64,000 bases of DNA from Escherichia phage T2. Below the pieces are notes generated by a model that saw nothing but the letters and a program-made list of their open reading frames with translations, made no database searches and had not been told where the DNA came from. The position numbers were made by a program, and so were the translations under genes. Of this stretch, positions 1 to 64,000 are shown piece after piece. The stretch lies in the sequence record NC_054931.1; one strand, given 5' to 3'. The number at the start of each line of letters is the position of its first letter. Positions within the stretch are counted from its first letter, which is position 1.

Positions 1-894
1 ACCGGAACTCAATTGTGACAAACAGGTTGGACATAATCCACCTTCGTGATACATATTAATGACTTTATTATACGAGTCAATTTTTGATTTAATTAAAACT
101 GCTTCTTGACCGATTTTATTAAATGCATCAGTCGGGTCTTCGTCTAAAACAATATTAACTAATCTTTCATTAGCTTCTTCTATTTCCGATTTTAGCGTTC
201 TAGCTTCTTTTGCCAAATCATCATACATATTTTGTAGACGAGTAAGGTTGTCACCAGTTAATTTTTTCTGGCGTTCAACGTTATCATTATATATTTTAAT
301 TTGTTGGATAATACTATCTTTTTTAACATCAAGCACTTGGTTTTGTGAATTTAATTCACGTATTAGTGCTTTATTAAGCTTATCCATTTCAGCTAATGTT
401 CCTACCTCAAGCAGGTCTTCCACAAGCTTTCTTCGTGCAGGGGTCGACAAACCCATGAAAGGGGTATACCCTGCTGTACCAAGGACAACAATCTGCTTGA
501 AACTGGCATATGACATTCCGATAAGCTGTTCAAATTCTGCTTGGAAATCTTTACTGCTGGCAGATTCATTAAGACGTGTACCGTTAACGGTGATTTCGAA
601 AACGTTTGGTTTTTGTCCTCTTTTGATATAGTACTTTTTCTCATCATATTCCATCCACAGTTCAACTAAAAGTTCTTTCTTATTTGTGCTGTTTATTAAT
701 TGACCTTTCTTTACATCACGGAATGGCTTGCCAAAAAGCCCAAATGTGATGGCTTCTAACATAGTAGACTTACCACCGCCATTTCGTCCAGTAATAAGAG
801 TTTTTTGAACCTTATCTAATTGAATGTCAACTCCATTTTGACCAACTGACATTATATTTTTATATTTTACTCTATTAAGTTTAAATGATTTCAT
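1..894 (-). CDS. 46: Recombination endonuclease subunit gp46 (Rad50/SbcC-like ATPase), N-terminal part; gene continues beyond window start
   Basis: Minus-strand frame open from ATG at 892-894 to position 1; translation MKSFKLNRVKYKNIMSVGQNGVDIQLDKVQKTLITGRNGGGKSTMLEAITFGLFGKPF... with Walker A; absent from ORF track because it has no stop in the window. Confidence 0.85.
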   Translation of the reverse strand, partial: MKSFKLNRVKYKNIMSVGQNGVDIQLDKVQKTLITGRNGGGKSTMLEAITFGLFGKPFRDVKKGQLINSTNKKELLVELWMEYDEKKYYIKRGQKPNVFEITVNGTRLNESASSKDFQAEFEQLIGMSYASFKQIVVLGTAGYTPFMGLSTPARRKLVEDLLEVGTLAEMDKLNKALIRELNSQNQVLDVKKDSIIQQIKIYNDNVERQKKLTGDNLTRLQNMYDDLAKEARTLKSEIEEANERLVNIVLDEDPTDAFNKIGQEAVLIKSKIDSYNKVINMYHEGGLCPTCLSQLSSG

Positions 895-909
895 TTTGTA
901 TCCAATTGT

Positions 910-1167
910 TCACAATGAAGAAAATTCTTTAACTAAAGCCTGTAATGAAGCCTCTATTGGATATCCATTCTTAACTAACATTTTCCTAAACATCACATGT
1001 TTAGGACGATTATATGATATCCACAATTCATACAATTTATCTTTATTATCCCAATGATAGCCTTTTCGTCTAGATGCTATATGAGCTTTTCTAATCTCCG
1101 GATTTTTCCAACTAGCAGCTACTGAATTTGATATAGCTATTTTATATTCAGGTTGATAAAGCAGCAC
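910..1167 (-). CDS. Hypothetical ORF with non-ATG (GTG) start overlapping 3' end of the HNH gene; possibly a frameshifted C-terminal fragment
   Basis: 85-aa ORF; first codon is GTG; frame stays open upstream into the HNH ORF region. Confidence 0.25.
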   Translation of the reverse strand: MLLYQPEYKIAISNSVAASWKNPEIRKAHIASRRKGYHWDNKDKLYELWISYNRPKHVMFRKMLVKNGYPIEASLQALVKEFSSL

Positions 1168-1762
1168 GAACAGCCTTTTGGTGTTTAATTTTATTTTCTT
1201 CGTTATTAAACCATTCCATTGAAGCCATTGAAATTTTTTGTTTTGTTTTAAAATTATTTAATCTTTCTTTGTTATCTTTCCTATTTTTTGCTACTGAAAA
1301 ATATTTTAATGCCCTTTCTCTAGCAGCATTTCTATTTTGTGGATTTGAATAATACTGTTGAAGCCTTTTTGATATTATGTCACTTACATCCTGTCTTATA
1401 AAACTATATTCAGCAGCTATTAAATCAACTTCGGCTAAAGATAAATTTTTATATGTTTTTCCTGACATCATTCTATTTAAAGCATTTAGCATTTTTCCAT
1501 TTTTACCTTTTGCTAATAAGAAATGTGCTTTGAAATGATTAAAATGACTTAAATTAACTAAATTCCATGTAGATTTTAAATATTCAGGAAATATTGATTT
1601 AGGAAGCACGTGGTGTGCTTCCGTTTTACCTGGAGTTTTAACAGTTGAATTCATAGAAATAAAATTAATGTAAGACTTGGCGTCTTCTTCACTCAACGCT
1701 AATTTTTCAACTAATTCCTTTATTAAAAATTCATCATTAATATCAAGTTTAAAATTCTTCAC
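1148..1762 (-). CDS. HNH-family endonuclease-like protein (putative mobile/homing endonuclease) between genes 47 and 46
   Basis: 204-aa ORF with HH...N...H arrangement (EAHHVLPKS ... NLVNLSHFNH) typical of HNH nucleases. Confidence 0.6.
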   Translation of the reverse strand: MKNFKLDINDEFLIKELVEKLALSEEDAKSYINFISMNSTVKTPGKTEAHHVLPKSIFPEYLKSTWNLVNLSHFNHFKAHFLLAKGKNGKMLNALNRMMSGKTYKNLSLAEVDLIAAEYSFIRQDVSDIISKRLQQYYSNPQNRNAARERALKYFSVAKNRKDNKERLNNFKTKQKISMASMEWFNNEENKIKHQKAVRAALST

Positions 1763-2022
1763 AAAAGATTCCTTTTAATGTATCTTTTAGACCATTCTAT
1801 CATATCATCATAATCTAAAAAGTATTCATCAAATTCAGCCATGCAAACAACGCCTTGTGCTGTTTTTGATGTAATATAAATTATTCCAACATATCTAGAA
1901 TCTTCTTCGGTATAATCAATGTTTGCTATGAATTCATCATTAATGTCAAATGTCGAAAACTTCACAGTATGCATCCTTAATACAAGATACAGCCATATCT
2001 CGCAATGATTTAGGTGTGTCAT
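1759..2022 (-). CDS. Hypothetical small acidic protein (start probably internal)
   Basis: 87-aa ORF; 5' end overlaps upstream ORF, internal ATG/GTG with AAGG upstream is a likelier start. Confidence 0.35.
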   Translation of the reverse strand: MTHLNHCEIWLYLVLRMHTVKFSTFDINDEFIANIDYTEEDSRYVGIIYITSKTAQGVVCMAEFDEYFLDYDDMIEWSKRYIKRNLL

Positions 2023-2209
2023 TATCTAAAATGTTGAAGTTAAAGGATACAGCCCAGTCAGTGCAGACCGTAACCTTTTTAATACAATTATCTTCAACCT
2101 CTAGCGGTTCAAACCAATATTCAATAATTTCTTTATGCCCAATATCATCTTTTACTTCACATTCAAAGTGCTGACTCATCATAACATTTTTAAATTCATC
2201 AAAAGTCAT
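1946..2209 (-). CDS. Hypothetical protein
   Basis: 87-aa ORF, ATG overlaps stop of gene 47 (translational coupling). Confidence 0.45.
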   Translation of the reverse strand: MTFDEFKNVMMSQHFECEVKDDIGHKEIIEYWFEPLEVEDNCIKKVTVCTDWAVSFNFNILDNDTPKSLRDMAVSCIKDAYCEVFDI

Positions 2210-3225
2210 TGTGTTGCCTCTACATATAGCTGATTTGCATATTGAATAAGTGCTTCACGGTCAGAATCAGTGATGTCTGGAATTGCATTAATGTATTCTT
2301 CCATCAATGTCTGAAGCGATTGAACTTCAACTTCTTCACTGTCATCTGACTCGACAGAGTTATCAATCTTTGACACAACTCGTAATGAATGCACAACTTT
2401 CTCTAGTTCAGATTCGAACTTCGTCAGATTTTTGTCTACTTCAGTTACTATAACACGTACTGATAGATTTGTAAAATCTTTATAGTCAATTTTTCCTTTA
2501 AATGGATAATGAATTCTACGATGCCAGGTAGTATTGTTTGGAATAAATTCCATTCGTTCTGTTTCTGTATCAAACATCCAGAACCCACGAGGGTCATTCT
2601 CGTCACCTGCAGTTAGTGTCCATGGTGTCCCAATATATCTGACGTTTGCAGCCTCAGAAATAGTATGGAAGTGACCAGACCACACTTCTTTATAAGTCTT
2701 AAGGAAATCAGGTTCAAGACCATGAGATTTCATTCCTTTATAAAAATAAAATCCATTCAGTTCCCAGTGACCGACGCAAAAAGAAGCAGATGAAGTTTTG
2801 ATGTGTTCAAGAATTTCACCAGTATTTTCTTCGCACATCCAAGGAATCAAATCAATCAAACATCCGTCAAAATCTACTGTAGTAGGCTTATCATATACTT
2901 TAACATTAGGATATTTAGCCAAAAGCTCAGTAGAGGCATTTGGATGCATTACATTTTTATAGTGGAGATCGTGATTTCCTACAATAGTATGTAATGTAAT
3001 TCCAGCATCATCAAGCGTTTGAACTATTTCACGGGCGAACTCCATAGTTTTGTGTGTGATTGCTTTTCGCACATCAAAAATATCACCGTATTGAATCCAT
3101 GTAGTAATTCCATTTTTCTTAGAATATTCTATTGCTTGTTTAATTCCATCAATTTGAATACCGCGAATCCACTCATCATCAGCTTTAACGCCTAAATGCC
3201 AATCACCTAAATTTAAAATTTTCAT
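2206..3225 (-). CDS. 47: Recombination nuclease subunit gp47 (Mre11/SbcD-like phosphoesterase)
   Basis: 339-aa ORF; metallophosphoesterase motifs (GDWHLG, GDIFD, GNHD, GHFH); length as T4 gp47. Confidence 0.9.
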   Translation of the reverse strand: MKILNLGDWHLGVKADDEWIRGIQIDGIKQAIEYSKKNGITTWIQYGDIFDVRKAITHKTMEFAREIVQTLDDAGITLHTIVGNHDLHYKNVMHPNASTELLAKYPNVKVYDKPTTVDFDGCLIDLIPWMCEENTGEILEHIKTSSASFCVGHWELNGFYFYKGMKSHGLEPDFLKTYKEVWSGHFHTISEAANVRYIGTPWTLTAGDENDPRGFWMFDTETERMEFIPNNTTWHRRIHYPFKGKIDYKDFTNLSVRVIVTEVDKNLTKFESELEKVVHSLRVVSKIDNSVESDDSEEVEVQSLQTLMEEYINAIPDITDSDREALIQYANQLYVEATQ

Positions 3226-3385
3226 ATATCAAGAACCGTCATTGAAATGCAAAATAAAATTATTGAAATAAATCCATCTGGAGTACTAAAGAACCCAATC
3301 CAACATGCTCTAGTGAATAGATAAAATGCAAGAAAAAGTATCACATATCCAAGAAATATCATTATATCAAACTCCGTATAAAGCT

Positions 3386-3405
3386 AAAGGGCCGAAGCCC
3401 TTTAT
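3386..3405 (-). terminator. Stem-loop (GGGCUUCGGCCC on minus-strand RNA) immediately downstream of agt
   Basis: Perfect inverted repeat aaagggccgaagcccttt overlapping the agt stop. Confidence 0.5.
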
Positions 3406-4604
3406 TTTGTAATAATGTCAAACTGTTCTTTAAAGCAGAAGCTTGAATCTTGATGCTGATACAAAAATTCATATGCTTTTTCACGTTCGCGGTCATAAAG
3501 AGTTCGGTCAGATGACAGTTCTTTAATACGCTCGAATGTTGATTCCATGTCATTTTCATCAAACCAAATGATACCGCTATCATGCGAGGTCAAAGGAGTA
3601 TTATCAACACGGAATTTTAAATTATCACCCGTTGATTTCCAGAAAACAGGAATTGTTCCACATGCACCAAGCTCGAGATGAGTATATTCTAAAGAACGTT
3701 GTAGATATTTTTTGTCCAACTTACTCAACTGATAACCAAATCCGGATTTACTCATGCGTTCAAGCATTTCGCTATTTACATAACGGTCAAGAATTTGCGT
3801 TGGTAAATTAGGAGCAATTTTAATTTGGTCTACTTGATGAAGACGATAATACTCGTATGGAATTCCTTTTTCTTTAATAGGAATGAACGCTGGAGAACGT
3901 TCCAGACCTTCCATAATAGTACTTAGTCCTGCAGGTTTAAGATGTTTTTCGTGAAAATCAAACATCTGATAAAAACCTTTCCATGTAGTCGTACGACCAA
4001 TCCAACGGTTGATATTCATGTTAATTTCAGAAACATCTTTCCAGTAGGTTGACCGAACCTTCGCAATATCCATAGGAGGCTGAAAGTTATATACTGTCGG
4101 CGCTTCTTCAATATCATCAAACAGAGAAACAGTTTCTGGATACCATTCTTTCATCAGAACTTTATTAAAATCACCATTATCAGAATGGCTAAAAATAACA
4201 TCAGCTCGACGAACAGTTTCTTCTAATCCCAAATTTCGACGCAAAGAAAGAGAAGAATGGTCATGTTGATAAACTACAACACGAACCGAAGGTTTAATGT
4301 TATCAATAATTTTTTTATAGTTATTAATAGTGTCTTCTTCAACTGAAGTAGCAGGAACTGAATTGATAATTAGAATATCACAATCATTTACCAGCTTAAG
4401 TGTTTTATCGTATTCTTTTGCCAATAAAACCGGAATTGAAAATGATTTATAATCATGCGCACAGTTACGAGTAAATGATTTATCTTTAGCATAAACCAAA
4501 GTTACTTCATGACCATTTTTAATAAACCAATCACGTTGCTCAAGAGAAAATTTAGTTACACCGCAACCTTCAAGACCTCGAGCCATAAAAATACATACTT
4601 TCAT
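3402..4604 (-). CDS. agt: DNA alpha-glucosyltransferase
   Basis: 400-aa ORF starting MKVCIFMARGLEGCGVTKFSLEQRDWFIKNGHEVTLVYAKDK; length and sequence character of T4 alpha-gt. Confidence 0.85.
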   Translation of the reverse strand: MKVCIFMARGLEGCGVTKFSLEQRDWFIKNGHEVTLVYAKDKSFTRNCAHDYKSFSIPVLLAKEYDKTLKLVNDCDILIINSVPATSVEEDTINNYKKIIDNIKPSVRVVVYQHDHSSLSLRRNLGLEETVRRADVIFSHSDNGDFNKVLMKEWYPETVSLFDDIEEAPTVYNFQPPMDIAKVRSTYWKDVSEINMNINRWIGRTTTWKGFYQMFDFHEKHLKPAGLSTIMEGLERSPAFIPIKEKGIPYEYYRLHQVDQIKIAPNLPTQILDRYVNSEMLERMSKSGFGYQLSKLDKKYLQRSLEYTHLELGACGTIPVFWKSTGDNLKFRVDNTPLTSHDSGIIWFDENDMESTFERIKELSSDRTLYDREREKAYEFLYQHQDSSFCFKEQFDIITK

Positions 4605-4847
4605 TTAATATCCTCATTGTTTTGGTTTATTTTACCAAAAATTTATAAAGCAATATAGGAGCCGAAGCTCCTATCCGCATAATACGCCATACAAAGGCTC
4701 ATTAGAGCTTCTAAATTTTATGCGCTTATATGTTATAGTTCCTTCTGCTTTAGCTTTATCATGAGACTCTTTAAAGCGTCTCATCATTTCCTCTTTAGAG
4801 GAACGAATTTTATTATAATCTATTTCAGAAGTCTGGATGTTCATCTT

Positions 4848-5054
4848 TCATAACTGCCACCATTTTTTAACTTGATAAGAATCAACCCACACTTTCATAT
4901 TAGGGTCTGCTCTTACAATAGGAGGATTAACTTCTTTAATTGAACTATCACGGTATTCTTTTTCAGAAATTTTCACACAAAGATGACCATTCAAAGATTC
5001 AGTAAATCCTGCATTAATTTTAAGACGCTTGAATTTTACGCGTGTAAGCATCAA
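4848..5054 (-). CDS. Hypothetical protein
   Basis: 68-aa minus-strand ORF in early region. Confidence 0.35.
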   Translation of the reverse strand: MMLTRVKFKRLKINAGFTESLNGHLCVKISEKEYRDSSIKEVNPPIVRADPNMKVWVDSYQVKKWWQL

Positions 5055-5337
5055 TCATATCCTCAATCTGCGATCTAGTAGTCTTCCAAAGAATACTAAT
5101 GAGTTCATCTTTATATGGCTGTTTTAGAATATCCCGACTTTTCTTGATAGCATATTCGTATTGAGCAAAATTATTATTTTCAGCTGCAATCTGAGCGTGC
5201 TTATAAAGACGATTCAGTTCGCGTTTGTTTTTAGACAATAACTTATTTGCTTTTCTTTCTGCTTCAAGACGGTTCTTTTCTTCAATAGAAGAAATAAGCT
5301 TTTCCACTTCATCATTAATTTCGGGTTTATCAGTCAT
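5020..5337 (-). CDS. Hypothetical protein
   Basis: 105-aa ORF, coiled-coil-like, tightly packed with neighbours. Confidence 0.45.
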   Translation of the reverse strand: MTDKPEINDEVEKLISSIEEKNRLEAERKANKLLSKNKRELNRLYKHAQIAAENNNFAQYEYAIKKSRDILKQPYKDELISILWKTTRSQIEDMIDAYTRKIQAS

Positions 5338-5338
5338 A

Positions 5339-5557
5339 TTATTTCTCTAATATAAAATAAAAATCATCATCTGTTAAATGATACCGATAGTTTAATTCTA
5401 CACCATTAGATTTAAAAGCGGTATCATACGGATTTTCTGGATCAATATCAATGTCAAGAGATAAAACTTCCCTGAGATACATTTTAAGTAAATAGGGAAT
5501 AGCTTCAACTTCAGGTATTTCTTCCAAGAATCCGGAGAGGTTAATCGTTAGCCTCAT
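5339..5557 (-). CDS. Hypothetical protein
   Basis: 72-aa ORF; start overlaps the gene 55 stop. Confidence 0.45.
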
Positions 5558-6098
5558 ATAAAAAATCCAAACTAGGAGAATCGTCTACAACACTTTTCTT
5601 TTCAGCCCCCGGTGTTCTATAGGTTGATTCTTCGTAATGCGTCATTTTATCATAGATGTCTTGAATAAAAGTTTCATCTACTAACGCAACCATATCGTCG
5701 TCACGACTGTCATAGACATTGTGAACGAAGTAACTATATTTCTTTGCAACTTCCTTACGTTCTTTTTTAATACGTTGGACGAATGCATTAAAACAAGCTT
5801 GAGTTATATACGCATGTGGGTTTTTATATTTCGTTTCATCAAAATTGTGAAGCCCCTTAATAGAAGCTTCTATACCATCTGCAATCATTTCTTGTTTCCA
5901 AGACTGGGTGTATCCTGAAAAGTTGAAACGTTTAGATAAGCCTTCTGCAATAAGCATAATGGCTAATCCGATAGTATCATTTTGACGAACTACTTTATTT
6001 GGGTCTTTATTATTTGCTAATTCTGTTTTCCAATCAATAATAGCTTGTAAAAGCTCTTTATTGTTTACGTAATTATATTTAGGCTTAGTTTCTGACAT
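5541..6098 (-). CDS. 55: Late-transcription sigma factor gp55
   Basis: ORF track gives 187 aa from MKM; the second ATG gives 185 aa [33 protein letters not shown]..., matching T4 gp55 as I recall it. Confidence 0.9.
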
Positions 6099-6180
6099 TT
6101 TCACCTCTTAGCTCAATTCATAGATCTATTATATCATAATATTTGAAGATCTATCTTAAAGCATAGAGGATGAATCAATT

Positions 6181-6396
6181 TCAAGAATTCATCAGCTTAG
6201 CCGCTCCAAGAGCTGCATCTAGTGAATCAAATTGGTCAACATATTCAATTAATTCACCGTAATTAGCGTATAACCACCATTGGCTAAATTCATACTCAAG
6301 GATGAATCCGTTTCCTTCAATTTGAATTAAACCAATGCCATTTGTATTTACTTCATATCCAGCAAGACGCAAATCGTTAATAAGAGCTTCGTTCAT
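6181..6396 (-). CDS. Hypothetical protein
   Basis: 71-aa ORF. Confidence 0.45.
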   Translation of the reverse strand: MNEALINDLRLAGYEVNTNGIGLIQIEGNGFILEYEFSQWWLYANYGELIEYVDQFDSLDAALGAAKLMNS

Positions 6397-6398
6397 AA

Positions 6399-6725
6399 TT
6401 ATACCTTAGTAATTTTCAGGTCTGCAAATTTTTTCTTGCGTTGATTTTTCATGCGACGAATAGTTTTATCGGAAATTTCATGCTTTTGATAAGCTTTAGA
6501 TTCTACACCAAAAGCTTTAACATCAAATTCTGACAAGATATATTGAACCAACAATTCACGGACAGTATTGCGTCCAATCTTCTGATCATTCTGTTTCATC
6601 GTCTGATGAAGCTCTTTTTCCCATTTATCCAAAATTTGAGGAGTTACAATATCGCCTTTTTCTAACAAAGAAACTACTTTATCATATGCGTAAGAATTGA
6701 TGGCGTTTTTAATTTGAATAGTCAT
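6399..6725 (-). CDS. Hypothetical protein
   Basis: 108-aa ORF. Confidence 0.5.
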   Translation of the reverse strand: MTIQIKNAINSYAYDKVVSLLEKGDIVTPQILDKWEKELHQTMKQNDQKIGRNTVRELLVQYILSEFDVKAFGVESKAYQKHEISDKTIRRMKNQRKKKFADLKITKV

Positions 6726-6770
6726 ACATTATCCTCAATTACGTTAAAATTTTATTATCCAAAAAGGGCC

Positions 6771-6787
6771 GAAGCCCTTAGCTAAAC
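6771..6787 (-). terminator. Stem-loop GGGCUUCGGCCC followed by U-run on minus-strand RNA
   Basis: Forward aaaaagggccgaagccc; on the minus strand the hairpin is followed by TTTTT. Confidence 0.5.
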
Positions 6788-6978
6788 TTTTTGGCACCCT
6801 TCCAGCCTTCATACATCATTGCGGCTGATATTAATATTGCTCCTGAGCAACTTGAATATTTGTGATTCCAAAACCAGTTTAGAAAAACTTCGTCATCAAT
6901 ACCTTGGGCTATCATATTTTCAAAGAACTGACGACGAGCTTCGGCAATTCGCTGCGATAATTTAGATTCAGGATTCAT
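6778..6978 (-). CDS. Hypothetical protein
   Basis: 66-aa ORF. Confidence 0.4.
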   Translation of the reverse strand: MNPESKLSQRIAEARRQFFENMIAQGIDDEVFLNWFWNHKYSSCSGAILISAAMMYEGWKGAKKFS

Positions 6979-7194
6979 TTAAATTTCCCAATTTCCATTT
7001 TCATCAATAAATTTAATCCAGTCATTTACTGACCACTTGGTCGTATCACCCTTTGGAGTAACATTTAAAGTGTATAGCCCTTGCTTAAAAAGCATGCGTT
7101 TGATATTCATATTTTCCTCAGCTGTAACGATAACACTCGTTTGATTTACGTTTAGCAACTCGTTGAGAAGTATTATAATCAAAATCATCGTCAA
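6979..7194 (-). CDS. Hypothetical protein
   Basis: 71-aa ORF. Confidence 0.4.
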   Translation of the reverse strand: MTMILIIILLNELLNVNQTSVIVTAEENMNIKRMLFKQGLYTLNVTPKGDTTKWSVNDWIKFIDENGNWEI

Positions 7195-7411
7195 TGTAAA
7201 CTGATTTTTTCAACTTTCTTACTTCACCGCGTAATTGACGATTTAGCTCATCTTTAACTTCTGAATCAATACCTTTCATTCTACGCCATTTATCTGAGCG
7301 AAAAATGTTTTCAACCATATCTTTATGACTTACACCATCAGGAGCTTTACGCTTTCCAAAATAGTCATAATCACGCACTTTTAAGTCTTTACGACGATAC
7401 GTTTTACCCAT
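7118..7411 (-). CDS. Hypothetical basic protein (start taken at MGKTYRRKD with AAGGAAA RBS rather than upstream ATG)
   Basis: ORF track 7118..7456; internal ATG has a good RBS. Confidence 0.4.
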   Translation of the reverse strand: MGKTYRRKDLKVRDYDYFGKRKAPDGVSHKDMVENIFRSDKWRRMKGIDSEVKDELNRQLRGEVRKLKKSVYIDDDFDYNTSQRVAKRKSNECYRYS

Positions 7412-7607
7412 GGAGTTTAATTTCCTTAGCAACTGAACTAAATACAGCACGATCACAAATCATACGTTTGTTCCATTTAATCACAGTATAATGAACATCT
7501 AAATCATCGACTGCTGTAACGATAACGATATGTCCGTTAACACGATAATACTGGTCAATTTTAATCTCTTTATCAACCATATCAATTCCTCAAAGGTAAT
7601 TCATATG

Positions 7608-7641
7608 TTAATAATACCATAGTTTGAACTTGTTGTAAACA
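7608..7641 (-). promoter_or_regulatory. T4-type early promoter (-35 GTTTACA, 17-bp spacer, -10 TATTAT) with A/T-rich upstream element
   Basis: Forward tgtaaac at 7634-7640 and ataata at 7611-7616; upstream ttgtgaaaaatatttt. Confidence 0.6.
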
Positions 7642-7710
7642 ACTTTGTGAAAAATATTTTAGGGAATGATAAGAAAGGAACGATAGCTTAGAATGGTAAT
7701 ATACAGAATG

Positions 7711-7735
7711 TGAGAAAGAAAGGCCCAGAGGGCCC
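7711..7735 (-). terminator. Rho-independent terminator downstream of nrdH
   Basis: Hairpin ggccc-agag-gggcc followed on the minus strand by TTTCTTT. Confidence 0.55.
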
Positions 7736-7738
7736 GTC

Positions 7739-8047
7739 TTAATCTTCTATGATATCTCTATCATATCCAAGTGAAATGAGAGTTTCTTTGAAGTGTTTAA
7801 TGTTCTTTTGTCTAGAATCATTAATGAAAATGACTGGATAACGAATGTTAAGAGATGTGAATCCAGCGCGTTTAGCAAGAGATACAATCAGTGGACGATC
7901 ATACTCAATCTTACCATTATTTGTAAGAACTTTATAGAAAGTAAAAGGAGCATTGAGCTCCTTTAGAAGTTTTGTAACTGATTGACATCCAGGACAACGA
8001 CCTACTTCATCTGGAATTCCATAGACTTCAATCTTATTTTGTTTCAC
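7739..8047 (-). CDS. nrdH: NrdH-like glutaredoxin-family redoxin
   Basis: 102-aa ORF with CPGC redox motif, directly upstream of nrdG-nrdD. Confidence 0.7.
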   Translation of the reverse strand: MKQNKIEVYGIPDEVGRCPGCQSVTKLLKELNAPFTFYKVLTNNGKIEYDRPLIVSLAKRAGFTSLNIRYPVIFINDSRQKNIKHFKETLISLGYDRDIIED

Positions 8048-8049
8048 AA

Positions 8050-8262
8050 CTATTCCTTACTAAGAGCAGCATTCAGCTTGTTAGTAATTTTATCCAGGCG
8101 CTCATTGAACTCACTGGAAGATAAGCCCTTTTCTGGAGAAATTAAACTAATCACGAAAAATATAGCAATAAAAGGAATAAGGAAAATAGCTCCAACTGCC
8201 ATAAACAGAAAGAATGTTACAGTTGTAAGAAAATCAGCTAAACCTTTACGAAATTTATACAT
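8050..8262 (-). CDS. Hypothetical small membrane protein
   Basis: 70-aa ORF with long hydrophobic segment TVTFFLFMAVGAIFLIPFIAIFFVISLI. Confidence 0.45.
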   Translation of the reverse strand: MYKFRKGLADFLTTVTFFLFMAVGAIFLIPFIAIFFVISLISPEKGLSSSEFNERLDKITNKLNAALSKE

Positions 8263-8377
8263 ATTTTACCCTTAATTAATTAACCAAGCATTGATAAGCA
8301 CTAAACTATATTGGGAATAAAATTCTGGACCAAAATGAAAAATCATATCATTTATAGTATCCATAATGTAATTCAAT

Positions 8378-8848
8378 TTAATCATGTTTCCACACCCCAT
8401 CGGTATTTGACCAAAGTCGCTGATTATCTGATCCTCGCCACAGCTTTTTAGTCGGAAGATTTTTCTCATACTTCCCATCAATAATAACATCAACATATTT
8501 AAGCATTTCTAGTTGTTTAATATCTTCAAACTTATATCCTGTCCACAACCAAATGCTTTTATTGGGATAAAGATTTTTTACTGTTTGAACAATGCAATGA
8601 ATGACATCTCGATTATCCGGATAGAGAGGGTCTCCTCCAGTTATAGTCAATCCTTCTATATAATCATTATTCAAACATTCAATTAATTGTTCTAGTGTTT
8701 CACCAGTGAATGGAATACCATTTCTAGCATTCCATGTTGATTTATTATAACACCCTTCACATTTATGCAAACAACCTGTAACGAAAAGAACGACCCTGCA
8801 ACCAGGGCCATTCACAAAATCGCAAGGATAAAATCTATCATAATTCAT
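8378..8848 (-). CDS. nrdG: Anaerobic ribonucleotide reductase activating protein (radical SAM)
   Basis: 156-aa ORF with Cys-rich motif CDFVNGPGCRVVLFVTGCLHKCEGCYN; stop overlaps nrdD start. Confidence 0.85.
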   Translation of the reverse strand: MNYDRFYPCDFVNGPGCRVVLFVTGCLHKCEGCYNKSTWNARNGIPFTGETLEQLIECLNNDYIEGLTITGGDPLYPDNRDVIHCIVQTVKNLYPNKSIWLWTGYKFEDIKQLEMLKYVDVIIDGKYEKNLPTKKLWRGSDNQRLWSNTDGVWKHD

Positions 8849-10662
8849 TGATGCTTAACCCTATGCATGATTTCTTTATTTTTGCCGAGATTAAATCCAC
8901 GTTCGTTCGGATTTCCCAAATAACCACACGTTCTTCTTATTGTGTTCATCTTTTTAGGATCAGTTTCTCCACAAATAGAACAAACAAATCCGTTTTCAGT
9001 AGGAGTCATTTCATGGGTACTTCCACATGTAAAACATTTATCTACCGGCATGTTAACACCAAAATAATCTAAATGTTGTGCAGCATAATCCCATACGGCC
9101 TCAAGACCCTTTAAGTTATTTTTCATATCAGGAAGTTCAACATAAGAAATGTGACCACCTGTCGCAATGAAATGATATGGCGCTTCACGAGAAATCTTTT
9201 CAAACGGAGTAATATTTTCTTCTACTGAAACATGGAAACTGTTAGTGTACCAGCCTTTATCGGTAACATCTTTTACGCTTCCATATTTTTCTGTATCGAG
9301 TTTACAGAAGCGATAACAAAGGTTTTCAGCAGGAGTAGAATATAAACTAAAAGCAAATCCGGTTCTTTCAGTCCACTGTTTAAGATGAGCATTCATTTTA
9401 GTTAAAATTTCTCGTCCAATATCACGACCGACAAGAATATTCAATTCGTGAATACCAATGTATCCTAAAGACACTGAACTTCTACCGTTTTTAAATAACT
9501 CAATTATGTCGTCATCAGGTTTAAGACGAACCCCGAATGCACCTTCTTGGTAAAGAATAGGAGCAACAGTAGCTTTAACTCCTTTTAAGGAACTAATTCT
9601 ACACATCAAAGCTTCAAAACATAAATCCATTCGTTCATTGAACAATTCAACAAATTTCTGTTCATTGAACTGTGTTCCAATATAAGAATCTAACGCGATG
9701 CGAGGAAGATTCAGTGTTACAACACCAAGATTATTACGTCCATCAAGAATTTCATTGCCAGTCGAATCTTTCCATACGCCCAAGAAACTACGGCAACCCA
9801 TTGGAGAAACAGGAACAGATGAACCAGTGATAGCTTTATTGTTCTTAGCTGAAATAATATCAGGATACATCCTTTTGCTTGCACACTCTAAAGCAAGCTG
9901 CTTAATATCATAGTTCGGATCGTCTTTATAAAGATTAACACCTTCTTCAACGAACATAACAAGCTTAGGGAAAATAGGAGTTATCCCATCACGGCCAAGA
10001 CCTTTAATGCGATTTTTCAGAATTGCTTTCTGAATCATTCGTTCAGTCCAGTCAGTTCCCGTACCAAATGTAATTGTTACAAAAGGCGTTTGTCCGTTTG
10101 AACTAAAGAGAGTATTTACTTCATATTCATAAGCTTGGAATGCATCGTATACGTCTTTTTCTGTTTTAGATTGAGCATAATTCAACGCATCAGCGATTTG
10201 CCATTTTTCTGCATCCTCAATATGTTTTGCATATGTGCGTTTAACATAAGGAGAAAGTACTTTATCTACATTGGCAAAAGTCGTTCCGCCGTATTGGTGA
10301 GAAGCAACCTGTGCAGTAATTTGTGCCATAATTGCAGTAGCAACGCCAATTGATTTAGGAGTTTCAATCTGTGCATTACCAAGCTTAAATCCGTTTTCAA
10401 GCATTCCTTTTAAATCTACTAAACAGCAATTAGTAAATGGAAGAGCAGGGGAATAATCAATATCATGGAAATGAATAATTCCGCTTTCATGCGCTTTCAT
10501 AATAAAAGACGGGACCATATTTTTGGCAATGTGTTTAGACACAATACCAGCCATAAGGTCCCGTTGAGTTGGAAAAACACGAGAATCTTTATTAGCATTC
10601 TCGTTTAAAAGGTCTTTATTAGTTTTATGAATCAATCCTTCAATTTCTTTTTCAATTGTCAT
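8845..10662 (-). CDS. nrdD: Anaerobic ribonucleoside-triphosphate reductase (glycyl radical enzyme), uninterrupted
   Basis: 605-aa continuous ORF; C-terminal Cys cluster (CFTCGSTHEMTPTENGFVCSICG) and RTCGYLG glycyl-radical motif. Confidence 0.9.
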   Translation of the reverse strand: MTIEKEIEGLIHKTNKDLLNENANKDSRVFPTQRDLMAGIVSKHIAKNMVPSFIMKAHESGIIHFHDIDYSPALPFTNCCLVDLKGMLENGFKLGNAQIETPKSIGVATAIMAQITAQVASHQYGGTTFANVDKVLSPYVKRTYAKHIEDAEKWQIADALNYAQSKTEKDVYDAFQAYEYEVNTLFSSNGQTPFVTITFGTGTDWTERMIQKAILKNRIKGLGRDGITPIFPKLVMFVEEGVNLYKDDPNYDIKQLALECASKRMYPDIISAKNNKAITGSSVPVSPMGCRSFLGVWKDSTGNEILDGRNNLGVVTLNLPRIALDSYIGTQFNEQKFVELFNERMDLCFEALMCRISSLKGVKATVAPILYQEGAFGVRLKPDDDIIELFKNGRSSVSLGYIGIHELNILVGRDIGREILTKMNAHLKQWTERTGFAFSLYSTPAENLCYRFCKLDTEKYGSVKDVTDKGWYTNSFHVSVEENITPFEKISREAPYHFIATGGHISYVELPDMKNNLKGLEAVWDYAAQHLDYFGVNMPVDKCFTCGSTHEMTPTENGFVCSICGETDPKKMNTIRRTCGYLGNPNERGFNLGKNKEIMHRVKHQ

Positions 10663-11132
10663 TTTAAACTCTTTCTAAGCTGCTTCTTGAATGAAGCTAT
10701 TAACTGTGTTTTGGTGTCAGATTCATTATATTCAAATCCTCTTTGAAGCATCTCGGCCATCATTTCCTCTTTTCCTAAACGAGAAAATTCCTTTGATTTA
10801 TCTCCAACAAAGTTAGGGTGAATATTATTTTGGGTGTAATCGGATTTTAAGTAAGTAAGTAAATTTTCTAACCATTCAAGATAATCAACCCCTTGTCCCT
10901 TTAAGCCAGAACGATTAAATTTGTGCTTCATTTGACCTTCTGCGGCATTGCAGAGATTACAAAGCAATCCACGCACCTTTCCTGCTTTTGGTCCATTTAA
11001 TTCATGGTCATGGTCGAGGTGATTAGCTTGAACATCAGGATTTAGTTCTCGTTGGCAAATTAAGCATTTACCGTTTTGTGCATTATAAAATTTTTGTTTT
11101 TCTTCTTTGTATAATTTGCCAGTCAATAACAT
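10659..11132 (-). CDS. 49: Endonuclease VII (Holliday junction resolvase) gp49
   Basis: 157-aa ORF MLLTGKLYKEEKQKFYNAQNGKCLICQRELNPD... with zinc-binding Cys and HDHE motifs. Confidence 0.9.
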   Translation of the reverse strand: MLLTGKLYKEEKQKFYNAQNGKCLICQRELNPDVQANHLDHDHELNGPKAGKVRGLLCNLCNAAEGQMKHKFNRSGLKGQGVDYLEWLENLLTYLKSDYTQNNIHPNFVGDKSKEFSRLGKEEMMAEMLQRGFEYNESDTKTQLIASFKKQLRKSLK

Positions 11133-11173
11133 AATAAACCCTTACCTTAAATAGATAAGGGTATTTATTATTT

Positions 11174-11659
11174 TCAAGTATTGTAAAACATTTGATGCAA
11201 TCGCTTATATTGCTGAATCATTCGGTCAGAAAAAGAAATTTGAGTTTCAAGCCATTCAATGTACTCTGCGGCAGCTTGCATTAAATTTCCTTCATAGCCA
11301 TCGTTATTTTCTTGTGCAGCTAATTTAGCTAATGCGTATGAAATACGTTCACCTTGAAAATCGGCTTTAGGCTTCTGAACAACTTGATTAGTTCGCTCTA
11401 CAACTTCTTCAATTTCGCCATTTTCGACTGATTCAGTATTCCACAAACACCAGTATGTAATTGGCTTATCGTAGATGTTAATAATCTTTCCATCAGAAAG
11501 TTCAATTTCAATAATTCCAGTATCAGGTTCTATATCATCTTCACATTCTTTTGCAAGTTCACGAACTTTAAAGACAGTACCTGCACTAAGTTCCGGCCAG
11601 TAATTACATAGCCCTGTATCAGCACGATTAATTCTAAACCACTTATCTACTGTAATCAT
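11174..11659 (-). CDS. pin: Pin-like protein (inhibitor of host Lon protease), assigned by position and size
   Basis: ORF 11174..11677; internal ATG (MITVDKW) gives 161 aa; located between 49 and nrdC as in T4. Confidence 0.55.
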   Translation of the reverse strand: MITVDKWFRINRADTGLCNYWPELSAGTVFKVRELAKECEDDIEPDTGIIEIELSDGKIINIYDKPITYWCLWNTESVENGEIEEVVERTNQVVQKPKADFQGERISYALAKLAAQENNDGYEGNLMQAAAEYIEWLETQISFSDRMIQQYKRLHQMFYNT

Positions 11660-11897
11660 GTCCCATCTCCATATCAATTAAGTCATTTATCGTTGGTTCA
11701 TTATATACTGTTTCTTCATCAGTGTAAACCGGTTCTTCCGGCTCTGGCTCTACAGTTTCCCATCTAGCCGCCCACCAAGGTTTTATAGCGTAATCCATTC
11801 TCGTACTGTCTGAGTTACTACACGTTCTCGAAGCTCAACCAGTTCAACGGTAGGAACTGCATAATACCAGTCAGAATGGTAAGAACCTGAGCGAGAT

Positions 11898-12101
11898 TCA
11901 TTTACAGCCATGTACATTATGTTTTGGACTAAAATAAACACACTGACGATATTGGCATTTACCATCTTGCACCCAGTCTTCTATTTCGATAGGTTTAAGA
12001 TAGTCGGAAAAATCGAAATCATAGTTTTCCGAAAATGCATCATGGTCTTCGATGATTTCGCTCAGAACTGCATCAACATCTAATTTATTTTCAATAGTCA
12101 T
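11898..12101 (-). CDS. Hypothetical protein
   Basis: 67-aa acidic ORF. Confidence 0.4.
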   Translation of the reverse strand: MTIENKLDVDAVLSEIIEDHDAFSENYDFDFSDYLKPIEIEDWVQDGKCQYRQCVYFSPKHNVHGCK

Positions 12102-12112
12102 TTTTTCACCAA

Positions 12113-12322
12113 TTAATTTCGCAATTTATTAAGTTCTTCATAATCAATCCAGGATTCTAATCCTGATGGCAAATCAGATTCAATTTCCCAAAGAAGTTCT
12201 TCAATTTTATGAAGACGATCTAATTCTTCAGCTGGAATAGTAACCATTGATGGAGTTCTTGATACACTAATATCGTAAATCATATTTACCCCAGTTTGAC
12301 CATACAATCGCCGTATTTCCAC
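12113..12322 (-). CDS. Hypothetical protein
   Basis: 69-aa ORF. Confidence 0.4.
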   Translation of the reverse strand: MEIRRLYGQTGVNMIYDISVSRTPSMVTIPAEELDRLHKIEELLWEIESDLPSGLESWIDYEELNKLRN

Positions 12323-12501
12323 TTAGAAATAGACTTTTCACCGTTAGAATAATAAACTTCGAGTTTAGCACGATTATTTTTAATTTGAATAACCTTGGCT
12401 GTCATCAAAGTTCCATACCCATAGTAAACTGCAACTTCATCACCTACATATACCGCGCTTCCGCGGTAATCATGGATATAATCAGTTCCTTCGAGAATCA
12501 T
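12286..12501 (-). CDS. Hypothetical protein
   Basis: 71-aa ORF; start overlaps nrdC stop. Confidence 0.4.
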   Translation of the reverse strand: MILEGTDYIHDYRGSAVYVGDEVAVYYGYGTLMTAKVIQIKNNRAKLEVYYSNGEKSISKWKYGDCMVKLG

Positions 12502-12761
12502 TTAAAGTATTCCCGCAATTGGTCAAATCCACCAATATGACTTCCATCAGGAGCAAATACCTGAGGCATTGTTAAGCCGATTTGAGTATCACGACCTAGT
12601 TTAGTCAGAAGCTCAGCAATTTTCTCATCGTCAAAAACACCTTTTTCCGGCATAATGTTGATAAATTCAAACGGCTGTTTCTTCACAGCCAAAAGACGTT
12701 TTGCATTATCGCAATACACACATTTATGGATGTTGCTATCATAACCATATACTTTAAACAT
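12498..12761 (-). CDS. nrdC: Thioredoxin/glutaredoxin for ribonucleotide reductase
   Basis: 87-aa ORF MFKVYGYDSNIHKCVYCDNAKRLL... with CxxC motif. Confidence 0.9.
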   Translation of the reverse strand: MFKVYGYDSNIHKCVYCDNAKRLLAVKKQPFEFINIMPEKGVFDDEKIAELLTKLGRDTQIGLTMPQVFAPDGSHIGGFDQLREYFK

Positions 12762-12762
12762 A

Positions 12763-13005
12763 TTATTCCTTAATTCCTAGTACTTGTTTAAAAGTCTCAT
12801 CGTAATCAAGACTTTGGCCCGTTTGTTCTTTATGTTTGTATATAATATCACTTACTTCTGATAGCATATTTTTATATGAACGAGTTAAAGCTGATTTAAG
12901 CACGCTGTATCTATCAGGAAATTTACCATGTTCATTATAATAAGCTATTGCTAATTCACGGACTGCCTTTTCAGCAGTCTCCATATATTCTTTACGCTTT
13001 GTCAT
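12763..13005 (-). CDS. Hypothetical protein (start taken at internal MTKRKEY)
   Basis: ORF track 12763..13146; the 5' portion overlaps the zinc-ribbon ORF. Confidence 0.4.
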
Positions 13006-13210
13006 TTTCTTCTCGGTCAAATCGGTGTTTACAATGGCGACATTTATAACGAAGATTACTAGTCTGCCAATGGACCAATTGCACCTGTTCAGTTCCACAT
13101 TCAGGGCAATTAGGAACGTTTTTAGAAGCCCTTTCGCGGCGTTCAACCATGACCATTACAGAATCCCAATTAACAGGAGGGCTAATCATCGCAACCATGA
13201 ATCTTTCCAC
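12992..13210 (-). CDS. Small zinc-ribbon protein
   Basis: 72-aa ORF with CPECG...CRHCKHRF (two CxxC pairs). Confidence 0.4.
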
Positions 13211-13296
13211 GCACTTTCAGATCGTCTTCTTCACCAGCCATAATAATTTTAATTACTGGAATTACTAGAAGCTGCAATATCTTCTAATAGACGCTT

Positions 13297-14223
13297 TCAT
13301 TTCAACACCTCAATAGCATTACGTAAACCATTTGCTTTGGCGGTTAAAGCCTTAAGAACTTTAGTATGCTCTTCAATTTGTTTTTCAACTTCAATCAAAC
13401 GAGCATTGAGATATTCACGTTCTTCTTTCATAGTATCATTCCCATGATTGGGTTTTGGTGCAGATTTAAATTCACTAGGGTCCTTTAACTTAATAACAAA
13501 TTTAGTTTCAAACAGTGAAAGACCATAATTCGTATTATCATCAAAGGATTTGACTACATCCATATCAGATAATAACACGCGCAAATTATAAGCCAAAGAA
13601 CTAATAGTTTCATTATGTTTATTAGCTTCGCGTGGTTTCATATACGGAAGATTTTTATATATCTCGTGCGGAGCACAAACAATAATTGACAATTCAAATT
13701 GTCCATTCTGGGACGATGGAGTGAATTTAGCCGTAACCCAGTCTTTTACATTCACATTAATAGTACGGTTATCACCATGACAAAACAGTCTACGAGAATG
13801 CTTAAAAAGCATATTCACGTTATTATTGAATTCGTGTGAAAATTCACTAGCAAATTTTTCTTTACTATCTTTAGAAAACCATTCTTCTAAATAAGTTCTT
13901 TTCACGTCGTTAATAATATTAAATGTAACAACACTAGCATTTGATACATTAGTCTCAATGTAGCTTGGATACATAAATTTTTTAACATTATTAACAGCTA
14001 TCACAGAAGATAGTAATCGGGAACGTTTGAACCACTCGAGCAAAGAACCAAGAGAATGTGAATACGCATTTTGTGTATCTTTACAAATATGGTTTTCCCA
14101 TCCAATATAATCTAAAAAATCACGAAGAATATTATTGATTACTGCTCTGTGTCCAATCTGATAATTACGGTGTTTAGTAATAAGACTGCCAAAATAATCA
14201 ATATAATGTTTACGAGTTTTCAT
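13297..14223 (-). CDS. Hypothetical protein with C-terminal coiled coil
   Basis: 308-aa ORF; C-terminal heptad-rich segment EEREYLNARLIEVEKQIEEHTKVLKALTAKANGLRNAIEVLK. Confidence 0.6.
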   Translation of the reverse strand: MKTRKHYIDYFGSLITKHRNYQIGHRAVINNILRDFLDYIGWENHICKDTQNAYSHSLGSLLEWFKRSRLLSSVIAVNNVKKFMYPSYIETNVSNASVVTFNIINDVKRTYLEEWFSKDSKEKFASEFSHEFNNNVNMLFKHSRRLFCHGDNRTINVNVKDWVTAKFTPSSQNGQFELSIIVCAPHEIYKNLPYMKPREANKHNETISSLAYNLRVLLSDMDVVKSFDDNTNYGLSLFETKFVIKLKDPSEFKSAPKPNHGNDTMKEEREYLNARLIEVEKQIEEHTKVLKALTAKANGLRNAIEVLK

Positions 14224-14277
14224 GTTCTTCTCACTTGGTTAATGATTTATACTCCGAGCCATCCTTGGCTTTAAATT

Positions 14278-14790
14278 TTACTTAATTAACTGTAAAGCTT
14301 GTTCAAGACGATCCAGGCGATTAACAGATTCTTCCCAAATCCTTTTAGCCTGCTCATATTCTTTCTGCGCTTTATTAGAAATTTCTAGAACTTCTTTATA
14401 AGCTTTTTCTAGTGCAATAACTTCTGGACGAATTTCTACCGGTTCAGGTGAATCGTCAAGACATTCCATTAGTTCCTCAAGGGTAGTTTCTTCTTTAGGA
14501 GTATTCACAATTTCATCACATTTTTGTTGGTAAATTTCTTTATCAGTCGGTGAGTACGCACACTTTACTTCACGAAGACTAACTACAATTTTATATCCTT
14601 CCCAACCGCATATATTCTTAAAAGGATATGTATGAATATTTTCTACTGTTTCCATACAAAGTAATGCGGTCTCTAATTGACGAGTTATAGTGCTAGCAAT
14701 TGAGAAAAATTTATTAATATTCTTTTGGTTAGTTTCTGGTGTAAAAAATTCATAATTCACAAAAAGCTGCTTTATTTTTATCAAGTTCAT
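14278..14790 (-). CDS. Hypothetical protein
   Basis: 170-aa ORF, acidic coiled-coil C-terminus. Confidence 0.55.
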   Translation of the reverse strand: MNLIKIKQLFVNYEFFTPETNQKNINKFFSIASTITRQLETALLCMETVENIHTYPFKNICGWEGYKIVVSLREVKCAYSPTDKEIYQQKCDEIVNTPKEETTLEELMECLDDSPEPVEIRPEVIALEKAYKEVLEISNKAQKEYEQAKRIWEESVNRLDRLEQALQLIK

Positions 14791-15217
14791 ATTCTTTTAT
14801 GATAATCATATCAGAAGCCAAAGGATGAATTTGACGATAATCACCATAACATAATTTAGAAGCTGATTTTAGAATTTGCTTCTTAAAAAGTCTGAAATTA
14901 CTAATCCAACGACGAGTAAAAATATTCTCAGGGTCTTCTTTGACATTAAGATGATAAGAATTAACATCACCGAACCAATTATATCCTACTACATCTTTGG
15001 TTCGTTTAATTTCTTTCCCAAAATTACCAAGAATATCCCGATTAACCAAATATGAAAGAAGACGAGACTCTTTAAAGGTTTTCTTGATAACATCTTTATC
15101 TACACGGCTAGAAATTTTACGAATTTCATGAATAAATTTAGCAGAAGAAACAATACCTGCATCAACACTATTGAGCCATTGATTGATAATAGAAAGAACA
15201 CTATTTTGGCCAAACAT
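14750..15217 (-). CDS. Hypothetical protein
   Basis: 155-aa ORF. Confidence 0.5.
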   Translation of the reverse strand: MFGQNSVLSIINQWLNSVDAGIVSSAKFIHEIRKISSRVDKDVIKKTFKESRLLSYLVNRDILGNFGKEIKRTKDVVGYNWFGDVNSYHLNVKEDPENIFTRRWISNFRLFKKQILKSASKLCYGDYRQIHPLASDMIIIKEYELDKNKAAFCEL

Positions 15218-15333
15218 CGGTATAGCTTTATCATCAATACACTATTGAATGATTTGATATATTCGTTACGAGTCATAATAATCTCCTCAGTAGAAAGTAA
15301 GAACATTATACCACATCCTTGTGGCAAAGTAAA

Positions 15334-16356
15334 CTAGTTCAGTGCATTTAGTGCATTGTTCAGTTTAGAACGTTGCTTCGTGAGATTTTTGACTTTTTCT
15401 TGTGCTTTTTCTAGCATCTTTTCAGCTTCTAACACTTCATTAGTTGCTTTAACGAGTTCATCATCTACTGCCTTGATAGACTTCTCAATCGCATCCGCGT
15501 GCCATTTTTCAACAGGTTTAAGACTCGGATTTTCAATAGGAAGAAAATTCACTTTATTGAATTTCCATGCATCTTTATTACCTGAACTATACATCCAAAA
15601 TTTAGGATCGTTTGATAAGTAATTAGATAAATTTAAGTTATCTTGCACTTCCTGCTTTTTCTCTTGTACAACTTCGTCCTTTCTCAAAAAATCGTATTTA
15701 AATAAAACGACCATATCAAGTTCATACGTTGTTGTGCCTAATTTAAATCGTTCGAAATGCTGTGAAATCTTAGACTGAACACTAGCAACAACATCCATAT
15801 ACTTAAATGCTTCTATCAACTGTGATTTAAGGCATTCACAAATTGAAAGAGAATTTTTTGTATTAGGTTTAAAGCTAATTCGTGCAGTTCTATTATTTTC
15901 TTTTAATGGTCTTACTTCCATCTGAAGAGTATAACCATCAAATTTCAGATTCTTTAAGTTAATATCAGAACCTTTTAATCGACTAGCAGTCGACAAAATT
16001 TGCTTTAATTGTTTACGGAATAGAGCAATAAATCTCCATTCAAGACGATAATGATTTGGATTAAAAAATCCTGTTGATAAATCAACCTTACTCTGACCAA
16101 CGCCTTGAACAAATAGAGGATTTTTATAATCAATAGTTTTACAGAAATCAACGAGCTGCTCACGAGCAGTCATTTGTGTAATATACCCTGCTTCATTAAA
16201 ATTACGCACCCATTCACTGCTGTTCAGATGTTTAAAGGCGTGAATGGAACAATTAACTTTATTAAGGTCTAAATTATTTTCACACAAAAATGTCATAGCA
16301 TCACGAGTATAGCTGGCATTACGAACCATATCTTCAATTTGAGAACGAGTTTTCAT
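15334..16356 (-). CDS. Hypothetical protein with C-terminal coiled coil (architecture resembles 13297..14223)
   Basis: 340-aa ORF, begins MKTR..., ends with coiled coil ELVKATNEVLEAEKMLEKAQEKVKNLTKQRSKLNNALNALN. Confidence 0.6.
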   Translation of the reverse strand: MKTRSQIEDMVRNASYTRDAMTFLCENNLDLNKVNCSIHAFKHLNSSEWVRNFNEAGYITQMTAREQLVDFCKTIDYKNPLFVQGVGQSKVDLSTGFFNPNHYRLEWRFIALFRKQLKQILSTASRLKGSDINLKNLKFDGYTLQMEVRPLKENNRTARISFKPNTKNSLSICECLKSQLIEAFKYMDVVASVQSKISQHFERFKLGTTTYELDMVVLFKYDFLRKDEVVQEKKQEVQDNLNLSNYLSNDPKFWMYSSGNKDAWKFNKVNFLPIENPSLKPVEKWHADAIEKSIKAVDDELVKATNEVLEAEKMLEKAQEKVKNLTKQRSKLNNALNALN

Positions 16357-16364
16357 GGTGTTCC

Positions 16365-16562
16365 TTAAGATTTAAGTAAATCAACAATTTTAATTAATTT
16401 TTCACGTTCAGATTTAGCTTTACTACTCAATCCAGATAGTCTAAAGATTTCATCGTCATATTGTTGAATAGAAATATTCAGCTCTTCAATCTGTTTATTA
16501 AAATAATCAATTTGTTCAGAATGTTTTTCGTTACTACGAACTGGTACAGGTTTTGTAGGCAA
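16365..16562 (-). CDS. Hypothetical small coiled-coil protein
   Basis: 65-aa ORF. Confidence 0.4.
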   Translation of the reverse strand: MPTKPVPVRSNEKHSEQIDYFNKQIEELNISIQQYDDEIFRLSGLSSKAKSEREKLIKIVDLLKS

Positions 16563-16649
16563 TTTAGTTGAACTGGATTCATTCGGGCGATAAATTAAAA
16601 TGCAATTTGAACCAATCGGGCATTTAGCACCAGATGAATATTCTAACGT

Positions 16650-17198
16650 TCAAGCTTCTTTTAAAACTTCAAAAGCTAAACAGAGATGATGCCCCATATT
16701 GACATAATCTGTAGAGCGAGCTCTGACGTAATAATCATCTCCACGAGTACTAAATTTAAAGCATTTAAGGTCTTCTGTATTATTAGTTTTAAAAATCATT
16801 TGTTTATCTAGACCTTTAGCTAATCGAGCGCCTAATGCTAATAATCGTCGTTGATTTTCCCACAAATCCGCAATCATTTGATCGAATGATAATTTCGGCA
16901 TTAGTCGGCCATAAAGGTCATATCCTTTATTATAATTACGAAGGATTTCACTCGCGTTAATACGAGACAATGCTCCAATTTTATTAAGGGCTTTCATGAT
17001 GCGATTAGATAAACTCATTCCAGACCCGTTTGTTCGCTGTAAATGTTTTTCTAATCCAAATCCAATATCAACTTTAAATTTATCTAAAATTTCAGCATGA
17101 ACATCTCTGTCAATAACATTCAAATCCAAAGTTGGGTTAAATCTATGAAAAAATTTATCTGGCTCTCCACGACGAAGTACAGTCCATTCATTCATCAT
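16650..17198 (-). CDS. Hypothetical protein
   Basis: 182-aa ORF. Confidence 0.55.
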   Translation of the reverse strand: MMNEWTVLRRGEPDKFFHRFNPTLDLNVIDRDVHAEILDKFKVDIGFGLEKHLQRTNGSGMSLSNRIMKALNKIGALSRINASEILRNYNKGYDLYGRLMPKLSFDQMIADLWENQRRLLALGARLAKGLDKQMIFKTNNTEDLKCFKFSTRGDDYYVRARSTDYVNMGHHLCLAFEVLKEA

Positions 17199-17361
17199 TT
17201 TTTATTAACTAAAGATTTAATTACTGCATTGACATTATTAATTACTACTGACATATTTTCCTCACTCAATTTTACTAATTACGCGGAATAAGATTGAACA
17301 GACTATATAAGTACCACATATAGATTGAACTAATACCATTCCAAAGAACCAAACAATATTA

Positions 17362-17661
17362 TCAAACAATGTCTGTTTTACGTCGAAAGGACGTAAACTT
17401 ACAGTAATTATCGCCTTTTTCTATTGATGAATACATCTCTGGCGAAATATATTCGCTAAATCTATAACCGTCTTTGAGTTCATATACGGCAATAAACGAT
17501 AAACTAGACCCCTTTCCTTGAGTTCCTGTAAGGGTATTAACTACAGTAACATCATAATCTTTATAATGCATATAATCATTAATTGCGTAATAACCATATG
17601 CAATTACTATACATAAACAACATATCAATAAATTCAATCTTTTAATTATCAACTGTTTCAT
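17362..17661 (-). CDS. Hypothetical membrane-anchored protein
   Basis: 99-aa ORF with N-terminal hydrophobic segment LNLLICCLCIVIAYGYYAI. Confidence 0.5.
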   Translation of the reverse strand: MKQLIIKRLNLLICCLCIVIAYGYYAINDYMHYKDYDVTVVNTLTGTQGKGSSLSFIAVYELKDGYRFSEYISPEMYSSIEKGDNYCKFTSFRRKTDIV

Positions 17662-17716
17662 AATAATCTCAATTAAAAGGGCTTAGAACCATTATACCAT
17701 CCTTGGTATAAAGCGG

Positions 17717-18244
17717 TTATGCGAGTACCGTCTTTAACCGTTCTTCAAACTTCCGAAGAGTATTTTGGCGTTCAGCTCTTTGCTTTTTGTAAGTTTCAAT
17801 ACGCTCTGAAATGAGAGTGTATCGTTCATTTACTGATTCTTTCATAAAATCAGGAATTTCACGAGAAGCTTTAATCTCGTCAAATTTATCAATAACAGCT
17901 TGCTCTTCAGCAATTAAGTTATCATACATCAAAATATCTTTCTTGATGAACTCAATATCTTCTTGAGTTACACGAGATAACTTAGATGCTTTATCCTTTT
18001 TGTACTGTTCGTTAGTATCACGAGACCAGTGTAATGTACGATTTTTATTCGTATTTTTGTAAATTTCTACAATACCAATCTCATCGATAATAACGATCCA
18101 ATTCCAACGGGATTTGTAAATTTGTCCTCCATCAACTGTGATTTCACCTCCGATTGAGATGTCATTAAAGAACTTGCTTTGTGCTTCAGATTTAAATTTA
18201 CCATCGTTGTAATTTACCAGGTTGAAAATATCTTTAGCGTTCAT
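17717..18244 (-). CDS. Hypothetical protein (start placed at MNAKDIF, downstream of the early promoter)
   Basis: ORF track 17717..18304; the first 20 codons overlap the promoter at 18268-18302. Confidence 0.5.
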   Translation of the reverse strand: MNAKDIFNLVNYNDGKFKSEAQSKFFNDISIGGEITVDGGQIYKSRWNWIVIIDEIGIVEIYKNTNKNRTLHWSRDTNEQYKKDKASKLSRVTQEDIEFIKKDILMYDNLIAEEQAVIDKFDEIKASREIPDFMKESVNERYTLISERIETYKKQRAERQNTLRKFEERLKTVLA

Positions 18245-18267
18245 TTTCTGTTCATCCGTAGTTGATA

Positions 18268-18302
18268 GTTGTATAGTACCACAGAGGAACGGTCTTGTAA
18301 AC
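18268..18302 (-). promoter_or_regulatory. T4-type early promoter
   Basis: Forward tgtaaac (rc GTTTACA) at 18296-18302, 17-bp spacer, -10 rc TACTAT at 18273-18278 preceded by TGG. Confidence 0.6.
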
Positions 18303-18304
18303 AA

Positions 18305-18619
18305 CTAAAAGAAACTTCTTTCACAATTTTTTCCACTGAACCACGCGCTCACTGCTTTCTTAGTCTCAGGAGCAGTGTTATCCATAAACCATTCAAAGGC
18401 AGCCTTTTTATGATTCTGGAGGGCTTCTCGGGCTTTAATCTGCTCACGGTCTATTAACACTAACATATGAGCCTTTCTTGTCACCAGGGGCTTCTTATGA
18501 TTTTTTGAATATTCCCAATCATTTGTCCATCGCATCGTTGTTGCGAATTGAAATACAGCTTCTTTAATCTTAGTTTCGTAAATTTCACGAGCCTTTGAGT
18601 ATAACATCATTACCTCCAT
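18305..18619 (-). CDS. Hypothetical protein
   Basis: 104-aa ORF. Confidence 0.45.
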   Translation of the reverse strand: MEVMMLYSKAREIYETKIKEAVFQFATTMRWTNDWEYSKNHKKPLVTRKAHMLVLIDREQIKAREALQNHKKAAFEWFMDNTAPETKKAVSAWFSGKNCERSFF

Positions 18620-18708
18620 TTACCAGTTTAATTCTAGTCATCTTTTTGATGGCAGTCCATATAATCTATTTCTGAACTGCCTTTTTGTCATAGAAGGCCT
18701 CTTATGAA

Positions 18709-19689
18709 TTATTTCAGAAGAGTAACCTCAGCGATTTCTTCCCAACCGTTTTTGTCGGTCATAATAAAGTCAGCAAGATAAAGAGCAGTACGCAGTGAAA
18801 CATTGCGTAAACGGTTAACATTGACTTTCATCCATGATAATGCTTTATAAGTTTCTTCATCAGAAAGACCGCGCTTTTGCATCATGTCAGTTGAAAGAAT
18901 AACATCTTCAACCCTGACCATAATTTCTTCATTAGTGTGAACACCCAAATCCAAATAAACTGAGCGGGACACTAATGCTTGTAAATGTGGAGCAAGTTTA
19001 GTACCACGGTCTAATTCGCGGTCAATGTCAACGTTTGTGATAAAAACAATCGTTCCTTTAAATTCAAACTCACGCTCAATGCCTTTTTCTTCTAAGTAAG
19101 AAGATGCAGTGCTCCAGCAGACTTTACGGGTCTCTCCAGTGTCCAGAGCAGCTTTCAGAAGATTAAGAATATCCATATCAGAGAAAACATCCACATCATC
19201 AATCAAAAGGACAGAATTCTCTTCACGATTATTCCAGAGCTGTTCATAAAGACCGATACCAGAGATTTTACCGTTAATGCTTTTATATTCAATGTATCCA
19301 ATATCATTTGCTTTATTTAAAGCTTTATCTAAAGAATACGTTTTACCAATACCTGCTGCTCCCGAGATAATTAATGAACGAATGTTTCCGTTAATAATAC
19401 CATTCGTCATCATTCCCATAACATTAAATCTTTTATTAATGCGGGTTTTCATATCTTCATATGATTCTTTAACTTCTTCAACTTTTACACCATCATATGA
19501 AATGTCTGATTTGTAAACCCAAACACCGCGACGTTTACCGTCAATTTCAACAAAAACTTTACCATCTCCTTGTGCATCTACCGGAGCATTATCTGGGAAC
19601 CATTCACCTAAGAGCTCAAAAGTTCCAGAGATTTCTTTACCGAAGTAGATACCCTTATTGATAGTTACAGTTTTCATTTTATTCTCCAA
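18709..19689 (-). CDS. P-loop ATPase (AAA-like)
   Basis: 326-aa ORF with Walker A GAAGIGKT and Walker B LLIDDVD. Confidence 0.65.
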   Translation of the reverse strand: MENKMKTVTINKGIYFGKEISGTFELLGEWFPDNAPVDAQGDGKVFVEIDGKRRGVWVYKSDISYDGVKVEEVKESYEDMKTRINKRFNVMGMMTNGIINGNIRSLIISGAAGIGKTYSLDKALNKANDIGYIEYKSINGKISGIGLYEQLWNNREENSVLLIDDVDVFSDMDILNLLKAALDTGETRKVCWSTASSYLEEKGIEREFEFKGTIVFITNVDIDRELDRGTKLAPHLQALVSRSVYLDLGVHTNEEIMVRVEDVILSTDMMQKRGLSDEETYKALSWMKVNVNRLRNVSLRTALYLADFIMTDKNGWEEIAEVTLLK

Positions 19690-19707
19690 ATCCGTATCAG
19701 TTGATAG

Positions 19708-19741
19708 TTGTATAGTACCATAAAGCTTTATGCTTGTAAAC
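19708..19741 (-). promoter_or_regulatory. T4-type early promoter
   Basis: Forward tgtaaac at 19735-19741, -10 atagta at 19712-19717; upstream ttgtgaaaaattttt. Confidence 0.6.
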
Positions 19742-19761
19742 CATTTTGTGAAAAATTTTTG

Positions 19762-19790
19762 AAATAAAAAAGGGGACCTCTAGGGCCCCC
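19762..19790 (-). terminator. Rho-independent terminator downstream of ORF 19800..20300
   Basis: Hairpin ggggacc-tcta-gggcccc, followed on the minus strand by TTTTTTATTT. Confidence 0.6.
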
Positions 19791-19799
19791 TTTATGCTT

Positions 19800-20300
19800 T
19801 TATTCCATTTCTATTATATGCATGCTCTTTTTGCTATCAAAATATATGTTTTTAACTGTTAACTCCGAATTAATTGGCAATAAAAACTCTCTTTCATAAT
19901 CCACCATACAAAGATTATCATAAAGCTTATTAAGCTTATTATCATCAGTCTGGCTAGATTCTTCAATTGCGATTAAATTTTCTAAAATTTCAATCATAGC
20001 AGTTGAATAGTCAAAAACGTTTGCATTTTTTAACACTATTAAAACATTAGTCATATAGCGTTCTGCTGCAAATGTTTCAGCTATATGAGATTCACTACTA
20101 AAGGAAGTTATTCTTTTAAATTTGATTCTCCTATTAACTTCAAACTTATAAGATAGTACTTCCTCTATTGTAAGTCCTCTAAAAAGTACGTCTTTAATCT
20201 CAAGTTTGTCTTTAATGTAATCATTAACACGCTTATGATTAAAATCATTAATTTTGTTGCCAAGGCATTTCATTAAAATATGCATTGTGTTTCTCTTCAA
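19800..20300 (-). CDS. Hypothetical protein with R / S-x-S / E-x-E motif order (candidate mono-ADP-ribosyltransferase-like)
   Basis: 166-aa ORF (first codon TTG; ATG start MHILMK 5 codons in); motifs VLFRG, TSFSSES, YEREFLL. Confidence 0.3.
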   Translation of the reverse strand: MKRNTMHILMKCLGNKINDFNHKRVNDYIKDKLEIKDVLFRGLTIEEVLSYKFEVNRRIKFKRITSFSSESHIAETFAAERYMTNVLIVLKNANVFDYSTAMIEILENLIAIEESSQTDDNKLNKLYDNLCMVDYEREFLLPINSELTVKNIYFDSKKSMHIIEME

Positions 20301-20329
20301 TTTTTAAAGAACAATTAATTAACTACAAA

Positions 20330-20363
20330 TATATTATAATATGCTTTATGATAGAAGTAAACA
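20330..20363 (-). promoter_or_regulatory. T4-type early promoter
   Basis: Forward agtaaac at 20356-20362, 17-bp spacer, -10 rc TATAAT at 20333-20338. Confidence 0.6.
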
Positions 20364-20382
20364 ACTTTGTGAAAAAATTTTT

Positions 20383-20410
20383 GAAATAAAAGGGGAGCCC
20401 GAAGGCTCCC
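20383..20410 (-). terminator. Rho-independent terminator downstream of ORF 20413..21426
   Basis: Hairpin gggagcc-cgaa-ggctccc; on the minus strand followed by CTTTTATTTC. Confidence 0.6.
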
Positions 20411-20412
20411 TA

Positions 20413-21426
20413 TCATTTATAATAACTTCGGTGGTTTTCAAGATAAACCTTCTCAAGGAAGTCATCCCAGAAACCCATGTCTACTTTTTGCTGCATACCG
20501 TTCTTAGAAGCTTCAGTAGATGCTGCTTCTACTTGATCGACCACATCTTCCAAAAACTCTTGAACCGTTTTAAATGGATGTTTACCCAACTTCACGTCGA
20601 GAATAAATGGAGCGTCTTGAAGTGGATAAACCAAGTCACCAGTTTTGTAAATTTCCAATAGTTGAAGTCCACCACGACAAGCATGGCTCAGAGCTTTCCA
20701 GTCAATGCCTTCGTTGGCTTCGGCCTTACGGGCACGTTCACCATATTCAGCATCTAATTTGTTCAGTGACTGCTTAAGCTCAATAAGAGAAAGCGTTGTC
20801 TGATATTTACGACCCAATACAGTGTAGAACGTTTGTGGGCCTGTTTTCTCATGATTATGGAACACCCATTCACAGAATTCGTTTTCTGGAAGACGATGCT
20901 TAATATCTTCAACTTTAGTACGACGCTGCTTAATAGAACCATCTTCTTGGTAATCAACCCATTGCTCGGGGATTTGATTAACTACTTTCAATACATCACG
21001 TAATGCAGCCAAACGAGAACCCTTGACACCGTATTTAGAAGCTTGCTTACGGACATATCCTAAATATGATTTCATGTTAGTCGTATAAAAACGAGAACGG
21101 TTGTCTTGAATAAACTTCCACACATCAGGCAAATCAGATTTAACCACTAGTTCAGGTTGAGTGTGAAGCATATCTAACGCTACAGTTTCACCATCTGCTG
21201 CTAATTTAAAGAAATATTTAAGACTGTATAGTTCATGGTCAATATCATCTTTAGTGTTTTTAGATGATGTGTTGTTAGTGTTTTTGCTCATGTGCTCTTT
21301 GACATTTCCGATAAGAATATCGCGAGCAGGAGGAACAAAAATTTCTTTAAAATCTACATCAGATTCTGGGGTAGAAGTTCCATAAAGATGACTACCAAAA
21401 TAGCTTTTCATTACTGTTTTCATCAT
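20413..21426 (-). CDS. Nucleotidyltransferase-fold protein (Pol-beta superfamily signature)
   Basis: 337-aa ORF with N-terminal FGSHLYGTSTPESDVDF (G-S ... D-x-D signature). Confidence 0.5.
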   Translation of the reverse strand: MMKTVMKSYFGSHLYGTSTPESDVDFKEIFVPPARDILIGNVKEHMSKNTNNTSSKNTKDDIDHELYSLKYFFKLAADGETVALDMLHTQPELVVKSDLPDVWKFIQDNRSRFYTTNMKSYLGYVRKQASKYGVKGSRLAALRDVLKVVNQIPEQWVDYQEDGSIKQRRTKVEDIKHRLPENEFCEWVFHNHEKTGPQTFYTVLGRKYQTTLSLIELKQSLNKLDAEYGERARKAEANEGIDWKALSHACRGGLQLLEIYKTGDLVYPLQDAPFILDVKLGKHPFKTVQEFLEDVVDQVEAASTEASKNGMQQKVDMGFWDDFLEKVYLENHRSYYK

Positions 21427-21872
21427 TCAGCCTTATATTCAATAACAGGACATACTTTAGCTTTACGAACTTTTAAAAATTCAACGATAATCGATTTCTT
21501 AGGTTGAATAGGAGGTAAACCTTTATACGCCCTATCAATATTTTCTACGTGTAAAGCATAATCCTTTTTCCATTTATAATCTTTATATTTTTCACGCAAA
21601 TGTGCAGGAATAACAAATGAACCGATAATAAGTAAAACAACCAAAAGCGCAAGTATAAATGCCGATGGAAGAAGAGTCCATAAACTACCGAAAATAAGCC
21701 AACGTTGTAGGCTTTCTGCACAAATAATTGTTAGCCCTACGAGTATAGCACACCCAAAAATAGAAACGAAAAATGTAGGAGGCAATAGACCAAAAATATG
21801 CGCATAGTGTCTTAGGTCGTTGCCATTCATCGTTAAACAGTTTGAATAATTTATAGTGCCAAGAGTTTTCAT
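21423..21872 (-). CDS. Hypothetical integral membrane protein
   Basis: 149-aa ORF with two long hydrophobic segments; start overlaps stop of downstream gene. Confidence 0.5.
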   Translation of the reverse strand: MKTLGTINYSNCLTMNGNDLRHYAHIFGLLPPTFFVSIFGCAILVGLTIICAESLQRWLIFGSLWTLLPSAFILALLVVLLIIGSFVIPAHLREKYKDYKWKKDYALHVENIDRAYKGLPPIQPKKSIIVEFLKVRKAKVCPVIEYKAE

Positions 21873-21884
21873 TAATAATCATAA

Positions 21885-22917
21885 TTATCCTTTCATTGAA
21901 GGCGTAACGGTTGTTAAATACTTAATCATAGCTTCAGCTTCTGATTTTGATAATGAAATTTCTCCATTGTTTTGACGAATAGAAATAAAATCCGGATGAC
22001 GGTCACCACCAGCTTTTAAAACACATATAAGTATCAACTTCGCCTTCAATATTTGAAATGATTGAAGCAGTTCCACATGAATGCGGTTTTTGATAAATCA
22101 ATACAGCTTTTCTTCCACCGTTTGACTGTTCATAGGCTTTTAATACATCAAGCAAATCAGTTCTTTTATCAATAGCTAAAATGTTATTTTCATCTTCAAT
22201 GTTAAATCCTTCGGATACTTCATAAAGCGTTACCCATAAATCACCAATGTCAAAACAGCATTTACTTTTCCACGGCTTTCAAGAGTATGACAAATTTTCT
22301 TGATTTCGTCATAACTCATTTTAATAATATCATCTCCTTGACTAAGGAAGATGTCATTTTTAAATTCAACACGAATTAAACCACTTCCACTTGAAATAAA
22401 CATATTTCCTCACTTTGAAATCATAGTTGGAATAACAGAATCAAGATAAGTCTTTAGTGCAATAGCTTCGTCTTTGTTTAATGTAATGATATGCGATCGA
22501 AAATCGTCAATTTGACGAATAGATACTACATCTCCCTCTTCATAGCATTTTGAAACATTTAAAATAGTTTCATCATTCTGATTACAGGAGTTAGTAATAA
22601 TAGCATTACATTTTTAAACCATTTTAAATTATGTTTTCTTTTAGTAGAATCATAAAAATATTTAATGTTAGTTATAAAATTATCCCAATTATTAATTGAT
22701 AAGCACATTGACTCGCTTTTAATATTAAATCCTGGGCATGAAGAATAAAAATGAATTTTATGCTCATCATTAATGCTTACAATTTTATCAGTGTAAGCAT
22801 ATTCAATTTGGGTTAAACGAACAATTTCACTAGGCGTAATATAACATATCATCTTCTTGCGTCAAACGATACATGTTATTTACTTTTTCGATCGCTAATT
22901 CACCAAAAAGCACACTA
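21885..22917 (-). pseudogene. Disrupted region: two tandem related genes each broken by frameshifts at homopolymer runs
   Basis: Protein-like translation continues across three frames; shared C-terminal segment (DVVSIRQIDDF...KTYLDSVIPTM vs DFISIRQNNGE...IKYLTTVTPSM); the middle segment has no start codon. Confidence 0.45.
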
Positions 22918-23099
22918 TCTTCTAATACTAATCGTTTCATATTGATTCTCTTCGACTCACTCATAATTACATACTCCTCTGAATCATATCAATAATGTTA
23001 TTCACCAAATTATAAGTAAACATTGGGTAATTATATTGAATCATCACATACACAACAAACAAAACTTTCATTCTCTTCTCCTTGGCAGTTGACAAGATT

Positions 23100-23129
23100 A
23101 CTATACCATAACCTTGCCAACTTGTAAAC
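23100..23129 (-). promoter_or_regulatory. T4-type early promoter
   Basis: Forward tgtaaac at 23123-23129, 17-bp spacer, -10 rc TATAGT at 23100-23105. Confidence 0.5.
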
Positions 23130-23294
23130 CATTAAATGACGTTTTCGATAAAATTCTGAAGCTTTGTATGAGCATCAACCATGATTTTCATTTCTTCTTT
23201 GGCGAAAGCTATACCTCTTTCACGAGAAGAACATTCATAGTCAGAAACTGCATTAGCATATTCTTCAATTAGCTTCATTAAAAACATCTGTTTT

Positions 23295-23489
23295 TCAGTT
23301 TTCATTATTCCACCTAATCATTTCAAGATATTGAACTAACTTAGCTTTAGATTTATCCAAATCCCTTTTAGCTGCTTCTATACCGTCGTATGAATATCCT
23401 TCACAATGCTCAACTGCTAATTGATATGAATCTATTTCAATATCACGTGCTAATTTAATGATTTTTTCAAACTGTTCACGTGTTAGCAT
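23295..23489 (-). CDS. Hypothetical protein
   Basis: 64-aa ORF. Confidence 0.4.
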   Translation of the reverse strand: MLTREQFEKIIKLARDIEIDSYQLAVEHCEGYSYDGIEAAKRDLDKSKAKLVQYLEMIRWNNEN

Positions 23490-23491
23490 AA

Positions 23492-23710
23492 TTAAACTCT
23501 CGTATTATGATCGATAATTTCATCAAGAAACATATCTAACGCTTCTAAAGCATTATCAACTTTAGCTTCAAGTTCTTCAATACCTGATAAGGCAAAGTTA
23601 ATGCGTTCCTCATCTGCTTTACGAATTAAAGCTACCAATTCCTTAATTTTATCCGCTTGTTCGATACTAATCATTATTCCACCACATATGAAAGAGAGAA
23701 TATTGCACAC
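23492..23710 (-). CDS. Hypothetical protein
   Basis: 72-aa ORF. Confidence 0.4.
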
Positions 23711-23862
23711 GCCATGTGAGTTGCAACTTCATCACACATATTATAACGTTTCTTGAGAAGTTCTACAAGTTCTTCACTAGTAACTTCATCCATGTCGACG
23801 AAAAAATCACCATTAATGATGACGTAGATATTTCCTTCTTGATTAAGTGCTTCAATTTTCAT
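23674..23862 (-). CDS. Hypothetical protein (start at MKIEALN, downstream of the promoter)
   Basis: ORF track 23674..23907; the upstream ATG lies inside the promoter. Confidence 0.4.
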
Positions 23863-23887
23863 GATGTTCTCCTCTTTATCCGATAGT

Positions 23888-23920
23888 TGTATAGTACCAC
23901 AGCTCAAACGGAAAGTAAAC
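23888..23920 (-). promoter_or_regulatory. T4-type early promoter
   Basis: Forward agtaaac at 23914-23920, -10 atagta at 23891-23896. Confidence 0.6.
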
Positions 23921-23925
23921 CGGTA

Positions 23926-23953
23926 AAATGAAAAAAGTCTCCCGAAGGAGACT
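23926..23953 (-). terminator. Rho-independent terminator downstream of ORF 23958..24344
   Basis: Hairpin agtctcc-cgaa-ggagact; on the minus strand followed by TTTTTCATTT. Confidence 0.6.
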
Positions 23954-23957
23954 AATG

Positions 23958-24344
23958 TTATTCGAGGGAAAGAAGATACTTACTCTGGTAAAACATTCCA
24001 GTAATATCATCTATCGTGCTTTGGATGGCTGGAGGCATTTCTTTATAAATGCTGTTAGATTGGTCTAGTATGCGATCAATCATTTTAATTGTGTCGGTAG
24101 GAAGTTTACTGGCATCTGGAATTGAAGGTGTGTATTTTCTACCAGAATACCCCAAATATTGCTCACAAAATTTATCAATCAAATCTGGCAACTCGGAAAA
24201 AATAAAATCGTATGCTTTGTGTCTAGCATAACTTTTAGTTTCAAAATGTGCAGAATGAAAATAAGCTTGTGCAGCCATTAATAAACCTAAGTATTCATCT
24301 GCCTTTGAAGGTTTTCCACTTTGTGAAAAGTCGCTGAATTTCAT
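23958..24344 (-). CDS. Hypothetical protein immediately downstream of rI
   Basis: 128-aa ORF; start overlaps the rI stop. Confidence 0.55.
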
Positions 24345-24634
24345 TCAGTCTCCAATTTAATTTTCATAATTCTAGCGTATGATTGTGCCATCTCCGCGCC
24401 TCGCTCTATACATTCAAAATCAGAAGAGCACGGGTCATTTTTATAGGTCGTTCTCATAAAACTATAGAATTGTTCAGACGATTCTACGCTTTTATTTTCA
24501 AAAAGTGTATAAACGTGCCTAATACCAGATTCCATAAATTTATCAAAATGAGGATCGACATTCGCTTCAATTGATGGAGATAAAACAAATGACAATCCTA
24601 GCATGGCAAATAGTACCGTTGCTTTTAAGGCCAT
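24341..24634 (-). CDS. rI: Lysis inhibition regulator rI (periplasmic antiholin-type protein)
   Basis: 97-aa ORF MALKATVLFAMLGLSFVLSPSIEANVDPHFDKF... with signal-anchor-like N-terminus; matches T4 rI as I recall it. Confidence 0.85.
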   Translation of the reverse strand: MALKATVLFAMLGLSFVLSPSIEANVDPHFDKFMESGIRHVYTLFENKSVESSEQFYSFMRTTYKNDPCSSDFECIERGAEMAQSYARIMKIKLETE

Positions 24635-24646
24635 AAAGGCCTCCTA

Positions 24647-24859
24647 TCATTTTTGTCCTGTATTTACTTTATGCCGATGCACGGCCTTAACTTTATCAAG
24701 GTATTTTTCAAAATTTCGCAATCTAGTATAGTCTGCCGGAGATTGGTTAAGTGATACTTCTCGACGCAAAGCTGAAATGATATTTCCAACTTCCCTACGA
24801 ATTTCATCTAATTGAAGCACAGTAAGATTGCGAAGTTGCTTTTCAGTTAATTGTAGCAT
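24647..24859 (-). CDS. Hypothetical protein
   Basis: 70-aa ORF between tk and rI. Confidence 0.5.
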
Positions 24860-24901
24860 ATATACCCCTTTAGTTAGATAAACCTATTTATAACTTTTGC
24901 A

Positions 24902-25483
24902 CTAACCGAGCTTTTTAGTTAATTCATTCCAATGTTTTCTACACAAAGAAACATAAATTTCATCACCAATACAGATTTGATTACCTTCTTTAACTGGTGT
25001 TCCATCTTCCATTAATCGAGCTGTCATAATCGCTTTTTTACCGCAATGACAAACTGCCTTTAGTTCAATAAGTTTATCTGCAATCGCTAAAAGTTCTTTA
25101 GAACCTTCAAACAATTTTCCAGCGAAATCAGTCCTTAATCCATAAGCCATAACAGGAACATTATATGTATCAACAATTCGGCTCAATTGATGCACCTGTT
25201 CAGTTTTTAAAAACTGAGCTTCATCTACAAATACGCAATGAATATCTTTTTGTGCTTCAGCCCATTTATAGAACTCGAAAATATCCATATCATCTGTAAT
25301 AATATTCGCTTCCTGCTTAATTCCAATGCGAGAAACGACTTCACAGACAGAATCGCGAGTATCAATAGCAGGCTTAAGAACTAATACACTCATTCCACGT
25401 TCTTTATAATTATGTGCAGCAGTCAAAAGAGAAGCAGATTTTCCAGCATTCATTGCTGCATAAGTAAAAATTAAACTCGCCAT
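24902..25483 (-). CDS. tk: Thymidine kinase
   Basis: 193-aa ORF with P-loop AAMNAGKS and C-terminal zinc-binding Cys pairs (CHCGKK ... CRKHW). Confidence 0.9.
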   Translation of the reverse strand: MASLIFTYAAMNAGKSASLLTAAHNYKERGMSVLVLKPAIDTRDSVCEVVSRIGIKQEANIITDDMDIFEFYKWAEAQKDIHCVFVDEAQFLKTEQVHQLSRIVDTYNVPVMAYGLRTDFAGKLFEGSKELLAIADKLIELKAVCHCGKKAIMTARLMEDGTPVKEGNQICIGDEIYVSLCRKHWNELTKKLG

Positions 25484-25484
25484 T

Positions 25485-25673
25485 TTAGTCCTTAGTTAAA
25501 TTTTCTAAATATGTTTCTAAATCATTTTCAGCTTTATCGATAGATTTTACTAATTCGTAATATGTTTCGGCATCTCCATAATCAGAAGATAATTCAAAAG
25601 ACAAATCCTTTTCTAAACTAATAATTTCACCAACTAAAAATAATATTTCGTTCTTTTGTTCGCGAGTAATCAT
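25485..25673 (-). CDS. Hypothetical acidic protein
   Basis: 62-aa ORF. Confidence 0.4.
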   Translation of the reverse strand: MITREQKNEILFLVGEIISLEKDLSFELSSDYGDAETYYELVKSIDKAENDLETYLENLTKD

Positions 25674-25855
25674 AAGGAATTTATATAATTAATAAGTTCT
25701 TGTTCTTTATTATCGAATTCTTTAGAAAGTTCTTCGTACTCGTTTGCGCTAAAAGGACCGCATTCATTACAAACTTTTTCCAATTCACTATTTTTATCCA
25801 TAACTTCGTGGATAAGAGAAAAGAGTTTGTCTTTTTGTTCTTTGCTTAAACTCAT
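25670..25855 (-). CDS. Hypothetical acidic protein
   Basis: 61-aa ORF. Confidence 0.4.
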   Translation of the reverse strand: MSLSKEQKDKLFSLIHEVMDKNSELEKVCNECGPFSANEYEELSKEFDNKEQELINYINSL

Positions 25856-26021
25856 ATATTAATTTCCAGAAGTTTTAAAATAATTCGCTTTTGCTTAAAT
25901 ATTTCCACAGTTAAATGATCAGTATCTTTTTGACCAATTCCAATGGCAAAACCTTTATTAACAGCGAGTTCAATTAAATTATCAAGTTCACGTAACACTT
26001 CATATTGTAACTCAGAACTAT

Positions 26022-26234
26022 TCATTTCGGTTTACCTTCTTTAACGAAATCTGGATAAGGATAAAATCCCGAATAAAATCCTTCACCTTTATGATTGATG
26101 CATCCTTTATTAGAACAATAGCACCAATAATCGAAATCACAAACCATTTCATCGTTGCATAAAGCAAAAACAACCGGCCATTTACACTTTTCGCAGTGGG
26201 CATTTTTAAGAATACTAGTTTGGCTCATAACCAT
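26022..26234 (-). CDS. Hypothetical Cys-rich small protein
   Basis: 70-aa ORF with multiple Cys (CEKCKW...CNDEMVCDFDYWCYCSNKGCINH). Confidence 0.4.
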   Translation of the reverse strand: MVMSQTSILKNAHCEKCKWPVVFALCNDEMVCDFDYWCYCSNKGCINHKGEGFYSGFYPYPDFVKEGKPK

Positions 26235-26452
26235 GTCACCTTTAAGCAGTATTCTTCTACATGCTGTTTACGACCTTTCTTATCAATAAAGGTATATTCA
26301 ACGAATGTTCCAATGTAGTCTTTATCTACATCATGTGGACTATTAATTGGGCATTTAGTACGACAAATGCGTTCCCATTGACGAATAATTACTGCCTTAT
26401 TATTTGGGTCATATGGATGTGGATAATGTATATTCATAATAATGGTTCCCAA
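26225..26452 (-). CDS. Hypothetical protein
   Basis: 75-aa ORF. Confidence 0.4.
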   Translation of the reverse strand: MGTIIMNIHYPHPYDPNNKAVIIRQWERICRTKCPINSPHDVDKDYIGTFVEYTFIDKKGRKQHVEEYCLKVTWL

Positions 26453-26901
26453 TCAACAATCACAATTTCTAATTTAGAGGAATATGTATCTAAAATCCCC
26501 TCAATAATATCCCAGTTCCCTTTACCTATGCCTGCGCCAATCCTAGGCATATAGATTGTAGGTTTAATCAGTTTATTTTCACCAAACTCATTTAATTCTA
26601 ACATACAATTCATTAAAGCGGAATACTCAAAATTTGGCCCTGGTTGAAATTGAGTATAAAGATTAAAGCAGTAAGCTTTATGAGTCCTAAAGTATTTTTC
26701 ATAGACTGAGTAAGAACCGAGTTTAGTTACATCACCCCATTCAGTCTGTAATTTATCAGCTTCCAAAATTTTAGGGAAAGCTTTGGTTAATTGACCCGCT
26801 ACGCCTGAACCCATAGTATGAAAACAATTACATCCATGCGCAATATTTTTACCTTCAGCGAAAAGGGCGACAATATCGCCCTTGATATATTTTACAATCA
26901 T
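26434..26901 (-). CDS. Macro-domain-like protein (candidate ADP-ribose-binding/hydrolase)
   Basis: 155-aa ORF; N-terminal IKGDIV and Gly-rich HGCNCFHTMGSGVAGQL resemble the macro-domain GDIT/GGGV motifs. Confidence 0.4.
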   Translation of the reverse strand: MIVKYIKGDIVALFAEGKNIAHGCNCFHTMGSGVAGQLTKAFPKILEADKLQTEWGDVTKLGSYSVYEKYFRTHKAYCFNLYTQFQPGPNFEYSALMNCMLELNEFGENKLIKPTIYMPRIGAGIGKGNWDIIEGILDTYSSKLEIVIVDWEPLL

Positions 26902-27245
26902 CTAGTACTCAATCCTCGATTATAAGAATCTACCAAACGGTCAACCATTGAATGACAAGCGGCTTTATCTTTCTCCTCCGCAACTGAACATTCTAAGGTA
27001 TTCCACTTTTTAGCATATCGTTTTAATAATGTATCGTTTTTGTATCTGCTTGATTTATCTCTTTCTCCGTCTTTATATGCATATATTAATTTCTGAGCAA
27101 ATTCCGCCTGGCATGCTTTATTTTTCCCACAATAATCTGCCGCAGTGCGGTTTACATATTCTCTAATTTCAGTATATGATGTATCTGCTGACGCAGAAGC
27201 AGAAAATGAAATTAATCCTATACATAAAACCAAAATTTTAGTCAT
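26898..27245 (-). CDS. Hypothetical secreted/periplasmic protein
   Basis: 115-aa ORF with signal-peptide-like N-terminus MTKILVLCIGLISFSASASA. Confidence 0.5.
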   Translation of the reverse strand: MTKILVLCIGLISFSASASADTSYTEIREYVNRTAADYCGKNKACQAEFAQKLIYAYKDGERDKSSRYKNDTLLKRYAKKWNTLECSVAEEKDKAACHSMVDRLVDSYNRGLSTR

Positions 27246-27783
27246 TTACTATTTCCAAAAGTTTATTATTTTTAAGGTAATTAGCCTTTTCTAGGACTTC
27301 AGAAGCATATTTAGAACCTGCTTTAACATTCCATCCCGAATTATAAGAGGATATTGCTTTTCTTATATCGCCCTTATGTATATTTAACCAATAAGAAAGT
27401 TCAATGTACGCCCAGGAAGCTGAATTGGATCGTTTATTCAACATTCTTTTTATTTCAGCATCGGTCATATTATAACCAAGTTCCTTAACTCTTGCTCGCA
27501 TAGTAGGCAAATAATTTTGGAACATTCCGTAGGCGTGATGATTTGGTTTAGATTTTAAATTAACTCCGCCAGAGCTTTCTTGCCATAAAATGGCTGCCAT
27601 TATATGACCTAATCCGCTCTTGTGGATGTTTTTGTGTGTTTTATATTTTCCATCCTTAGAAAATTGTTCCCCGAATTGATACGCGTAACGCATGTTATCG
27701 AGTTGGACATTACTGAAAGTATGCTCGGAGCTATGTGCCATCATTGAAATGGCCAATAGACCAGCGAGTAGTGCTTTTCTCAT
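27238..27783 (-). CDS. Lytic transglycosylase-like (SLT domain) protein with signal peptide
   Basis: 181-aa ORF; N-terminal MRKALLAGLLAISMMAHS; SLT catalytic-region motifs AAILWQESSGG and YGMFQ. Confidence 0.6.
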   Translation of the reverse strand: MRKALLAGLLAISMMAHSSEHTFSNVQLDNMRYAYQFGEQFSKDGKYKTHKNIHKSGLGHIMAAILWQESSGGVNLKSKPNHHAYGMFQNYLPTMRARVKELGYNMTDAEIKRMLNKRSNSASWAYIELSYWLNIHKGDIRKAISSYNSGWNVKAGSKYASEVLEKANYLKNNKLLEIVND

Positions 27784-27790
27784 GCTTACC

Positions 27791-28252
27791 TCATTGAGTT
27801 TTAATTACTGCTTTAGAAGCCTTTCCTGGTAAACGACGACTGTTAATAATTGCCATTCTACATTGAAGTGACGGGTCTTTGAACTTCGCATTAGGTTTAC
27901 AAACTGTAAATCCAAGCCAAAGATTTCCATCTGTGATTTCTAAACGTCCAGGACGATATTCAATTCCATCAATAAAATCCTCGTCAATGTCAGGACGCGG
28001 AGGCATACTCAGGAATTCATTAACTTCTAAAACATGGTCTTTTATTTTATGGAATAATTCAAAAACGTATGTCTCATCAATCTCCCGTTGAATTGCGCGA
28101 TCAAGAAGATGTTGAGAATATTTTAGATGAAACGATGAGACCCCTGCTGCTTTTGATGCCTCACGAATCTCATTGTTAATTTGACGAAACTCCGACTCAA
28201 AGTGACGACGAAGCTTATTTCGACGGATAAAAACTTCTGTATTGATAGTCAT
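27791..28252 (-). CDS. regB: RegB endoribonuclease
   Basis: 153-aa ORF MTINTEVFIRRNKLRRHFESEFRQINNEIREASK...; length and position (upstream of tk block) as in T4. Confidence 0.75.
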   Translation of the reverse strand: MTINTEVFIRRNKLRRHFESEFRQINNEIREASKAAGVSSFHLKYSQHLLDRAIQREIDETYVFELFHKIKDHVLEVNEFLSMPPRPDIDEDFIDGIEYRPGRLEITDGNLWLGFTVCKPNAKFKDPSLQCRMAIINSRRLPGKASKAVIKTQ

Positions 28253-28275
28253 GTTGTTCTCCTCTTAACTGATAG

Positions 28276-28309
28276 AAAAATTATACCACAGTCAAGAGGA
28301 AAAGTAAAC
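28276..28309 (-). promoter_or_regulatory. T4-type early promoter with extended -10
   Basis: Minus-strand GTTTACT, 17-bp spacer, TGG-TATAAT; forward agtaaac 28303-28309 and attata 28280-28285. Confidence 0.65.
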
Positions 28310-28311
28310 AG

Positions 28312-28632
28312 TTATTCTTTAAATCTAATCAATTTATTCATAGACTTTGAAACTTCTGCACGAACCTCATGTAGATTTTTGAGCTGTTCAAGACGCTGCG
28401 TATAGTAAGCAATTTCATCTTCTTCGAGACAGTCCTGCGAATCTTCTTTAAGATACCGTGCATAGTCCTGGAAAGCGTTACGGACTACTTCCTGGAAGTC
28501 ATCAAGACTTTGAATTTTCTTAGGAGCAACAGATACACGACGAGGTGCAGTATAATACTCATAACCAAACCCTGCGCTTAATTGATCCATTAGTATTTTT
28601 CCTCTGGTTGGAACACTGCACGACAAGCCCAC
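28312..28632 (-). CDS. Hypothetical protein
   Basis: 106-aa ORF. Confidence 0.45.
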
Positions 28633-28850
28633 ATACTGGCTTCTTTGAGTTTCGTTTTAGCAATAGTTAACTGATCGAGGCTTTCAGCATAATTCTTCGC
28701 GAATTCACAGTCTTCACAATTATCTAGTGCTTCCCAGAATTCATCATATAAAGCATCAAAGATAAGTCCTAAACGAACTTCAGCGTCTTTGATAGCATTC
28801 ACTTTACCGATTTTCTCTTCAGTATGTGGTTTATCCCTTAATATCTTCAA
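28590..28850 (-). CDS. Hypothetical protein
   Basis: 86-aa ORF. Confidence 0.45.
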
Positions 28851-29068
28851 TCATATTTGACTTCCTCACCAGTACATAAATCATATTCAACTAAACGAAT
28901 AGGTTCATGAATGCCATATCCCTGAACAGAAACTTCTGTCGTAGGATAAATTCCATCAATATCACCCATATTCCAGGCTTCATTAAATTGCTGTTCGCCT
29001 GAATTACTAAACCACTCGGCGAAAGCATTTATCACATCTTTAGAACCTTCAATAATTATCTTTGCCAT
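28847..29068 (-). CDS. Hypothetical protein
   Basis: 73-aa ORF; start overlaps the stop of the GrcA-like gene. Confidence 0.45.
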   Translation of the reverse strand: MAKIIIEGSKDVINAFAEWFSNSGEQQFNEAWNMGDIDGIYPTTEVSVQGYGIHEPIRLVEYDLCTGEEVKYD

Positions 29069-29430
29069 TACAAACTCTCGGTAAAGGTACGAGCGATAAC
29101 GTCGCGCTGCTGTTCCGGAGTCAGAGAGTTAAAGCGAACTGCATAACCGGATACACGGATGGTCAGCTGCGGATATTTTTCCGGATGCTTAACTGCATCT
29201 TCCAGAGTTTCACGACGCAGAACGTTAACGTTCAGGTGTTGACCACCTTCAATTTTAACTGTAGGTTGTGGCTCAATTTCAATTTCACGGGCATGCAAAC
29301 CATAGAAAATTTCTGGGTCTACAAAAGAGTCCTCTTTAAAGGTTTTAGAGACAATAATTCGTGCTTGAATACCATCTTCAAAATAAATAGTACCTTTATG
29401 TGTGCCTTCAAGAATTTGATATGCTTTCAT
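29068..29430 (-). CDS. Autonomous glycyl radical cofactor (GrcA/YfiD-like)
   Basis: 120-aa ORF; C-terminal half [63 protein letters not shown] with glycyl-radical RVSGY motif. Confidence 0.8.
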
Positions 29431-29437
29431 ATAAACC

Positions 29438-29818
29438 TCAATTAGAAAATAAATTTATCCAAGATTGTTCTTTAATTAAAAATGGCTCAGAATCATATGC
29501 CATTAAACTGTGGGTAATTAATCCTTTAAAAGGTCCATCAATAAATTCCATGGTAAAATATGGAATTTTATTCATTAGCCGTGCATTAGGAGCAGTACAC
29601 AAAACTCTGCATCCTTTGAATACGCCTTTTTGTAATTTGTATTGCTTAGGATAAAATTCGCTTAAAATGTTATTTTTTGCCAAAATTTCAAAATGATTCA
29701 CCAATTTATTTTTAATAGTTTTTGGCGAAAAATAAAGATATTCGAAAAGCTGAGTGTCTGTCATCATTGCATTCCGATTACGAAAAACTGTGGACGAGTA
29801 ATACCACCAATACAACAT
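29438..29818 (-). CDS. Hypothetical protein (start probably at internal MMTDTQ)
   Basis: 126-aa ORF; 5' end overlaps the frameshifted ATPase gene. Confidence 0.45.
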
Positions 29819-30300
29819 TTAATATTACAGCAGCAGTGTACAGTGTCAATATGGACACTATAAATCTTATCCATATCAGGAGATTTGACAGGCTCATCAA
29901 TTATATACAAAATTCGCGAAAGCGATAAACCTCTGAACTTGCTTCCTTTATTACCAATAACTGCGCACAGAATCAGTAAATAAACGAAAACGTATATCAT
30001 CATTAGAATAACGCGAAAATTCCTTTTTGATGTTATTTGCAGAAATTTTAGCGTAAGCTGAAGTATTAGAAAGAACAATAACTGTTCCGCCATCATACAA
30101 CCAATTAGCAGCAAAGTTAGTCACAGCAATTGATTTACCAGATTGACGTCCACCATCTAGTCGAAGTGTGCAATACTGTTTAAGTAAGTCTTCAAATGGC
30201 GGGATATTCGTTTTTACAAATTTCTTCTACTCTAGCATCAGAATGGTGTGTAAAAGCATTCATCAGGGATAGATAAGGACCAGTTAAAAATGTTCTCATT
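29764..30300 (-). pseudogene. P-loop NTPase gene interrupted by two frameshifts
   Basis: ATG at 30298-30300 then stop after 35 codons; second frame carries Walker A LDGGRQSGKS; third frame (ORF 29764..30114) carries Walker B ILYIIDEP; the first shift is at a CCC run. Confidence 0.5.
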
Positions 30301-30439
30301 TCTTCTCTCTAAATTTGGGCCATTCCATGGCGCATGAATTGTCCATTTCTGTATTTACCCATTACCGCGCTTGGGCTCGACATTATTACAGGTTGGCGGG
30401 AATCCCTCACAGAATCATGAGGTCCAGGTTGTTCCCATG

Positions 30440-30913
30440 TTATTTGAACGATTTAACGTACTGAATAGAACCTTTACTATTCACAAAGGCAATTTTACCA
30501 TTTTTGTTATACATGGTAGCAGTACGTTGATAGCCATAAGTTTGTTTACCAGATTGATAACCAACTAATGCGAAATTATCTTCACCCATTTTATTCTGTT
30601 TAGCGCGAATGCGTTCATGACCATGTGCCATAAGAACCTTAGCATCACCAGTTGCAATGGATCGACGAGTTTTTTCATCTTCAACTGTATTAACAAAGTC
30701 GTCAAATGAATCAAATTTAGCATGAGATTTATTATACAGTTTTCCATCTACTGCATAATTATATCCCTGTACATCCATCTCAACTTCTGTACCATCATCC
30801 AATACAGCAGTGATTTTCTGACCTTTTTTAAATTTCAAAAGATCAGTAAAAGATTCAGCAATAATTTGAGAATTAATAGCTGCTTCAGTAATAAATTCTT
30901 GATAGGTTTTCAT
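30440..30913 (-). CDS. Capsid internal-protein-like (IP family) with N-terminal targeting leader
   Basis: 157-aa ORF starting MKTYQEFITEAA (leader with I-x-E prohead-protease-type cleavage motif); located downstream of e. Confidence 0.6.
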   Translation of the reverse strand: MKTYQEFITEAAINSQIIAESFTDLLKFKKGQKITAVLDDGTEVEMDVQGYNYAVDGKLYNKSHAKFDSFDDFVNTVEDEKTRRSIATGDAKVLMAHGHERIRAKQNKMGEDNFALVGYQSGKQTYGYQRTATMYNKNGKIAFVNSKGSIQYVKSFK

Positions 30914-30949
30914 GTGTTTCCTTTAAATATTTTAATTAGTAATTGTCTA

Positions 30950-30996
30950 TTCAAGTAACTGTGAATATACTATCACAATTCCAAGAGAAAGTAGAC
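30950..30996 (-). promoter_or_regulatory. Possible early promoter upstream of the IP-like gene
   Basis: Minus-strand GTCTACT ... TAGTAT with 17-bp spacing; weaker match than the others. Confidence 0.3.
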
Positions 30997-31000
30997 AATT

Positions 31001-32312
<1,312 letters not shown>

Positions 32313-32331
<19 letters not shown>

Positions 32332-32726
32332 CGTGATTCCTTAACAAATTTCATAATTTCATTAAATTCATACTCAGCTAGTTTAAGCTGGTGTTCCTTT
32401 TTAATCTTTTTACAATGAGCTTTCCAATCGTGTACACGTTTACGATAATGTCTTCCTTGATACCAGTATCCTACCCAATTTACAGGTACTAATAAAAATG
32501 GAACTACCAATGGAAGAGTTAGCATTAACATAATTATTACGCCAGATTCAATATCAGTCATAACATCTAAAACACCTCCAATAATCAATAGAATTACAAA
32601 TGATATGAGTATCACAGGACCTATTAATACGTCAGTAGGAATTATCTGGCGCTTTAATTCATACTTCAAAGGTTTACTTGGAAGGTATAGTGATGGCTTT
32701 GACATATTCTCTACATTCCTTAACAA
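32313..32726 (-). CDS. Hypothetical membrane protein
   Basis: 137-aa ORF with two hydrophobic helices. Confidence 0.45.
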
Positions 32727-33282
32727 ATTTTTCTAGTAATAAATCACTTTCAAAATTAGGATTTTTCACTAATTTATCAAAAAGACCATCAACAATAGTT
32801 AAAATATTCTTTTTGCTAAGAATACGTTTATTTTCATGCTTCGTTTCAGAGTCAACTATAAGAGTAAAGAAATATTTCTTTCCCTGAAATTTTACCGTAG
32901 TATCAATATAAAATAAATTTGACTTTTGTAAGTTACGTTTAAACCATGCGTCACTTAAACTATAAACACCGAGATAATCAAAATCGTCGTTTAAATAACA
33001 AACTGACCATTCAGGAGAAATGAAATCAGTAAATTCAACATCAAAATCACATGTCAATAAATGAATTGATTCAATATTGTTAATAAGTATTCCAGGACGT
33101 ATTAAAGACTTTTTACCTCTGGAAAATCTTCCAGAAAGACTTTCATCAGTTTCATATGAAGAACCCCAATAATAATTACGTCCTTCTGCCATACGTTTAA
33201 GAGCATTTAGTAATTGGTCTGGAACATCAACCTGTCTTTGGAACTCTTCAAACATTGAATTGAAATCACTTTGCATTTTCAT
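32674..33282 (-). CDS. Hypothetical protein
   Basis: 202-aa ORF. Confidence 0.55.
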   Translation of the reverse strand: MKMQSDFNSMFEEFQRQVDVPDQLLNALKRMAEGRNYYWGSSYETDESLSGRFSRGKKSLIRPGILINNIESIHLLTCDFDVEFTDFISPEWSVCYLNDDFDYLGVYSLSDAWFKRNLQKSNLFYIDTTVKFQGKKYFFTLIVDSETKHENKRILSKKNILTIVDGLFDKLVKNPNFESDLLLEKFVKECREYVKAITIPSK

Positions 33283-33324
33283 TCCTATTTACTCCAAGTA
33301 ATAGGGGGCCGAAGCCCCTTATCA

Positions 33325-33918
33325 TTATTTCAGAGAATTAATATATTCCTGAACATCGGCAGAGGTAGTTTCAACCCCAGAAATATTGCCATTAAAGGTT
33401 TCAACTCGAGCAAGAGTATCTTCAATATCAACCTTAGTCAGTGCTGCAATTTCAACTACATCATCAGCAGTACTAATTCCAAGGGCATTTGCTGCACGAG
33501 TTTCACGGATATATTCCAATTTAACTGCAAGTTCTTGGCGAGCATCATCTAACTCAACTACTTTCTTAGCGATTTCAATTCGCATTTCAGCATAACCATC
33601 AGCTTTAGTAGTCAGCTGTTCAGCTGTTCGACGATATAGCAAACCGAGTTTAGCATGCATTGTTACATCTTGACCTTCGGAAAGAAGCTTGCGAATTTCA
33701 CGCTCTTTTGATTCAGCCTGTTTATTCTTTTCAACAATAAGTTCACGAATACGTTTTTCTTCATTAATAGATTTAACAGAAGCAGTTTTTAGGTCTTTAA
33801 TTTTATCAAGCAGTTTTGCTGCTGCGGCAGTATACTGTTCTTCAACAGATAGATTTTTAGCCATAGCAGAACCAAGTTTAGTGCGAATAAACTCAACAAT
33901 TTTCTTCAGTGTGTTCAT
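33325..33918 (-). CDS. Hypothetical coiled-coil protein (PspA-like character)
   Basis: 197-aa ORF, highly helical/charged. Confidence 0.5.
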
Positions 33919-34207
33919 AGTATTTCCTTAGGTTAATTAAGATTTAAAATCCATGAGAGTATTATACTCCGGATAGTTTGTAAACTATTTCAACATCGCC
34001 TTTTGCTGCTTTATAACCTTCAGCCCAAGATACAACCGAGTTTTTATCTGAAGATTCAAATTCTGGCATTGGGCTTTCGCCAATGTTCACGCAATATGTT
34101 TCTTCATTTTCGTCGAACCAAATAATTAAAGTAGTCATTTATTTCTCCGTTTCTGTATTTGTTTTTGATAAGTCTATAATAACACCGTCCTTGGTGTTTG
34201 TACACAA

Positions 34208-34483
34208 TTATTTCATATTATTGAAATATTCTTCTGCGATTTCGTCGTTATCATGGTAAACTTTAGAAGACAGTTTAACATAACCTTCAGCAGTGAACAT
34301 GTTAATCACGACCTTTACAGTATACCACTGACCATCTTCATTACCCATTACTGCGTAAGTTTCAAACATCGGATGGTCAGGACCGATAACTTTAATATCA
34401 TTCACTGTACGACCGAAATCTTCTGAAACACATTTCATAAAGAAGTTGAACAGTTCACCGTAATTATCCATTTTATTCTCCAA
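34208..34483 (-). CDS. Hypothetical protein
   Basis: 91-aa ORF directly downstream of an early promoter. Confidence 0.5.
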   Translation of the reverse strand: MENKMDNYGELFNFFMKCVSEDFGRTVNDIKVIGPDHPMFETYAVMGNEDGQWYTVKVVINMFTAEGYVKLSSKVYHDNDEIAEEYFNNMK

Positions 34484-34509
34484 GTTGTTTTCTGTATCAG
34501 TAGTTGATA

Positions 34510-34544
34510 GTTGTATAGTACCATGGAAGAACAGGGATGTAAAC
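34510..34544 (-). promoter_or_regulatory. T4-type early promoter
   Basis: Forward tgtaaac at 34538-34544, -10 atagta at 34515-34520; upstream ttgtgaaaaaattttt. Confidence 0.6.
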
Positions 34545-34599
34545 AGTTTTGTGAAAAAATTTTTAAAAAGTTTTAGGGAATTCTAGGGCGGGGAGGGGC

Positions 34600-34900
34600 A
34601 ATTAAAAGATAGGATAATATATTATAAAGGGTATAAACTAAATGATGCCTAGAGAGGTCTGGAAAGGCCTAGATACCAAAAAGCCCCAACCTTTCGGTCG
34701 GGGCTAAGCCTTGCGGCAACCTTGTCGGGGTTCCACCTGCTAAGGCAAGTGTTTGTACGAAACGCCGGGATTTGAACCCGGTTATTAAGTAGTTGACGCT
34801 ACTCAATATTTTTAAAAGGCCATATCTCGACCATATCCGAACGTTCCGTCAAAAACGCTACTCGGCTTACAGCAAAGATATTTCCTCGAATCGATAATTC
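34600..34900 (-). ncRNA. Candidate structured stable RNA region next to the tRNA cluster
   Basis: No convincing ORF; GC-rich hairpins (gccccaacctttcggtcggggc) and a tRNA T-arm-like element (accgggttcaaatcccggc on the minus strand). Confidence 0.25.
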
Positions 34901-35011
34901 GGTGCGCCGTTTCTGCTGTGATAGTAAAGAGCCAGAACACAGTAAAACTGTGGGAGGAACTATACTCCAGGGAACATCAGTCCGACGACTTACCGGTAGC
35001 GACCCGGTTTC

Positions 35012-35362
35012 TTAATATTCTTTTAAAGCATCAATCTGTTCACGGCGTTTACGCCATAAATCAATTGCTTCATACGCGGATTCAGCATTTCGAATTAGCC
35101 GGCATTTATGTAAAGACTTGTGATTTTGGTATTGTGTAGATAATGGAATTTTATCTAAAAGGTCTTTACGTTCAAAGTATTCGTAACCATCTAAACCAAA
35201 TGAACGATTTTTGAGAAATTGCCAATGCCTAAATTCGTTTTCGACATAAACATAGTCTGCATGCTGATAAAGCAAATTAATTACACGTTCAGAAATAACA
35301 GTGTCATTATGATTAAAATAGAATGTTAAATCATGAACGACTAAATAAACATTACCTTTCAT
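35012..35362 (-). CDS. Hypothetical protein within the tRNA region
   Basis: 116-aa ORF. Confidence 0.45.
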   Translation of the reverse strand: MKGNVYLVVHDLTFYFNHNDTVISERVINLLYQHADYVYVENEFRHWQFLKNRSFGLDGYEYFERKDLLDKIPLSTQYQNHKSLHKCRLIRNAESAYEAIDLWRKRREQIDALKEY

Positions 35363-35380
35363 ATTTTCCTCACTTATAAT

Positions 35381-35456
35381 TGGTCGAGGCAGTAGGGATC
35401 GAACCTACGACCCAGGACTTAGAAGGTCCTTGCTCTTCCTTCTGAGCTATGCCTCG
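35381..35456 (-). tRNA. tRNA-Arg (anticodon UCU)
   Basis: Manual fold: 7-bp acceptor stem, T-arm GGTTCGATCC, anticodon loop CTTCTAA, encoded CCA. Confidence 0.75.
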
Positions 35457-35460
35457 TATT

Positions 35461-35535
35461 TGGCGGACGTGATAGGATTCGAACCTATAACCAATCGCTT
35501 AACAGGCGATCGCTCTGCCATTGAGCTACACATCC
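35461..35535 (-). tRNA. tRNA-Asn (anticodon GUU)
   Basis: Manual fold: acceptor GGATGTG/CACGTCC, anticodon loop CTGTTAA, T-arm GGTTCGAATCC, encoded CCA. Confidence 0.65.
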
Positions 35536-35539
35536 AAAT

Positions 35540-35626
35540 TGGTGGGGAGTGATGGAGTCGAACCACCCGAGTCGCAATGACAATGAATTTACAGTCCACA
35601 CCGCTACCTCTACGGGATAACTCCCC
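35540..35626 (-). tRNA. tRNA-Tyr (anticodon GUA), long variable arm
   Basis: Manual fold of 87 nt: acceptor GGGGAGT/ACTCCCC, anticodon loop CTGTAAA, variable-arm hairpin, T-arm GGTTCGACTCC, CCA. Confidence 0.55.
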
Positions 35627-35636
35627 CAAATTAATT

Positions 35637-35711
35637 TGGTGGCCCTGGGTGGAATTGAACCACCATCTGGCGATTATGAGTCGCTTGCTTGAACCTTCCA
35701 GCTACAGGGCC
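35637..35711 (-). tRNA. tRNA with CAU anticodon (Met or lysidine-type Ile)
   Basis: Manual fold: acceptor GGCCCTG/CAGGGCC, anticodon loop CTCATAA, T-loop GTTCAAT, CCA. Confidence 0.65.
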
Positions 35712-35719
35712 AAATTTTC

Positions 35720-36124
35720 TTATTTTATGTAATATTTATTTAAAAACTTTCTAGCTTGAGTATGGCTAACATTTATAGCGTTTGCATAATTTTTAATAAA
35801 ACCTCGTTCATCCATATTAAAATTTTCTAATATTTTTAATCGTCTAGTTATCTCATCTTTGCTTAAGGTACTTGCATTATTTTTAGAAATTTTTTCTAAG
35901 GACTGTGCCGAGTGTTTTCGACCATTAAAATTAAAATTTTTAGATTTTGGAGGAAATCTATCATTTAGTCTCGCATCTTTTGTATTTTGATTATTAGTTG
36001 CGCAATATATGTTATTTAATGAATATGGTCCTTTATCACCGAAACGGCACATGCAGTATTCATGACCCTTTCTTCCACGCTTATCATATTTTCCCGTTGA
36101 TTTCCACCAATAGCCATTCATCAA
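35720..36124 (-). CDS. Small HNH-like endonuclease-like protein inside the tRNA cluster
   Basis: 134-aa basic ORF with Cys/His/Asn motif (HEYCMCRFGDKGPYSLNNIYCATNNQN); sits between the two tRNA sub-clusters. Confidence 0.4.
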   Translation of the reverse strand: MMNGYWWKSTGKYDKRGRKGHEYCMCRFGDKGPYSLNNIYCATNNQNTKDARLNDRFPPKSKNFNFNGRKHSAQSLEKISKNNASTLSKDEITRRLKILENFNMDERGFIKNYANAINVSHTQARKFLNKYYIK

Positions 36125-36245
36125 AAGTTAAATTCCATTCAATGTTTCTACGTATAGCAGAATTCCGCTGAGAAATATTTTGCATAATCTTCTTTCATCA
36201 CAAATTTCTCTACTTATTCAATACACCGAGCTAAATCAGCAAAAC

Positions 36246-36335
36246 TGGCGGAGGCGATAGGATTTGAACCTATGAGTCGCCGGAGCGACTGCCGGTTTTC
36301 AAGACCGGTGCATTAAACCACTCTGCCACGCCTCC
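36246..36335 (-). tRNA. tRNA-Ser (anticodon UGA)
   Basis: Minus-strand GGAGGCGTGGCAGAGTGGTTTAATGCACCGGTCTTGAAAACCGG...; long variable arm; encoded CCA. Confidence 0.85.
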
Positions 36336-36337
36336 AG

Positions 36338-36411
36338 TCTCCATACAAGGATTTGAACCTTGGACCTCCTGATCCCAAATCAGGCGCTCTACCAAACTGA
36401 GCTACACGGAG
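36338..36411 (-). tRNA. tRNA-Pro (anticodon UGG), no encoded CCA
   Basis: Manual fold: anticodon loop TTTGGGA, T-arm CAAGGTTCAAATCCTTG; 3' end abuts tRNA-Ser. Confidence 0.7.
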
Positions 36412-36421
36412 TAAATTAAAT

Positions 36422-36495
<74 letters not shown>

Positions 36496-36500
36496 AAATT

Positions 36501-36589
36501 TGGTGCGAGAAGTGGGACTCGAACCCACAAGGAAATCATTCCGCAGCATTTTAAGTGCTGTGCCTTTACCAATTTGACCATTCTCGCGC
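36501..36589 (-). tRNA. tRNA-Leu (anticodon UAA)
   Basis: Minus-strand GCGAGAATGGTCAAATTGGTAAAGGCACAGCACTTAAAATGCTG...GGTTCGAGTCCCACTTCTCGCACCA. Confidence 0.85.
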
Positions 36590-36661
36590 TGGGAATAAAG
36601 GACTCGAACCTTTGCATCTAGCAGTCAAAGTTCTATGCCTTACCAACTTGGCTAATTCCCA
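36590..36661 (-). tRNA. tRNA-Gln (anticodon UUG)
   Basis: Minus-strand TGGGAATTAGCCAAGTTGGTAAGGCATAGAACTTTGACTGCTAGATGCAAAGGTTCGAGTCCTTTATTCCCA. Confidence 0.8.
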
Positions 36662-36747
36662 ATTATTAACAAAGGCTCTCAAATAAGAACCCTTGATGAT
36701 AGAGGGTATTAATCAATGCGATATGAGTTAATAATAACAAATATTTC

Positions 36748-37263
36748 TTAAAGCAAATCAACCATTTTAACAGTCGGCAAAACAATTTCTTCTTCGATAT
36801 AAGCAAATTCTACATGTTCAACTACACGCAAGAAATCATATTCATAGTATTCAGAAGCATGACCAAGAATATCAATGAGGCCTTCAAATATCTTATTACC
36901 ATTCACAAAGAATAAGTCAAATACACGTTCTTCATCTTCTTCGGATTTATTACCAAGGTCAACTTCTATATCAAAGACCTTTTTAATGAATTCTGGATAA
37001 AGTTGGTCTGAGAACAGTCCTTCAACCAAATATTCATATATAAAAAGCTCTTGCTCGCTGAACAACCCATTACCACAATAACGGTCAGCTTTAGTGCTAG
37101 AATGACGACTCTTAAACTTCTTCAAAAGATATTTAAATTGTTGGAGCTCATGCTCTTCTACGCCAAACAGTGTTTTGGTTTTATAGTTATCACCATCATT
37201 TTCCCAGGTAGTGACATCAATTACGTAACCCTTAGGAATTGTGCTGCCTAAACGAATATACAT
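36748..37263 (-). CDS. Hypothetical acidic protein
   Basis: 171-aa ORF. Confidence 0.55.
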   Translation of the reverse strand: MYIRLGSTIPKGYVIDVTTWENDGDNYKTKTLFGVEEHELQQFKYLLKKFKSRHSSTKADRYCGNGLFSEQELFIYEYLVEGLFSDQLYPEFIKKVFDIEVDLGNKSEEDEERVFDLFFVNGNKIFEGLIDILGHASEYYEYDFLRVVEHVEFAYIEEEIVLPTVKMVDLL

Positions 37264-37553
37264 TTGTTCACCATATTAATGTAAGTATATTTAATACATT
37301 CAAGACCCAAAGGATTCTTGAAAATATCATATTCAAGAGGACCTTTTTCTGTTTCAATAAAGAAATCAAAATTTACTGTATTAAATTTACGGTCTTCCTT
37401 CACTAATTTAACTTGAGAAGATGAACGGTCAATGTAAACCTTTTCAACTTCAAAACATGTTAAAATGCCATAATCATCAATCAAGGCTTTAGCCGCATCT
37501 TGATCATATTTATATCCATTTTCAACGGACGATACTTTCGCATAAAGAATCAT
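37248..37553 (-). CDS. Hypothetical protein
   Basis: 101-aa ORF. Confidence 0.5.
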   Translation of the reverse strand: MILYAKVSSVENGYKYDQDAAKALIDDYGILTCFEVEKVYIDRSSSQVKLVKEDRKFNTVNFDFFIETEKGPLEYDIFKNPLGLECIKYTYINMVNKCIFV

Positions 37554-37555
37554 TA

Positions 37556-37738
37556 TTAACCTTTAGAAATTTTATCCATAACGATAGCGATTAAACCAAT
37601 TAAAAATGCTACTACAAGTGAAAACACATTTTCTGCTGTAGTCAATAATCCGCATATAAATCCAACAAACATTGAAAAACTAAAAGCGGAAGCAGAAATT
37701 GCAATAGCAACATTTCGAATTAATTCACAACGTTTCAT
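37556..37738 (-). CDS. Hypothetical small membrane protein
   Basis: 60-aa ORF, almost entirely hydrophobic. Confidence 0.45.
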   Translation of the reverse strand: MKRCELIRNVAIAISASAFSFSMFVGFICGLLTTAENVFSLVVAFLIGLIAIVMDKISKG

Positions 37739-37762
37739 TTTATTCTCCTCAGTAGTTGATAG

Positions 37763-37795
37763 GGTAATAATATCACCACCCTATCTAAAAGTAAA
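37763..37795 (-). promoter_or_regulatory. T4-type early promoter
   Basis: Forward agtaaac at 37790-37796, 17-bp spacer, -10 rc TATTAT at 37767-37772. Confidence 0.55.
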
Positions 37796-37806
37796 CAGTT
37801 TATAAA

Positions 37807-38115
37807 CTATTTTATTCCGCGTGATGCAATTGTATTCTGCCGTTTAGCACCAGTTTGTTTAAAGTCATGATTGTCGATTTGATCGGTACGAGCAACTCCG
37901 AATGATGATTTGATCTTAGCTTTAGATCCTTTAGTTATAGAAATAAACATCTCGGAAGCCCCTTTCTTAAAGTCCGAGGCGATTACTTCAACGCCGTTCT
38001 TAGCAAGTGACTTCAGAATTGCCTCTGCATACTCATCGTCAAGACTCGTCTGAGTATTAATAACGAATGTCTTTGGCGCAGCCGCTTCATTGATAAATTC
38101 TTTAAATGTTTTCAT
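37807..38115 (-). CDS. Internal-protein-like (ipI-locus) protein with MKTFKEF leader
   Basis: 102-aa ORF MKTFKEFINEAAAPK...; leader with I-N-E cleavage-type motif; own early promoter. Confidence 0.6.
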   Translation of the reverse strand: MKTFKEFINEAAAPKTFVINTQTSLDDEYAEAILKSLAKNGVEVIASDFKKGASEMFISITKGSKAKIKSSFGVARTDQIDNHDFKQTGAKRQNTIASRGIK

Positions 38116-38199
38116 TTTATTTTCCTAATTAATTTTGATGAGGTAATAGTATCACAACTAAAACCCTATGTAAACAACTTTGTGAAATTATTTTAAATC
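38111..38199. repeat. Copy 1 of duplicated 89-bp regulatory/5' module (gene start, RBS, early promoter)
   Basis: Near-identical to 38438..38526 except a central ~20 bp. Confidence 0.7.
38146..38176 (-). promoter_or_regulatory. T4-type early promoter
   Basis: Forward tgtaaac at 38169-38175, -10 atagta at 38146-38151. Confidence 0.6.
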
Positions 38200-38437
38200 T
38201 TCTAATCGTTTCTTCATCTTAGAACCGTTCTTAGCGATTTCGCCTGCATCAGAGCATAATGCTAAAAGCGCTTTAACTTTAGTTTGGTCTCCTTTAAAAG
38301 ATGAAGGATCAACAGCAGCAAGTTCTTTAATACGAGAGAAAAGACGCTCAGCTTCAGCTAAAGCCATTCCAAGTTTTACTTCCATACCATGGGAAGATTC
38401 AGTAATAGTAGTTTTTGTAGCAAACTCTTTGAAAGTT

Positions 38438-38442
<5 letters not shown>
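38188..38442 (-). CDS. Internal-protein-like (ipI-locus) protein with MKTFKEF leader, paralogue of 37807..38115
   Basis: 84-aa ORF MKTFKEFATKTTITESSHG...; leader with I-T-E motif. Confidence 0.6.
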
Positions 38443-39211
<769 letters not shown>

Positions 39212-39212
<1 letters not shown>

Positions 39213-39937
39213 TATAGTACCTTTAGTGTATTTTTAATTTTAGAAAAAAGTTCTTCAATAGAACCATCGTTTGTAATTACTAAATCGCCATCACGAATTG
39301 GCAATCCAGCTTCTGTAATATGTGTATCATTGGATTTTTGACCAGGACGAACTACATGAATTACTGTAGCACCCATCGCCCTAGCCGCATCCATTTCATG
39401 ATCTTGACGGGTATCAGGAACGATATAATAATCATAACCTGAGTTAAATTTATCAAGATAATCTAAAGCAAATAATTTTACCCAGTACATGCGGTCGAAG
39501 TTATTAACAATCAAATCCGTACCTAGGGCTTGCATCAGACGACGGACTGACCATTGATCTTCAATATTATTTATAACGTCAGTAATCTTGTTAAATGCTA
39601 CGAAATTAACTGATTCTTTTCCTTCGTCATCAAAAACAAACACACCTTTAATTGGGCTTTTACCATTAAGATAGCAAAATGCTTGTTCCATAATCGTGAT
39701 TACTTCTAATTTAGTCAGATTTAAATTAGTCTCACGATCATAGTCAATTCCTTCAAACTCTTTACGAGTTAAGCAAGGATAGTCAGTGTTTGCTGCAAAT
39801 ACTCCCCATGCATAAGCCAATGCATCCTTAATAGGACCAGCAAGTTGGTATTTAACTGCAGAATAATTGCTCATGATAAAATCAGCAGTAGTATCTTTTC
39901 CACTACGCTTTACACCACTTAAAAAGATTAGTTTCAT
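39212..39937 (-). CDS. 1: Deoxynucleoside monophosphate kinase gp1
   Basis: 241 aa from MKLIFLSGVKRSGKDT (P-loop); ORF track start 39976 is 13 codons upstream. Confidence 0.85.
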
Positions 39938-39986
39938 GTGTTTCTCCTCAAATTTAATTAAGATTATAACACACAAAACTGAAGCA

Positions 39987-40517
39987 TTAAACTTCTGCTA
40001 TAATTTTTCCATCTTTTTCTACTTGAAAATAGGTGTAAGGAATCGTAGCTGTACATACTAAAGCCGGGTCTGAATCTTCTGTGTAGCTAAATTCTACTTC
40101 AGATAGGTCAGAAACCCAAGGCTTATAAAAATTTATTGACATCACGATTTCAGTTTTGCTATTATCTAAGATGTAAAGCGTAATGTACTCAGGACCTGTT
40201 TTTTGGGCAGTATTTTCACCTGTAAGATAGTTGCTAGTTCCTAGCATCCATTCATACATTCCTATCCATGACTTAAGTTCTTCATCAACTATAAATCTCA
40301 CAATGAGTGGATCGTACTCAAATGTAGCACCTGGACGTTGTGCTCGGCCCAGTCCAAACGGCCCAGTCACGGTATCAGTAACAGGTATTCTAATTCCTGG
40401 AATAGGAACTGACTGAGCATTTAAAGTAAAAGCAGATGTAGTATTACTATGTGGTATTGATACTACAAAGTTAGTTGTATTTGCTTGGTTAAAAATTTGT
40501 TGCAGAGCTTGCGACAT
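39987..40517 (-). CDS. 3: Tail completion / tail tube terminator protein gp3
   Basis: 176 aa from internal ATG (MSQALQQIFNQ...); ORF track 39987..40598. Confidence 0.8.
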   Translation of the reverse strand: MSQALQQIFNQANTTNFVVSIPHSNTTSAFTLNAQSVPIPGIRIPVTDTVTGPFGLGRAQRPGATFEYDPLIVRFIVDEELKSWIGMYEWMLGTSNYLTGENTAQKTGPEYITLYILDNSKTEIVMSINFYKPWVSDLSEVEFSYTEDSDPALVCTATIPYTYFQVEKDGKIIAEV

Positions 40518-40623
40518 ATATTCCTCATAATGCTTTATAACTGTTGGTGGTATAATGGGTCTAAGTCCCTTCCATTCAATTCCATTTAGAACAAACAACA
40601 GAAAAGAATGGAAGATAATAGAA

Positions 40624-41448
40624 TTAGATATTTGACCAGACTTTGTTTGCAGAGAAACGTTTTCCTTTTGAAACGAACTGCTGAAGTGGCATCAACACAA
40701 CGTTCGCCCAGTCTTTCGGGGCGATTTCAACAAGGCTACCCATAATATTACCAGGTATATACGCCTTAATCATTTGATCTGCACCTCTAAATCCTTTCAC
40801 TTGACTCCAATCAATTTTTAATTTCGTTTTATTAGTAATAGTAGGTGTATTTGCATATTGCTTTAAAAGCTCTTCTAGAAATTGCTGACGAGCTTTAGGT
40901 GGAATATAGTGCAAGTTCAATCCGTACATTAAATTATGCTTACCTAAACCAAGGTAAATTATCAAAGGAAATTTATCCCAATAAGGAAGAGTTTCCTTGT
41001 GTTTAGCATCATAAGCAAAAGCATATATTCGTCCCGGCTGCGGGCGAACAACTTTATGTCCTTTTACTTGCTTAATAGTTTCGGCAAACCACTTTCTGGT
41101 TTTATTATTAATTGCTGCACCTTCATTACGAATTTTATCACGCAATGTTTGTCTGAATGAATTTATCATAAGCAGTTGTCTTTCTTGCTTATTGAGTTTA
41201 TTCATTGGTTTTGATTCAAGTTTTTGAATCTTTTCAGCCGTTTTAATTCCTGAAGCATATTTTGACATTGCTGAAGTAAACGTAGAGTATTTGATTCCTC
41301 TTTCTTCAGCAAATTGCTTTCCTGTCATTCCTTTTGCTTTGGCCTTTTTGTATTCAAGACCTATCTGAATCCATTTCTTTTCGTTTAATGATTGCTTAAC
41401 CTTTGGAACTTGGGGAGTGCTTTCATTAATTATTTGAAAAATAGCCAT
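40624..41448 (-). CDS. 2: DNA end-protector protein gp2
   Basis: 274-aa ORF; T4 gp2 length and position. Confidence 0.85.
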
Positions 41449-41900
41449 TATGCCCCCTTAAAGCCAAGAGCTCGTAATCCATCTTCTGTTAGAATTCTAA
41501 ATTTTATTCCACGCTTTTCAGCTAAAGATTGTGCTGCTTTCCATTTGTCGGTATTAACAGAATATGTATAAATTTCATTCATAAATCTTTTCTTCGCTGC
41601 GGTTGTTAGATGTGCTGGTTTAACCGGTGGTTGTGTTTCTTTTTTAGGTTTTATTTCAATAAAAAATTCTTGCCCAGAAGAATCTTTCATCCAAATATCC
41701 ATGAAGTATCTACGTTTTTTCCCTTCTGCATTACAAAAATAAGGAATTACTGCTGTTTCACTACCCCATGCAATAATTTCTGGATTTTTATCTAACCATT
41801 CAAAAAAGAATTTTTCCCAATTTGATCTATACGTAATTTTTTTAGGGTCACCTCTATACTTTGATATATTTTTAGGAACCCATTTTCCAGAATATGCCAT
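41448..41900 (-). CDS. 4: Head completion protein gp4
   Basis: 150-aa ORF; T4 gp4 length and position; divergent from gene 53. Confidence 0.85.
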
Positions 41901-41911
41901 TGGATTCTCCT

Positions 41912-41919
41912 TATAAATA
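41912..41919 (+). promoter_or_regulatory. Late promoter TATAAATA upstream of gene 53
   Basis: Exact TATAAATA about 30 bp upstream of the gene 53 ATG; RBS AGGAGG. Confidence 0.7.
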
Positions 41920-41947
41920 GATAATATATTTATAAACAGGAGGGCCC

Positions 41948-42538
41948 ATGCTCTTTACATTTTTTGATCCGATTGAATATGCGGCCAAAACGGTGAATAA
42001 AAACGCGCCGACTATTCCTATGACAGATATTTTTAGAAACTATAAAGACTATTTTAAACGCGCTCTTGCGGGATACCGCTTACGTACTTATTATATTAAA
42101 GGTTCACCACGCCCGGAAGAATTAGCAAATACTATATATGGAAATACGCAGTTGTATTGGGTTTTATTGATGTGTAATGATAATTATGATCCGTATTATG
42201 GATGGATTACTTCGCAAGAAGCTGCTTATCAAGCATCTATACAAAAATACAAAAATGTGGGTGGAGACCAAATAGTATATCATGTGAATGAGAACGGTGA
42301 AAAATTTTATAATTTAATATCATACGATGATAATCCATATGTTTGGTATGACAAAGGCGATAAAGCTAGAAAATATCCTCAATATGAAGGAGCACTTGCT
42401 GCGGTCGATACGTATGAAGCGTCTGTTCTTGAAAATGAAAAACTTCGTCAAATAAAAATAATAGCAAAATCAGACATCAATTCATTTATGAACGACCTTA
42501 TACGTATAATGGAGAAATCTTATGGAAATGATAAGTAA
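41948..42538 (+). CDS. 53: Baseplate wedge protein gp53
   Basis: 196-aa ORF; first gene of the plus-strand baseplate operon. Confidence 0.85.
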   Translation: MLFTFFDPIEYAAKTVNKNAPTIPMTDIFRNYKDYFKRALAGYRLRTYYIKGSPRPEELANTIYGNTQLYWVLLMCNDNYDPYYGWITSQEAAYQASIQKYKNVGGDQIVYHVNENGEKFYNLISYDDNPYVWYDKGDKARKYPQYEGALAAVDTYEASVLENEKLRQIKIIAKSDINSFMNDLIRIMEKSYGNDK

Positions 42539-44249
42539 TAACCTTAATTGGTTTGTTGGTGTTGTTGAAGATAGAATGGACCCATTAAAATTAGGTCGTG
42601 TTCGTGTTCGTGTGGTTGGTTTGCATCCACCTCAAAGAGCACAAGGTGATGTAATGGGTATTCCAACTGAAAAATTACCATGGATGTCAGTTATTCAACC
42701 TATAACTTCTGCAGCAATGTCTGGAATTGGGGGCTCCGTTACTGGTCCGGTAGAAGGAACTAGAGTTTATGGTCATTTTTTGGACAAATGGAAAACTAAT
42801 GGAATTGTCCTTGGCACGTATGGTGGAATAGTTCGCGAAAAACCGAATAGACTTGAAGGATTTTCTGACCCAACTGGACAGTATCCTAGACGTCTAGGAA
42901 ATGATACTAACGTACTAAACCAAGGCGGAGAAGTAGGATATGATTCCTCTTCTAACGTTATTCAAGATAGTAACTTAGACACTGCAATAAATCCCGATGA
43001 TAGACCACTATCAGAGATTCCAACCGATGATAATCCAAATATGTCAATGGCTGAAATGCTTCGCCGTGATGAAGGATTAAGATTAAAAGTTTATTGGGAT
43101 ACCGAAGGATATCCGACAATTGGTATTGGTCATCTTATCATGAAACAGCCAGTTCGTGATATGGCTCAAATTAATAAAGTTTTATCAAAACAAGTTGGTC
43201 GTGAAATTACTGGAAACCCAGGTTCTATTACGATGGAAGAGGCGACGACTTTATTTGAGCGTGATTTGGCTGATATGCAACGTGACATTAAATCGCATTC
43301 TAAAGTAGGACCAGTCTGGCAAGCTGTCAACCGTTCTCGTCAAATGGCGTTAGAAAATATGGCATTTCAGATGGGTGTTGGTGGTGTAGCTAAATTTAAC
43401 ACAATGTTAACTGCTATGTTAGCAGGAGATTGGGAAAAAGCATATAAAGCCGGTCGTGATTCATTGTGGTATCAACAAACAAAAGGCCGTGCATCCCGTG
43501 TTACTATGATTATTCTTACGGGAAATTTGGAATCATATGGTGTTGAAGTGAAAACCCCAGCTAGGTCTCTATCAGCAATGGCTGCTACTGTAGCTAAATC
43601 TTCTGACCCTGCTGACACTCCTATTCCAAATGACTCGAGAATTTTATTCAAAGAACCAGTTTCTTCATATAAAGGTGAATATCCTTATGTGCATACAATG
43701 GAAACTGAAAGCGGACATATTCAGGAATTTGATGATACCCCTGGGCAAGAACGATACAGATTAGTTCATCCAACTGGAACTTATGAAGAAGTATCACCGT
43801 CAGGAAGAAGAACAAGAAAAACTGTTGATAATTTGTATGATATAACCAACGCTGATGGTAATTTTTTGGTAGCCGGTGATAAAAAGACTAACGTCGGTGG
43901 ATCAGAAATTTATTACAACATGGATAATCGTCTTCACCAGATAGATGGAAGCAATACAATATTTGTGCGTGGCGATGAAACTAAGACAGTTGAAGGTAAT
44001 GGAACTATCCTAGTTAAAGGTAATGTTACTATTGTAGTTGAAGGTAATGCTGACATTACAGTTAAAGGAGATGCTACCACTTTAGTTGAAGGTAATCAAA
44101 CTAATACAGTAAATGGAAATCTTTCTTGGAAAGTTGCTGGGACAGTTGATTGGGACGTTGGTGGTGATTGGACAGAAAAAATGGCATCTATGAGTTCTAT
44201 TTCATCTGGTCAATACACAATTGATGGATCGAGGATTGACATTGGCTAA
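42522..44249 (+). CDS. 5: Baseplate central spike / tail-associated lysozyme gp5
   Basis: 575-aa ORF; N-terminal OB region, lysozyme domain (MAEMLRRDEGLRLKVYWDTEGYPTIGIGHL), C-terminal beta-helix repeats (VEGNxT...). Confidence 0.95.
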   Translation: MEMISNNLNWFVGVVEDRMDPLKLGRVRVRVVGLHPPQRAQGDVMGIPTEKLPWMSVIQPITSAAMSGIGGSVTGPVEGTRVYGHFLDKWKTNGIVLGTYGGIVREKPNRLEGFSDPTGQYPRRLGNDTNVLNQGGEVGYDSSSNVIQDSNLDTAINPDDRPLSEIPTDDNPNMSMAEMLRRDEGLRLKVYWDTEGYPTIGIGHLIMKQPVRDMAQINKVLSKQVGREITGNPGSITMEEATTLFERDLADMQRDIKSHSKVGPVWQAVNRSRQMALENMAFQMGVGGVAKFNTMLTAMLAGDWEKAYKAGRDSLWYQQTKGRASRVTMIILTGNLESYGVEVKTPARSLSAMAATVAKSSDPADTPIPNDSRILFKEPVSSYKGEYPYVHTMETESGHIQEFDDTPGQERYRLVHPTGTYEEVSPSGRRTRKTVDNLYDITNADGNFLVAGDKKTNVGGSEIYYNMDNRLHQIDGSNTIFVRGDETKTVEGNGTILVKGNVTIVVEGNADITVKGDATTLVEGNQTNTVNGNLSWKVAGTVDWDVGGDWTEKMASMSSISSGQYTIDGSRIDIG

Positions 44250-44577
44250 TATACTTCCAATGAGCGCTGATTTAGGAGAATCCATGGAAGGTTCTTCTAT
44301 CGACGTCACCTTTACCGCTCAATTAGAAACAGGTGAAACGTTAGTATCTATAAATATAACTAGTTACGAAGAAACTCCTGGAGTTTTAGTAGAAGAAAAT
44401 CGCTTATATGGAACATATGAATCTGTATTTGGTTTCGGAAATGACGCGTTGAAATATCGTTTAGGCGATGAATTTAAAACTGCTGCTTCATGGGAAGAAC
44501 TTCCTACTGATTCTATACTCAGTTGTATTTGTGGAAAGCTCCTCAAAACCTCCAGAAGACATTCACTTACGAAGTAA
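44221..44577 (+). CDS. Hypothetical protein downstream of gene 5 (5.1-like)
   Basis: 118-aa ORF. Confidence 0.55.
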   Translation: MMDRGLTLANILPMSADLGESMEGSSIDVTFTAQLETGETLVSINITSYEETPGVLVEENRLYGTYESVFGFGNDALKYRLGDEFKTAASWEELPTDSILSCICGKLLKTSRRHSLTK

Positions 44578-44777
44578 CATTAATATATGACTACCAAGAA
44601 CAAAGTGAATCTGGAGGTTCTGGCAGTAATTCTAGGTCATCTTCTGATACTACTGAACCGACAGATCCTCCTGCTCCAGTAAGAAAAACTCTAGTTAAAA
44701 ATTATACTAAAACTATAGTTGGAAATTGGAGTCGTTGGGCTAATAAATTGAGAAGCTATGTGTATGAGAGGCCATAA
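44523..44777 (+). CDS. Hypothetical protein
   Basis: 84-aa ORF overlapping the preceding ORF by 55 bp; Ser/Gly-rich linker. Confidence 0.4.
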
Positions 44778-45071
44778 ATGTCAGGATTAAGTTATGATAA
44801 GTGTGTTACTGCTGGCCATGAAGCGTGGCCTCCAACAGTTGTGAATGCTACACAAAGTAAAGTATTCACTGGAGGAATTGCTGTTCTCGTAGCAGGCGAT
44901 CCAATTACAGAACATACAGAAATTAAAAAGCCATATGAAACACATGGCGGAGTGACACAACCCAGAACTTCTAAGGTATATGTCACTGGAAAGAAAGCTG
45001 TTCAAATGGCTGATCCAATATCATGCGGTGATACTGTGGCTCAGGCATCATCTAAAGTATTCATTAAATAG
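44778..45071 (+). CDS. 5.4: Spike-tip PAAR-like protein gp5.4
   Basis: 97-aa [46 protein letters not shown]... Confidence 0.85.
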
Positions 45072-45079
45072 GATTTAAA

Positions 45080-47062
45080 ATGGCAAATACCCCTGTAAAT
45101 TATCAATTAACAAGAACAGCAAATGCTATTCCCGAGATATTCGTCGGGGGTACGTTTGCTGAAATAAAACAAAACCTCATTGAATGGCTTAATGGCCAAA
45201 ATGAATTTTTGGATTATGATTTTGAAGGCTCAAGATTAAACGTTCTGTGTGACCTTTTGGCTTATAATACGCTGTACATTCAACAGTTTGGTAATGCTGC
45301 TGTGTATGAAAGCTTTATGCGTACTGCTAACTTACGAAGTTCAGTTGTTCAAGCTGCGCAAGATAACGGATATTTACCTACTTCAAAATCCGCTGCGCAG
45401 ACAGAAATTATGTTAACATGCACTGACGCATTGAATAGGAATTACATTACGATTCCTCGCGGAACTCGCTTTTTAGCATATGCAAAAGATACTTCTGTTA
45501 ATCCATATAACTTCGTTTCTACCGAAGACGTTATTGCTATTCGTGATAAAAATAACCAATATTTTCCGCGTTTAAAATTGGCTCAGGGACGTATAGTAAG
45601 AACTGAAATCATTTATGATAAATTAACACCTATTATCATTTATGATAAAAATATTGATAGAAACCAGGTTAAATTATATGTTGATGGAGCGGAATGGATT
45701 AACTGGACGAGAAAGTCAATGGTTCATGCTGGTTCAACATCAACGATTTACTATATGCGTGAAACTATTGATGGAAACACTGAATTCTATTTTGGCGAAG
45801 GTGAAATTTCTGTTAATGCTTCTGAAGGAGCTTTGACTGCTAATTATATTGGAGGTCTTAAACCTACTCAGAACTCTACGATTGTTATTGAGTACATCAG
45901 TACTAATGGTGCTGACGCGAACGGAGCAGTAGGATTTTCATACGCAGATACATTAACAAATATAACTGTCATCAATATTAATGAAAATCCAAACGATGAC
46001 CCAGATTTTGTTGGGGCAGATGGAGGCGGTGATCCAGAAGATATTGAGCGTATTCGCGAATTGGGTACTATTAAACGCGAAACCCAACAACGATGCGTAA
46101 CTGCGACTGACTACGATACATTCGTTTCAGAGAGATTTGGTTCTATTATTCAAGCAGTTCAAACTTTCACTGATTCTACTAAACCTGGGTATGCATTTAT
46201 TGCTGCTAAACCTAAATCAGGATTGTATTTAACTACTGTACAACGTGAAGATATTAAAAATTATCTCAAAGACTATAATTTAGCTCCTATTACGCCATCA
46301 ATTATTTCTCCTAATTATCTTTTTATTAAGACTAATTTAAAAGTCACATATGCTTTAAATAAGCTGCAAGAATCCGAACAGTGGCTTGAAGGTCAAATAA
46401 TTGATAAAATTGATCGCTATTATACCGAAGATGTAGAAATTTTTAACTCATCTTTCGCTAAATCTAAGATGTTGACATACGTAGATGATGCAGATCATTC
46501 TGTCATTGGTTCATCAGCGACTATTCAAATGGTTCGTGAAGTACAAAACTTCTATAAAACGCCTGAAGCGGGTATTAAATACAATAATCAAATAAAAGAT
46601 CGTTCTATGGAATCTAATACGTTTTCATTTAATTCTGGACGAAAGGTTGTAAATCCTGATACTGGTTTAGAAGAAGATGTATTATATGACGTTCGTATAG
46701 TATCAACAGACCGAGATTCTAAAGGAATTGGTAAAGTTATTATTGGTCCATTTGCTTCTGGCGATGTTACAGAAAATGAAAACATTCAGCCGTATACAGG
46801 CAACGATTTTAACAAATTAGCAAATTCTGATGGACGTGACAAATACTATGTTATCGGTGAAATAAATTATCCAGCTGATGTGATTTATTGGAATATCGCT
46901 AAAATTAATTTAACATCTGAAAAATTTGAAGTTCAGACTATTGAATTATATTCTGACCCAACCGATGATGTTATCTTTACTCGCGATGGTTCACTGATTG
47001 TATTTGAAAATGACTTACGTCCACAATACTTAACTATCGATTTGGAGCCTATATCACAATGA
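45080..47062 (+). CDS. 6: Baseplate wedge protein gp6
   Basis: 660-aa ORF, T4 gp6 length/position. Confidence 0.9.
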   Translation: MANTPVNYQLTRTANAIPEIFVGGTFAEIKQNLIEWLNGQNEFLDYDFEGSRLNVLCDLLAYNTLYIQQFGNAAVYESFMRTANLRSSVVQAAQDNGYLPTSKSAAQTEIMLTCTDALNRNYITIPRGTRFLAYAKDTSVNPYNFVSTEDVIAIRDKNNQYFPRLKLAQGRIVRTEIIYDKLTPIIIYDKNIDRNQVKLYVDGAEWINWTRKSMVHAGSTSTIYYMRETIDGNTEFYFGEGEISVNASEGALTANYIGGLKPTQNSTIVIEYISTNGADANGAVGFSYADTLTNITVININENPNDDPDFVGADGGGDPEDIERIRELGTIKRETQQRCVTATDYDTFVSERFGSIIQAVQTFTDSTKPGYAFIAAKPKSGLYLTTVQREDIKNYLKDYNLAPITPSIISPNYLFIKTNLKVTYALNKLQESEQWLEGQIIDKIDRYYTEDVEIFNSSFAKSKMLTYVDDADHSVIGSSATIQMVREVQNFYKTPEAGIKYNNQIKDRSMESNTFSFNSGRKVVNPDTGLEEDVLYDVRIVSTDRDSKGIGKVIIGPFASGDVTENENIQPYTGNDFNKLANSDGRDKYYVIGEINYPADVIYWNIAKINLTSEKFEVQTIELYSDPTDDVIFTRDGSLIVFENDLRPQYLTIDLEPISQ

Positions 47063-50000
47063 CAGTAAAAGCACCTTCAGTCACTAGTCTCAGAATTTCC
47101 AAGTTATCCGCAAATCAGGTGCAAGTACGCTGGGATGACGTTGGTGCTAATTTCTACTATTTTGTAGAAATCGCTGAGACAAAAACAAACTCGGGGGAAA
47201 AACTCCCGAGTGATCAATATCGTTGGATTAATTTAGGATATACAGCAAATAATAGTTTCTTTTTTGATGATGCTGATCCATTAACAACATACATTATTAG
47301 AGTAGCCACAGCTGCGCAAGATTTTGAGCAGTCTGACTGGATTTATACAGAAGAGTTTGAAACTTTTGCTACAAATGCTTATACATTTCAAAACATGATT
47401 GAAATGCAATTAGCCAATAAATTCATTCAGGAAAAATTTACTCTTAATAATTCTGATTATGTTAATTTTAATAATGACACTATAATGGCTGCATTGATGA
47501 ATGAATCGTTCCAATTCAGCCCATCATATGTTGATGTTTCATCAATCAGTAATTTTATTATTGGTGAAAATGAGTATCATGAAATACAAGGTTCTATTCA
47601 ACAAGTATGTAAGGATATTAACCGAGTTTATTTGATGGAATCAGAAGGGATTCTATATCTTTTTGAGCGTTATCAACCTGTAGTTAAAGTATCTAATGAT
47701 AAAGGACAAACCTGGAAAGATGTAAAGCTCTTCAATGACCGTGTAGGATATCCTTTATCTAAGACTGTATATTACCAATCTGCAAACACAACATACGTTC
47801 TAGGATACGACAAGATTTTCTACGGCCGTAAATCTACTGATGTTAGATGGTCCGCTGATGATGTTAGATTTAGTTCACAGGATATAACATTCGCTAAACT
47901 TGGTGTTCAATTGCATCTAGGATTTGATGTAGAAATTTTTGTCACTTATGCGACTTTACCTGCGAATGTATATCGAATTGCAGAAGCTATTACCTGCACG
48001 GATGATTATATCTATGTTGTTGCCAGAGATAAAGTTAGATACATAAAAACGAGTAATGCACCTATAGATTCTGATCCATTATCTCCAACATATTCGGAAA
48101 GACTTTTTGAACCTGATACCATGACTATAACTGGAAATCCTAAAGCAGTATGTTATAAAATGGATTCTATTGGTGATAAAGTTTTTGCTCTTATTATTGG
48201 TGAAGTTGAAACATTAAATGCCAATCCGAGGACTTCAAAAATAATTGATTCCGCTGATAAAGGAATATATGTTTTAAATCATGACACAAAAACATGGAAA
48301 AGAGTTTTCGGTAATACTGAAGAAGAAAGAAGACGCATTCAACCCGGATATGCGAATATGTCAACTGACGGTAAATTAGTTTCTCTGTCTTCGAGTAATT
48401 TTAAATTTTTAAGTGATAATGTTGTTAATGACCCTGAAACTGCAGCAAAATATCAGTTAATTGGCGCTGTTAAATATGAATTTCCTCGTGAATGGTTAGC
48501 TGATAAGCATTATCATATGATGGCATTTATAGCTGATGAAAAATCTGATTGGGAGACTTTTACTCCTCAACCAATGAAATACTACGCAGAACCGTTCTTT
48601 AACTGGTCTAAAAAATCTAACACACGTTGTTGGATAAACAACTCTGATAGAGTTGTAGTAGTTTATGCTGATTTAAAATACACCAAAGTTATAGAAAATA
48701 TTCCGGAAACATCGCCAGATAGATTAGTTCATGAATACTGGGATGATGGTGATTGCACTATAGTAATGCCAAATGTTAAATTCACTGGATTTAAAAAATA
48801 CGCATCAGGAATGCTTTTCTATAAAGCCTCTGGTGAAATAATTTCTTACTATGATTTTAACTATCGTGTGAGAGATACAGTAGAAATTATTTGGAAGCCA
48901 ACTGGAGTATTTTTAAAAGCATTTTTACAAAACCAAGAGCATGAGACTCCTTGGTCACCAGAAGAAGAGCGTGGATTAGCTGACCCAGATTTAAGACCAT
49001 TAATTGGCACAATGATGCCTGATTCTTATTTGCTACAGGATTCGAATTTTGAAGCATTTTGCGAAGCATATATTCAATATCTTTCTGATGGATACGGAAC
49101 TCAATACAATAATTTACGGAATCTTATTCGTAATCAGTATCCACGAGAAGAGCATGCATGGGAATATTTGTGGTCAGAGATATATAAAAGAAACATTTAT
49201 TTAAATGCTGATAAACGCGATGCTGTTGCGAGATTCTTTGAATCACGTAGCTACGATTTTTATTCTACTAAAGGAATTGAAGCATCATACAAGTTTCTTT
49301 TTAAAGTTCTTTATAATGAAGAAGTTGAAATTGAAATTGAATCTGGGGCTGGTACTGAATATGACATAATCGTTCAATCTGATTCTTTGACTGAAGATTT
49401 AGTAGGACAAACGATTTATACGGCAACAGGAAGATGTAATGTTACTTATATAGAAAGAAGCTATTCTAATGGTAAATTGCAATGGACCGTAACTATTCAT
49501 AATCTTTTGGGAAGATTAATTGCTGGTCAAGAAGTTAAAGCAGAAAGACTCCCTAGTTTTGAAGGCGAAATTATTCGTGGCGTTAAAGGAAAGGATTTGC
49601 TTCAAAACAATATAGACTATATTAATAGAAGTAGATCATACTATGTAATGAAAATTAAATCCAATTTACCTTCTTCCCGCTGGAAATCTGACGTTATTCG
49701 TTTTGTTCATCCAGTAGGATTTGGATTTATAGCAATTACCCTTTTAACAATGTTTATTAATGTTGGTTTAACTCTTAAACATACAGAGACTATAATTAAT
49801 AAATACAAAAACTATAAATGGGATTCTGGATTGCCTACTGAATACGCTGATAGAGTAGCTAAATTGACTCCAACTGGCGAAATTGAGCATGATTCAGTAA
49901 CAGGCGAAGCAATTTATGAGCCTGGCCCAATGGCTGGTGTAAAATATCCTCTTCCTGATGACTATAATGCTGAAAATAATAATTCAATATTTCAAGGTCA

Positions 50001-50157
50001 ATTGCCGTCTGAACGACGTAAATTAATGAGTCCTTTATTTGATGCATCTGGAACAACATTTGCACAATTTAGAGATTTAGTTAATAAACGTCTAAAAGAC
50101 AATATAGGAAATCCAAGAGACCCTGAAAATCCAACACAGGTTAAAATAGATGAATGA
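47059..50157 (+). CDS. 7: Baseplate wedge initiator gp7
   Basis: 1032-aa ORF, T4 gp7 length/position. Confidence 0.9.
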   Translation: MTVKAPSVTSLRISKLSANQVQVRWDDVGANFYYFVEIAETKTNSGEKLPSDQYRWINLGYTANNSFFFDDADPLTTYIIRVATAAQDFEQSDWIYTEEFETFATNAYTFQNMIEMQLANKFIQEKFTLNNSDYVNFNNDTIMAALMNESFQFSPSYVDVSSISNFIIGENEYHEIQGSIQQVCKDINRVYLMESEGILYLFERYQPVVKVSNDKGQTWKDVKLFNDRVGYPLSKTVYYQSANTTYVLGYDKIFYGRKSTDVRWSADDVRFSSQDITFAKLGVQLHLGFDVEIFVTYATLPANVYRIAEAITCTDDYIYVVARDKVRYIKTSNAPIDSDPLSPTYSERLFEPDTMTITGNPKAVCYKMDSIGDKVFALIIGEVETLNANPRTSKIIDSADKGIYVLNHDTKTWKRVFGNTEEERRRIQPGYANMSTDGKLVSLSSSNFKFLSDNVVNDPETAAKYQLIGAVKYEFPREWLADKHYHMMAFIADEKSDWETFTPQPMKYYAEPFFNWSKKSNTRCWINNSDRVVVVYADLKYTKVIENIPETSPDRLVHEYWDDGDCTIVMPNVKFTGFKKYASGMLFYKASGEIISYYDFNYRVRDTVEIIWKPTGVFLKAFLQNQEHETPWSPEEERGLADPDLRPLIGTMMPDSYLLQDSNFEAFCEAYIQYLSDGYGTQYNNLRNLIRNQYPREEHAWEYLWSEIYKRNIYLNADKRDAVARFFESRSYDFYSTKGIEASYKFLFKVLYNEEVEIEIESGAGTEYDIIVQSDSLTEDLVGQTIYTATGRCNVTYIERSYSNGKLQWTVTIHNLLGRLIAGQEVKAERLPSFEGEIIRGVKGKDLLQNNIDYINRSRSYYVMKIKSNLPSSRWKSDVIRFVHPVGFGFIAITLLTMFINVGLTLKHTETIINKYKNYKWDSGLPTEYADRVAKLTPTGEIEHDSVTGEAIYEPGPMAGVKYPLPDDYNAENNNSIFQGQLPSERRKLMSPLFDASGTTFAQFRDLVNKRLKDNIGNPRDPENPTQVKIDE

Positions 50158-51154
50158 TTCAAGTGTTATCTATCGTGCGATAGTTACTTCAAAATTTAGA
50201 ACAGAAAAAATGTTGAATTTTTATAATTCAATTGGAAGTGGTCCGGATAAAAACACTATCTTTATCACATTTGGAAGATCAGAACCGTGGTCATCAAATG
50301 AAAATGAGGTGGGCTTTGCCCCACCTTATCCTACCGATTCTGTATTAGGTGTAACTGACATGTGGACTCATATGATGGGAACAGTAAAAGTTCTTCCATC
50401 AATGCTTGATGCAGTTATTCCTCGTCGAGATTGGGGAGATACTAGATATCCGGATCCATACACATTTAGAATTAACGATATTGTAGTGTGTAACTCAGCT
50501 CCTTACAACGCTACTGAATCAGGCGCGGGTTGGTTAGTGTATCGTTGTTTAGATGTTCCTGATACCGGAATGTGTTCAATAGCATCTTTAACTGATAAAG
50601 ATGAATGCCTTAAATTAGGAGGAAAATGGACTCCTTCTGCTAGGTCAATGACTCCGCCTGAAGGCCGAGGAGATGCTGAAGGAACAATTGAACCCGGAGA
50701 CGGGTATGTGTGGGAATATCTTTTTGAGATTCCGCCTGATGTATCTATAAATAGATGCACGAATGAATATATCGTGGTTCCTTGGACTGAGGAATTAAAA
50801 GAGGACCCGACTAGATGGGGATATGAAGATAATCTCACTTGGCAACAAGATGATTTTGGATTAATTTACCGTGTTAAGGCAAATACTATTCGTTTTAAAG
50901 CATATTTAAACTCAGTTTATTTTCCTGAAGCTGCATTGCCAGGAAATAAAGGATTTAGACAAATATCAATAATCACGAATCCTCTTGAAGCTAAAGTTCA
51001 TCCAAATGACCCAAACGTTAAAGCTGAAAAGGATTATTATGACCCAGAAGATTTAATGAGGCATTCGGGCGAAATGATTTATATGGAAAATAGGCCACCT
51101 ATTATTATGGCAATGGATCAAACAGAAGAAATCAATATTCTGTTTACATTTTAA
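50150..51154 (+). CDS. 8: Baseplate wedge protein gp8
   Basis: 334-aa ORF. Confidence 0.9.
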   Translation: MNDSSVIYRAIVTSKFRTEKMLNFYNSIGSGPDKNTIFITFGRSEPWSSNENEVGFAPPYPTDSVLGVTDMWTHMMGTVKVLPSMLDAVIPRRDWGDTRYPDPYTFRINDIVVCNSAPYNATESGAGWLVYRCLDVPDTGMCSIASLTDKDECLKLGGKWTPSARSMTPPEGRGDAEGTIEPGDGYVWEYLFEIPPDVSINRCTNEYIVVPWTEELKEDPTRWGYEDNLTWQQDDFGLIYRVKANTIRFKAYLNSVYFPEAALPGNKGFRQISIITNPLEAKVHPNDPNVKAEKDYYDPEDLMRHSGEMIYMENRPPIIMAMDQTEEINILFTF

Positions 51155-51159
51155 ATTAA

Positions 51160-51186
51160 GGGAGCCCATGGGCTCCCTTTTTCTTT
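51160..51186 (+). terminator. Stem-loop plus T-run after gene 8
   Basis: gggagccc-atg-ggctccc followed by tttttcttt. Confidence 0.55.
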
Positions 51187-51193
51187 ATAAATA
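51186..51193 (+). promoter_or_regulatory. Late promoter TATAAATA upstream of gene 9
   Basis: Exact TATAAATA 25 bp upstream of the gene 9 ATG. Confidence 0.65.
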
Positions 51194-51217
51194 CTATAAA
51201 CTCATAAGGAAACCGCT

Positions 51218-52084
51218 ATGTTCATTCAAGAACCAAAGAAATTGATTGATACCGGCGAAATTGGTAACGCTTCTACTGGTGATATCTTATTCGACGGTGG
51301 TAATAAAATTAATAGTGATTTTAACGCAATTTATAATGCGTTTGGCGATCAGCGTAAAATGGCAGTAGCAAATGGCACTGGAGCAGATGGTCAAATTATC
51401 CATGCTACTGGATATTATCAAAAACACTCTATTACAGAGTACGCAACTCCAGTAAAAGTTGGCACTAGGCATGATATTGATACCTCTACTGTAGGTGTTA
51501 AAGTTATCATTGAAAGAGGCGAACTTGGCGACTGCGTTGAATTTATTAACTCTAATGGATCAATATCAGTTACTAATCCTCTAACAATTCAAGCTATTGA
51601 TTCAATTAAAGGTGTTTCAGGTAATTTAGTAGTAACTAGCCCATATAGTAAAGTTACTTTACGCTGTATTTCATCTGATAATTCTACATCGGTTTGGAAT
51701 TATTCTATTGAAAGTATGTTTGGACAAAAGGAATCACCAGCTGAAGGTACATGGAATGTTTCTACATCCGGATCAGTTGATATTCCACTATTTCAACGCA
51801 CTGAATACAATATGGCTAAATTGCTAGTTACGTGCCAATCAGTAGATGGAAGAAAAATTAAAACAGCAGAAATAAATATTCTTGTGGATACTGTTAATTC
51901 AGAGGTAATTTCTTCTGAATATGCTGTCATGCGAGTTGGGAATGAAACCGAAGAAGATGAAATCGCTAATATTGCATTTAGTATTAAAGAAAACTATGTA
52001 ACGGCGACTATAAGTTCTTCAACTGTCGGTATGAGAGCAGCAGTTAAAGTTATCGCTACGCAGAAAATCGGGGTGGCTCAATAA
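51218..52084 (+). CDS. 9: Baseplate protein gp9 (long tail fibre socket)
   Basis: 288-aa ORF. Confidence 0.9.
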   Translation: MFIQEPKKLIDTGEIGNASTGDILFDGGNKINSDFNAIYNAFGDQRKMAVANGTGADGQIIHATGYYQKHSITEYATPVKVGTRHDIDTSTVGVKVIIERGELGDCVEFINSNGSISVTNPLTIQAIDSIKGVSGNLVVTSPYSKVTLRCISSDNSTSVWNYSIESMFGQKESPAEGTWNVSTSGSVDIPLFQRTEYNMAKLLVTCQSVDGRKIKTAEINILVDTVNSEVISSEYAVMRVGNETEEDEIANIAFSIKENYVTATISSSTVGMRAAVKVIATQKIGVAQ

Positions 52085-53892
52085 TGAAACAAAATATTAA
52101 TATCGGTAATGTTGTAGATGATGGTACCGGTGACTACCTGCGTAAAGGTGGTATAAAAATAAATGAAAACTTTGATGAGCTTTATTATGAACTCGGTGAT
52201 GGTGATGTTCCATATTCAGCCGGTGCCTGGAAAACTTATAATGCTTCATCAGGACAAACATTAACAGCAGAATGGGGAAAATCATACGCTATTAATACAT
52301 CTTCTGGAAGAGTGACTATAAATCTTCCAAAGGGTACAGTTAATGATTACAACAAGGTAATTAGAGCTAGAGACGTATTTGCTACATGGAACGTCAACCC
52401 AGTTACACTAGTAGCTGCTTCCGGCGATACGATTAAAGGGTCTGCAGTACCAGTTGAAATTAATGTTCAATTCAGCGATTTAGAACTAGTGTATTGTGCC
52501 CCAGGACGTTGGGAATATGTCAAAAATAAACAAATTGACAAAATTACCAGTTCAGACATTAGTAATGTAGCTCGTAAAGAATTTTTAGTCGAAGTCCAAG
52601 GGCAAACAGACTTTTTAGATGTTTTCAGTGGAACTAGTTATAATGTAAATAACATCAGAGTAAAACATCGTGGTAACGAATTATATTATGGCGATGTGTT
52701 TAGCGAAAACAGCGATTTTGGCTCTCCAGGCGAAAATGAAGGAGAACTGGTTCCTCTTGATGGATTTAATATTCGATTAAGACAGCCTTGTAATATTGGT
52801 GACACTGTTCAAATTGAAACATTTATGGATGGTGTATCGCAGTGGAGAAGTTCATATACAAGACGTCAAATTAGATTGTTAGATTCAAAATTAACGTCAA
52901 AAACTTCTCTAGAAGGAAGTATTTACGTTACTGATTTATCAACAATGAAATCAATTCCATTTTCTGCTTTTGGATTAATTCCAGGAGAACCTATTAATCC
53001 TAATTCTCTTGAAGTTAGTTTTAATGGAATTTTACAAGAATTGGCTGGAACAGTTGGAATGCCATTATTTCATTGTGTTGGTGCCGATTCAGACGATGAA
53101 GTAGAATGCTCTGTTTTAGGTGGAACTTGGGAACAATCTCATACCGATTATTCAGTTGAAACTGATGAAAACGGCATACCAGAAATTTTACATTTCGATA
53201 GAGTATTTGAGCATGGTGACATTATCAATATCACCTGGTTTAATAATGATTTGGGTACATTATTAACAAAAGATGAGATTATTGATGAAACTGATAATCT
53301 CTATGTATCGCAAGGACCGGGAGTAGATATTTCCGGTGATGTAAATTTAACAGACTTTGATAAAATTGGTTGGCCAAATGTAGAAGCAGTTCAATCTTAT
53401 CAACGCGAATTTACTGCTGTTTCAAATATCTTTGATACGATTTATCCTATTGGAACTATATATGAAAACGCTGTTAATCCAAATAACCCTGTTACATATA
53501 TGGGATTCGGCTCATGGAAATTATTTGGGCAAGGAAAAGTTTTAGTTGGATGGAATGAAGATATTTCGGACCCTAACTTTGCTCTAAATAACAACGATTT
53601 AGATTCTGGTGGAAATCCTTCGCATACTGCAGGCGGAACAGGTGGTTCTACTTCTGTTACATTGGAAAATGCTAATCTTCCTGCAACCGAGACAGATGAA
53701 GAAGTTCTAATAGTTGATGAAAATGGATCAGTCATTGTTGGTGGATGTCAATACGATCCAGATGAATCCGGTCCAATTTATACTAAATACCGTGAAGCTA
53801 AAGCATCTACTAACTCTACTCACACTCCGCCAACATCAATAACTAACATTCAACCATATATTACAGTTTATCGTTGGATAAGGATTGCATAA
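52084..53892 (+). CDS. 10: Baseplate wedge protein gp10
   Basis: 602-aa ORF. Confidence 0.9.
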
Positions 53893-54547
53893 TGAGTTTA
53901 CTTAATAACAAAGCGGGAGTTATTTCCCGCTTAGCCGATTTTCTTGGTTTTAGACCTAAAACTGGCGACATTGATGTAATGAATCGTCAATCAGTCGGGT
54001 CAGTGACAATATCTCAATTAGCGAAAGGATTTTATGAACCAAACATAGAATCAGCTATTAATGACGTTCATAATTTTTCTATAAAAGACGTTGGTACAAT
54101 TATTACTAATAAAACTGGTGTTTCTCCTGAGGGTGTTTCTCAAACTGATTATTGGGCATTTTCTGGAACTGTAACAGACGATTCTCTTCCTCCGGGTTCT
54201 CCTGTTACGGTATTAGTATTTGGTCTTCCAGTTTCAGCAACAACTGGAATGACGGCAATTGAGTTTGTTGCAAAAGTTCGTGTTGCCCTTCAAGAAGCTA
54301 TTGCATCATTTACTGCTATCAACTCATATAAAGACCATCCAACAGATGGTAGTAAATTAGAAGTTACTTATTTAGATAATCAAAAACATGTATTAAGCAC
54401 ATATTCTACATATGGAATAACTATTTCGCAGGAAATTATTTCTGAGTCTAAACCTGGCTATGGTACATGGAATTTATTAGGCGCACAAACTGTAACTTTA
54501 GATAATCAGCAGACTCCTACAGTATTTTATCATTTTGAGAGAACAGC

Positions 54548-54551
<4 letters not shown>
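53892..54551 (+). CDS. 11: Baseplate wedge protein gp11 (short tail fibre attachment)
   Basis: 219 aa from [20 protein letters not shown]; ATG overlaps the gene 10 stop (ATAATGA); ORF track start 53874 is upstream. Confidence 0.9.
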
Positions 54552-57591
<3,040 letters not shown>

Positions 57592-57593
57592 CA

Positions 57594-57612
57594 TGGGGCC
57601 GCAAGGCCCCAA
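57594..57612 (+). terminator. Stem-loop after wac (weak T-run)
   Basis: ggggcc-gcaa-ggcccc. Confidence 0.35.
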
Positions 57613-57622
57613 AGGATTTTAA

Positions 57623-59324
<1,702 letters not shown>

Positions 59325-59365
59325 TAAATATTATAAACTAATTAAAGCCCAGATTAGGAGAAGTC

Positions 59366-62506
<3,141 letters not shown>

Positions 62507-62534
62507 TATTAAAGCATATTAAAGAGGATTAAAA

Positions 62535-64000
62535 ATGACTTTATTATCTCCGGGCATTGAGCTCAAAGAAACTACGGTTCAAAGCACCGTGGTTAATAAC
62601 TCTACTGGTACAGCAGCTTTGGCCGGTAAATTCCAGTGGGGTCCTGCTTTTCAGATTAAACAGGTTACAAATGAAGTAGATTTAGTTAATACTTTTGGTC
62701 AACCAACCGCTGAAACTGCTGACTATTTTATGTCTGCGATGAATTTCTTGCAGTACGGAAATGACTTACGAGTAGTTCGTGCTGTTGATAGAGATACCGC
62801 TAAAAACTCATCACCAATCGCTGGTAATATTGAATACACAATTTCTACCCCAGGTAGTAACTATGCGGTTGGAGATAAAATCACAGTCAAATATGTTTCA
62901 GATGATATTGAAACTGAAGGTAAAATTACTGAAGTAGACGCAGATGGAAAAATTAAGAAAATTAATATTCCTACTGCAAAAATTATCGCTAAAGCGAAAG
63001 AAGTCGGTGAATATCCAACACTAGGTTCTAACTGGACTGCGGAAATTTCTTCATCTTCCTCTGGTTTAGCTGCAGTAATAACTCTTGGAAAAATTATTAC
63101 TGATTCTGGTATTTTATTAGCTGAAATTGAAAATGCTGAAGCTGCTATGACAGCGGTTGACTTTCAAGCAAATCTTAAAAAATATGGAATTCCAGGAGTA
63201 GTAGCGCTTTATCCAGGCGAATTAGGCGATAAAATTGAAATTGAAATCGTATCTAAAGCTGACTATGCAAAAGGAGCTTCTGCATTACTCCCAATTTATC
63301 CAGGTGGTGGTACTCGTGCATCTACTGCCAAAGCAGTGTTTGGATATGGACCGCAAACTGATTCACAATACGCTATTATAGTTCGTCGCAATGATGCTAT
63401 TGTTCAAAGCGTTGTTCTTTCAACTAAGCGTGGTGAAAAAGATATTTACGATAGTAACATCTATATCGATGACTTTTTCGCAAAAGGCGGCTCAGAATAT
63501 ATTTTTGCAACTGCACAAAACTGGCCAGAAGGCTTCTCTGGAATTTTAACTCTGTCTGGTGGATTATCATCAAATGCTGAAGTAACAGCAGGAGATTTGA
63601 TGGAAGCTTGGGACTTCTTTGCTGACCGTGAATCCGTTGATGTTCAACTGTTTATTGCGGGTTCTTGTGCCGGTGAATCTTTAGAAACAGCATCTACTGT
63701 CCAAAAACACGTCGTTTCAATTGGGGATGCTCGCCAAGATTGCTTAGTATTGTGCTCTCCTCCGCGTGAAACTGTAGTTGGAATTCCTGTAACTCGTGCA
63801 GTAGATAATTTAGTTAACTGGAGAACTGCGGCAGGTTCATACACTGATAATAACTTTAATATCAGTTCAACCTACGCAGCAATTGATGGTAACTATAAGT
63901 ATCAGTATGACAAATATAATGATGTGAATCGTTGGGTTCCATTAGCAGCTGATATTGCTGGTTTATGCGCAAGAACTGATAACGTATCTCAGACTTGGAT
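62535..64000 (+). CDS. 18: Tail sheath protein gp18, N-terminal part; continues beyond window end
   Basis: ATG at 62535; MTLLSPGIELKETTVQSTVVNNSTGTAALAGKFQWGP...; frame open to position 64000. Confidence 0.9.
   Translation, partial: MTLLSPGIELKETTVQSTVVNNSTGTAALAGKFQWGPAFQIKQVTNEVDLVNTFGQPTAETADYFMSAMNFLQYGNDLRVVRAVDRDTAKNSSPIAGNIEYTISTPGSNYAVGDKITVKYVSDDIETEGKITEVDADGKIKKINIPTAKIIAKAKEVGEYPTLGSNWTAEISSSSSGLAAVITLGKIITDSGILLAEIENAEAAMTAVDFQANLKKYGIPGVVALYPGELGDKIEIEIVSKADYAKGASALLPIYPGGGTRASTAKAVFGYGPQTDSQYAIIVRRNDAIVQSVVLSTKRGEKDIYDSNIYIDDFFAKGGSEYIFATAQNWPEGFSGILTLSGGLSSNAEVTAGDLMEAWDFFADRESVDVQLFIAGSCAGESLETASTVQKHVVSIGDARQDCLVLCSPPRETVVGIPVTRAVDNLVNWRTAAGSYTDNNFNISSTYAAIDGNYKYQYDKYNDVNRWVPLAADIAGLCARTDNVSQTW

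Follow-up and report, generated by a model that had tools for sequence, protein, structure and literature searches.

The segment beside the tRNA cluster of Escherichia phage T2 very probably (about 95%) consists of the T2 gene rnaD, then rnaC, a 3′ trailer, and the intrinsic terminator of the T-even tRNA operon. Both are genes already known in T2, and the rnaC and rnaD genes of T-even phages have been recognized since the 1970s. Species 1 RNA of T4, T2, and T6 was reportedly sequenced directly in 1975, the work on the T2 species I RNA being credited to Paddock and Abelson. A map of the T2L tRNA region in a 2008 paper on SegB contains the species I and species II genes, four extra tRNAs, and two ORFs (PMC2330249). 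A 2022 omics study places rnaC and rnaD among the late RNAs, with a northern assay using an RNAC probe in support (PMC9697503). The roles of both RNAs are given as unknown (PMC3014915, PMC9697503), and a literature search covering reviews and omics papers to 2025 found no paper that assigns a function to rnaC or rnaD.

Neither RNA has an Rfam family, and as a consequence the region is left blank or filled with spurious CDSs in hundreds of T4-like genomes, T2 included. Comparison of the relatives gives a testable picture, made up of a fold for rnaC, a loop–loop complementarity within that fold, the separate occurrence of rnaC and rnaD, and a cassette-like tip of rnaD.

Position in the tRNA operon and orthology with T4

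The window analyzed is a stretch of 64,000 nucleotides of T2 DNA. A 451-base query covering the segment is 100% identical to the Escherichia phage T2 record PV958097.1, and a related stretch occurs in 807 phage records, which are T4-like nearly throughout. ARAGORN calls nine tRNA genes (Gln, Leu, Gly, Pro, Ser, Met, Tyr, Asn, and Arg; 36661..35381), all of them on the minus strand. This strand is therefore the one to read in the segment, which lies downstream of tRNA-Arg on it. The gene order in T2 is the tRNA cluster, tRNA-Arg, an intervening ORF, rnaD, rnaC, the terminator, and e.8 (Table 1).

Table 1. Features of the T2 rnaD–rnaC segment, with positions in the 64,000-nt window
Feature	Position	Strand	Basis or remark
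rnaD (species 2 RNA) orthologue, 116 nt	34901..35016	minus	Ends transferred from the T4T annotation through the T2/T4T alignment
rnaD hairpin P1, stem ACCGG/CCGGU, invariant heptaloop GUCGCUA	34992..35008	minus	Folds and covariation
rnaD distal hairpin at the rod tip, hypervariable, "T2-type"	34923..34967	minus	Alignments and folds
Spacer between rnaD and rnaC, 6 nt, GAAUUA	34895..34900	minus	T4T annotation and T2/T4T alignment
rnaC (species 1 RNA) orthologue, 139 nt	34756..34894	minus	Ends transferred from the T4T annotation; covarying fold
rnaC acceptor-like stem, 7 positions	34764..34758 with 34893..34887	minus	3′ strand directly follows the T arm
rnaC long arm, 70 nt, in the D-arm position	34817..34886	minus	Basal helices: 6 covarying pairs
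Apical hexaloop of the long arm, UUGACG	34852..34847	minus	
rnaC 10-bp hairpin	34783..34808	minus	8/10 stem pairs with compensatory changes
Hexaloop of the 10-bp hairpin, CGUCAA	34798..34793	minus	
rnaC T arm, CCGGG-UUCAAAU-CCCGG	34765..34781	minus	T stem: 2 pairs with compensatory changes
3′ trailer, 50 nt, small hairpins, conserved	34706..34755	minus	T4 annotation: absent from mature rnaC
Intrinsic terminator of the tRNA/stable-RNA unit	34676..34705	minus	10-bp stem, GAAA loop, U run
Spacer and sigma-70-like promoter of the next gene	34515..34675	minus	Outside the RNAs
Sigma-70-like promoter	34543..34515	minus	Reads into the e.8 homologue
e.8 homologue, next gene	34483..34208	minus	ORF list

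In the T4T record (HM137666.1), two misc_RNA features, rnaD ("small, stable RNA; species 2 RNA", 119 nt) and rnaC ("species 1 RNA", 139 nt), are placed between tRNA-Arg and gene e.8. The T2 genes are the same genes, colinear with those of T4T in order, strand, and flanks, which bears out the suggestion of a preliminary description, made from the letters alone, that the segment may be the counterpart of the two small stable RNAs of T4. That description had proposed alignment with the T4 stable-RNA genes as a check, and the alignment gives orthology to both. For rnaC, 136 of 139 positions are identical between T2 and T4 in an ungapped pairwise alignment. For rnaD, 98 positions are identical (116 nt in T2, 119 nt in T4), and nearly all differences fall in the tip. 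Positions 6-49 of the rnaD 5′ core are identical, the differences being the first few leader bases; of the final 24 nt, which make up the 3′ core, the last 22 are identical; and the central ~45 nt of T2 cannot be aligned with T4, whose tip is of another sequence type. Assignment of rnaC to species 1 RNA draws on its full-length homology, its operon-distal position, and its shared secondary structure, and assignment of rnaD to species 2 RNA draws on homology with T4 and on the same architecture, which is found despite the divergence of the tip.

Two differences from T4 concern the ends of rnaD. The T4 gene encodes a 3′ end of ...CACCA, whereas that of T2 encodes ...CACCG. In T4, tRNA-Arg abuts rnaD, whereas in T2 an ORF of 116 aa separates the two, so the 5′ end of T2 rnaD may arise differently than in T4. 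This ORF (35012-35362, minus strand; phrog_3355) occupies the same place between tRNA-Arg and rnaD in Mosigvirus, gave no match in a search of Pfam, and probably corresponds to one of the two ORFs mapped in T2L (PMC2330249). Its TAA stop codon (35014..35012) overlaps the rnaD 5′ leader. A second ORF, of 134 aa (35720-36124, minus strand; phrog_16521), lies between tRNA-Ser and tRNA-Met, at the site that holds tRNA-Thr, tRNA-Ile, and the homing endonuclease gene segB in T4; a Pfam match was likewise sought for it and none was found. As a point of annotation, the tRNA-Arg of the T4T record is entered with 51 nt (2420-2470 of the retrieved stretch), and the full tRNA reaches the CCA that abuts rnaD.

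The extent first assigned to the segment, 34560-35010, was right in that RNA genes lie there, but the genes themselves (35016..34756) begin a few bases outside it, and 34560..34675 is only spacer. Likewise, a promoter-like site does lie beside the segment where an early promoter had been placed (34510-34544), but it lies downstream of both RNAs and is directed into the next gene, away from them, and is therefore not what drives them. The terminator that precedes it is kept in T4, as judged from the T2/T4T alignment, and is formed by a stem-loop at 34705..34682 with the U run after it.

The spacer that follows the terminator has features of its own. Between the terminator and the e.8 promoter, the plus strand carries G tracts of GGG, GGG, GGGG, and GGGG within 23 bases (34576-34598), nearly the same in T4, and a G-quadruplex might arise from them on the template strand. 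In many T4-like phages, the rnaC terminator is separated from the e.8 promoter region by 560-690 bp of extra sequence, and matches to the T2 segment are split in two. Several of these longer relatives carry TATAAATA, a late-promoter-like motif, directly after the rnaC terminator. From these alignments, the junction after the terminator (~34675) appears to be a hotspot for modular insertion.

An alternative to RNA genes is that the segment encodes short proteins, as entered in PV958097.1, where three "hypothetical protein" CDSs (CDS0044, CDS0045, and CDS0046) cover rnaD, rnaC, and the spacer. The minus-strand ORFs called as CDSs in T2, 34812..34940 (CDS0044, 42 aa) and 34669..34806 (CDS0045, 45 aa), do exist, and "hypothetical protein" calls occur at this place in many related records as well as in PV958097. 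The coding reading is nonetheless almost certainly wrong. The 42-aa frame has an internal stop and lacks a start codon in T4, and its GTG start in T2 lies within the T2-specific tip. The 45-aa frame contains stops in many relatives and is impossible where a tRNA follows rnaC. Moreover, the substitutions compensate RNA pairing rather than being synonymous. The earlier statement that 34560-35010 holds no convincing ORF is thus upheld, the longest being 45 aa and the frames being broken in relatives.

Predicted folds of rnaC and rnaD

The fold of rnaC was examined in 18 distinct sequences from seven Tevenvirinae genera (Tequatrovirus, Mosigvirus, Gaprivervirus, Moonvirus, Karamvirus, Kanagawavirus, and Tegunavirus) with RNAalifold and explicit pair counting. 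The consensus comprises 48 pairs. Paired cells amount to 94.9%, compared with 36-43% in slid controls, and 18 pairs are compensated by double changes, compared with 1-4 in the controls. The folding energy of the 139-nt RNA is −47.3 kcal/mol (z = −4.6), a value that 1 of 200 shuffled sequences matched. The covariation strongly supports a predicted tRNA-like four-way junction for rnaC, in which an acceptor-like stem, a T arm, a 10-bp hairpin, and a long arm come together.

Each part of the predicted junction carries its own record of substitution. The T stem has 5 bp, and the T loop reads UUCRAAU across the homologues. The third pair of the acceptor-like stem changes from A-U to G-C in 9 of the 18 sequences, and a tandem U.U at the center of this stem is replaced by Watson–Crick pairs only in Tegunavirus. 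The apex of the long arm, ~35 nt, is invariant across genera. Readings of this apex as a K-turn, as a loop-E/sarcin–ricin motif, or as a Ro-binding element were checked by eye and set aside, the consensus features being absent.

The T-arm-like element noticed before (ACCGGGTTCAAATCCCGGC, minus strand, 34782..34764) is present, and the report that it could not be extended into a canonical cloverleaf agrees with the searches, in which the element gave no tRNA or tmRNA in ARAGORN and no Rfam match at E ≤ 10. A cmscan of positions 33900-37000 against 4227 Rfam models at E ≤ 10 placed no family on rnaC or rnaD, and within 34676-35016 the sole match at that threshold was isrK on the opposite strand (16 bits, E = 2.8). 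The structure and covariance check that had been suggested for the segment thus yields covariation-supported folds for both rnaC and rnaD and no matching Rfam family.

Compared with canonical tRNA (RF00005), rnaC has in common an acceptor-like stem of 7 bp that runs on directly into a T stem of 5 bp, the UUCRAAU loop, the four-way junction, and the position and spacing of the gene within the cluster. Unlike canonical tRNA, it carries a 70-nt arm in place of the D arm, an arm of 10 bp with a 6-nt loop at the anticodon position, and a tandem U.U in the acceptor, and its CCA is not encoded. A cloverleaf, a D arm, and a 7-nt anticodon loop were all absent, and RF00005 gave nothing at E ≤ 10 in 34560-35020. 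A parallel in design may be drawn with tmRNA and YrlA, in which, as in rnaC, a tRNA-like module, probably concerned with processing and stability, is fused to a functional body that is not tRNA. Against both of these, rnaC displays no sequence or covariance-model similarity, no tag reading frame, and no Ro-binding helix that could be identified. ARAGORN called no tmRNA, no tmRNA-family match overlaps the region, and the weak matches to YrlA (RF02553) fall on real tRNAs (36359-36475 and 35430-35494) instead of on rnaC or rnaD.

For rnaD, comparison of relatives shows a predicted 5′ hairpin, P1, followed by a long irregular rod whose core is almost invariant and whose tip is hypervariable. The leader is 8 nt in all folded variants. 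Over 17 sequences, the pair that closes P1 covaries among A-U, G-C, and G-U, and 5 compensated pairs lie at the foot of the tip hairpin. The tip occurs in at least three unrelated sequence types, and in minimum-free-energy folds of 8 variants, three such types take up the same position. The core helices at the base of the rod are invariant and hence yield no covariation information. The folding energy of rnaD (z = −0.85) is no better than that of shuffled sequence.

The stable hairpins announced in the preliminary description are accordingly of two kinds. For rnaC and for the trailer with the terminator (z = −4.0 against shuffled sequence), stability is borne out by the energy; the energy of rnaD is unexceptional, and its hairpins are backed by covariation instead. 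A terminator-like match on the plus strand at 34992-35008 is the reverse complement of rnaD P1 with a T-rich stretch and was discarded as an independent feature.

Conservation, separate occurrence, and exchange of the rnaD tip

The T2 and Mosigvirus sequences agree to ~98% in rnaC, to 94-100% in the rnaD cores, and to 94-97% in the trailer and terminator, compared with ~77% identity for the adjacent 116-aa ORF. The RNAs are thus far better conserved than the neighboring ORF, which points to strong purifying selection and not to decaying relics of tRNA genes. As to the trailer itself, its identity between T2 and Mosigvirus, Gaprivervirus, and T4 is 94-99%. The intergenus identity of trailer and terminator together (34676-34755, minus strand), 94-99%, is as high as that of the mature RNAs. 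It is possible that the trailer, besides being discarded, contributes to processing or termination.

These figures bear on the other possibility raised in the preliminary description, that the segment represents a degenerate tRNA. On such a reading, rnaC and rnaD would be remnants of the tRNA cluster that are decaying and serve no purpose. The location of rnaC within the cluster, with its tRNA-type acceptor stem and its T arm with a UUCAAAU loop, would suit a relic, as would the failure of ARAGORN and Rfam to recognize it as a tRNA and the lack of rnaC in some genera and of rnaD in others. However, strong purifying selection and the many compensatory changes across the whole of rnaC, 18 pairs being kept in this way, contradict decay, as does the contrast of ~98% identity between genera with ~77% in the ORF next to it. 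The invariant 35-nt apex has no tRNA counterpart, and in T4 a discrete, stable RNAC species builds up (PMC9697503). A degenerate tRNA origin of this kind is therefore highly improbable, and the claim is not retained; rnaC and rnaD are better regarded as maintained RNA genes.

The two genes do not always travel together. In the Dhakaviruses IME540 and C6, rnaD is present and rnaC is missing exactly. In Karamvirus, Kanagawavirus, Moonvirus, and Tegunavirus, rnaC is present and rnaD was not detectable. In these four genera, tRNA genes flank rnaC on both sides at a distance of a few nucleotides, and judging from these arrangements, rnaC is handled by the genome like a tRNA gene. rnaC and rnaD are independent modules, gained or lost separately, which is possibly a new observation. 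A 66-nt element, here described as "mini rnaD-like", is found between tRNA-Arg and rnaD in IME540 (330-470 of the retrieved locus) and in one further Dhakavirus record. It combines a hairpin with a GCCGUCG/CGGCGC stem and a free ACCA 3′ end, and its fold has a z of −3.0.

The tip of rnaD follows a pattern of its own. The T2-type tip is shared by T2 and a Dhakavirus; the T4-type tip by T4, Mosigvirus, and one Gaprivervirus; and a third type by another Gaprivervirus and another Dhakavirus. This mosaic spread of tip types across genera indicates that cassettes are exchanged through the invariant flanks.

A candidate kissing contact and possible functions

The two hexaloops of rnaC, UUGACG on the long arm and CGUCAA on the 10-bp hairpin, are complementary to each other at 6/6 positions in 18/18 distinct homologues. 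Tegunavirus is the only lineage that differs, and its loops read UUGAUG and CAUCAA, a compensatory change from C-G to U-A. The chance of a 6/6 Watson–Crick match between two hexamers of such composition is ~3e-4. One evolutionary event and the invariance elsewhere are suggestive of a kissing contact, for which the hexaloops are candidates. No mention of this contact was found in the literature that could be searched, and the complementarity may be new.

It is proposed, by analogy, that the contact would form either within one molecule, closing a triangular body, or between molecules, linking them hand in hand as in the phi29 pRNA. In the phi29 pRNA, loops join hand in hand, and in rnaC, two loops on separate arms are mutually complementary; the likeness is one of analogy, with no homology. 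T4-type DNA packaging is not known to require an RNA. A pairing between the two RNAs was also considered, with the rnaD loop CGCUAC against GUAGCG in rnaC, and was rejected, since chance would be expected to give a match of 6 nt and the RNAs occur separately.

Taken with the independence of the rnaC and rnaD modules and the exchangeable tip, a kissing contact would point to these RNAs being host-specific decoys or scaffolds, a reading that is possible if rather doubtful. If true, it would supply the first concrete structural handles for testing a function that has been unknown for 50 years.

Several searches were directed at relatives and targets. A blastn search of rnaD and rnaC against 5,426 E. 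coli genomes returned no match, and thus no long look-alike or target in the host. When 185,579 bacterial and archaeal genomes were scanned with a pattern describing the invariant rnaC apex, there were 0 matches, so the apex module is phage-specific. Relaxed pattern scans of IMG/VR and JGI metagenomes recovered only Tevenvirinae-type contigs and three obvious chance matches; neither a more remote member of the family nor another loop variant turned up in these collections. In the rest of the 64-kb window, the longest exact complementary or repeated words were 11-12 nt, which is the chance level.

These results weigh on the idea that rnaC and rnaD act in trans as base-pairing sRNAs, each using a short seed against phage or host mRNAs, an idea compatible with their identity. 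The RNAs are stable, abundant, and late-accumulating (PMC9697503), the rnaD tip varies in a cassette-like manner as a targeting module might, and rnaC has an A/U-rich single-stranded linker. Yet most conserved nucleotides lie inside helices or in mutually pairing loops and do not form an open seed. Complementarity above chance is found neither among long exact words in the window nor by blastn against E. coli genomes, and a 2010 review states that no trans-acting T4 sRNA had been characterized. Regulation by base pairing is accordingly unlikely.

The proposal put forward in its place, which is itself tentative and more doubtful than not, is that rnaC and rnaD are structured protein-binding or decoy RNAs, and not base-pairing regulators, whose benefit depends on the host. 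It is favored because the conserved nucleotides lie in helices and mutually pairing loops, because no antisense target appeared in the window or in E. coli genomes, and because the tip varies as in an arms race. Both RNAs are probably cut from the long tRNA-operon transcript by the host nucleases of tRNA maturation. The acceptor/T-arm minihelix of rnaC would then serve as a handle for RNase P and as a stabilizing, protective end. Under the protein-binding or decoy proposal, the working part would be the invariant body, namely the rnaC apex with its loop–loop contact and the rnaD core. An advantage in particular hosts might come from contact with a factor, of the host or of the phage, that acts on tRNA-like RNA.

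The tRNA region of T4 is dispensable in laboratory hosts, and any function of rnaC and rnaD is therefore conditional. The mosaic sharing of rnaD tip types across genera speaks for a host-dependent role. A 2025 evolution study, in which a T4-like phage adapted to a semi-permissive host, described a convergent SNP in its rnaD homologue (PMC12685909), a hint that the RNAs may matter for host range.
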